This document shows, in pieces, positions 1 to 36,694 of a DNA stretch of 36,694 nucleotides; positions within the stretch are counted from its first letter, which is position 1, and each line of letters starts with the position of its first letter. Under the pieces are notes generated by a model that saw only the letters and a list, made by a program, of their open reading frames with translations, had not been told where the DNA came from and did no database searches. Position numbers and translations under genes: made by a program. Source of the DNA: Patescibacteria group bacterium. GTDB lineage: Bacteria > Patescibacteriota > Kazan-3B-28 > UBA10110. Where the stretch lies: NCBI GenBank assembly GCA_018817805.1, contig JAHITC010000020.1:1-36694 (forward strand), written 5' to 3'.

Positions 1-1864
1 CGGTGTTTTTAAATACAACCGTTAGCGCCCCCATTTCTCCTCTATTAAGCTCGATATCACCCGAGCGGCTAATTAGCTCTACTTGGTAGTTTGATGTTTC
101 TTCTTTCTTAACAGTTATATTCCAACTTAACGGTAAGTTGAGCCAACGAATATATTCTACTACCGGACTAAAATATTCCTTATATGTACCGGCTGATTTA
201 GTTTTAATATTAAAAGAGATTCTACCAACTTCTCCAGGATAAACCACTGCTTGCTCTAAGGTAGCTGCTCTATTGCCTGAAATCCAACTATCGTCAGCTA
301 ATGAACTCAACCTATCTTTAGGCTGGGTAGCACCTAACCTAAATTGATTTTTGTTATCACCCACTCCAAACCAAGGAACGTTACCAGTGTTCTTAAGTTC
401 AACCCATAGATTAGCGCTATCACCCGCGCTTAGAGTAAGATCAGGACTTTTACTAACTAAGTCCGCCTTATAAAGACTACTACTTAAGTTATTAAACTGA
501 ACAGTTACACTACCAAGCTCTGTGCCTAAAACTGCATCGATGAAAGTTAGTTGTTTTTCGCCCGGCAAATAGGAGCTTAAACGAAAACTAATTTTTCCTT
601 CACTGTCGGTTGCTCCCAAGTCTACTAGTTCTGCGGTGGTATCAATATCATTAATTCTTACTGGTCCATTCTTTATTCTTAGCCGTACTGACCGTGAGAT
701 AGCTACACTGTTGCCTGCTTTAATAGTAATAGTTACCTGGCTACTGTCCGTGCCGTTAGCCAACAAACTATTTGTAGAAGTTGCAATATTAGCGGTTATA
801 GCAACTGATTGGTTAATTGCATCTAACACCTTCCTTGCATCTACTAAACCACTGCCATATTCGAAAGTATTGCTACTGCCCAAAGTTGCAGCTTTTAAAA
901 GACTCTCGATTTGCGGGGGAGTTAAGCTCGAATTCTTAGCCAACATTAAAGACACTAGCCCTGTAATGTGAGCGGCAGCGTAAGATGTGCCAGAATATCT
1001 AGCATAAGTATCGTTTTCTTCGTAATGAGCAGCCGGTATATTCACGCCTGGCGCCATAATATCTAAATTGCTGCCATAATTCGAAAAGGATGCCCTTATG
1101 CCGACATCGTCAACTGCCCCCACTGCAATGGAGCTCGGATAGTTTGCAGGATAAAGCAACCCATTCTGGCTATTATTACCGGCAGCTGCAACTACAGTTA
1201 CTCCTTTGCTAATTGCATAATTTACTGCTGTCTCTAAATCACTATTTTCGATATAAGTACCAAAGCTCATGTTAATAACCCTGGCGCCATTATCGACTGC
1301 GTATCTAATTGCCGAAATTACATGGGTATATTCGCCGCCACCTAAAGAGTTTAGAGCTTTAAGCGCCATAATCTTAGCGTTCCAATTTATCCCAGCAATA
1401 CCCTTATTGTTATTAGTGCTCGCGGCGATGATGCTAGCCACACTAGTGCCATGCCCATTATTGTCTAGAATATCGTTAGTGTTATGTATGAAGTTATACC
1501 CATTAATATCATCGACATAACCATTGCCATCGTCATCGATGCCATTGTTCGCCACTTCTCTCTGATTAACCCATAGTTTATTAACTAGATCCTCATGTCC
1601 TGCGTTAATACCAGTGTCTATTAAAGCGACCACAAAAGAGTTGCCTGTAGTTATATCCCAAGCTGACTCAACTTTTAATTGCTTGAGATTGTCTTGCTGA
1701 ACAAACAAAGGATCATTAGCTGTTGCCTGAATTTGCAAGGGAGATTCCTCGGCTATTAATTTTGTTGGCATGCCAGTATTAGCTAGCTGAAACCCTGGCA
1801 TAGGCAAAGAAGCAAACCATGTCACCAACAACCAAGCGCCGAAAAGCAAACTAATTTTTTGCAT
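1..1864 (-). CDS. Secreted subtilisin-like serine protease (peptidase S8) with C-terminal Ig-like/NTG..W domains. The 3' end runs off the window.
   Basis: The ORF is missing from the track because the frame stays open to nt 1. Minus-strand translation from ATG 1864..1862 gives MQKISLLFGAWLLVTWFASLP (signal peptide). The S8 triad motifs follow: VVALIDTGIN (about 1600-1630), NGHGTSVASII (about 1433-1460) and YSGTSYAAAHITG (about 965-1000). Confidence 0.85.
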   Translation of the reverse strand, partial: MQKISLLFGAWLLVTWFASLPMPGFQLANTGMPTKLIAEESPLQIQATANDPLFVQQDNLKQLKVESAWDITTGNSFVVALIDTGINAGHEDLVNKLWVNQREVANNGIDDDGNGYVDDINGYNFIHNTNDILDNNGHGTSVASIIAASTNNNKGIAGINWNAKIMALKALNSLGGGEYTHVISAIRYAVDNGARVINMSFGTYIENSDLETAVNYAISKGVTVVAAAGNNSQNGLLYPANYPSSIAVGAVDDVGIRASFSNYGSNLDIMAPGVNIPAAHYEENDTYARYSGTSYAAAHITGLVSLMLAKNSSLTPPQIESLLKAATLGSSNTFEYGSGLVDARKVLDAINQSVAITANIATSTNSLLANGTDSSQVTITIKAGNSVAISRSVRLRIKNGPVRINDIDTTAELVDLGATDSEGKISFRLSSYLPGEKQLTFIDAVLGTELGSVTVQFNNLSSSLYKADLVSKSPDLTLSAGDSANLWVELKNTGNVPWFGVGDNKNQFRLGATQPKDRLSSLADDSWISGNRAATLEQAVVYPGEVGRISFNIKTKSAGTYKEYFSPVVEYIRWLNLPLSWNITVKKEETSNYQVELISRSGDIELNRGEMGALTVVFKNT

Positions 1865-1899
1865 AAATAATTGATTACTTACCCAGCAGAACATCGCAG

Positions 1900-1973
1900 T
1901 GGTGGGCCCAGAAGGGATCGAACCTTCGTCCCCAGCTTAAAAGGCTGTTGCTCTACCATTGAGCTATGGGCCC
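1900..1973 (-). tRNA. tRNA-Lys (anticodon UUU), CCA encoded
   Basis: The reverse complement is gggcccatagctcaatggtagagcaacagccttttaagctggggacgaaggttcgatcccttctgggcccacca. It folds as a cloverleaf with anticodon loop CTTTTAA, T-loop TTCGATC and a 3' ACCA. Confidence 0.9.
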
Positions 1974-2017
1974 AGGATAAATCTACAGGGTACTATCCAA
2001 TTATATCTTATCCTGGC

Positions 2018-2926
2018 TTATAAATTGTTTAAAGAGACGCCAAAGAATTTTTCTAAACTAAAATCTGAGGTTACTACAGCTGGTGGCTTGATGTCGATAG
2101 GGAGATTGAATTGACTTAGATTTAGCTCAAATTTAAAGTTTGGTAGATCAGCTTCTGTATTATTAAGGCTAGTAATTTTTAACTTTACTGGACTAAAGTT
2201 CTTTTTAGTAATCCATAGATCAAAACTACTATCCTCGCCCAACCTAATGAAGTAGGGAATATCTATAGATATCCTATTATTAGTAGTTTTGGCTAAACCT
2301 TCAAGGAAAGTACGTAGACCAGGAGTATTAATCTTAGCTTTAAAGTGATAGGATGTAAAATTATTTATCACTTCCTCTGGAAGAATCTGGGTAACAGTGA
2401 ATAGGTTAGCTTCGGTAACTAACTCACGAATTTTAACCATTTCACTGTCGCTGATCGGTTTATTGCTGCCTCCTAGGGTATTTTCACCAGTTAAACCGGA
2501 TTTTTTAATCTTATACCACTTGTCATCAGCCGCTAATGAAAAAGGTAACCCTAGCGGCATGGAGATATCGGTAACCTTAAAGTAACTGTACTCAGACAGG
2601 CTGCGAAGCTCAGCCCCAATCCTAGTGCTTCCTTCTGCGCTTGTGCCACTAACGTTTAAATTGGCGCTGTATCTAAGATCGTCGGCACTAGTTAGATCTA
2701 TTTGACCAACAGCATCAACACTGAGATCGTTCAAACCATTAAAGGCCACCGAGCGAGAGGCCCCAACCAAACTAAACTGTCCAGCAAAATTAACCTGTTT
2801 GATTTCGCTAGAAAACTTCATCATCGAAACCAAAATATTTTCAGGTTCTATCTGTTGCTGGCAACCCACTAAAACAAAGAGGCCTAGCAGTAACACAGTT
2901 AATAAAGTTAGAGAGATTCGCTTCAT
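2018..2926 (-). CDS. Putative lipoprotein, function unknown
   Basis: 302-aa ORF. The N-terminus MKRISLTLLTVLLLGLFVLVGCQQ is a lipoprotein signal peptide with an LVGC lipobox. I recognise no catalytic motif. Confidence 0.6.
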   Translation of the reverse strand: MKRISLTLLTVLLLGLFVLVGCQQQIEPENILVSMMKFSSEIKQVNFAGQFSLVGASRSVAFNGLNDLSVDAVGQIDLTSADDLRYSANLNVSGTSAEGSTRIGAELRSLSEYSYFKVTDISMPLGLPFSLAADDKWYKIKKSGLTGENTLGGSNKPISDSEMVKIRELVTEANLFTVTQILPEEVINNFTSYHFKAKINTPGLRTFLEGLAKTTNNRISIDIPYFIRLGEDSSFDLWITKKNFSPVKLKITSLNNTEADLPNFKFELNLSQFNLPIDIKPPAVVTSDFSLEKFFGVSLNNL

Positions 2927-3006
2927 AGATACAACTTAAACGTGCTTCTATGATATTCCACGAGCCATAACAATGCAAAAGTAAGTATAATAGAAGTGGA
3001 GAAAAA

Positions 3007-3537
3007 ATGTTAAAAACGATTACCTCTATACTCAAATCGAAACTGGTCGATTGGGAAAGCAGCAAAACCATCGGCGTAGTTTCAAATTGGGTAGTTGACC
3101 CTGTTCAGAAAAAAATTAGTGCTCTAATTGTTAACCCGCCAGGAATATTTAAAAAAACCTTAGTGGTAACTACCACTGATGTTGTTGAATACGGACCGGG
3201 CATGGTTGTAGTCCGTAATCAAAATACAATAGTCCCTGTCCAAGAAGTGGTTGGTTTAGATAAATTGGTTAAAAACAAACAGAGGATTATTGGCTGTGAG
3301 GTAGTTACTCAATCCGGTAAACGGCTGGGGGTAACAGAAGATCTGCTCTTCGAGACCACCGATTCGACTATTCAAAAAATATATATCCATCCTCGCATCT
3401 TAGATATATTAAAATCTCATGATTTAATTATTGGAGCTGATAAAATTGTAGAAATTAAACCTAAACGCATCATCGTGCGCGATGATGCGTTAGATGGATC
3501 CATAAAAGAATTTATTAGAAGTAATGCTATTAGCTAA
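3007..3537 (+). CDS. PRC-barrel domain protein (two PRC-like repeats)
   Basis: 176-aa ORF with a GGAG 7 nt upstream of the ATG. Two repeats have the form L.G..V....G..lG.v.d...d (LVDWESSKTIGVVSNWVVDP and IIGCEVVTQSGKRLGVTEDLLFE), typical of YlmC/YmxH-like PRC barrels. Confidence 0.5.
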   Translation: MLKTITSILKSKLVDWESSKTIGVVSNWVVDPVQKKISALIVNPPGIFKKTLVVTTTDVVEYGPGMVVVRNQNTIVPVQEVVGLDKLVKNKQRIIGCEVVTQSGKRLGVTEDLLFETTDSTIQKIYIHPRILDILKSHDLIIGADKIVEIKPKRIIVRDDALDGSIKEFIRSNAIS

Positions 3538-4229
3538 TACCTAATTACTACCCCAAACTTCTGCAGTTCTTGTCTGGCTGCTTTTTGATTCGGAAGAGTA
3601 TTAATTTTTTGAAATTCTTTTTTTAGATTTGTAGAAGATAGCCGATGGACTAGGTGACCCCACTTCTTTAAGGCTTTGGCAGTTTCAGGAGCATATTTTA
3701 AACCTAAACTACATTTAAACCGTACTGCCCGAAGCACCCTTACTGGGTCTTCTTTAATGCGGAGCTCACCATCACCAATAAACCGCAGGATCTTATTTTT
3801 TAAATCTGCCACTCCATTCACAGGGTCATTAATCTTTCCTGTCTTAGGGTTAAAATATATTGCGTTAATTGTAAAATCACGGCGCTGGGCATCTAGCACT
3901 AGATCTTCGGTGAAAACAATTTTTCTGGGGGTTCTTTTAATGTGATCGAATTCTGCATCGTAGATATCTTGGCGAAAAGTTGTTACTTCATATTCACTGC
4001 CTTGCCATTTAAAAGACACCACTCCAAAATTTCGATTTACCTGAGTAGGAATAATTTTTTGTCGATGCAAAACAGCTACCACCTGATAAGGCAGGGCACT
4101 GGTAGCAATGTCGATATCATTTAGATCTTTTGAATCTTTCATTAATCGACTACGGGACTGGTTGCCAACCAAATAAGCCTTGGCTCCTTTGGTTTGCATC
4201 CAAACTACTGGTTCATAACGAATATCCAC
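3534..4229 (-). CDS. Class II tRNA nucleotidyltransferase / poly(A) polymerase family protein, head and neck domains only (231 aa)
   Basis: Motifs seen: DIDIAT (the DxD carboxylates), FGVVSF..YEVTTFRQD, RRDFTINAIYFN, and RFIGDGELRIKEDPVRVLRAVRF (EDxxR nucleotide-selection motif). The Gly-Gly motif is degenerate (LVGNQSRSRL instead of LVGGxVRD). Confidence 0.75.
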   Translation of the reverse strand: MDIRYEPVVWMQTKGAKAYLVGNQSRSRLMKDSKDLNDIDIATSALPYQVVAVLHRQKIIPTQVNRNFGVVSFKWQGSEYEVTTFRQDIYDAEFDHIKRTPRKIVFTEDLVLDAQRRDFTINAIYFNPKTGKINDPVNGVADLKNKILRFIGDGELRIKEDPVRVLRAVRFKCSLGLKYAPETAKALKKWGHLVHRLSSTNLKKEFQKINTLPNQKAARQELQKFGVVIRY

Positions 4230-4233
4230 TCTT

Positions 4234-5013
4234 TTATTCTAGCCCAAATAATGCTTTCGCGTTATTGGTTGTAAAATGCATTGTTTCAGATAAGCTGCAC
4301 TGTTTAATCTCTGCCACAGCTTTGGCAACTTCAATAACATGCATTGGTTCGTTCCTTTTGCCTCGGTAAACCTGTGGGGTTAAGTATGGTGCATCGGTTT
4401 CTATTAACAGGCGGTCTTCTGGGCATAGCTTAACTGCCGCTACTAAATTTTGATTGTTTGGATAAGTAACCATCCCATTAATACCAATGTAAAATTCGCG
4501 CTTAAGAAATTCTTGCAGGTAATTTGTGCTTGATGAAAAAGAATGTATAACACCAATGGGATGATTTTTTTCAGATAAATAAACTTCGTCTAATATTTCT
4601 AAAACATCGCCATAAGCATCGCGACAATGGATAACTACTGGTTTCTTTAATTTGAGTGCTAATTTTAATTGACCCACAAAAGCAGTCCGCTGAGCATCTC
4701 TAGTAGATAAATTCCGGAAATAGTCTAACCCAATCTCTCCAATGGCTACTACCTTCGAGTCGCGGGCTAAATTCTCTAATTCTAAACTTAGTTTGTCGTT
4801 AAACAATCTAGCATCATGAGGATGCAGACCAACAGTGGCAAAAATGTTGCCGTAGCGATGAGCCAAATTTAAACTTTCCCTGGAAGAGGGGAAATCGGTA
4901 CCAACATTAATTAATTTTTCAACACCAGCTTCAAAACTACGCGCTATAACAGCTTCTAGGTCCTTATGATAAGGAGAAAAGTTTAAGTGACAATGGGTAT
5001 CTACATAGCTCAT
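4234..5013 (-). CDS. TatD-family metal-dependent hydrolase/DNase
   Basis: MSYVDTHCHLNF, GLHPHD and IGEIGLDY are typical TatD motifs. I prefer ATG 5013..5011, which forms an ATGA overlap with the upstream stop, over the track's TTG at 5031. Confidence 0.85.
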   Translation of the reverse strand: MSYVDTHCHLNFSPYHKDLEAVIARSFEAGVEKLINVGTDFPSSRESLNLAHRYGNIFATVGLHPHDARLFNDKLSLELENLARDSKVVAIGEIGLDYFRNLSTRDAQRTAFVGQLKLALKLKKPVVIHCRDAYGDVLEILDEVYLSEKNHPIGVIHSFSSSTNYLQEFLKREFYIGINGMVTYPNNQNLVAAVKLCPEDRLLIETDAPYLTPQVYRGKRNEPMHVIEVAKAVAEIKQCSLSETMHFTTNNAKALFGLE

Positions 5014-5849
5014 GAGAAGAAGATTACCCAAACTACTAATAGAACTATTGCAACGCTAGCGACCACATTCTTCCAAAGCAACTTTTCTTTTAAGAAGATT
5101 ACTGATAAAGCATACACCAAAATGGGGGACAAAATAATTACAAAAATTGTATCACTGATTCCGGATAGTTTATATGAAGTGTAAATTAAAGAGTTAACAG
5201 CTAGTGCTCCTGCGCCTAAAAATACAAAATATGGAAGTTGTTTAAGGGTGATCATGGGTATGCGACCTTTTTCCAAAATCCAAATAAAGAGCGCAGTAGT
5301 AATAACTCTAACTAGATACAGCGCAACTGGAGAATAAACCACTAATAATTGTTTAATAACCACTGCTTCTAAGCCGAACAGTAACGAGAATCCCAACACA
5401 GCTAAGATTGGCTTACCTAAAGATATATGGTGTTTCTTAATATGCGACCAAGCCAATAAGCCAGCTGCTATTATTACTGCCGAATAAAGCTGCCACGAGC
5501 GTTCGTCTGGATAGAATAAGCTAGCGATAAGAATTGTGACTAGGGGATTAAACAAAAAGAAGGGCTCAACATTAGCTAATTGCTCGTTTCGCAACCCGTA
5601 GTAATATAGATAGTTATAATTAGCGGCCAAAAATGTCATCAGCACGATGAGCACTAAGTAATGTGGTGTAAAAGCTGCATGCTCGATTTGCACTAGCCAA
5701 GGCGAGAACATGAGACCAAAGATAGTAACCCAAACAAATATCCACCACGCTAACATCCGTGGAGATATTTGTCTAAACACATTAAAGACCCGCTTAACGG
5801 TGATTCTGTCTACGGCATCGATAACGGCTGCAATGAATGGATAGATCAT
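5010..5849 (-). CDS. EamA/DMT-family integral membrane transporter
   Basis: 279 aa, about 10 hydrophobic segments and a two-repeat EamA-like layout. ATGA overlaps occur at both ends (5846..5849 and 5010..5013). Confidence 0.6.
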   Translation of the reverse strand: MIYPFIAAVIDAVDRITVKRVFNVFRQISPRMLAWWIFVWVTIFGLMFSPWLVQIEHAAFTPHYLVLIVLMTFLAANYNYLYYYGLRNEQLANVEPFFLFNPLVTILIASLFYPDERSWQLYSAVIIAAGLLAWSHIKKHHISLGKPILAVLGFSLLFGLEAVVIKQLLVVYSPVALYLVRVITTALFIWILEKGRIPMITLKQLPYFVFLGAGALAVNSLIYTSYKLSGISDTIFVIILSPILVYALSVIFLKEKLLWKNVVASVAIVLLVVWVIFFS

Positions 5850-7366
5850 GTAGAAGTTTCTTCTTTAGGAAATAGGATTTCTGGTTTACCAATTGAACTT
5901 CCTGGCAACATGCCACCCCACTTTTGCAGAGTAGTTAAATCACAACTGTTTTCATTAATTGGTGTTGCACCAAGTTGAGTTAAAACACGATTGGCGGTGT
6001 CTGGCAAAAAAGGATATAACATTATTCCAATTTGCCTTAGCCCTTCGAGCAGGCGATATAATACCTTGGGTAGTTTAGCGTCTTCATTTTTAGCTAACAC
6101 CCAGGGTTTCTCTTGGTCGACATATTGGTTCATAGTTTTAATCAGTTCTCCAATGATCTGAATTGAACGATTAAAATCTAGCTCATCCATAGATTGTCGT
6201 AGAGTTTGCCAAATCTTATCAACAGACCAAAGATCATCTGCTAAATCGGGTACCTGTGAGTTCTTATATTTCTCGACCATAGTTAAACTTCGAGACAATA
6301 AGTTGCCTAGATTATTAGCTAATTCGCTGTTATATATTTCGGCTAATCTACTCCATGAAAAATCGCCATCATCGGTAGCAGGAATTTCTTTTAACAAGTA
6401 GTATCTCAGCACATCGGTGCCATATTTTGCAACTATCTCTTCGGGAGCTACTACGTTGCCCAAGCTCTTGCTCATTTTTCTCCCTCCAGAACCAATGAAC
6501 CCATGAATAAAGATTTTCTTAGGTAATGCCAACCCTGCAGACAAAAGCATTCCTGGCCAAATGGCGGTATGAAACCTGGAGATATCTTTGCCAAGCATAT
6601 GTAAGTCCGCTGGCCACCAACTTTGAAACTCACCTTCATCTCTACCATACCCAATTGCGCTGATATAGTTTGATAGCGCGTCGCACCACACATACATTGT
6701 TTGAGAAGGATCATCTGGAACTGGTATACCCCAAGGCAATTTATCTGCCGGACGTGAAAAACTAATATCTGTTAGTCCTTTTTCAATTACATTTAAAATT
6801 TCTCTAGCCCTACCAACAGGAATAATTTTGAACTCGCCACTATGAATTGCATCTGCTATTTGACCAGCATATTTTGATAACCTAAAAAAGTAATTCTCCT
6901 CTTCAATAACTTCAGGAGGGGTTAGATGAATTGGACATTTCTCTTCTACTAAATCTTTTTCAGTAACAAATGCTTCACAACCAACACAGTAGAATCCGCG
7001 ATATTCACTTTTATAGATATCTCCGCTTTCTACCAACTTTTGCCAAAGCGCCTTGGCGCCTGGCCAGTGCCGGACTTGGTCGCTAGTTCTAATAAAATCG
7101 TCGTTAGATAAGTTTAAAACTGTTTTAAGGCCCGAGAAGGCCTCCGAGTTCTGCTGGCTAAGCACTTCTGGGGTTACCCCTGCCTCAGCAGCAATTTGGG
7201 CGATTTTGCTGCCATGTTCGTCGGTACCAGTTAAAAAGAATACTGTATCACCAAACAACCGATGCCAACGAGCAACAGCATCTGCCTGCACCATCTCTAA
7301 AGCATGCCCGATATGAGGCTTGCTGTTAATATAAGGGAGGGAAGTAGTGATATAAAATTTACTCAT
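5846..7366 (-). CDS. metG: Methionyl-tRNA synthetase (short form without the C-terminal tRNA-binding domain)
   Basis: MSKFYITTSLPYINSKPHIGH (HIGH motif), KMSKSLGN (KMSKS motif) and a CxxC..C knuckle (YCVGCEAF..KCP). The start is placed at ATG 7366; the track's 21-aa N-terminal extension is not homologous. Confidence 0.95.
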   Translation of the reverse strand: MSKFYITTSLPYINSKPHIGHALEMVQADAVARWHRLFGDTVFFLTGTDEHGSKIAQIAAEAGVTPEVLSQQNSEAFSGLKTVLNLSNDDFIRTSDQVRHWPGAKALWQKLVESGDIYKSEYRGFYCVGCEAFVTEKDLVEEKCPIHLTPPEVIEEENYFFRLSKYAGQIADAIHSGEFKIIPVGRAREILNVIEKGLTDISFSRPADKLPWGIPVPDDPSQTMYVWCDALSNYISAIGYGRDEGEFQSWWPADLHMLGKDISRFHTAIWPGMLLSAGLALPKKIFIHGFIGSGGRKMSKSLGNVVAPEEIVAKYGTDVLRYYLLKEIPATDDGDFSWSRLAEIYNSELANNLGNLLSRSLTMVEKYKNSQVPDLADDLWSVDKIWQTLRQSMDELDFNRSIQIIGELIKTMNQYVDQEKPWVLAKNEDAKLPKVLYRLLEGLRQIGIMLYPFLPDTANRVLTQLGATPINENSCDLTTLQKWGGMLPGSSIGKPEILFPKEETST

Positions 7367-7422
7367 AAAATTGCTCTGTTGGCGAAAAAATAACAACCCT
7401 ATTATATATTTTCCAAGCATAT

Positions 7423-8058
7423 ATGCCAAAGATAACTAAGATTACTGTTCAGGTTAAACAACCAAGTCGAATGAATATTTTTGTTGATGATAAGTTCTTT
7501 ACCGGCTTAGACCAACTCTACTGCATTCAATATGGCCTTAGAATGGGGCAAGAGGTTAGTGCCCAGTTTTGCGAAAAGATTTTAAAAATTGATCAAGCAG
7601 AAACCGTATATAAAAAAGCTTTAAAACTTTTAGCTATTCGACCACAAAGCACTTTTGAAATTAGACAAAAACTTCGCCAACGTGAGTTTGCTGCTAATCA
7701 TATTGAACAAACCGTTAGTCGCTTAGAAAAAAATAATTTATTAAACGACGATGAGTTTGCTATTAGCTGGATTAAACATCGATTAGAAAATCGCTTACGT
7801 AGCACCCAGCATTTAATTAGCGAGCTTCGTCAAAAGGGAATAGCAAAACTCACTATTCAATCAGCAATAGAACAAACGAACATGGCTGACCAAGAGTTAT
7901 TGATAGCCACAAAGTTATTACAAGCTAAGCTCAGGCAAACCAAACTACCCATTAACAAGGTTAAAGTTAGGGGGTATCTGTCTCGCAGAGGTTTTAGTTA
8001 TGGCACAATTTTAGCTGCTGAAAAAATTCTAGCTAGCAATGCCGAGGATGCGGCCTAA
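7423..8058 (+). CDS. recX: RecX family recombination regulator
   Basis: 211 aa with three-helix repeat signatures (RPQSTFEIRQKLRQREF, IEQTVSRLEKNNLLNDDEFA, YLSRRGFSYGTI). Confidence 0.8.
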   Translation: MPKITKITVQVKQPSRMNIFVDDKFFTGLDQLYCIQYGLRMGQEVSAQFCEKILKIDQAETVYKKALKLLAIRPQSTFEIRQKLRQREFAANHIEQTVSRLEKNNLLNDDEFAISWIKHRLENRLRSTQHLISELRQKGIAKLTIQSAIEQTNMADQELLIATKLLQAKLRQTKLPINKVKVRGYLSRRGFSYGTILAAEKILASNAEDAA

Positions 8059-8292
8059 CCTCTCTTGGTCGAAACCAACTACTATTTCTTCAGTTTTATC
8101 AGCTAAAGTAATAATGCTAACAGGCACACCCATCTGGCCAGTTTTTTGAATCATCTCTTGGCCTAAGCTAGGGTCGGTGGATAAATTAATTTCTTGGTAA
8201 GAAACCTCATGGCGATCAAGCCAGTCTTTTAAAAGTTTGCAATAGACACAAACAGTAGTGGAATAAACCTTGTATTCTTTAACTTTATTCAT
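8029..8292 (-). CDS. Glutaredoxin-like protein (NrdH/YruB type)
   Basis: 87 aa. Contains KVYSTTVCVYCKLLKDWL (CxxC redox motif) and a GVPV..G thioredoxin-fold signature. Confidence 0.7.
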   Translation of the reverse strand: MNKVKEYKVYSTTVCVYCKLLKDWLDRHEVSYQEINLSTDPSLGQEMIQKTGQMGVPVSIITLADKTEEIVVGFDQERLGRILGIAS

Positions 8293-9247
8293 TGGTAGTA
8301 GTTATTAATAACTTAGCACGAATTTGTTCTAGCATGTCGATTGTCATCTTAGAAATATTATAATCTGGTTGCCAACCCCATTCCGACCTTGCTGCCGAAT
8401 CGTCGATAGATTTAGGCCAGGTGTTTGCAATAATTTGCCTACTATCTGGTAAACAATCGCACTCAAAGGCCGGTATGTGTTTTTTAATTTCGGTGGCTAA
8501 CTCCGCAGGTGAAAAACTCATCGCAGCTAAATTGTAACAACGATGCTTTAATTGGCTTGCATCTGCTTGCATTAGATTAATGGTAGCTTTTAAACAATCG
8601 GGCATATACATCATCGGCAAAACTGTGTCGCTGCTAACAAAAGAAGTGTAGCAACCATTTTTAATGGCGTCGTAGAAAATAGCTACCGCCCAATCGGTGG
8701 TTCCACCACCTGGCATGGTTTGGTGGCTAATAATTCCTGGATATCTAATGCTACGCACATCCAAGTTATGAGTTTGATGATAATATTCGCAAAGTAGTTC
8801 TCCTGCCACTTTAGTTAAGCCATACATTGTCTTTGGTCGCATAATAGTTTCGTTGGGAGTATTTACGCTAGGGGTTTCAGGACCAAAGACTGCAATTGAA
8901 CTAGGCCAAAAAACTTGTTTAACTTTATTCTCTACGGCACAATCTAAAACAGTTTTTAATCCGTTTAAGTTTACCTGCCACGCTAGATCGGGGTTCTTTT
9001 CTCCGGTAGCTGAAAGTAATGCCGCTAAATGATAAATTACATCAATCTGGTGTTCTTGAATAATATCATTCAAAGCTTGTTTGTTTGTAGCGTCGGCAAA
9101 TAAAAATGGGCCCGTTAGTAGATGAGATGGGGGAGTAGTTTTATGCCCCACGGCAATAACATTTTCATTGCCATAAATTTCTCGCAGCCGAGGGACTAGC
9201 TCAGACCCAATTTGACCAGTGGCCCCAATTACCAAAATCTTTTGCAT
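8285..9247 (-). CDS. NAD-dependent epimerase/dehydratase-fold SDR, L-threonine 3-dehydrogenase-like
   Basis: GATGQIGSEL Rossmann motif and YGLTKVAGELLCEYY (YxxxK). RYPGIIS..PGGGTTDWAV closely resembles the SDR-type threonine dehydrogenase signature. Confidence 0.65.
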   Translation of the reverse strand: MQKILVIGATGQIGSELVPRLREIYGNENVIAVGHKTTPPSHLLTGPFLFADATNKQALNDIIQEHQIDVIYHLAALLSATGEKNPDLAWQVNLNGLKTVLDCAVENKVKQVFWPSSIAVFGPETPSVNTPNETIMRPKTMYGLTKVAGELLCEYYHQTHNLDVRSIRYPGIISHQTMPGGGTTDWAVAIFYDAIKNGCYTSFVSSDTVLPMMYMPDCLKATINLMQADASQLKHRCYNLAAMSFSPAELATEIKKHIPAFECDCLPDSRQIIANTWPKSIDDSAARSEWGWQPDYNISKMTIDMLEQIRAKLLITTTNE

Positions 9248-9252
9248 AGTTT

Positions 9253-10170
9253 TTAGTTATGTTTAACACCTACTAAATAATCGTAGATGGCTAAGGCCGA
9301 CTTGGCGCCTTCGCCTGCAGAAATAATTGCTTGTTTAAATGGAATAGTTGTAACATCGCCGGCCGCAAAAACACCGGGCAAAGACGTATGGTTATAATCA
9401 TCGATAATAATCTCACCTTTTTCATTACGCTCTACTAAATCTCCCAGAAAATCGGCCTTTACTTCATAACCAATTTCTATAAAAAGTCCATCTGTAATTA
9501 TTTCTTCAGTGGTTTCGGTATCAAGATGCTTTACTGTTATATTCTCGACAAAATCGTGCCCATGAATAGATTCGACTACTGTGCTATAAATAATTTTTAC
9601 ATTACTAGCTAGCCTTAGACTATTAATTAAAACTGCTTCAGCGGTTAAGGTGTCCCTGCGAGCGACCAAATAGACTTGTTTGGCAATTTTAGAGAGTAGA
9701 AGCGCTGCATCTACTGCCGAGTTATTACCTCCCACCACCACCACGTTTTTACCAAAGAACAAAGGGGCATCACAAGTTGCACAGTAAGCAACACCCTTGC
9801 CTAGAAACTCCGCTTCATTAGGTATGCCTAATTTACGCGACACCCTACCCAAAGCAAGTAGAATTGATTTGGCGCTATACTCTTTACCTCTAGTGCTCTT
9901 AATCGTAAATCTAGATTCTGTTTTAATAATGCTTTCAATATCTGCATCTGCTATTTTGGCACCAAACTTTTCAGCTTGATTCCTGGCAGTTAGCATTAAT
10001 TCGATACCAGAAATACTTTCTACTCCAGGATAGTTTTCAATATTTGAATTTAGCGCAGCTTGCCCGCCATAGTTCTTAGCCAAAACTAATGTTTTAATCG
10101 CCCTTCTGGATGCATACAAAGCAGCAGTTAAGCCAGCAGGGCCACCCCCCACTATAATTAAATCGTCCAT
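9253..10170 (-). CDS. trxB: Thioredoxin-disulfide reductase
   Basis: IVGGGPAGLTAALYASR (FAD site), CATCDAPLF (redox-active CxxC), VVVGGNNSAVDAAL (NADPH site) and GVFAAGDV. Confidence 0.9.
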   Translation of the reverse strand: MDDLIIVGGGPAGLTAALYASRRAIKTLVLAKNYGGQAALNSNIENYPGVESISGIELMLTARNQAEKFGAKIADADIESIIKTESRFTIKSTRGKEYSAKSILLALGRVSRKLGIPNEAEFLGKGVAYCATCDAPLFFGKNVVVVGGNNSAVDAALLLSKIAKQVYLVARRDTLTAEAVLINSLRLASNVKIIYSTVVESIHGHDFVENITVKHLDTETTEEIITDGLFIEIGYEVKADFLGDLVERNEKGEIIIDDYNHTSLPGVFAAGDVTTIPFKQAIISAGEGAKSALAIYDYLVGVKHN

Positions 10171-10225
10171 TGGACATTTGATTCATGAATAACTTTTTTA
10201 GTATATCAGTTTCAATCTTATCTAC

Positions 10226-10259
10226 AAAAATACAGCCCCTTTGAAGGGGCTGTATTTTA
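10226..10259 (-). terminator. Intrinsic terminator (symmetric, A-run/T-run on both sides) after the acidic small ORF
   Basis: A 9-bp stem TACAGCCCC/GGGGCTGTA (10231-10239/10246-10254) has a 6-nt loop. It is followed on the minus strand by a U5 run (A5 at 10226-10230). Confidence 0.7.
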
Positions 10260-10269
10260 TCTTTAGAGA

Positions 10270-10431
10270 TTAGAGATCTTCTTCTGTGTCGTCTTCGACG
10301 ACAGCATCAGTGTCATCATCCTCTTCTTCGTCAGAATCATCATCAGCGGACATGCCACCAACAACTTCGTCTTTGTCTTTCTCTTCAAATCCTGAGGAAT
10401 CCATGTCCTCATCGTGATTGTAAAGATCCAT
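10270..10431 (-). CDS. Unannotated 53-aa hyper-acidic protein
   Basis: The ORF is below the track's size cutoff. The start context is ttttGGAGGttcgtATG. Translation: MDLYNHDEDMDSSGFEEKDKDEVVGGMSADDDSDEEEDDDTDAVVEDDTEEDL, ending in TAA. By hand count 27 of 53 residues are D/E. It has its own promoter-like element and terminator. Confidence 0.6.
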   Translation of the reverse strand: MDLYNHDEDMDSSGFEEKDKDEVVGGMSADDDSDEEEDDDTDAVVEDDTEEDL

Positions 10432-10498
10432 ACGAACCTCCAAAACGATTACTAATATAATAAGACTTATGTCTCCCTAAATTAGGGGTACATATAAG

Positions 10499-10526
10499 AA
10501 ATTACCACAACCCCTTTTGCTGTCAA
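10499..10526 (-). promoter_or_regulatory. Sigma70-like promoter for the acidic ORF
   Basis: Minus strand reads TTGACA-16 nt-TAATTT. A 13-nt palindrome CCCTAAATTAGGG (10475-10487) lies just downstream. Confidence 0.35.
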
Positions 10527-10583
10527 TAGGGCACCGAAATAAATAAGATTAGAGCCATCTCACAGATCCGATATCATTATTTT

Positions 10584-10658
10584 TGGTAGCCTGTAGGGGA
10601 GTCGAACCCCTCTTTCCAGCTTGAAAAGCTAGCGTCCTAACCGATAGACGAACAGGCC
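10584..10658 (-). tRNA. tRNA-Glu (UUC), CCA encoded
   Basis: The reverse complement is ggcctgttcgtctatcggttaggacgctagcttttcaagctggaaagaggggttcgactcccctacaggctacca. Anticodon loop is TTTTCAA and the predicted terminal pair is G1.U72. Confidence 0.85.
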
Positions 10659-10661
10659 TTA

Positions 10662-10736
10662 TGGTGGGTCCAGAAGGACTCGAACCTTCAACCAACTGCT
10701 TAAGAGGCAGCTGCTCTACCATTGAGCTATGAACCC
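10662..10736 (-). tRNA. tRNA-Lys (CUU), CCA encoded
   Basis: The reverse complement is gggttcatagctcaatggtagagcagctgcctcttaagcagttggttgaaggttcgagtccttctggacccacca. Anticodon loop is CTCTTAA. Confidence 0.9.
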
Positions 10737-10814
10737 GTACTTTAGCATTTTATCAATATTATTAGATAGATGACGATATTTTATTAAATCTACTCGGTTC
10801 TGTCGATAAACTTA

Positions 10815-10889
10815 TGGTACCCCCGGTAGGAATCGAACCTACATCTTAAGCTCCGGAAGCTCACGTTCTATCCATTGAACTACGAGGGC
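10815..10889 (-). tRNA. tRNA-Arg (CCG), CCA encoded
   Basis: The reverse complement is gccctcgtagttcaatggatagaacgtgagcttccggagcttaagatgtaggttcgattcctaccgggggtacca. Anticodon loop is TTCCGGA and the predicted terminal pair is G1.U72. Confidence 0.85.
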
Positions 10890-10963
10890 ATAAATTAAAA
10901 ATTAAACCTTTTTGGTTTTGCTAAACTATCAGATATTTATCAAAACACTTTTTATTATGCGTG

Positions 10964-11039
10964 TGGGGTGGCCGATGGGATTCGAACCCACAACCGCCTG
11001 GACCACAACCAGGTGCTCTACCATTGAGCTACGGCCACC
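10964..11039 (-). tRNA. tRNA-His (GUG) with encoded G-1 and CCA
   Basis: The reverse complement is g-gtggccgtagctcaatggtagagcacctggttgtggtccaggcggttgtgggttcgaatcccatcggccac-c-cca. Anticodon loop is TTGTGGT and the extra 5' G sits opposite C73. Confidence 0.9.
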
Positions 11040-11044
11040 ATGCA

Positions 11045-11120
11045 TGGCGTCCTCGACAGGATTCGAACCTGTGGTCTACTGCTTAGAAGGCAGTTGCTTT
11101 ATCCACTAAGCTACGAGGAC
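11045..11120 (-). tRNA. tRNA-Arg (UCU), CCA encoded
   Basis: The reverse complement is gtcctcgtagcttagtggataaagcaactgccttctaagcagtagaccacaggttcgaatcctgtcgaggacgcca. Anticodon loop is CTTCTAA. It lies only 5 nt from tRNA-His. Confidence 0.9.
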
Positions 11121-11133
11121 AGATAATGTTAAC

Positions 11134-11161
11134 ATTCTAAACCTTTTCTAATATACCTCAA
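11134..11161 (-). promoter_or_regulatory. Sigma70-like promoter of the five-tRNA array
   Basis: Minus strand reads TTGAGG-16 nt-TAGAAT, ending 13 nt upstream of the tRNA-Arg(UCU) 5' end. It is overlapped by the perfect palindrome AATGTTAACATT (11125-11136). Confidence 0.45.
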
Positions 11162-11218
11162 AAACACCTCTGACCTAATTATATTCAGCCAGAGAACAAA
11201 CTAATTTAGATTATGAGC

Positions 11219-11578
11219 TTATGCGTTTAAGTATGCTTTGTGAGTGCTTAGCATCGAACGCGTTTCAGGAGGGGACATGATAAAAAACTGTAAAAATCCG
11301 AGTTCTGAGATAGTTAGTTTTTTGAAAATCTTTTTAGAATTACGATCTACCTTAGCTTCTTCCCAGCTGGGTTGAATTTCGTGTAAAAGTTCATGAATTA
11401 ATGTTACCACTCGATCGTTAATGTCTATGTGTTTGTTAATGAAAATCTTTAGGTCGTCTGGTAAAATATATCCTTTGGTTGCTCTAGCCAGCCCACCTGA
11501 TTTTTGGCGACTAAAATCACTGGTGAGAATCACCCGATAGCCAGAATGAAGTAATACGGATTTTAGTTTACTAAACAT
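11219..11578 (-). CDS. Small putative zinc metallopeptidase (HExxH), family undetermined
   Basis: 119-aa ORF with VTLIHELLHE preceded by a SprT/DUF45-like strand pattern (GGLARATKGYILPDDLKIFIN). There is no signal peptide and no Shine-Dalgarno. Confidence 0.5.
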   Translation of the reverse strand: MFSKLKSVLLHSGYRVILTSDFSRQKSGGLARATKGYILPDDLKIFINKHIDINDRVVTLIHELLHEIQPSWEEAKVDRNSKKIFKKLTISELGFLQFFIMSPPETRSMLSTHKAYLNA

Positions 11579-11625
11579 ATCTTTAGTTTTTGTTTTGTTT
11601 TGATAGCTTTGTCAGCTATTTCTCT

Positions 11626-11654
11626 ATTATATCATAAAAAACTGTAGCTGTCAA
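11626..11654 (-). promoter_or_regulatory. Perfect-consensus sigma70 promoter for the HExxH gene
   Basis: Minus strand reads TTGACA-17 nt-TATAAT. The leader contains a 6-bp hairpin ATAGCT/AGCTAT (11603-11619). Confidence 0.6.
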
Positions 11655-11700
11655 GGATAATCTGACGCGCAAAAAACACGCCTTGGCGGCAATAAAACTA

Positions 11701-11775
11701 TGGAGCGGGTAACGGGAATCGAACCCGTATCTTCAGCTTGGAAAGCTGACATAATAGCCTTTATACTATACCCGC
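11701..11775 (-). tRNA. tRNA-Gly (UCC), CCA encoded
   Basis: The reverse complement is gcgggtatagtataaaggctattatgtcagctttccaagctgaagatacgggttcgattcccgttacccgctcca. Anticodon loop is TTTCCAA. Confidence 0.9.
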
Positions 11776-11820
11776 ATCAGATGCTCCGGTGTAGGTAATA
11801 ACATAGCTATTATACATAAC

Positions 11821-11852
11821 AAAAGCATCCTTCCCCAACAGGAAAAGATGCC
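11821..11852 (-). terminator. Probable intrinsic terminator after hup (imperfect stem)
   Basis: Minus strand reads GGCATCTTTTCC-TGTT-GGGGAAGGATGC followed by TTTTGTT. The stem contains internal mismatches. Confidence 0.4.
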
Positions 11853-11884
11853 TTTATATAGTTCAATTTATATCGAAAAAGATA

Positions 11885-12157
11885 TTACTTGATGTTTGCT
11901 CTTAGGGCTTTTCCAGCCTTAAAACGAGGAACCTTAGAAGCTGGAATCCGGATAGGATTACCAGTTTGCGGGTTTACTCCATTACGAGCAGCTCGCTTAC
12001 TGACTGTGAAAGTCCCGAAACCGGTAATGGTTACGTTCTTACCGGACGCTAAATGGCTTTTGACTGTGTTAACAAACACGTCAATCGCTTGCGTAGCGGT
12101 ACTCTTCGAAATGTTTGCCTTGCGGGCAATCAGATCAATGATTTCGGATTTATTCAT
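11885..12157 (-). CDS. hup: HU-family DNA-binding protein
   Basis: MNKSEIIDLIA..GFGTF.V..RAAR.GVNPQTG..I.IPA..VP.FKAGKALR is the canonical HU/IHF signature. A GGGAGG lies upstream of the ATG. Confidence 0.92.
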   Translation of the reverse strand: MNKSEIIDLIARKANISKSTATQAIDVFVNTVKSHLASGKNVTITGFGTFTVSKRAARNGVNPQTGNPIRIPASKVPRFKAGKALRANIK

Positions 12158-12185
12158 TTTACCTCCCAGTTAAATATTGCACCTG

Positions 12186-12214
12186 CATTGTAAAATACCT
12201 TGGTTCGGTTGTCA
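12186..12214 (-). promoter_or_regulatory. Sigma70 promoter for hup, overlapping the ruvX stop codon
   Basis: Minus strand reads TTGACA-17 nt-TACAAT. Confidence 0.6.
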
Positions 12215-12616
12215 AATGCCAGTCAGCTTATCTAAATATCCCTGCAAAATTAAGACCGCCGCGGCCTGGTCGATGTCTTCTTTTGTTAGTTTATTACCAA
12301 TAGCCAGCAATCCTTCTTTTGCCATCCGGCTGCTTAGCCTTTCGTCGGCATATTCGACTGGTATTTGAGTTATTCTTTCCAACTTCTCTGCCCATTTTTG
12401 GGTATAACTCGCTTGGTCGCCTAAGACGCCCTGCATAGTCCGAGGCAACCCGATTACAATCTTTTCAATTTTTTCGTGTTGAATAATTTCTGTAATTGTT
12501 GGGAGTGTTTTTTTATCATTTATTATCGTCGACAGCCCCACTACAACTCTTTCTTGTGTGTCTCCAAGCGCCAACCCAATCCGTCGTTTACCTAAATCGA
12601 TACCTAGGATTTTCAT
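12212..12616 (-). CDS. ruvX: YqgF/RuvX putative pre-16S rRNA nuclease / Holliday junction resolvase-like protein
   Basis: MKILGIDLGKRRIGLAL.D, IVIGLP and DER.SS are YqgF signatures. It shares a 4-nt overlap with the upstream ORF. Confidence 0.85.
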   Translation of the reverse strand: MKILGIDLGKRRIGLALGDTQERVVVGLSTIINDKKTLPTITEIIQHEKIEKIVIGLPRTMQGVLGDQASYTQKWAEKLERITQIPVEYADERLSSRMAKEGLLAIGNKLTKEDIDQAAAVLILQGYLDKLTGI

Positions 12617-14256
12617 TGGCCTATGTATGAAGTGTTAATTTTAATATTGCTTTCTAAGAGAGGGAGTTTCTTAACCCAAAATGGCCACAATACTATTTTG
12701 TGAGAAACGATGTCTGTTAGGCTAGTAATTAATCTACTAACACTTTCCTCTGACCTATTAGCAATACTGCCTACTAGTTCTGCCTCATCAATTTTAGAAG
12801 CCACCAAACCATCTATTTCGACCGTGTAATCGATAATGTGTGAAAGGAAGTCTGCGTTGTCGAGCGTAACTTTTGGATTTTTTAATGTCTGTGGGGTAAG
12901 CTCTTTACCAATTGGCACCACTGCAGTAGTAGAGTTTTGAATAATGCTTGCCAACCTTCCTTTGAGTGGAAGCAAAGTCCAACTCCTAACTTGCACTCTT
13001 AGATCGAATGCTTCTCTTTTATCACCCACTCCATTTGAAGGCACGCTATCTATAATGTCGTTTTGAATAAGAGCAGTAATTAGTTCTTCGTCTTTTTTAA
13101 CTTGTTTTTGTAATTCAATAGCAATGTCTGAAAAAACATTTTTACTAATCGATTCTCTCGCAGATTTAATATCATCTTCGGAAATAATTTTAACTTCATC
13201 GTCGGTACCACCAACAAAAGGTTCATCATTTTGACCATAGACTAATTCGACCAAGAAGTTGTTTAGGCCGGGTATAGTTAGCTTGGTCCCGGCTGGCAAG
13301 TTACCAACACTTCCACCACTATCGGCCGCTACTCTAACCCTAGAACGTCCTGGCATCAAAGATCCGTTGCTAGCCGCTCTAGCTGGTGCAATTAAAATCT
13401 CTTTGTCGATACGAAAAACCTGCCCATCAGGACTTACAAATCTAGTTTGAGCCACCAGGCCTTGAATTACTTTTGTGCGGTTATATATTACAATTTCTCC
13501 GCTAGCGGGATTACCATAGTTCTTTACCCCAGTAGCAGGGAAGGTTTGAATAATTTCTTTAGGCACCTCAATAAATCTACCTTTAAATACATTTTGACCA
13601 GCTGCTTCTGGATCTTGAGCATCAGCCAACACTAGTTTGAATTTATGATTAAATGGTTCAGACTTTATTTCTAAAGAAACGGTGGCCCTAGGCAGGACAA
13701 AATAGAATACGCCACCTAGAATAATTAAGGCCAATAAGATAAATAGAAAAGAAGGATTGGTTTTGCCCCCAAATATCTTTAATCTAGGCCTACTTTCTTC
13801 GATATCAGCATCAGTGGCAACAATAGAAGGGGAGTCCACCTTAATAACTGTCTCTTTGGTGCGCCTAAATTCAGGAAACTTTGGTTTATATTTAATTTTT
13901 ACACGCTTGTTTGTAATTGGTATTGGTGGAAGCTTAGTGGGCTGCACATTACCTTGGTTATCATTGCTCGCAACTACTGGTGCCACACTAGCGTTTTCTT
14001 CTTCTGAGCTAGAGCGAAGAACAATCCCAACTTTTTCTGCCAGCGCTCTGCCGGCTTGATCTAAGGTCGAAATGGATAAGTTTTTCCCCATACTTTCGGC
14101 ATTCGACTTAAGAATCTTCAAGTTTACACTGCCATGAAACAAAGCAGAACTCTTTGGGATAACTAAAACTACTTCGTCGCCCATGACGTTTGCCATTTTA
14201 TCAATAGCTGTGGCCAAGTCGGCAGTAACGTCTAAATATATTATTTTTTTATTCAT
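12613..14256 (-). CDS. Bitopic membrane protein of unknown function. It has an N-terminal cytoplasmic domain, one TM segment and a large extracytoplasmic beta-rich domain, possibly baseplate-J/gp47-like.
   Basis: 547 aa with a single TM segment PSFLFILLALIILGGVFYFVL (about aa 168-188). Segments such as ASGEIVIYNRT and VRVAADSGGSVGNLPAGTKLTIPG resemble baseplate-J-type repeats. That resemblance is from memory and was not searched. Confidence 0.5.
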   Translation of the reverse strand: MNKKIIYLDVTADLATAIDKMANVMGDEVVLVIPKSSALFHGSVNLKILKSNAESMGKNLSISTLDQAGRALAEKVGIVLRSSSEEENASVAPVVASNDNQGNVQPTKLPPIPITNKRVKIKYKPKFPEFRRTKETVIKVDSPSIVATDADIEESRPRLKIFGGKTNPSFLFILLALIILGGVFYFVLPRATVSLEIKSEPFNHKFKLVLADAQDPEAAGQNVFKGRFIEVPKEIIQTFPATGVKNYGNPASGEIVIYNRTKVIQGLVAQTRFVSPDGQVFRIDKEILIAPARAASNGSLMPGRSRVRVAADSGGSVGNLPAGTKLTIPGLNNFLVELVYGQNDEPFVGGTDDEVKIISEDDIKSARESISKNVFSDIAIELQKQVKKDEELITALIQNDIIDSVPSNGVGDKREAFDLRVQVRSWTLLPLKGRLASIIQNSTTAVVPIGKELTPQTLKNPKVTLDNADFLSHIIDYTVEIDGLVASKIDEAELVGSIANRSEESVSRLITSLTDIVSHKIVLWPFWVKKLPLLESNIKINTSYIGQ

Positions 14257-14258
14257 AA

Positions 14259-15506
14259 TTAACTTTGCATGCTTACAACTAGCCGACGTATTATTGCACT
14301 AACCATGTTCTCGTCAGTATCAGTTTCAAGAGTTAGGTTTATCAGCCCCAAAAGTACCGCGTCAGCACTATCAATGGATATCTTCTCGGAACAACCTATC
14401 TTCTTTAGATTGTCTAACTTCATTAAAGCAGCATATGGTTTTTTTGAGAAAGGTAAATTAGTTGTCCATTCTTTAGTCATAAGGGCATTTTTAATTTCCG
14501 GGATCAAACTACCTCCACCAGTTACAAAAATTCGATTCGGCAAAATATCTAAATGACCAAACTCTTCCAAAGTAGCAGTAATACCCTTAACCCACGTAAG
14601 AGACACTTGTTTGAATTTTTCCGATAGCTGCTTGGTAATTTTTTTACTTAATTTGCCGGAGGTGTAATCGTGCTTAATGCGAGCAGCTTTTTCGCTGGGA
14701 TATTTAAGATCAGTTATTGTTTGGTCGAAAGCTCGACTACCAAAAGCAAAATTTTGCATACCCATCACGCTCCCACCACTAACAACTACAACATCCGTAT
14801 TTTCACTACCGACATCTATCATGATGGCCTCCTCCTCATTCTCGGACAGTAATTTTGCAACGGCATATGGGCCCGCTACTACACTAATTAAATCTAGGTC
14901 TAATTCGTCGGCGATTGCTTGCAATGCCCCTAAATGTACTAGCGGCGCAAAGGCGTTAAAAATACTGATCGTTACAGTGTTGCCCTGGAAACCTAAAGGA
15001 TTCTCTACTTTATATCCATCAATTTGAGTATCGATGAGACCAGTACTAATTAACTTAATATCTACCTGATTGCTGGTTTCATTTTCTTCTGTCGAAACAA
15101 TTCTAGCTTGCTCATATGCTTTCCATTGCACTTTATATGCAATATTTTTAATTTCAGTGGCATCTAAGTGGGCTTCTGGTCGAGATCTATGGTAATGCAC
15201 TGTGGTAACTAAACTACGAACCAAGTCTCCTGGCAAACTCATAATTAGATTTTGTGGATGCACTTCTAAATCAGCAGTGGCTAAATCAATAGCTAGTTTA
15301 ATAGTTTTACTAACTTCGGGAATATTAATAACCATGCCACCTCGCATGCTTCCAGCAACATGCACCGCGGTGCCTTTACCTAATATCTCTGCATTATTCT
15401 CGTTTCGTTTAAAAACTATGCATTTTACAAATTCGGTGCCAGTATCTACTGCCAAAAAATATTCACTAATATCTTCTGATTTACGTTTCGCTCTAAAAAA
15501 TCCCAT
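14259..15506 (-). CDS. Actin-fold ATPase of the FtsA/PilM family (FtsA-like)
   Basis: 415 aa. Contains phosphate-1 FLAVDTGTEFVKC, phosphate-2 IMIDVGSENTDVVVV and adenosine motif IFVTGGGSLIP. The C-terminal segment MVSAIIRRLVVSMQS looks like an amphipathic membrane-targeting helix. Confidence 0.7.
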   Translation of the reverse strand: MGFFRAKRKSEDISEYFLAVDTGTEFVKCIVFKRNENNAEILGKGTAVHVAGSMRGGMVINIPEVSKTIKLAIDLATADLEVHPQNLIMSLPGDLVRSLVTTVHYHRSRPEAHLDATEIKNIAYKVQWKAYEQARIVSTEENETSNQVDIKLISTGLIDTQIDGYKVENPLGFQGNTVTISIFNAFAPLVHLGALQAIADELDLDLISVVAGPYAVAKLLSENEEEAIMIDVGSENTDVVVVSGGSVMGMQNFAFGSRAFDQTITDLKYPSEKAARIKHDYTSGKLSKKITKQLSEKFKQVSLTWVKGITATLEEFGHLDILPNRIFVTGGGSLIPEIKNALMTKEWTTNLPFSKKPYAALMKLDNLKKIGCSEKISIDSADAVLLGLINLTLETDTDENMVSAIIRRLVVSMQS

Positions 15507-15508
15507 AA

Positions 15509-17245
15509 TTAATCGATAGTGGCCTTAATTCGCCGAACACCGGCAGAACTGCTTTGCTCTTTAACTATTTTAAATTTACCAATTTCTCCTGTCTTGGTTA
15601 CATGCGGCCCACCACAGATTTCCTTAGAAACAACTTCGCTATTATCTGGACTGAGGATAGTATACATTTCTACTTCGTCTGGATATTTCTCTTTAAAGAA
15701 AGCGACTGCGCCGGACGCTAAAGCGTCTGTTAATTTAATTGTTTCATGTTTAACCGGTAAATTCGACTCAATTTGTTTATTAACCCAATCCTCGACTAAA
15801 GTTTTCTCTTCAGGAGATAGCGCTCTTGGGAAAGTAAAATCAAATCTTAGTCTTTCTACGCTTAGATCTGAACCTGCCTGCTTTATTTCATTACCTAGAA
15901 ATTTTATTAAGGCAGCGTGCAATAAATGAGCCGCCGTATGAAAACGAGTAATCTTTTGACGATCAGCACTACTAACAGTTGCCCCAGAAGAAAGCCCATG
16001 CCCACCAAACTTGCTTTTTACTCCCGCTCTTGAGATATCCTGATGCTGTTGGAACTTTTTATTAAATTCGTCTTCATTCACTGATGTTTCTTCTTTAATA
16101 AAGTCTAACGGCAACCCGTAGGTTGCAAATAAGTTAAAAGCATCTTCTCCACTACTCTTATTGCCATGTGATGCCAGCAATTTATCTAATTCTTTTTTGC
16201 CTTCGACCATAGTTTTAAGGAATTTATCCTTTTCCAGGTTAGCTAGCTGTAAGATCATATCCTTTTCAGTTAAAAGCTCTGGATAAAAATCTCCATACTT
16301 GGTAATAATTACTTCTAGTAGTTCATCAAAAGCTGGTAAAACTCGCAATTTGTCTAAATGTAAGATTGCTCGCCTAAGCAACCGTCTTAATATGTAGCCC
16401 TGCTCTTTATTGCTGGGTCTAACATGATCAGATAGCAAAAACACACTCCCTCTTAAATGATCGGCAATAATTTTCATTGACCTGTTAATTTCAGCACCTA
16501 CTTCTGGGACATGTTTGTGAATAGCTTCAATAATTGGCAAGAAAGCATCTGTTTCGTACATATTTCCTGCTTCTTCGGTTACTGCTGTTAGTAATCTTTC
16601 GAGCCCCATACCAGTATCGATGCCAAGGCCAGAAGAGAGGGGAGTAAGTTCTTTCTCCACTGAACAATAGTATTCATTAAAAACGATATTCCAAACCTCT
16701 ACTCCATCAATGTAAAATTCAACTGTTGGGCCACACGGACCTTCACCTCCAGTAGGCCCCCAAAAATTATCTTCTCCTTGAGCAGATATGTCGGTTAAAC
16801 CAATTAAGGTTGCTAGAATTTCTTGAGCAGTCATATCGGCGCGAGTGCCGACTCTACTGCCGTCGTAATAAGTAGCCGACAGGCGACTTGCTTGTATGCC
16901 CATATGATTGGGGCTAGTTAAAAATTCCCAAGCCCACTGGATTGCTTCATCTTTGCTAACAGATCCATTAAAGGCAAAGTTTCCAAACATTTCAAAGAAG
17001 GTTAGATGTGAATCGTCGCCCACCTCATCAATATCTGAAGTTCTAAAACATTTTTGAATACTAATTGCTCTATCACCATACGGTGATGGCTCACCTGTAA
17101 AATATGGTTTAAACTGTTGCATGCCAGCTACAGTTAGGAGTACGGATGCATCGTGCATAGGAATTAACGAAGCAGAAGGCACTAAGCGATGCCCTTTGGC
17201 CTTAAAAAAGTCGACGAACTTTTCTCTAATTTCCGAGTAAGTCAT
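15509..17245 (-). CDS. alaS: Alanyl-tRNA synthetase, short form (578 aa, no C-Ala domain)
   Basis: The N-terminus is MTYSEIREKFVDFFKAKGHRLVPSASL. Class II core motifs are present (FEMFGNF, GMGLERL), as are the editing-domain motifs HTAAHLLH and CGGPHV. The ORF ends about 30 aa after CGGPHV. Confidence 0.9.
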   Translation of the reverse strand: MTYSEIREKFVDFFKAKGHRLVPSASLIPMHDASVLLTVAGMQQFKPYFTGEPSPYGDRAISIQKCFRTSDIDEVGDDSHLTFFEMFGNFAFNGSVSKDEAIQWAWEFLTSPNHMGIQASRLSATYYDGSRVGTRADMTAQEILATLIGLTDISAQGEDNFWGPTGGEGPCGPTVEFYIDGVEVWNIVFNEYYCSVEKELTPLSSGLGIDTGMGLERLLTAVTEEAGNMYETDAFLPIIEAIHKHVPEVGAEINRSMKIIADHLRGSVFLLSDHVRPSNKEQGYILRRLLRRAILHLDKLRVLPAFDELLEVIITKYGDFYPELLTEKDMILQLANLEKDKFLKTMVEGKKELDKLLASHGNKSSGEDAFNLFATYGLPLDFIKEETSVNEDEFNKKFQQHQDISRAGVKSKFGGHGLSSGATVSSADRQKITRFHTAAHLLHAALIKFLGNEIKQAGSDLSVERLRFDFTFPRALSPEEKTLVEDWVNKQIESNLPVKHETIKLTDALASGAVAFFKEKYPDEVEMYTILSPDNSEVVSKEICGGPHVTKTGEIGKFKIVKEQSSSAGVRRIKATID

Positions 17246-17382
17246 TTATATTACCTTAAACTAGTTTTTCTTTATCTTATATATAGTATATTTCTTTTTG
17301 GACTGAAAAAATAGCTCTCTAGTACCAAAAAAGCCTTTGCCAAATGGCGCAGACTTTTCAGGAATAAATTGAAATAATTTAT

Positions 17383-17610
17383 TTACTTCTTTTTGCGACG
17401 AGTCACTTTCCTTTTCTTTGGCGCAGCCTTCTTCTTTCTCTTAGGTGCAGCCTTTCTCTTCTTTGGCGCAGCCTTCTTTCTCTTAGGTGCAGCCTTTCTC
17501 TTCTTAGCTACAGCCCTTTTTTTCTTGGGCGCAGCTTTCTTTTTCTTTGGCGCAGCCTTCTTTCTCTTAGTAGCTTTCTTCACTACTTTCTTGCGTCTTT
17601 TGACGGCCAT
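17383..17610 (-). CDS. Lys/Ala/Pro-rich histone-H1-like basic protein
   Basis: 75 aa, with 45 K/R residues and no D/E by hand count. There are six AAPK repeats plus one AVAK. A GGAGGG lies 6 nt upstream of the ATG. Confidence 0.7.
   Translation of the reverse strand: MAVKRRKKVVKKATKRKKAAPKKKKAAPKKKRAVAKKRKAAPKRKKAAPKKRKAAPKRKKKAAPKKRKVTRRKKK
17416..17570 (-). repeat. Imperfect tandem repeats (about 21-nt subunits, two 42-45-nt copies) encoding the K(K/R)(K/R)KAAP units
   Basis: 17416-17460 and 17461-17502 are near-identical (ctttggcgcagccttctt(ctt)tctcttaggtgcagcctttctctt). Degenerate copies continue to about 17570. Confidence 0.7.
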
Positions 17611-17809
17611 GTCCTACCCTCCGTGGTTAATATTATATTTAATTTGACAATTGTTTTTATAAAAATAAAACAAAAGAAATTAACAGCTACATTATAAATA
17701 CTTAGTTAACAAAAAACAAGATAAAATAAAAAAACTAACACTTTTTATAATTATTAAGCATTAGTTTTAAATTTAATTTAGAAGAAATAAATTATATTGC
17801 AGAAATAAT

Positions 17810-18475
17810 TTATTCAGCGGGAGTTTCTTTGTCTTCAGATTCTTCTGTCTCAGACTTCTCTTCGGTCGCCTCCACTGAAGCAACTGCCTCGGCTTCCGAA
17901 ACTTCTTCAACTGCTTCTTCTTCGGCGGCAGGCTCAGTAACTACCATCACCGATTCTTCGCCATCATTTAGAATTTCGACACCACTTGGCACGCTAATGT
18001 CTTTAACAGTAATTGAATCGTTTAAATTAATTAATTGAGAAATATCAACTTCAATTTCTCGTGGCAAATCTTTAGGCAAACATTCGACTTCTATTTCATC
18101 TTTGTTTGTAATTAATATTCCATCTAAATCTTTAACAGCCAACGACTCGCCAATGAATTTTAATGGAATTGTTGTTCGTAACTTTTCATCACTCTTTACT
18201 TGGTAGAAATCTATATGCAGATATTTTTCGCTTACATGATCGAATTGAACATCTTTAATTAAAACTGAGTAGGGAGAAGGGTCACCTCCTACTTGTAAAT
18301 CGATAATAGTTGATTCGCTACCACCAGCACGATAAAGCTTATCAAAATCTGCAAATGGTACAGCAATATTCACTACTGGAACCCCGCGACCATACAAAAC
18401 AGCGGGGATTAAGTTGTTAGCTCTAACATCCCTAGGTATTGCCCCTTTTGCTCTTGTTTCTGCCGTTAACTCCAT
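17810..18475 (-). CDS. rplY: 50S ribosomal protein L25/Ctc (general stress protein form) with an acidic C-terminal tail
   Basis: The RAKGAIPRDVRANNLIPAVLYG start and the DVQFDHVSEKYLHIDFYQV motif are present. The C-terminal tail is rich in E, A and S. Confidence 0.85.
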   Translation of the reverse strand: MELTAETRAKGAIPRDVRANNLIPAVLYGRGVPVVNIAVPFADFDKLYRAGGSESTIIDLQVGGDPSPYSVLIKDVQFDHVSEKYLHIDFYQVKSDEKLRTTIPLKFIGESLAVKDLDGILITNKDEIEVECLPKDLPREIEVDISQLINLNDSITVKDISVPSGVEILNDGEESVMVVTEPAAEEEAVEEVSEAEAVASVEATEEKSETEESEDKETPAE

Positions 18476-18514
18476 CAGATTTACGCCTTACCTTATAACC
18501 TAGTCAATATACTT

Positions 18515-18538
18515 AAAAAACCTTGCGGGGGCAAGGTT
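18515..18538 (-). terminator. Intrinsic terminator after the zinc-ribbon gene
   Basis: An 8-bp stem AACCTTGC/GCAAGGTT (18519-18526/18531-18538) has a 4-nt loop. It is followed on the minus strand by a U-run (A-run at 18515-18520). Confidence 0.65.
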
Positions 18539-18563
18539 CTTTATTTTGAAGAGAAAAATAGGC

Positions 18564-18926
18564 TTAATGGGTAAGGAATTTGCTTAGATCACCCTTAGAA
18601 TTAAATAGGGCACTGTGTACCTCGAGAACATCATCATGGGTAACCTTTTTAAAGATTTTATCGCTTTCGTCTTTATTTAGCTCTCTACGGCTCATTCCTT
18701 GAGGCATGACTACGTCCGAACTAGTGATAATGCCCTCTGGGGAGGCGATAGCAATACTAGCAAACACCGGAATATTACACTTATGACAGCGTAGATGCAA
18801 AAACGTCATAGTGTCGAGTTGACCCAGGTAATGGATATCCTCAAAAGCATAACCGGAAGAACAGTTCGGACAACGCATAATGTCTTGTAAGCTCTGCACT
18901 AATCGCTCAAATTGCTGATCGTTCAT
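18564..18926 (-). CDS. Cys4 zinc-ribbon protein of unknown function
   Basis: 120-aa ORF with CPNC (aa 19-22) and CHKC (aa 47-50). There is no TM segment and no Shine-Dalgarno. It has its own promoter and terminator. Confidence 0.5.
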   Translation of the reverse strand: MNDQQFERLVQSLQDIMRCPNCSSGYAFEDIHYLGQLDTMTFLHLRCHKCNIPVFASIAIASPEGIITSSDVVMPQGMSRRELNKDESDKIFKKVTHDDVLEVHSALFNSKGDLSKFLTH

Positions 18927-18955
18927 TTTGGTGTTTGTTTTAAGGTTATTACTCT

Positions 18956-18984
18956 ATCATAACCTACAGAACACTTTTTGTCAA
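18956..18984 (-). promoter_or_regulatory. Sigma70 promoter for the zinc-ribbon gene, overlapping the stop of the upstream transferase gene
   Basis: Minus strand reads TTGACA-17 nt-TATGAT. Confidence 0.55.
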
Positions 18985-20006
18985 GATGATTTATTCCGAG
19001 CCAAGCGAATAGCAGTCCTAGCCACTAAAATCATCAGAATAGCCACTATTGGCAACGCCAACAGCTTAGCCATTGAGCCAGACAATAAAGAAATAAGGCC
19101 AAATAAAGCCACGAATGTAAGAATAATTGTAGTCGCCCATGGATGATGAACCCCAGCAGCGATTAGTCGATGATGTAGATGCTCTCTGTCTGGAGAGAAA
19201 GGATGTTTTCCCGCCCGAAGGCGCCTAATAACAGCCCAAAGCAGATCTAAAAGAGGGAAACCTAATACTAAAACTGCAGTGGCTAACTTAGCTCCGTTAA
19301 TTATAGCTAATGCTCCAAGAAGAAACCCTAAAACATAACTACCAGAGTCACCCATGAAGATCTTGGCTGGATACCAGTTCCAACGCAAAAATCCAAGCAT
19401 AGTGCCAAATAAAATTACTGCCATTAAAGCCATCTCTGGTTGATGCACCATTGGCAGCCAACTCAAGAAAAATAGCACCATCGCGCCAATAATACTGGTG
19501 CCAGAAGCTAGCCCATCTAATCCATCTAACAAATTCATAGCATTAGTTATCACCATTAACCAAGCACCACTTAAAATTAAGTCCCAAGCAGGAGAGAAGA
19601 TGATGCTACCCCCTAGGGGATTGTTAATTTGGCCGATATGAATACCGAATTTCAAAGCTACTGCTACTGCAAGCAATTGAATAAGTATTTTTTGCCACGG
19701 CTTAAGACTAATTAAATCGTCTAATAGCCCCATCAAAAAAATGATACTTAAGGCAATTAGCAGGCCAATGCGCGGCTGATCTAAGGGCACAAACAGTAGA
19801 AAGCTGGTTATAAAGGTGATAAATATAGCCACTCCGCCTAATCTGGCCACTGGATAAGTGTGTAACTGATGATTAGTTAGTTTCGAGAATAACTTGTAAT
19901 GAGTAGAAAAATATTTTACTGCCCAAGTTAAAAGATATCCTAATAAAAAAGACAGGAGTAATGGTTGCCAGAACATCTGCCATGGAATGGGGGAGAGATT
20001 AAACAC
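18981..20006 (-). CDS. Polyprenyl-phosphate HexNAc-1-phosphate transferase (glycosyltransferase family 4, WecA/TagO-like rather than MraY)
   Basis: 341 aa and about 10 TM segments. Contains LLDDL, NAMNLLDGLDGLASG and a cytoplasmic PDREHLHHRL motif typical of WecA-type enzymes. It starts with GTG. Confidence 0.8.
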   Translation of the reverse strand: MFNLSPIPWQMFWQPLLLSFLLGYLLTWAVKYFSTHYKLFSKLTNHQLHTYPVARLGGVAIFITFITSFLLFVPLDQPRIGLLIALSIIFLMGLLDDLISLKPWQKILIQLLAVAVALKFGIHIGQINNPLGGSIIFSPAWDLILSGAWLMVITNAMNLLDGLDGLASGTSIIGAMVLFFLSWLPMVHQPEMALMAVILFGTMLGFLRWNWYPAKIFMGDSGSYVLGFLLGALAIINGAKLATAVLVLGFPLLDLLWAVIRRLRAGKHPFSPDREHLHHRLIAAGVHHPWATTIILTFVALFGLISLLSGSMAKLLALPIVAILMILVARTAIRLARNKSS

Positions 20007-20331
20007 CTTGATTTTGACTTAATTGTATAATGCGATCGAAATTATCTTCTAGAGCAGCTACATTGCGTTTAGTGGTGGAGCATTTTAAGCATTTGTGGTT
20101 TAAATAGAATTCGCCATGCTGATACTCAACTCCAGTTGGAGCCATTAGCCCTTTGCAATTATTAGCTCTATCTCCAGGCACATCTTTATCTACATGTTTA
20201 CTGTGCAAACAAAAAGGACAGTGATTGGTATAACCATCGCCAACTACCTTTTGACCACAACTATCGCAGGCAAAATCTTCTTTATTGCGAATAAAATTCT
20301 TTCTGTCCATTGGTTTTGACGATGTAACCAT
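19999..20331 (-). CDS. RNHCP-domain zinc-binding protein
   Basis: FACDSCGQKVVGDGYTNHCPFCLHSKHVD matches the RNHCP-domain signature, and there is a second CxxC (KCLKC). The start is either ATG 20331 or ATG 20310. It overlaps both neighbouring genes. Confidence 0.65.
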   Translation of the reverse strand: MVTSSKPMDRKNFIRNKEDFACDSCGQKVVGDGYTNHCPFCLHSKHVDKDVPGDRANNCKGLMAPTGVEYQHGEFYLNHKCLKCSTTKRNVAALEDNFDRIIQLSQNQGV

Positions 20332-21163
20332 TATTAGTAAAAATCACCTCAATTGTATCATCAAGATCAGTACGATAGATGTTGGCCCCTACACTAAGAA
20401 TCCTCGTTAAAGCTTCCTTAGTCGGATGCCCATAACCATTTTCGCCAACCGAAATAGCAGCTACTGCTGGCGACACCAGTTGTAAAAAACCGTCAGATGA
20501 AGACGACTTACTCCCATGATGTCCTACCTTTAATATATCGGATCTTAGTGTATTCCCATAGATATTACTTATTGTTGCTTCTGTGGTTGAGCTGGCATCG
20601 GCCGTCAACAATAACTGATGTTGTTGGTATATTAATCTCGCAACAATGGCCGAGTCGTTAATATTAGCAGCCGTGTCGTCGGAATTTAAAGGATAGAGCG
20701 TATCCCATTGCACGTCACCAAAATTGTAGTCAGAGCTAGCACTAGCGTAATCTACTCTGTAATGGCCACCCGCAAGCTCATCGCTCCATGCCCGACCAAT
20801 GGCAGTATCTTTCTCTGTTAATAGCGATAGTACGCGTTTTACTTTTAATCTTTTTAGCTTCAATAAATCAACCAGGCCTGTAATGTGGTCGGTTTCTGGA
20901 TGAGTAGCCACTACCAAATCGAGTTGCCGTTGCCAAATTGGTAAATAGCGATCGATTAATTTAATAACTGCGTCATCAGGACCACCGTCCACTAAAATGG
21001 TTTGCCTATTTGGTGTTCGGATTAAAATAGAATCTCCTTGGCCGACATTTAAAAAATAAACATGGAGCTTGCCATCAAAAAATGAAGTGGCTTGCCAAAT
21101 TAAAAAATTACCTAGACTAAGTGTGGCTACCAGCCAGAGAATTAACTTTTTCCGATCGAACAT
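20282..21163 (-). CDS. Membrane-anchored metallo-beta-lactamase domain protein, equivalent to the C-terminal nuclease-like domain of ComEC
   Basis: N-terminal anchor KKLILWLVATLSLGNFLIW, then YFLNVGQGDSILI, VVATHPETDHITG (an HxxxDH variant) and KVGHHGS. Confidence 0.75.
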   Translation of the reverse strand: MFDRKKLILWLVATLSLGNFLIWQATSFFDGKLHVYFLNVGQGDSILIRTPNRQTILVDGGPDDAVIKLIDRYLPIWQRQLDLVVATHPETDHITGLVDLLKLKRLKVKRVLSLLTEKDTAIGRAWSDELAGGHYRVDYASASSDYNFGDVQWDTLYPLNSDDTAANINDSAIVARLIYQQHQLLLTADASSTTEATISNIYGNTLRSDILKVGHHGSKSSSSDGFLQLVSPAVAAISVGENGYGHPTKEALTRILSVGANIYRTDLDDTIEVIFTNNGYIVKTNGQKEFYSQ

Positions 21164-22610
21164 GTTTTTTATATATTACAAAAATTAAAAGAACTAAGTA
21201 GTAAGCTATTGGCCAGCCCCAATTTATCTTCGCCAGCTCCAGAGAAGCTAGAGGCAAACGCGACAAAGTTTGAGTAATAAAAATTGCGATGGCTAATGGT
21301 GCCCAAACCATTATGCCAACCATCCACCCTAAAGTTAGGTTTATAGCGCCAGCGACCAAAGCCAAAAACCCCAAGCTCATAGTTAGCGGGATAAGTGGCA
21401 AAACTAAAAGATTAGCAATTGGGGCAATTAAAGAAACCTGTTGAAAATTATAAGCTATAATTGGAAACGCCATTATTAGGGCTGATAAAGTGGTACCCAA
21501 ATATTCATTAACCCACCAAAAACGTTTAGATAAAAACGAACCTAACATCGGAGATAGATAAAGAATACCGACAGTCGACAAAAACGATAGTTGAAAACCA
21601 ATATCATAAATAATGATTTTAGGATTGAACCATGCCATAACTGTGGCGGCAAACAGCAGGGCAACCGTAACATTTGGTGATCGCCCCACTACTCCAGACA
21701 ACATTAAAACTCCGGCCATTACTGCTGCCCTAACCACTGACGGAGACGCACCTGTCATTAACACAAACGCTATAATCCCAAGCACAGCGAAACTGAATCG
21801 AAAGCGCAAAGGCAGAAATCTCAACCAATTAAGCAACACGCCTGCAATTAATGTAATGTTAAAACCCGACAGCGCTACAATGTGAGTTAAGCCAGTGCGA
21901 TTAAAGTCTTCCAAAACACTCTTTGGCATAGAAGAGCTATCGCCAAATAATAACCCTGCTAAAAAGGCGGCTGCTGGTTGGGGGATGCCACGCTCAATAA
22001 TATTGATACATCTATTTTTAAAGTGATACAGCGCAGATAAAAAGGTGCTAGCTTTAAATTCGCTAATCACCTTAATACCAGGATAATCGATAGTGGCATA
22101 AATACCAAAACGCGAAAGATACTTTGCATAACTTGTAGTATTGTCGGTTAGCTTGAGCCGGCCACTAACTTCTATTTCATTGCCGTATTGATAACCAGGA
22201 TATTTGCGAGTGGTAATGAGCAGTTTGCCAGAAACTGGCTGACTGCTTTCTATCACCTCGTCTACTCTAACAGTGAACTTGCTTAATTCACTGGCGGCTT
22301 TGGGGTCGTCAATAATAACTCCCCGCAAAGTTATCTCACCCGCGTTATAAAAGCTAATATCCGAATTTTCAATTTGGCTATATAGATTAAACCGCAAAAT
22401 TCCAGAACTAATGGCCACCAAAAACAAAGCTATTATTACAACTAATCCGCTACGTTTGTAAAAGACTAAAGCAATGCTTAGCAGGCCAACCATTAGCCAT
22501 AGCCAAACAACCCAATGTATATGAAATAGAAAAGCACCCAAGCTAAGACCAGCTACCATGCCCAATAGCCCCAGACAAACTAAATAAAAAATTGTCCATT
22601 GACCCCGCAT
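21117..22610 (-). CDS. comEC: ComEC/Rec2 DNA internalisation channel (DUF4131 OB-fold plus competence membrane domain), lacking its MBL domain
   Basis: 497 aa and polytopic. Contains an N-terminal OB-like segment (ITLRGVIIDDP...VRVD) and competence-domain motifs (GLTHIVALSGFNIT, PSVVRAAVM). Confidence 0.8.
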   Translation of the reverse strand: MRGQWTIFYLVCLGLLGMVAGLSLGAFLFHIHWVVWLWLMVGLLSIALVFYKRSGLVVIIALFLVAISSGILRFNLYSQIENSDISFYNAGEITLRGVIIDDPKAASELSKFTVRVDEVIESSQPVSGKLLITTRKYPGYQYGNEIEVSGRLKLTDNTTSYAKYLSRFGIYATIDYPGIKVISEFKASTFLSALYHFKNRCINIIERGIPQPAAAFLAGLLFGDSSSMPKSVLEDFNRTGLTHIVALSGFNITLIAGVLLNWLRFLPLRFRFSFAVLGIIAFVLMTGASPSVVRAAVMAGVLMLSGVVGRSPNVTVALLFAATVMAWFNPKIIIYDIGFQLSFLSTVGILYLSPMLGSFLSKRFWWVNEYLGTTLSALIMAFPIIAYNFQQVSLIAPIANLLVLPLIPLTMSLGFLALVAGAINLTLGWMVGIMVWAPLAIAIFITQTLSRLPLASLELAKINWGWPIAYYLVLLIFVIYKKHVRSEKVNSLAGSHT

Positions 22611-22628
22611 ACTGGAGAAGGTTAGAAT

Positions 22629-23045
22629 CTATTTTACCAACTCGGGCATAGCATTAGGTTGAAATTGTTTTAGCCATCCCAGCTTCTGCCACTTAGTTAG
22701 TTCATCTAGATATGGAGACTCCTCGGGAAGGGGATTAACCAGAAGTATCTCTATGTTTTTATCAAGGATTATATTTAAACCTATAGCAAAAGCTATCTCT
22801 GCAAATACGCCTGCTCCTATGTACCCAGGAATATTTTTCTTTTCAAGATTTAAAACAAAAACAATATTACATTCTGACATTCTAGAATAATGATCAGTGT
22901 GGGTTTGTTTATACTGGCCTATATCATTCTCGTCTATGCTTTGGATTGTACGTATTACAGAATAACCCATATTCTCAAGTTGGATTTTCCATTCTTGGGC
23001 TTCTTGATAGAAAGCAGCGCTAGCACAGATGACAACTTTTTTCAT
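22629..23045 (-). CDS. Nucleoside 2-deoxyribosyltransferase-like (NDT/Rcl-fold) protein
   Basis: 138 aa. MKKVVICASAAFY, then CNIVFVLN..GYIGAGVFAEIAFAIG, resembles the NDT-family pattern of a flavodoxin-like beta1 strand followed by a G..(F)E.G catalytic-Glu motif. Confidence 0.45.
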   Translation of the reverse strand: MKKVVICASAAFYQEAQEWKIQLENMGYSVIRTIQSIDENDIGQYKQTHTDHYSRMSECNIVFVLNLEKKNIPGYIGAGVFAEIAFAIGLNIILDKNIEILLVNPLPEESPYLDELTKWQKLGWLKQFQPNAMPELVK

Positions 23046-23134
23046 ATATTTATCTTACCAGTTTCAGTTATTAATCTAACACACAAAAAGACTCGCCCCT
23101 CATGCAAGGGCTTCTCTTAACTGTCTTAATAAAC

Positions 23135-24118
23135 CTACAGCAGATAACGAAGCTTATTCTGATTGTGCTCTGTCAGAGTTTTGGCGTAATGAGTAATGCC
23201 TTCGAAATCAGTTAGGTAATAATAGTAGTCGCTATCGGGAGGGTTCATCGCCGCTTTAATTGAAGCAAGTCCTGGATTGCAGATTGGGCCGGGTGGAAGC
23301 CCAGCATGCAACCTGGTATTGTAAGGCGAGTCTATGGCCAGATCAGATTTGGTAATAGCATCTTTCCAGTTGCCAGTGATATAACGGACAGTTGCATCTA
23401 CATCGAGTCTCATGCCTGCATCCAATCGGTTGTATAAAACGGCTGCGACTTGCTCGCGATCGATTTGAGTTTTGGCTTCACGTTCTATTAATGAAGCAAT
23501 AATTAGAATGTTGTAAAAATTGCGATCTCCCAAAGTGGGGGAGATATCTGATTTGTACTTGGTTTCAAAATTGTTTAGCATCATTCGAACTGCAGAAACA
23601 ACATCGCCTTTTAATAAGCGGTATGTATCGGGAAACAAAAACCCTTCTAGTGAGCTAGTGGTAGGTTTTGATTTCATAAACCCATAATCGGGGGGGAAAT
23701 TTTCGGCGGTTGTTTGAAACTCAGACTTAGTGGCAATGCCTTTCTCAGCCAATAGAGTAGCAATTTGGTCTAAGGTATATCCTTCAGGAATAGTTACTGT
23801 TGCGTTAGCCGTGTTACCGTTCGCAACTAAATTAGCAATTCTTGGTGCACTAAAGTTTGGCGAAATTTCATAAGCTCCTGGTTGCACAATTACTTTGCCG
23901 GTTAATTTAAGATAAAATTTAAACCCTCCTACCGATTTAATCAATCCTTCTTCCTGCAGATGTTTGGCGATTGAAGTAATACTTTCACCCGATTGAATAG
24001 TAAATTGCTTACTCTTATTGCCTCCTACTGGGGCTAGTGTTAAGAAATAAATAAGCCAAACTAACGCCACGAGGCATCCAGCGACCCCCGCTGTAATTAT
24101 CCAGAATCTTTTGTTCAT
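23135..24118 (-). CDS. mltG: Endolytic murein transglycosylase MltG (YceG family)
   Basis: N-terminal TM segment, a LysM-like segment, then LEGFLFPDTY, ASLIEREA and SPYNTRLHAGLPPGPICNPG. Confidence 0.88.
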   Translation of the reverse strand: MNKRFWIITAGVAGCLVALVWLIYFLTLAPVGGNKSKQFTIQSGESITSIAKHLQEEGLIKSVGGFKFYLKLTGKVIVQPGAYEISPNFSAPRIANLVANGNTANATVTIPEGYTLDQIATLLAEKGIATKSEFQTTAENFPPDYGFMKSKPTTSSLEGFLFPDTYRLLKGDVVSAVRMMLNNFETKYKSDISPTLGDRNFYNILIIASLIEREAKTQIDREQVAAVLYNRLDAGMRLDVDATVRYITGNWKDAITKSDLAIDSPYNTRLHAGLPPGPICNPGLASIKAAMNPPDSDYYYYLTDFEGITHYAKTLTEHNQNKLRYLL

Positions 24119-24158
24119 TAATTAAACTGCCTGGTTAACTAGTAACCTAGATCCGCTT

Positions 24159-24350
24159 TTAATGGCGATCTAATAATTCTTTTAAACCGATCATAACAAG
24201 AAGTAGTGGCCAATAGGCAATTAAGCCACTGTCTACAAACCCCAAGTTAATCATTAATAGTATTAACCCTACTACCAACAACAAGACGGTGTAGAACCAA
24301 TCTTTAAACATGTGCCCACAACAACCACCACCACAATCTTTTTCCTTCAT
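24159..24350 (-). CDS. Small two-TM membrane protein with a Cys-rich N-terminus
   Basis: 63-aa ORF. MKEKDCGGGCCGH is followed by two hydrophobic helices, a layout like LiaF-N/DUF5668. Confidence 0.45.
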   Translation of the reverse strand: MKEKDCGGGCCGHMFKDWFYTVLLLVVGLILLMINLGFVDSGLIAYWPLLLVMIGLKELLDRH

Positions 24351-24383
24351 TTTTCGACCCTCCTTATATAAATTAAATATATT

Positions 24384-24941
24384 CTAACCTAGTAATTTTA
24401 ACGCTTCTTTCACCTTATCATTCAACGGCAGATTGGCTGGCACTTTACCGATTACTTTTCTGATTTCATACATATTATAACCTAAACTTGTCATTGCGCT
24501 GATAACATCTTCCGAATCGCTTATGCCACCATCTAAATCAACAGCTCCAATTTTGCTACGAAGCTCTAAAATCAATCGTTGTGCTGTTTTAAGGCCCACT
24601 CCACTAATAGCCGTAAAGATAGCGCTGTCGCCATGACTAATAGCAGTCCTAAGTTCACTGGTTTTAGATGAGCTTAAAATAGCTATTGCAATTTTAGGGC
24701 CTATCCCCGAAACACTAATTAATAGAGTAAAGAGCCCCAGATCTTCGTTGGCAAGAAAACCGTAAAGAGTTTGGCTATCTTCTTTCACCACCAGGTGAGT
24801 CATTAGCTTAATCGATTGCCCCAACAACGTATCGGCCAATAACTCGTTGGTAACAAATACTCTATATCCTAACCCGCCCACATTAACTATTAGCGAACTA
24901 TTGTCTTTTGCAATAATATTACCCTCGATACAAGCAATCAT
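24384..24941 (-). CDS. ruvA: Holliday junction DNA helicase subunit RuvA
   Basis: MIACIEGNI...VNVGGLGYRV and the HhH motifs GIGPKIAIAIL / GVGLKTAQRLILEL. Confidence 0.9.
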   Translation of the reverse strand: MIACIEGNIIAKDNSSLIVNVGGLGYRVFVTNELLADTLLGQSIKLMTHLVVKEDSQTLYGFLANEDLGLFTLLISVSGIGPKIAIAILSSSKTSELRTAISHGDSAIFTAISGVGLKTAQRLILELRSKIGAVDLDGGISDSEDVISAMTSLGYNMYEIRKVIGKVPANLPLNDKVKEALKLLG

Positions 24942-24945
24942 ACCC

Positions 24946-25443
24946 TTATTTTAACATCCGATTACTAGTTTGATGGCTAAAAGCCGTACAAACTGCTATC
25001 GCCAACGCATCCGAGATATCGTCTGGCCCAGGGAGAGTCTCGAGTTTGAGAATAGATTTAATCATCTTTAAAACCTGCTGTTTATCAGCACTGCCATAGC
25101 CGGTAAGCGATTGTTTTACCTGCAGCGGCGTATGTTCGACAATTGATAGCGGATAACTAGCCAAAACGCTTAAAATAGCTCCTCTGGCTTCTGCCACCTT
25201 CATAGCAGTCGATGTATTGCGAGCAAAGAACAAGCTTTCGATACCAACCACTGTTGGTTGATACTCTTCGACCAATTCTTTAATCGATTTAACAATTACA
25301 GCTAACCTTTGTGTGTGAAGTTCAGATTTGTGTGTTTTAATTTGTCCGCAATTAATAAAACTAACTTTATTGCCATTAATTTTAACTATTCCAAAGCCGA
25401 CGATAGCAAGACCGGGGTCGATACCTAGAACTGTAGTTTCCAT
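24946..25443 (-). CDS. ruvC: Crossover junction endodeoxyribonuclease RuvC
   Basis: VLGIDPGLAIVGFGIV, VGIESLFF, GYGSADKQQV and DISDALAIAVC, which include the catalytic D/E/D/D residues. Confidence 0.9.
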   Translation of the reverse strand: METTVLGIDPGLAIVGFGIVKINGNKVSFINCGQIKTHKSELHTQRLAVIVKSIKELVEEYQPTVVGIESLFFARNTSTAMKVAEARGAILSVLASYPLSIVEHTPLQVKQSLTGYGSADKQQVLKMIKSILKLETLPGPDDISDALAIAVCTAFSHQTSNRMLK

Positions 25444-25448
25444 ATGAT

Positions 25449-26189
25449 TTAAGAAATTTGAGACAAAACATTGTCTGGCACCTCTAAAGCGCTATAGACA
25501 TTAACAACATCGTCGTGCTCTTCAATAGCATCCAGAAAGTTTAAGATTTTTTTGGCTGACGTGACATCGATAACCACTGTTTTATTCTTCGCCACCAACT
25601 CTACGTCAGCGGATTTAACATTGCGACCATTGCTCCCTAGCTTAGATTTGACCATATCTAACTCTTTTGGAGCAGTATAAATTACGAATGTTTCACCAAG
25701 ATCCTCTAGGTCTAGTGCACCTGCCTCAATAATGGCTAGTTCATCCGCCTCACTATCGTTACTTTTATCTAATTGCAAAACGCCTTTAGCCTCAAATTGC
25801 CAAGCTGCGGGTGTACCAAAAGTAGCTCCGCTTTTATTAAAGATGCTGCGTATTTCTGCAACAGTTCTATTTTTATTATCTGTTAAAACTTCTATGACCA
25901 CCCCAACATTGCCAGGTGCCAACCCCTCATAAGTTATTTCTTCTATAATAACAGCGTCTTTACCTGTGCCACTCCCTTTGGCAATGGCTTTTTCGATATT
26001 AATATTTGGCATATTTGCTTCTCGGGCTTTTTGAATAGCTAGTTTTAAGCGGAAGTTCATTCCTGGATCATCACCCCCTCTAGCCGCTACTTGAATAAAT
26101 CGGGCTAGCTTGCTAAAAGCAGCGCTTCTTTTAACATCCTGGGCGCCTTTTTTGCGCTTAATTGTTGACCACTTAGAATGACCGGACAT
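25449..26189 (-). CDS. yebC: YebC/PmpR family DNA-binding regulator
   Basis: MSGHSKWSTIKRKKGAQDVKRS is the diagnostic N-terminus. The length is 246 aa. Confidence 0.9.
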   Translation of the reverse strand: MSGHSKWSTIKRKKGAQDVKRSAAFSKLARFIQVAARGGDDPGMNFRLKLAIQKAREANMPNINIEKAIAKGSGTGKDAVIIEEITYEGLAPGNVGVVIEVLTDNKNRTVAEIRSIFNKSGATFGTPAAWQFEAKGVLQLDKSNDSEADELAIIEAGALDLEDLGETFVIYTAPKELDMVKSKLGSNGRNVKSADVELVAKNKTVVIDVTSAKKILNFLDAIEEHDDVVNVYSALEVPDNVLSQIS

Positions 26190-26245
26190 ATTATTGTAAG
26201 ATTATTTACAGGCACAGTATAACAAATCGTTGGAAGGGGGCGAAG

Positions 26246-28372
26246 GTGCTATATACTACAATTATGGAAACTTTCTTAAATGAACTAAATGCTGCGCAGA
26301 AAGAAGCCGTTACTGCGGGGGATGGACCAGTATTGATTTTAGCTGGGGCAGGTAGTGGCAAGACCAAAACTTTAACCGCACGCATTGTTTATCTTATTAA
26401 AGAAAAGCAGGTACGACCAAAAGAGATCTTGGCAGTTACCTTCACTAATAAAGCAGCTGGCGAGATTAAGACCCGCATTAAGCAACTTCTTCGTCTTCGA
26501 TCTGAAGCAGGTTTTAATATTGGGACATTCCATTCTCTTTGTACTCGTATCCTCCGAGCAGAAGCTGAGCATTTAGACAGAACTCGTTCCTTTAGTATCT
26601 TGGATACTGATGAACAGCTCACCGCTGTCAAACAAGTAATGCACACTCTTAGTATTGATACCCAACGGTATGCTCCTGGTGCTATTCTAAATTTCATTTC
26701 TTCTGCTAAAAACGAATTGATTGAAGCGGACGAATATCAGAGAACTGCTCATGGTAATTTCCCCAATTTAGTAGCTAAGGTTTATCCGCTCTACCAAAAG
26801 ACTTTACTAAAGAATAACAGCTACGACTTTGACGACTTATTACTTGAAACTGTGAAGCTGTTTGGCCAAGCCCCAGCAGTTTTAGAAAAGTACCAGAAAC
26901 TATTTAAATACATTTTAGTAGACGAGTACCAAGACACTAACTCTGCGCAATATCAACTAACTAATTTATTATCTAAATCTCACCGTAACTTATTTGTAGT
27001 CGGCGACGATTGGCAGTCGATCTATTCTTGGCGAGGGGCTAATTACCGTAATATTCTTGAGTTTAACGAGGACTACCCCAAAGCTAAGGTAATTAAACTC
27101 GAAGAAAATTATCGCTCTACTCAAACCATCTTGGATGCAGGTGAAGCTGTTATTAAAGCTAACCGATTCAGAAGCGACAAGAAACTATGGACTAAAAAAG
27201 GAGAAGGGGAGTTAGTCGCTATCTGTCCAGTAATTAACGAGCTCTACGAAGGTAGTTTTATCGCCAGAGAAATTATGCATAAACAGGCAAATGAAAAGAT
27301 TAGCTTAAACAACTTTGTTGTGTTGTATCGCACTAATGCACAATCTAGGGCATTAGAAGAATCATTCATACGACAAAATCTACCTTATCGCATTGTGGGC
27401 GGCACTCGTTTCTACGATCGTAGAGAAATTAAAGATATCTTGGCATATTTAAAAGTTATAGCCAACCCAAACGACGAACTTAGTTTAAAAAGAATTATTA
27501 ATGTTCCCGCTCGCGGTATTGGCGCCAAAACATGGGAAATTATTCAGAAGTTTTCAGAAGAACAAGACAAACCAACCAGCTTAGTGCTCAACTTAATGCC
27601 AGTGAGTGAAAAAGTTAAAAAAACTCTAGTCAAACTTAACGCAACTTTTACTAAAGCTAGGGGTTGGCAAAAAAACTTAAGTAGTTTATTCGATTTTGTA
27701 TTAAGCGAAACTGGTTATCTCACTTTCCTAAACGACCGTACCATCGAAGGAGAAACTCGAATCGAAAACGTCAAAGAATTAAAAAGCGTTATCGAAAAAA
27801 ACGACGCTCTCGAAATTGGGATTGCTCTAACAACCTTTTTAGAAGAAGTGAGTTTAATCCAAGACTTAGATAACTATGAAGCCAGCGAAGAAGCAGTTAC
27901 TTTGATGACAATGCATGCTGCTAAAGGGCTTGAGTTTAATTATGTTTTTATTGCTGGTATGGAAGAAAATGTTTTTCCTCATTCTAGGAGCATCCTCGAC
28001 GAAACAGAGTTAGAAGAAGAGCGACGGCTGTGCTACGTCGGCATCACCCGAGCTAAACACAGAATCTATTTGGTGTACGCCCAACAACGAACTTTATATG
28101 GCAATACTAGTTACAATTTGCCATCTAGGTTTATTGAAGAAATTCCAGAACATCTTACAGAAGAACTTCATTATGCTTCGGGGCCTAGCTCGCCGATGCG
28201 CAACGAAAAGACTCGACCCAAATTAAAATTACAAGCTGGCGACAAAATAGAACACACTCATTTTGGTAAGGGAGTAGTAATCGAACTCAACCAGGATGAG
28301 GTAGTAGCTAGTTTTCACACATTAGGTATTAAAAGATTATCTGCAAGTTTAGCCCCTATCAAAAAAATATAA
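26246..28372 (+). CDS. pcrA: ATP-dependent DNA helicase PcrA/UvrD (superfamily 1A)
   Basis: AGAGSGKTKTL (Walker A), VDEYQDTN, GDDWQSIYSWRGA, TMHAAKGLEF and VGITRAK. The start is GTG 26246 (GGAAGGGGG 5 nt upstream) or ATG 26264. Confidence 0.92.
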   Translation: MLYTTIMETFLNELNAAQKEAVTAGDGPVLILAGAGSGKTKTLTARIVYLIKEKQVRPKEILAVTFTNKAAGEIKTRIKQLLRLRSEAGFNIGTFHSLCTRILRAEAEHLDRTRSFSILDTDEQLTAVKQVMHTLSIDTQRYAPGAILNFISSAKNELIEADEYQRTAHGNFPNLVAKVYPLYQKTLLKNNSYDFDDLLLETVKLFGQAPAVLEKYQKLFKYILVDEYQDTNSAQYQLTNLLSKSHRNLFVVGDDWQSIYSWRGANYRNILEFNEDYPKAKVIKLEENYRSTQTILDAGEAVIKANRFRSDKKLWTKKGEGELVAICPVINELYEGSFIAREIMHKQANEKISLNNFVVLYRTNAQSRALEESFIRQNLPYRIVGGTRFYDRREIKDILAYLKVIANPNDELSLKRIINVPARGIGAKTWEIIQKFSEEQDKPTSLVLNLMPVSEKVKKTLVKLNATFTKARGWQKNLSSLFDFVLSETGYLTFLNDRTIEGETRIENVKELKSVIEKNDALEIGIALTTFLEEVSLIQDLDNYEASEEAVTLMTMHAAKGLEFNYVFIAGMEENVFPHSRSILDETELEEERRLCYVGITRAKHRIYLVYAQQRTLYGNTSYNLPSRFIEEIPEHLTEELHYASGPSSPMRNEKTRPKLKLQAGDKIEHTHFGKGVVIELNQDEVVASFHTLGIKRLSASLAPIKKI

Positions 28373-28386
28373 TTTAAACTATAGCT

Positions 28387-28992
28387 TTGGAATTTAAAAA
28401 GCGCACACTTATTTTAACGGTAATTTTCTTGGCACCCTTGCTCGCTGGTTTGATTTATTTACTCACTACCTACAAACATATCGATGCCCAGGTTAAAACT
28501 ATTTCCTTGTCGGTTAATGGCCTCAGCACTGAATACACCACAACTGCTCAAACAGTTGGTGAGTTTATAGCCCCACTTTATCCAGACAGAGACAAGATCG
28601 TTTCAGTTTTCCCTAGTGAATCTCAGCCACTAACTAGTGGTGATATTATCTTTTTGCAACTTAAACCAACTGCAGTTAATCGGGCGGTAGCCAGCAATTT
28701 AAAAACTGCTATTGAAAAAAGTAGTGAGCCAGAACCTAAGTCACCGGTTTATCAAGGGACTGCAACTTGGTATGCTTTTGGAGAGGGGATGAATGCCGCT
28801 AGTACTCAATTCCCTAAAGGTACTCGCCTTAGAGTTATGGCAGTAAATTCCAATAAAATTGTGGATGTTGTTATTAACGATTATGGTCCAGAAAAATGGA
28901 CCGGAGTGGCTCTCGACTTAAACAAACCAGCTTTTATGAAATTAGCTCCGCTAGGTGCTGGGAAAATTAAAATTAAATATTTCATTATTTAA
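28387..28992 (+). CDS. RlpA-like double-psi beta-barrel lytic-transglycosylase-like protein with an N-terminal anchor and a DUF348-like segment
   Basis: A TM anchor is followed by ISLSVNGLSTEYTTTAQTVGEFI (DUF348-like). The C-terminal GTATWYAF..AASTQFPKGTRLRV....VDVVINDYGP is a DPBB/RlpA signature. It starts with TTG. Confidence 0.6.
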   Translation: MEFKKRTLILTVIFLAPLLAGLIYLLTTYKHIDAQVKTISLSVNGLSTEYTTTAQTVGEFIAPLYPDRDKIVSVFPSESQPLTSGDIIFLQLKPTAVNRAVASNLKTAIEKSSEPEPKSPVYQGTATWYAFGEGMNAASTQFPKGTRLRVMAVNSNKIVDVVINDYGPEKWTGVALDLNKPAFMKLAPLGAGKIKIKYFII

Positions 28993-29835
28993 ATGGATCT
29001 CACCAATCTTTCAACATTGCAACGAGTAATGCGTGAATACCATGTATTTGCCCAGAAAAAATTAGGGCAGAATTTTTTGATAGACAAGCAAGTGCTCGAC
29101 ACCATCATTGAAGCATCATCTCTTAAAAACACTGAAGATGTTTTGGAAATTGGACCCGGCCTAGGAACCCTTACGCGAGCTCTAGCAGGAAAAGCTAAAG
29201 AAGTTATAACTGTCGAAAAAGATATTCATTTAATTAAAATATTTCGCGCTCTTAATTCCGACCTGGCTAATATTAAGGCTATCGAAGGTAACGCACTTTT
29301 TCTAGACAAACCATTTTTCGATCGCTATTTTAAAAAATCATACAAACTAATCGCCAACCTGCCTTACTACATTACCTCGGCTATTATCCGCTTCTTCCTA
29401 CAAAGCCCTAGGCAACCCAGCTTAATGATCCTAATGGTGCAAAAAGAAGTGGCCGAGCGAATTATTGCCTTGCCGCCTGCTGCTAACATTCTAAGTGTAG
29501 CGGTTCAATTCTATGGCCAACCAGAAATAGTTGCCGAAGTGCCAAATACTTCGTTTTGGCCATCACCTACAGTAGATTCCGCTATCTTGAAAATTGTACC
29601 CTATAGTCGTAAACCTTATAAAGTAACCAATGAAAAAGAATTTTTTAAAATTATAAAAGCCGGATTTAGCGAAAGACGAAAGCAATTACATAATTCGCTA
29701 GGGAATAGTTTGCAATTACCAGACAAAATGGTTAAGAAAGCGTTAATTGATAGTAAAATTGATAGTAGTAGACGTGCACAAACATTAAGCATTGAAGAAT
29801 GGGTCACACTCTATCAGAATCTAAAAAGATTATAA
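28993..29835 (+). CDS. rsmA: 16S rRNA (adenine1518/1519-N6)-dimethyltransferase
   Basis: KKLGQNFLID, the SAM-binding motif VLEIGPGLGTLT, and NLPYYITS. Confidence 0.92.
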   Translation: MDLTNLSTLQRVMREYHVFAQKKLGQNFLIDKQVLDTIIEASSLKNTEDVLEIGPGLGTLTRALAGKAKEVITVEKDIHLIKIFRALNSDLANIKAIEGNALFLDKPFFDRYFKKSYKLIANLPYYITSAIIRFFLQSPRQPSLMILMVQKEVAERIIALPPAANILSVAVQFYGQPEIVAEVPNTSFWPSPTVDSAILKIVPYSRKPYKVTNEKEFFKIIKAGFSERRKQLHNSLGNSLQLPDKMVKKALIDSKIDSSRRAQTLSIEEWVTLYQNLKRL

Positions 29836-31061
29836 AGTATCCTCGCAAACGAAGACGACATATCTTAGATTATTTTTCTGCGTCTAAGGAAGGTATAATC
29901 ACTGGTGCAGCTGATAACGATCCGGCTGGTATTGCTACATTTGCTCAAGTGGGAGCTACCACTGGTTTTTCTTTAATTTGGTTACTTGCCTTAATCACCC
30001 CTCTAATAATTGCCGTAGAAGAGATGAGCGCTAGGATCGGCGTAGTGACAAAAAAAGGGCTAAACACTGTTATTAGAAATAACTATGGCGCTAAGCTGGC
30101 TATTACTGCTGGATTAATTGTATTTCTATGCAACATGGTTACCATTGGAGCTAATATAGTGGCTGTATCTGAAATCATTGGAGCATTAACCCACATTAAC
30201 TGGGCCTGGTTGGTCTTGCCTATAACTATCCTTATCTCTACATTCTTAATTAAAAATAGTTACTCTTCAATCAGTAAGTATTTAATAATTGTGACAATCG
30301 CTTTGTTGTTCTATGTCGCGGCTGCTTTCTTTATCCGCATAGACACCCATGCCTTGGTTACTCAACTCTGGCCTATACAAATGACTGGTTCGACTATATT
30401 TCTCATAGCTGCAGTCGCACTGTTGGGTACCACCATCTCACCTTATTTAATCTTTTGGCAAACTACTGAAGAAGTAGAAAACAAAACTAGTATAAAAGAT
30501 TTAAGAAAAACACATAGTGGGGTAGCATTAGGCTTCATCTATGCTAACTTAATTGCCCTGGTCATTATTCTACTAGCAGCCTCTGTTTTTAATGGCAATA
30601 CACTTATTGAGACAACTACAGAAGCAGCTACAATGCTACAGCCCTTAGCTGGAGACTGGGCCTTCTTGTTATTCTCTTTCGGAATTGTTGGCTCTGGGTT
30701 AATTGGTATCCCAGTTTTAGCAGCTTCTACTGCCTATGTGGGAGCGGAGGCATTTAGTTGGCCAGAAGGTTTAAGCAAAAAAATAAAGAAAGCCAAAGGA
30801 TTCTACAGCATCATGATTGGCGCCATCTTAATGGGTGGCTTGTTGGCATTAACTCATGTCCCACCTATGATTATGCTACTCTACACTCAAGTATTAAATG
30901 GTCTACTTACTCCCATCCTGATAATACTTCTAATGATGATTAGTAATAACAAGAAGATTATGGGGAAGCATACCAATAGGTTTTGGAGTAATGCTTTAGG
31001 CATATTGTCTTTGGTGGTGATGATAGGGTTTGATGTGTTGTTATTAATAAAACTCTTTTAA
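29799..31061 (+). CDS. NRAMP/SLC11-family transporter with a non-canonical metal-binding site
   Basis: 420 aa and about 11 TM segments. The TM1 motif is GAADNDPAGIAT and the TM6 motif is LLGTTISPYLIFWQ; the canonical forms are DPGN and A..MPH. It overlaps rsmA by 37 nt. Confidence 0.7.
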   Translation: MGHTLSESKKIIKYPRKRRRHILDYFSASKEGIITGAADNDPAGIATFAQVGATTGFSLIWLLALITPLIIAVEEMSARIGVVTKKGLNTVIRNNYGAKLAITAGLIVFLCNMVTIGANIVAVSEIIGALTHINWAWLVLPITILISTFLIKNSYSSISKYLIIVTIALLFYVAAAFFIRIDTHALVTQLWPIQMTGSTIFLIAAVALLGTTISPYLIFWQTTEEVENKTSIKDLRKTHSGVALGFIYANLIALVIILLAASVFNGNTLIETTTEAATMLQPLAGDWAFLLFSFGIVGSGLIGIPVLAASTAYVGAEAFSWPEGLSKKIKKAKGFYSIMIGAILMGGLLALTHVPPMIMLLYTQVLNGLLTPILIILLMMISNNKKIMGKHTNRFWSNALGILSLVVMIGFDVLLLIKLF

Positions 31062-31063
31062 CT

Positions 31064-31735
31064 ATGGGCACCTTGTACGTTGTTGCAACTCCAATTGGAA
31101 ATTTAAAAGATATTACCCTTAGAGCTATTGAAGTATTGCAACAAGTAAGTGTTATTGCTTGCGAAGATTCCCGGATAACAGGGAAGTTGTTAGCAGAACA
31201 CCATATTAAAACTCCGCTGACAACCTACCATCAACACAGCAGTGCACATAAAATACAAGAGATTACAGGAAGATTAAAAGAGGGAGAGAACATAGCTCTT
31301 GTCACCGACGCCGGCACTCCAGGCATCCAAGACCCAGGCGGAAAACTGGTGGCAGAAGCACTAGAAGCCGGGATAAACATAGAAGCCGTGCCTGGCCCAT
31401 CTGCTATCACCGCCGCTTTAAGTATTGCAGGTGTTAATAGTGATGCCTTTTGTTTCTTAGGTTTTCTGCCTAAGAAGAAAGGTCGGCAAACTTTAATGAA
31501 ACATATTAAAGAATTAGACATTCCATTGGTTATTTACGAATCACCTATGCGTGTTATTAAAACCATTACAGAGCTAGAAGCCACACTAGATAACTGCCAA
31601 ATTATTGCCATGCGAGAGCTAACTAAAAAATTCGCCGAGATTAAAAGAGGCACCGCCAAAGAGTTAATTAAACATTTTTCACATAAAAAACCTAAGGGAG
31701 AATTTGTCATCATAGTATTACCGGGCATATACTAA
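31064..31735 (+). CDS. rsmI: 16S rRNA (cytidine1402-2'-O)-methyltransferase
   Basis: GTLYVVATPIGNLKDITLRAIEVL..IACEDSR, plus SDAGTPGI-like (TDAGTPGIQDPG) and PGPSA motifs. Confidence 0.9.
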   Translation: MGTLYVVATPIGNLKDITLRAIEVLQQVSVIACEDSRITGKLLAEHHIKTPLTTYHQHSSAHKIQEITGRLKEGENIALVTDAGTPGIQDPGGKLVAEALEAGINIEAVPGPSAITAALSIAGVNSDAFCFLGFLPKKKGRQTLMKHIKELDIPLVIYESPMRVIKTITELEATLDNCQIIAMRELTKKFAEIKRGTAKELIKHFSHKKPKGEFVIIVLPGIY

Positions 31736-31743
31736 AAGTAGTA

Positions 31744-31956
31744 ATGGACAAAGCAAAGTTAAATAAGAAGTTTCTTAAACTTAAGTCGATGATTAGTCGA
31801 CGTAAGCCATTTATTATTAAGATGCCGGAAGAAAGAGACGACAGCATTCACTGGTTGTTTTGGCTATTATTAATTTTAGTGTTACTTTTCTTAATTAGTA
31901 CGATTGTTATAAGCTGGTCTAGTTCTTCAGGGCTACTTTCATACATGAATCAATAA
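31744..31956 (+). CDS. Small single-TM protein, unknown function
   Basis: 70-aa ORF with a basic N-terminus and one TM segment (WLFWLLLILVLLFLISTIVISW). The only support is the ORF itself and its operon position. Confidence 0.35.
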   Translation: MDKAKLNKKFLKLKSMISRRKPFIIKMPEERDDSIHWLFWLLLILVLLFLISTIVISWSSSSGLLSYMNQ

Positions 31957-31988
31957 AAAAACCGCATTCAGTTTTTAATTGAATGCGG
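31955..31988 (-). terminator. Strong intrinsic terminator for the minus-strand GC-rich unit. The hairpin also abuts the end of the plus-strand rsmI operon.
   Basis: A 9-bp stem CCGCATTCA/TGAATGCGG (31962-31970/31980-31988) has a 9-nt loop. On the minus strand it is followed by U7 (A7 at 31955-31961). Confidence 0.75.
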
Positions 31989-32000
31989 CACGATTAACCT

Positions 32001-32375
32001 CTATTGTTTTTTAGCAGTTACCTGCTCTACCCATGCTGGGTAACTGCCCCTGACTGCCCTTAAGTAAGCAAAACATTGTTTTTTATGTTTTGCTTGGAGT
32101 AGGCAATATCTGCCGACGATGGAGACGAGACCGCCATCGTTGGTCACGCTGCTTCCAAAGAACGCGACAAAGTATGGGCCTTTTTTGCCACCTTGCGGGG
32201 GGTCTACAACCTTCCTCGAGGGATACAGCGACCTGAACGCTGAGTGGATAGCGGCATCTCGGCGCAAAGACCCATGAACCTCTATCTCGTGCTTAGAAGG
32301 ATAGTATCCCTCATCTACACACCACCCCGACTCCCAGAGCTTCACCAACCATTTGGTTGTTGTGGTAATCGGCAA
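32001..32375 (-). CDS. Orphan 124-aa ORF in a GC-rich, hairpin-dense island. Coding status is uncertain and a structured RNA is the alternative.
   Basis: TTG start 32375..32373 lies 9 nt after GGAGG (32389..32385), and the stop is TAG 32003..32001. I recognise no motif in MPITTTTKWLVKLWESGWCVDEGYY... GC3 is 67/124 by hand count, which is atypical for this window. Confidence 0.4.
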   Translation of the reverse strand: MPITTTTKWLVKLWESGWCVDEGYYPSKHEIEVHGSLRRDAAIHSAFRSLYPSRKVVDPPQGGKKGPYFVAFFGSSVTNDGGLVSIVGRYCLLQAKHKKQCFAYLRAVRGSYPAWVEQVTAKKQ

Positions 32376-32431
32376 TCATCATCACCTCCAGCCCTCTTGT
32401 CTGAGTAATTTTAATTTGCAAAATCACCCTC

Positions 32432-32460
32432 AAAATAGCATGGTTTACAGGAGGTGTCAA
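32432..32460 (-). promoter_or_regulatory. Sigma70-like promoter of the GC-rich unit
   Basis: Minus strand reads TTGACA-17 nt-TATTTT. It sits back-to-back with the L,D-transpeptidase promoter, 10 nt separating the two -35 boxes. Confidence 0.45.
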
Positions 32461-32470
32461 GCTAAAAGTA

Positions 32471-32499
32471 TTGACTGGGGGCAGTTTTTTTGATATAAT
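32471..32499 (+). promoter_or_regulatory. Sigma70 promoter of the L,D-transpeptidase gene
   Basis: Reads TTGACT-17 nt-TATAAT. The -10 box ends 28 nt upstream of ATG 32528. Confidence 0.6.
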
Positions 32500-32527
32500 A
32501 GAAAATAACAAAAAACAAACTTTAATT

Positions 32528-33502
32528 ATGAAATCATTATTCAGATATTTAGACATCACCACACTTGGACTAGCCGCACTCGCTAGCCTATTTGTATACC
32601 AGGTATACGCGGCAGAATTCAATGAAATTAGTGAACTACCTTATCACTATCGTGTTGTTAACCAAAGCCCAAACCCATCATACGAACTGGGAAGCACTGG
32701 ATCTTTGCGCTTAACAATCCAAAACACTGGTAGGGCTAATTGGCCCATTAACCAAGTTTATTTAAGTAGTGTTTTATTTAACGGAATCAAAAATACTGAG
32801 AGTCAATTCATAACCTCAAATTGGGTAGATAATTACAGGATTGCTCCAATGGCTAGTTCGCCATCTATTATTCGACCCCGAGAAAAAGTAAACTTTATCA
32901 TCCCTCTTAAGTCTATTAAAAGACCCGGGGTTTTCCAGGAGAGTTTTAAACCAGCGTTAGAGCACTTAGGATTTATGGATGGAGATCGGATCGATTGGTT
33001 AGTAGGAACTGGAGGCAGCGCTATCCAATACCAGAACGCTGCTGGTGAAGATAAAGAAATTAAGATCTGGCTAGATGATCAAAGATTGTGGGCAATTGAG
33101 AATGGGGTAGTAATTATGTCTGCTCCAGTTTCGACTGGCATGGGGGGTGTTTACGCCACTCCCATAGGAACCTACACCACATACAATCACATAGATAGAG
33201 CCTACTCTAGTGCATATAAGTTATATATGGATAACTGGATGGCTTTAAAGAGCACTAAATATGGTCTTAAAGGTTACGGCATACATGCGTTGCCTCATGT
33301 TAACGTTAATCCAAATAACCCTAAATTTAAAGGTAAAGATGGCCAGCTAGTAGGGGGTAGGTTATATGTAGATGGTAGATGGTACGAAGGATACAGCCAT
33401 ATAGGTAAAAAAATGTCGCACGGTTGTGTTAGATTAGGGCTTTCAACATCAAAAACTCTATTCGACTGGACAGAAGATGGCACTAAAGTAGAAGTTATTT
33501 AA
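32528..33502 (+). CDS. Secreted L,D-transpeptidase (YkuD domain) with an N-terminal Ig-like NTG..W domain
   Basis: Signal peptide MKSLFRYLDITTLGLAALASLFVYQVYA. The YkuD catalytic motif is SHGCVRL (GKKMSHGCVRLG) with an upstream H (GIHALPH). The start is moved to ATG 32528 because the track's TTG 32471 is the -35 box. Confidence 0.85.
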   Translation: MKSLFRYLDITTLGLAALASLFVYQVYAAEFNEISELPYHYRVVNQSPNPSYELGSTGSLRLTIQNTGRANWPINQVYLSSVLFNGIKNTESQFITSNWVDNYRIAPMASSPSIIRPREKVNFIIPLKSIKRPGVFQESFKPALEHLGFMDGDRIDWLVGTGGSAIQYQNAAGEDKEIKIWLDDQRLWAIENGVVIMSAPVSTGMGGVYATPIGTYTTYNHIDRAYSSAYKLYMDNWMALKSTKYGLKGYGIHALPHVNVNPNNPKFKGKDGQLVGGRLYVDGRWYEGYSHIGKKMSHGCVRLGLSTSKTLFDWTEDGTKVEVI

Positions 33503-33506
33503 CTTA

Positions 33507-34505
33507 TTACTCTGTAGTCCGAATAATTTTCTCGATACGATCGGAGATTTTAGGGTTGGTCTTTAGGAATTCTTTAACAGATTCCTTGCCTTGGCCAATC
33601 TTTTCACCGTCGTATTCATACCAAGAGCCGGCTTTATTAATAATGCCGCGGTGTACTGCGAGATCGATAATTTCTCCACTGCGAGAGATGCCTTCATTAA
33701 ACATGAGATCGAACTCAGCTTGACGGAATGGGGGAGCAACCTTGTTTTTGACCACCTTAACGCGCACTCTGTTGCCCACATTAACATCTCCAACTTTAAG
33801 TGCCTCAATGCGACGAATGTCCAAACGAATAGAAGCATAAAATTTAAGCGCATTACCACCTGTGGTAGTTTCAGGATTGCCAAACATGATACCGATTTTC
33901 ATACGCAATTGATTAATAAAGATAACGGTAGTGTGAGATTTGCTGACACACGAGGTAATTTTACGAAGTGCTTGGCTCATTAAGCGTGCTTGCAAACCCA
34001 TGTGAGAATCACCCATTTCGCCCTCTAGCTCTGCTCTAGGCACCAGAGCAGCTACCGAGTCAATAACTACTATCCCCACCGAATTAGACCTTACTAGCGC
34101 TTCAGCAATATCTAAAGCCTGTTCGCCTGTGTCTGGTTGAGAGATAAGCAAATTCTTAGTATCTACCCCAATACGTTTGGCATAATCTGGATCTAAGGCG
34201 TGCTCTGCATCAATAAAAGCTGCCACTTCGCCCCGCTTTTGGGCCTGCGCAATAATATGTAGAGCTAATGTGGTTTTGCCTGATGACTCTGGACCAAAAA
34301 CTTCAATTACGCGACCTCTAGGTACGCCACCTACCCCCAGCGCCAAATCTAGAGTTAATGAACCAGTGGGGATTACTTCCACATCGGCATGTTTAGCGGC
34401 GCCTAATTTCATTACAGCACCTTTGCCGTATTTCTTCTCCAGATCAATTAAAGTATCTTCTAAAACATTCTCGATTGTTTTCGTTACAGTTTTTGTAGAG
34501 CCCAT
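33507..34505 (-). CDS. recA: Recombinase RecA
   Basis: [13 protein letters not shown] (Walker A), VVIDSVAAL, the L2 loop [30 protein letters not shown], and a length of 332 aa. Confidence 0.97.
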
Positions 34506-34555
34506 TTTTCTTTAAAATAAATAATAAAGCGTCTGCCTTTTTAATTTAACACACC

Positions 34556-35047
34556 CTATCGATAATTGATGAACTGGAGAGGAATAGCAATTTCCTGATT
34601 ATTTTTTAACAAATCCATTACTGTTTGGAGCTCGTCTTTACTTTTAGAGCTTACCCTAATAGTTTCGCCTTGAATAACGGTTTTTACTTTGGGTAATTTT
34701 TCTCGAATGAATTTATTAATTTGTTTAGCTTTTTCACTATCAACACCTTCAACGAATTTTATAGTGATGCGCATCTTACCCCCAGAAGCTGGCTCGGACT
34801 TTTCTTCGCCTAAAACGCCAAGAGATAACCCCCGCCTAATAAACTTGGATTTTATAATTTCCATCACTGCTTTGAATTTATAATCATCGGCAGTGGTAAT
34901 AACCATTTGCTCCTTTTCGTTTACAATTTCTACCGGCACATCTTTAAAATCGTAACGAGTCGTTATTTCCTTACGAACTTGGTCTAAAGCATTAGTCAGC
35001 TCCTGACGATCTATCTCCGAAACAATATCGAACGAGAAGTCTGCCAT
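34556..35047 (-). CDS. yajQ: YajQ family nucleotide-binding protein (UPF0234)
   Basis: MADFSFDIVSEIDRQELTNALDQVRKEITTRYDFK is the diagnostic N-terminus. The length is 163 aa. Confidence 0.85.
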   Translation of the reverse strand: MADFSFDIVSEIDRQELTNALDQVRKEITTRYDFKDVPVEIVNEKEQMVITTADDYKFKAVMEIIKSKFIRRGLSLGVLGEEKSEPASGGKMRITIKFVEGVDSEKAKQINKFIREKLPKVKTVIQGETIRVSSKSKDELQTVMDLLKNNQEIAIPLQFINYR

Positions 35048-35049
35048 AG

Positions 35050-36694
35050 TTAGTAATCCTTTCCTTCTTCGTAACCCTCATCATCGCCATCGTCTAGGTC
35101 AGCTTTAGCCATTAGAATTTCACGAGGCTTAGCTCCTTCGCCAGGACCAACCACGCCGCGAGCTTCTAGTAAATCTAGGAGGCGAGCAGCTCTAGCATAA
35201 CCAACGCGGAATTTACGCTGCAAATATGAAGCTGATGCTTTGCCAGTCCTAACAACTAGCTCGGTAGCTTCTTCTAGTAAATCATCTCCATGGCCGTCGA
35301 CTTCAGATTGCTTAGAGTTTTTAACTTCAGCGATTAATTCATCTACATAAACCGGGTTTGACTGTTTCTTAACAAAATCGGTAACGGCCTGAATTTCTTT
35401 GTCAGTGACATAAGCACCTTGAATACGCCTAGGCTTACTAGCATCTGAAGGCAGAAACAACATATCTCCGTTGCCCAGCAGCTTGTCTGCGCCAACTGTA
35501 TCTAAAATTGTTCGCGAATCTGTGCCAGAAGTAACAGCGAAAGCCAGGCGGGAAGGGAAGTTAGCTTTGATTAAACCAGTGATAACATCGACTGATGGTC
35601 TCTGGGTAGCAAGCACTAAATGAATTCCTACTGCACGAGACATCTGGGCTAAACGACAAATGTAAGATTCAACCTCTCTTGCTGAAACTGCCATGAGATC
35701 TGCTAACTCATCAATAACCAACACGATGTATGGCATTTTAGAATCTGGATTAGCAGTATTAAAAGCACTAATAAACCGAACCTTGTGATCGGAGAATAGC
35801 TTGTAACGCCGTTCCATTTCTACCACTAACCATTTGAGCGAACTAATGGTTTTGTATGGGTCAACTAAAACTGGTGCAAGTAAATGCGGAATGTCATTGT
35901 AGGCGGTAAACTCTACTCTTTTAGGGTCGACTAAAATTAAACGTAAATCTGATGGCGAATTTTGGTAAATTAAACTAATGAGAATGGAGTTAAGGAATAC
36001 GCTCTTACCCATACCAGTAGCACCAGCAATTAATAGATGTGGCATTTTCACCAGGTCGGCAGCCATATGATTACCTGCGACATCTCGCCCTAACGGCATT
36101 CGCAAATTAGTCTGCAAAGCGTTATATACGTCTGATTCCATTACTTCTCTAAGTCGGACCAATGATGTTTTACGATTAGGCACTTCTACCCCCACCAAAG
36201 ATCTACCGGGTATAGGTGCTTCGATTCTAATGGGGTGCGCAGCTAATGCTAATGATAGGTCATTAGCTAAATTACTGATTCGAGATAGTCTAATACCCGC
36301 AGCTGGTTTTAAAGTGTACTGCGTTACTGTTGGACCAACATTCACTTCCGACATTTCTACTTCGATGCCAAAATCTTCTAGCGATTCTTGAATAATGCTA
36401 ACGTTCTGACGAATATTACCACTATCTACTTTGGTAACAGAATTATTTAGAAGGTCGAGTGGTGGGGGAGCAAAGTCACCACTACGAAGCTGCAAGGGCA
36501 CAAATTCATTACTCTTAAGATCTTTTTTAATAAATTTGCCAGTGCTCTTAACTGCTTCTTTGGGGTTTTGGGCTCTTCCGTCTCTATCCTCTTCTTCTTC
36601 ATCCTCATCATCGTCTTCTTCGACTGCATTGTGGTTATTAACTCCTCGCACCACAACTTTTGGTAGCTTTGGAAAAGTTGGAACCTGAACTCTC
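35050..36694 (-). CDS. ftsK: DNA translocase FtsK/SpoIIIE: motor domain, gamma domain and acidic linker. The N-terminal membrane part is off-window.
   Basis: GATGMGKS (Walker A), VLVIDELADL (Walker B) and a C-terminal winged-helix gamma domain (ASASYLQRKFRVGYARAARLLDLLE). The frame stays open upstream of the track's GTG 36654 to the window edge (..RVQVPTFPKLPKVVV-RGV..), so the gene is 5'-partial. Confidence 0.9.
   Translation of the reverse strand, partial: RVQVPTFPKLPKVVVRGVNNHNAVEEDDDEDEEEEDRDGRAQNPKEAVKSTGKFIKKDLKSNEFVPLQLRSGDFAPPPLDLLNNSVTKVDSGNIRQNVSIIQESLEDFGIEVEMSEVNVGPTVTQYTLKPAAGIRLSRISNLANDLSLALAAHPIRIEAPIPGRSLVGVEVPNRKTSLVRLREVMESDVYNALQTNLRMPLGRDVAGNHMAADLVKMPHLLIAGATGMGKSVFLNSILISLIYQNSPSDLRLILVDPKRVEFTAYNDIPHLLAPVLVDPYKTISSLKWLVVEMERRYKLFSDHKVRFISAFNTANPDSKMPYIVLVIDELADLMAVSAREVESYICRLAQMSRAVGIHLVLATQRPSVDVITGLIKANFPSRLAFAVTSGTDSRTILDTVGADKLLGNGDMLFLPSDASKPRRIQGAYVTDKEIQAVTDFVKKQSNPVYVDELIAEVKNSKQSEVDGHGDDLLEEATELVVRTGKASASYLQRKFRVGYARAARLLDLLEARGVVGPGEGAKPREILMAKADLDDGDDEGYEEGKDY

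Follow-up and report, generated by a model that had tools for sequence, protein, structure and literature searches.

Heavily structured coding RNAs are known from several settings, including the dual-function small RNAs SgrS/SgrT and RNAIII/hld, the cspA mRNA, type I toxin mRNAs, and the genomes of single-stranded RNA phages. The gene described here resembles them in being a translated RNA with its own promoter and terminator, in which structure in or around the open reading frame (ORF) has apparently been selected. However, SgrS/SgrT, RNAIII/hld, cspA, and similar RNAs adopt defined structures that are conserved, act with partners that are known, and for the most part carry very short ORFs. 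The present ORF, in contrast, fills the transcript; its product is predicted to be a soluble, folded protein of 124 amino acids, and the stems are numerous, local, and largely turning over. A type I toxin mRNA was considered and rejected, given the 124-amino-acid soluble product with a predicted α/β fold and the absence of an antisense promoter/terminator pair in the unit. Overall, we consider it very likely that the ORF encodes a protein of a new family and that the excess of hairpins in its coding sequence (CDS) is real.

Within the 36,694-nt stretch of Patescibacteria DNA analyzed here (the window), the unit is a monocistronic protein-coding gene on the minus strand, equipped with a near-consensus promoter, a perfect Shine-Dalgarno sequence, and an intrinsic terminator. 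The sigma-70-type promoter (32432..32460) has a −35 box, TTGACA (32460..32455), a 17-nt spacer, and a TG-extended −10 box, TATTTT (32437..32432). The promoter scan scored it 10/12, with TG upstream of the −10 box, and an alignment of four syntenic genomes showed it to be nearly identical in the homologous loci L001, L002, and L018. The 5′ untranslated region (UTR; inferred extent, 32390..32431) contains the conserved stretch TTTTGCAAATT and an 8-bp palindrome, TTTGCAAA, at 32422..32415. Among the four syntenic genomes, conservation of this block exceeds that of the CDS, and a 15-nt insertion at 32407..32393 is confined to the window copy. A conserved 5′-UTR hairpin occluding the Shine-Dalgarno sequence was rejected, with a consensus energy of only −2.8 kcal/mol.

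The Shine-Dalgarno sequence GGAGG (GGAGGTGATG; 32385..32389) lies 9 nt before a TTG start codon at 32375, which is immediately preceded by an in-frame TGA, and the CDS (32001..32375) runs for 124 codons to a TAG stop. Both the TTG start and GGAGGTGATG are kept in the four aligned genomes. The terminator (31955..31988) consists of a 9-bp stem, CCGCAUUCA/UGAAUGCGG (12 bp if one mismatch is allowed), followed by U7; it was not among the calls of a simple terminator scan, and it is kept in L001, L018, and L002 with one compensatory change (C-G to U-A). The same arrangement extends to the family as a whole: GGAGGTG is present upstream in 12/12 family genes with DNA sequence, a TTGAC(A/T) −35 box and a −10 box precede every member, and every family gene ends in a GC-rich hairpin with a T-run after it. 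A previous sequence-only reading of this DNA had proposed each of these elements (promoter, Shine-Dalgarno sequence, TTG start, 124-codon ORF, and terminator), and each was found at the coordinates proposed. The GC enrichment described in that reading was likewise confirmed, with a GC content of 0.50 for the ORF versus 0.40 for the window and a GC content at third codon positions (GC3) of 0.54 versus 0.32 to 0.38 in six neighboring genes.

Comparison with the syntenic homologue L001 provides direct evidence of coding. The two ORFs form a gapless alignment of 124 codons (63% nucleotide identity), with 39, 23, and 75 differences at codon positions 1, 2, and 3, respectively, and 45 codons with a synonymous-only difference; the other frames in this comparison each contain 3 to 9 stops. 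In four closer pairs, the ratio of nonsynonymous to synonymous divergence (dN/dS) was 0.13 to 0.30 (0.13 for L009-L012, 0.18 for L001-L018, and 0.25 to 0.30 for L008/L015/L016), which together with the kept frame and the third-position divergence indicates purifying selection on a protein-coding gene. Homologues are recognizable at the protein level down to 26% identity, with indels in loops. Of the options offered by the sequence-only reading (an orphan gene, an undescribed large structured RNA, or both), the orphan gene is thus strongly supported by codon-periodic divergence, low dN/dS, the kept TTG and Shine-Dalgarno sequence, a small family of homologous proteins, and a fold predicted with confidence.

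The family is undescribed and very rare, with about 13 sequences among about 15 billion proteins. An exhaustive HMMER search of 1.84 billion representatives recovered 7 proteins at E < 1e-3, and further searches added members; a third large protein search, using a 12-sequence profile, yielded no more. A scan of GTDB genomes with a 2-sequence alignment detected no relative, and genome scans with subfamily alignments detected one locus each. No match to the window protein was found in Pfam, NCBIfam, PHROG, PADLOC, or PDB sequences. For the family, NCBIfam gave no match, Pfam gave only weak zinc-ribbon matches, in ribbon-bearing members, among the 8 members scanned, no member scored better than E = 0.008 in PHROG or E = 0.057 in PADLOC, and a profile search of PDB sequences returned nothing at E ≤ 10. 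The family is found in Patescibacteria-type genomes, one member lying within “MAG: Patescibacteria group bacterium RA.bin10,” and in each genome the gene stands alone on the strand opposite to its neighbors. Gene order in L002 matches that of the window (YajQ, RecA, YkuD, the 124-codon gene, a 70-amino-acid protein, RsmI, Nramp, and KsgA); L018 shares the downstream part of this order (the 70-amino-acid protein, RsmI, and Nramp), and L001 shares the YkuD neighbor.

The window product is a basic protein of 124 residues (pI 9.6; GRAVY −0.34), predicted to be soluble with an α/β fold, and the core is basic in 13/13 members (pI 9.0 to 11.3). An AlphaFold2 (AF2) model of the window protein was confident (pLDDT 86.9, pTM 0.78), and a second model, of a member about 33% identical, had the same topology (pLDDT 86.3). 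The predicted order is β-hairpin, helix, β-hairpin, helix, and final strand; an origin of the two β-hairpin-plus-helix halves by duplication was rejected at the sequence level (hhalign probability, 0.2%). The predicted fold matches no solved structure significantly and no curated family, although Foldseek comparisons gave two leads. Against the PDB, the top chains for both models were those that we take to be eL20 from ribosome chain naming and target lengths of 172 to 180 amino acids, and these matches were not significant (E = 0.07 to 1, TM = 0.24 to 0.31, root mean square deviation [rmsd] of about 16 Å). Like the window family, eL20 (RPL18A) and archaeal LX are small, basic proteins of two α/β units, but the family has no Pfam match to eL20/LX, and its halves show no sequence repeat by hhalign. 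Against BFVD, the best structural matches were three entries of similar size (143 to 155 amino acids; E = 5e-5 to 2e-4, probability 1.0) that belong to DUF4494 (PF14902), a group of proteins from phages and Bacteroidota. These matches cover nearly the full length (134 to 138 columns), but TM scores were 0.35 to 0.42, the rmsd was large (13 to 16 Å), and sequence identity to the window protein was 8 to 10%. A search of 8 members with hmmscan gave no match to PF14902 at E ≤ 1, and no paper mentioning DUF4494 was found in the literature library searched. Judged from sequence, every genome with the family gene carries signals for strong expression, and the protein may be abundant and possibly RNA or ribosome associated. 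Its basic charge, the zinc-ribbon variants described below, and the weak likeness to the eL20 and DUF4494 folds make it a candidate nucleic-acid-binding protein, an assignment that is possible and that we regard as rather doubtful.

The dense stems reported in the CDS by the sequence-only reading are real and family-wide. The window copy contains three perfect inverted repeats (9 bp or longer, arms within 100 nt), whereas 0.077 are expected by dinucleotide shuffling (0/2000 shuffles reached three) and 0.18 by shuffling that preserves protein and codon usage (0/1000); it is also the sole place in the 36.7-kb window with at least three such repeats per 375 nt. Across the family, 27 repeats of at least 8 bp were observed versus 9.0 expected from synonymous shuffles, and 12 versus 2.7 expected for repeats of at least 9 bp. 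The expectation that the window sequence folds better than shuffled controls held against dinucleotide shuffles (z = −3.1 for the transcript and −2.35 for the CDS) but not clearly against synonymous-codon shuffles (z = −1.14 for the CDS, with 12/80 shuffles as good). CDS folding z scores for the 12 members were −2.35, −7.25, −1.57, +0.21, −7.48, −2.15, −4.95, −5.65, −5.51, −4.07, −2.30, and −6.1, versus −2.3 to +1.4 for 52 control CDS segments (mean for control genes, −0.2 ± 0.9). L002 and L003 showed no folding excess. The synonymous-shuffle z score was as low as −7.1 in the family, and the hairpin excess survived synonymous-codon shuffling in 7 to 8 of 12 members. High-expression codon bias as the sole source of the GC content and structure found no support, as bL25 in the same window has a GC content of 0.37 and a z score of −0.2. 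As a matter of statistics, codon choice in this family goes beyond coding constraint and is arranged to give numerous local stem-loops in the mRNA or the DNA.

The four inverted repeats and the small 5′ hairpin of the sequence-only reading were all located where it had placed them, and the individual hairpins, all on the minus strand, have different histories. Hairpin I4 (32113..32143; 10 bp with one A.C mismatch; codons N79 to G88) is kept in 3/3 syntenic homologues; the changes in its stem turn G-C into G.U pairs and, in one case, G-C into U.G. Hairpin I2 (32066..32095; codons Q94 to Y104), an 11-bp perfect stem with an 8-nt loop, is kept in L001 and L018 and broken in L002; a comparison of the window with L018 shows covariation (A-U to G-C) at two third-codon-position pairs. 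Hairpin I3 (32014..32047; codons S111 to A121) is a 9-bp perfect stem with a 16-nt loop; in L001 and L018 its 3′ arm is the same, and the 5′ arm is different and lies 12 nt further upstream. The long-range perfect 9-bp pair I5 (32218..32312) joins GAGGGAUAC (32312..32304) to GUAUCCCUC (32226..32218). Direct reading of the sequence showed that this pair is not complementary in L001. The 5′ arm of I5 can alternatively form a local 7-bp hairpin with AUCCUUC (32312..32296), which is present in the minimum free energy (MFE) structure, and L001 and L004 again show a local Glu-Gly/Pro-Ser hairpin.

We tentatively favor the explanation, which we would put at somewhat less than an even chance, that the mRNA is selected for foldedness. 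The stem-loops would be selected for the overall foldedness of the message, which might lengthen its half-life or might pace or regulate translation, and the protein may bind its own hairpin-rich message. Since the majority of pairs are replaced from one relative to the next, selection would not be for any single RNA architecture. In sequence pairs about 80% identical, roughly one in two of the altered base pairs is lost and few double compensatory changes occur, which is close to the neutral expectation. A more specific proposal, and a distinctly speculative one, is that the product is a lineage-specific Patescibacteria RNA-binding protein (for example, a ribosome-associated protein, not recognized before, with an eL20/LX-like fold) with the hairpin-packed mRNA as its ligand, the self-recognition serving autoregulation or RNA protection and selection acting for “many hairpins” and not for any single fold.

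Selection for general foldedness has to be weighed against a bifunctional locus, in which the mRNA doubles as a functional structured RNA: it might, for instance, serve as a scaffold or a decoy, or present an array of hairpins to which the encoded basic protein binds specifically for autoregulation or packaging. Consistent with this are the excess that survives synonymous shuffling in most members, the retention of I2 and I4 within the syntenic subfamily with third-position covariation, the basic protein itself, and consensus folds within subfamilies that beat column shuffles (z = −3.9, −7.4, and −4.3). In subfamily 2, moreover, synonymous divergence (dS) is lower in the family gene (0.72) than in neighboring genes (1.05 to saturated). 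However, no structure is common to the family: the structure conservation index (SCI) was 0.31 to 0.69 within subfamilies and 0.31 to 0.43 for sets of 4 and 5 sequences but 0.05 over all 12 members. The RNAalifold covariation term was unfavorable (+4.8), and changed pairs are kept at a roughly neutral rate. The fold of the window copy is also no better than synonymous shuffles, and the RNA has no Rfam relative. Rfam gave no match in the region at gathering scores, three chance-level matches in permissive mode (E ≥ 1.6, far below gathering scores), and no match in 11 homologous loci. RNase P, signal recognition particle RNA (SRP), and transfer-messenger RNA (tmRNA) were also considered, their signatures (GAGGAAG..., GGAAGCAGC, and a GNRA loop) being sought by eye; Rfam and ARAGORN gave nothing, ARAGORN finding no tmRNA in the region. 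Of the suggestion that the locus is both gene and RNA, what stands is a protein-coding gene whose mRNA is unusually structured and what falls is a separate structured RNA, and we consider the bifunctional reading unlikely.

To about the same degree, it seems unlikely that mutation or a DNA-level property, rather than selection on the RNA, gave rise to the stems as a by-product; examples would be quasi-palindrome or template-switch mutagenesis where transcription of the gene is very high, or DNA prone to form cruciforms. Folding is about as good on the antisense strand as on the sense strand (sense versus antisense z = −2.35 versus −3.5 in the window and −7.25 versus −5.5 in L001, with similar MFE values on both strands in L015 and L016), and a DNA-level or mutational origin is therefore conceivable. 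The fast turnover of stems, the shift of partners in register between orthologues, and the many stems that are perfect Watson-Crick repeats also fit such an origin. On the other hand, several conserved L001 stems need 3 to 5 G.U pairs, which are workable on the sense strand only, and the excess is specific to the family, being absent from all 52 control segments, including a ribosomal-protein gene. To our knowledge, there is no mechanism that targets a single gene across diverged genomes, which further counts against a mutational by-product.

The C-terminal zinc ribbon of its nearest relatives is gone from the window copy, which keeps the core common to all members. In P0001 and P0002, two homologues identified as proteins, and in the L018 ORF, the frame runs on into a C-terminal CxxC...CxxC zinc ribbon, for which P0001 and P0002 gave weak Pfam matches (DZR/Zn_Ribbon_1 type; E = 1e-3 to 4e-3). 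Compared with L001 and L018, the window lacks the roughly 115 nt that encode the ribbon, and the junction creates the TAG stop. The window ORF thus ends before the ribbon and lacks the two CxxC pairs, and only a relic of the last 8 codons is left, out of frame on the minus strand at 31975..32001, where GAGGTTAATCGTGCCGCATTCAATTAA would read EVNRAAFN*, compared with EINHSAFN* at the end of P0001. In contrast to this deletion, nine other members never had a ribbon there and end naturally at the same point. The window protein also evolves faster than its neighbors (dN of 0.32 versus 0.14 for RsmI, both against L018), and a relaxed constraint in the window lineage is possible. One could read the out-of-frame relic, this elevated dN, and a structure weaker than in L001 and L018 as signs that the window copy is a decaying remnant, drifting toward a pseudogene after the ribbon was deleted. 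This is quite improbable, as the 124-codon core is intact, the regulatory signals are intact and conserved, divergence of the window copy is still strongly codon periodic, and the naturally ribbonless members share its end point.

Still less probable is a recent horizontal acquisition of a foreign gene, by which the sequence-only reading had accounted for the codon usage. Although the GC3 value exceeds those of the neighboring genes and the family is extremely rare, the L002 gene is flanked, as in the window, by YkuD and the RsmI operon, with the YkuD flank preserved in L001 and the RsmI flank in L018, and divergence from the syntenic orthologues is comparable with that of neighboring genes. 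The L001 and L002 orthologues are near the GC content of their own contigs, and the GC3 rise is therefore not common to all syntenic orthologues, though that of L018 has a GC3 of 0.50. The proposed acquisition was accordingly not supported.

Last, a stand-alone structured RNA gene in which the 124-codon ORF is fortuitous, although suggested by the GC bump, the dense stems, the private promoter and terminator, and a transcript that folds better than its shuffles, is already effectively refuted by the gapless frame with codon-periodic divergence and low dN/dS, the distant protein homologues with loop indels, the confident AF2 models, the in-frame zinc ribbon in relatives, and the conserved Shine-Dalgarno sequence and start codon, as well as by the lack of an Rfam match or a family-wide fold and the near-neutral retention of changed pairs.

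The question raised by the sequence-only reading is thereby settled in favor of a gene, neither a new large RNA nor foreign DNA. Much of the proteome of candidate-phyla-radiation bacteria is uncharacterized, and a rare family with a confident predicted fold makes sense as an object of structural studies or ribosome profiling in these organisms. At fixed protein and codon usage, most members are far more self-complementary than controls, yet their pairs turn over, and this pattern makes the family a compact natural test case for distinguishing mRNA foldedness from specific structure as the target of selection.

The minus-strand segment 32460..31955 of the window is a complete transcription unit, running from promoter through terminator. 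A TTGACA box, a 17-nt spacer, and a TG-extended TATTTT box (32460..32432) precede a 5' UTR of about 40 to 50 nt, and a GGAGG lies 9 nt ahead of a TTG codon that has an in-frame TGA directly before it. The 124-codon ORF (32375..32001) ends with TAG at 32003..32001 and is followed by a terminator with a 9-bp stem and U7 (31988..31955). GC content is 0.50 in the ORF versus 0.40 in the window, with the surplus mainly at third codon positions (0.54, versus 0.32 to 0.38 in six neighbors). The sequence-only reading had placed the promoter, Shine-Dalgarno sequence, start, ORF, terminator, and GC bump correctly, as well as four inverted repeats and a small hairpin close to the ORF's 5' end, and had proposed an orphan gene, a large structured RNA, or both, together with horizontal acquisition.

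The gene proposal was borne out. Among 5.8 billion protein clusters searched, a single relative turned up, P0001 (62% identity), whose contig, L001, has a divergent YkuD neighbor as in the window. The window and L001 genes align over 124 of 124 codons with zero gaps and 63% nucleotide identity; differences at codon positions 1, 2, and 3 number 39, 23, and 75, 45 codons differ only synonymously, and the remaining frames contain 3 to 9 stops each. Scanning 1.84 billion representatives exhaustively with HMMER recovered 7 proteins, and further searches extended the family to ~13 members (26 to 62% identity); dN/dS in four closer pairs was 0.13, 0.18, 0.25, and 0.30. W14, A42/I43/A46, and F69/F72 are among the conserved columns, a P-A-W-V-E motif recurs near the C terminus, and the four syntenic genomes (the window, L001, L018, and L002) all conserve the TTG start with GGAGGTGATG. 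Judged from these sequence comparisons, the studied ORF is a protein gene. The database start of the L002 protein, P0002 (4359-4907), is an internal ATG, evidently too far downstream; a conserved Shine-Dalgarno sequence and TTG 48 nt upstream give the N terminus MALSTTTSRQLLWEVKMWVSGWC..., which agrees with the other syntenic members.

In P0001, P0002, and the L018 ORF, the reading frame continues into a C-terminal CxxC...CxxC zinc ribbon. The window copy has lost this ribbon by deletion, because ~115 nt are missing at its position and the last eight ribbon codons persist out of frame past the stop codon (EVNRAAFN* versus EINHSAFN*). Nine other members naturally end where the window protein ends.

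The inverted repeats of the window copy exceed chance. Three perfect repeats of ≥9 bp occur within 100 nt, against an expectation of 0.077 under dinucleotide shuffles (three reached in 0/2,000) and 0.18 under shuffles holding protein sequence and codon usage (0/1,000), and nowhere else in the 36.7-kb window does a 375-nt tile reach three. Folding energy is less striking in this copy: the z-score against dinucleotide shuffles was -3.1 for the transcript (-3.6 for the opposite strand) and -2.35 for the coding sequence but only -1.14 against synonymous-codon shuffles. Among 52 control gene segments, z ranged from -2.3 to +1.4, with means of -0.08 to -0.22 in 36 of them. In the homologous loci, dinucleotide-shuffle z-scores were -7.48 (L004), -7.25 (L001), -6.1 (L018), -5.65 (L009), -5.51 (L012), -4.95 (L008), -4.07 (L015), -2.30 (L016), -2.15 (L005), -1.57 (L002; -2.0 with the corrected start), and +0.21 (L003), and seven family members still reached -3 to -7 with protein and codon usage fixed. 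Family-wide, perfect stems were 3-fold enriched at ≥8 bp (27 versus 9.0 expected) and 4.4-fold at ≥9 bp (12 versus 2.7), and sense and antisense strands folded about equally.

The hairpins are a family trait and not one structure, with limited base-pair conservation across relatives. Among the three syntenic homologues, stem 32113-32143 is retained in all; stem 32066-32095 shows two covariations at third positions, is retained in two of the homologues, and is broken in L002; stem 32014-32047 keeps its 3' arm opposite a different 5' partner arm; and the long-range pair 32218/32304, as read from the sequences, is lost. In ~80%-identical pairs, about half of the base pairs that change no longer form, and few double compensatory changes are seen, about as neutral change predicts. 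Consensus folds beat column-shuffled alignments within subfamilies (z of -3.9, -7.4, and -4.3, in a test partly inflated by shared ancestry). For five subfamily 2 genes, RNAalifold recovered -57 of about -136 kcal/mol (SCI, 0.42), with an unfavorable covariation term. In this subfamily, the family gene has a dS of 0.72 between L009 (547-921) and L012 (581-955), well under that of its neighbors (upstream gene, 1.05; Gmad2, 2.4; TspO and sigma-70, saturated). The two adjoining sigma-70 genes share only 30% identity, oddly divergent for such close neighbors.

The proposal of both a gene and an RNA survives only in a limited sense, as a protein gene with an unusually stem-loop-rich message, not as a separate structured RNA. 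A stand-alone structured RNA is contradicted by the coding signal and by the lack of a shared fold across all 12 sequences (SCI, 0.05); moreover, Rfam 15 gave no match at the gathering score and three chance-level matches in permissive mode (E ≥ 1.6), the eleven homologous loci had no Rfam matches, and ARAGORN found no tmRNA. Recent foreign origin of the window copy is ruled out by gene order shared on both flanks with L002, downstream with L018 (70-aa protein, RsmI, and Nramp), and at the YkuD neighbor with L001.

The studied gene, itself on the other strand, sits among housekeeping neighbors: UvrD/PcrA, a DPBB protein, KsgA, Nramp, RsmI, and a 70-aa putative membrane protein lie on one side of it, and YkuD, RecA, YajQ, and FtsK on the other side. 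The 70-aa ORF (31744-31956, plus strand), directly after RsmI, ends at the foot of the studied gene's terminator; its product, with the hydrophobic stretch LFWLLLILVLLFLISTIVI, looks by eye like a membrane protein. It had no significant Pfam match and is a real small gene, because L002 (4932-5147) and L018 (1190-1402) have counterparts at 72 to 77% identity with dN/dS of 0.09 to 0.16. The L002 UvrD/PcrA helicase (8628-11822; 1,064 aa) carries an intein (Pfam Intein_splicing), whereas the window orthologue (26246-28372, plus strand; 708 aa) has no intein match. Elsewhere in the window are six tRNA genes (Glu, Lys, Arg, His, Arg, and Gly) within 1.2 kb (10584-11775, minus strand) and a separate tRNA-Lys (1900-1973, minus strand), all detected by ARAGORN and Rfam alike; a 110-aa RNHCP-domain ORF (19999-20331, minus strand; PF12647, E = 4e-25); a bL25/TL5 ribosomal protein gene (17810-18475, minus strand); and RuvA, RuvC, and RuvX genes.

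Genomic contexts vary by subfamily (YkuD/RsmI region, dcw cluster/Sua5, sigma-70/TspO, and TruB), and one member comes from the NCBI assembly "MAG: Patescibacteria group bacterium RA.bin10." Wherever both neighbors were seen, the family gene is a solitary gene, with its two neighbors encoded on the other strand. All members have a TTGAC(A/T) -35 box, a -10 box, GGAGGTG, and a terminator hairpin, signals that suggest a design for strong, independent expression. The four syntenic genes also have in common a 5'-UTR block, TTTTGCAAATT, containing an 8-bp palindrome, TTTGCAAA, right after the -10 box (32415-32422, minus strand, in the window), and several members of other subfamilies (L003, L004, L009, L012, and L015) instead have ATCTTGTAC, or a sequence very similar to it, in that position; these blocks could be operator sites. 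Only the window has a 15-nt insertion (32407..32393) between its block and the Shine-Dalgarno sequence.

Curated profile libraries and PDB sequences held no match to the family protein, and its two halves showed no sequence repeat. AlphaFold2 models of two members (~33% identical), built from only 8 and 12 sequences, reached pLDDT values of 86.9 and 86.3 and have a common topology of β-hairpin, helix, β-hairpin, helix, and final strand. Foldseek found no significant match in the PDB, but for both independent models the list was headed by chains that we take, from ribosome chain naming and target lengths, to be eukaryotic ribosomal protein eL20 (E of 0.07 to 1; TM about 0.25 to 0.3); in BFVD, three phage DUF4494 proteins matched (E of 5e-5 to 2e-4; TM of 0.35 to 0.42). 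These model-based resemblances are leads, not assignments. All members have a basic core (pI 9.0 to 11.3). The family may accumulate hairpins for mRNA stability, for translational control, or for self-binding, or they may be a by-product of mutation. Our best guess is that the protein is a small nucleic-acid-binding protein, possibly RNA or ribosome associated.
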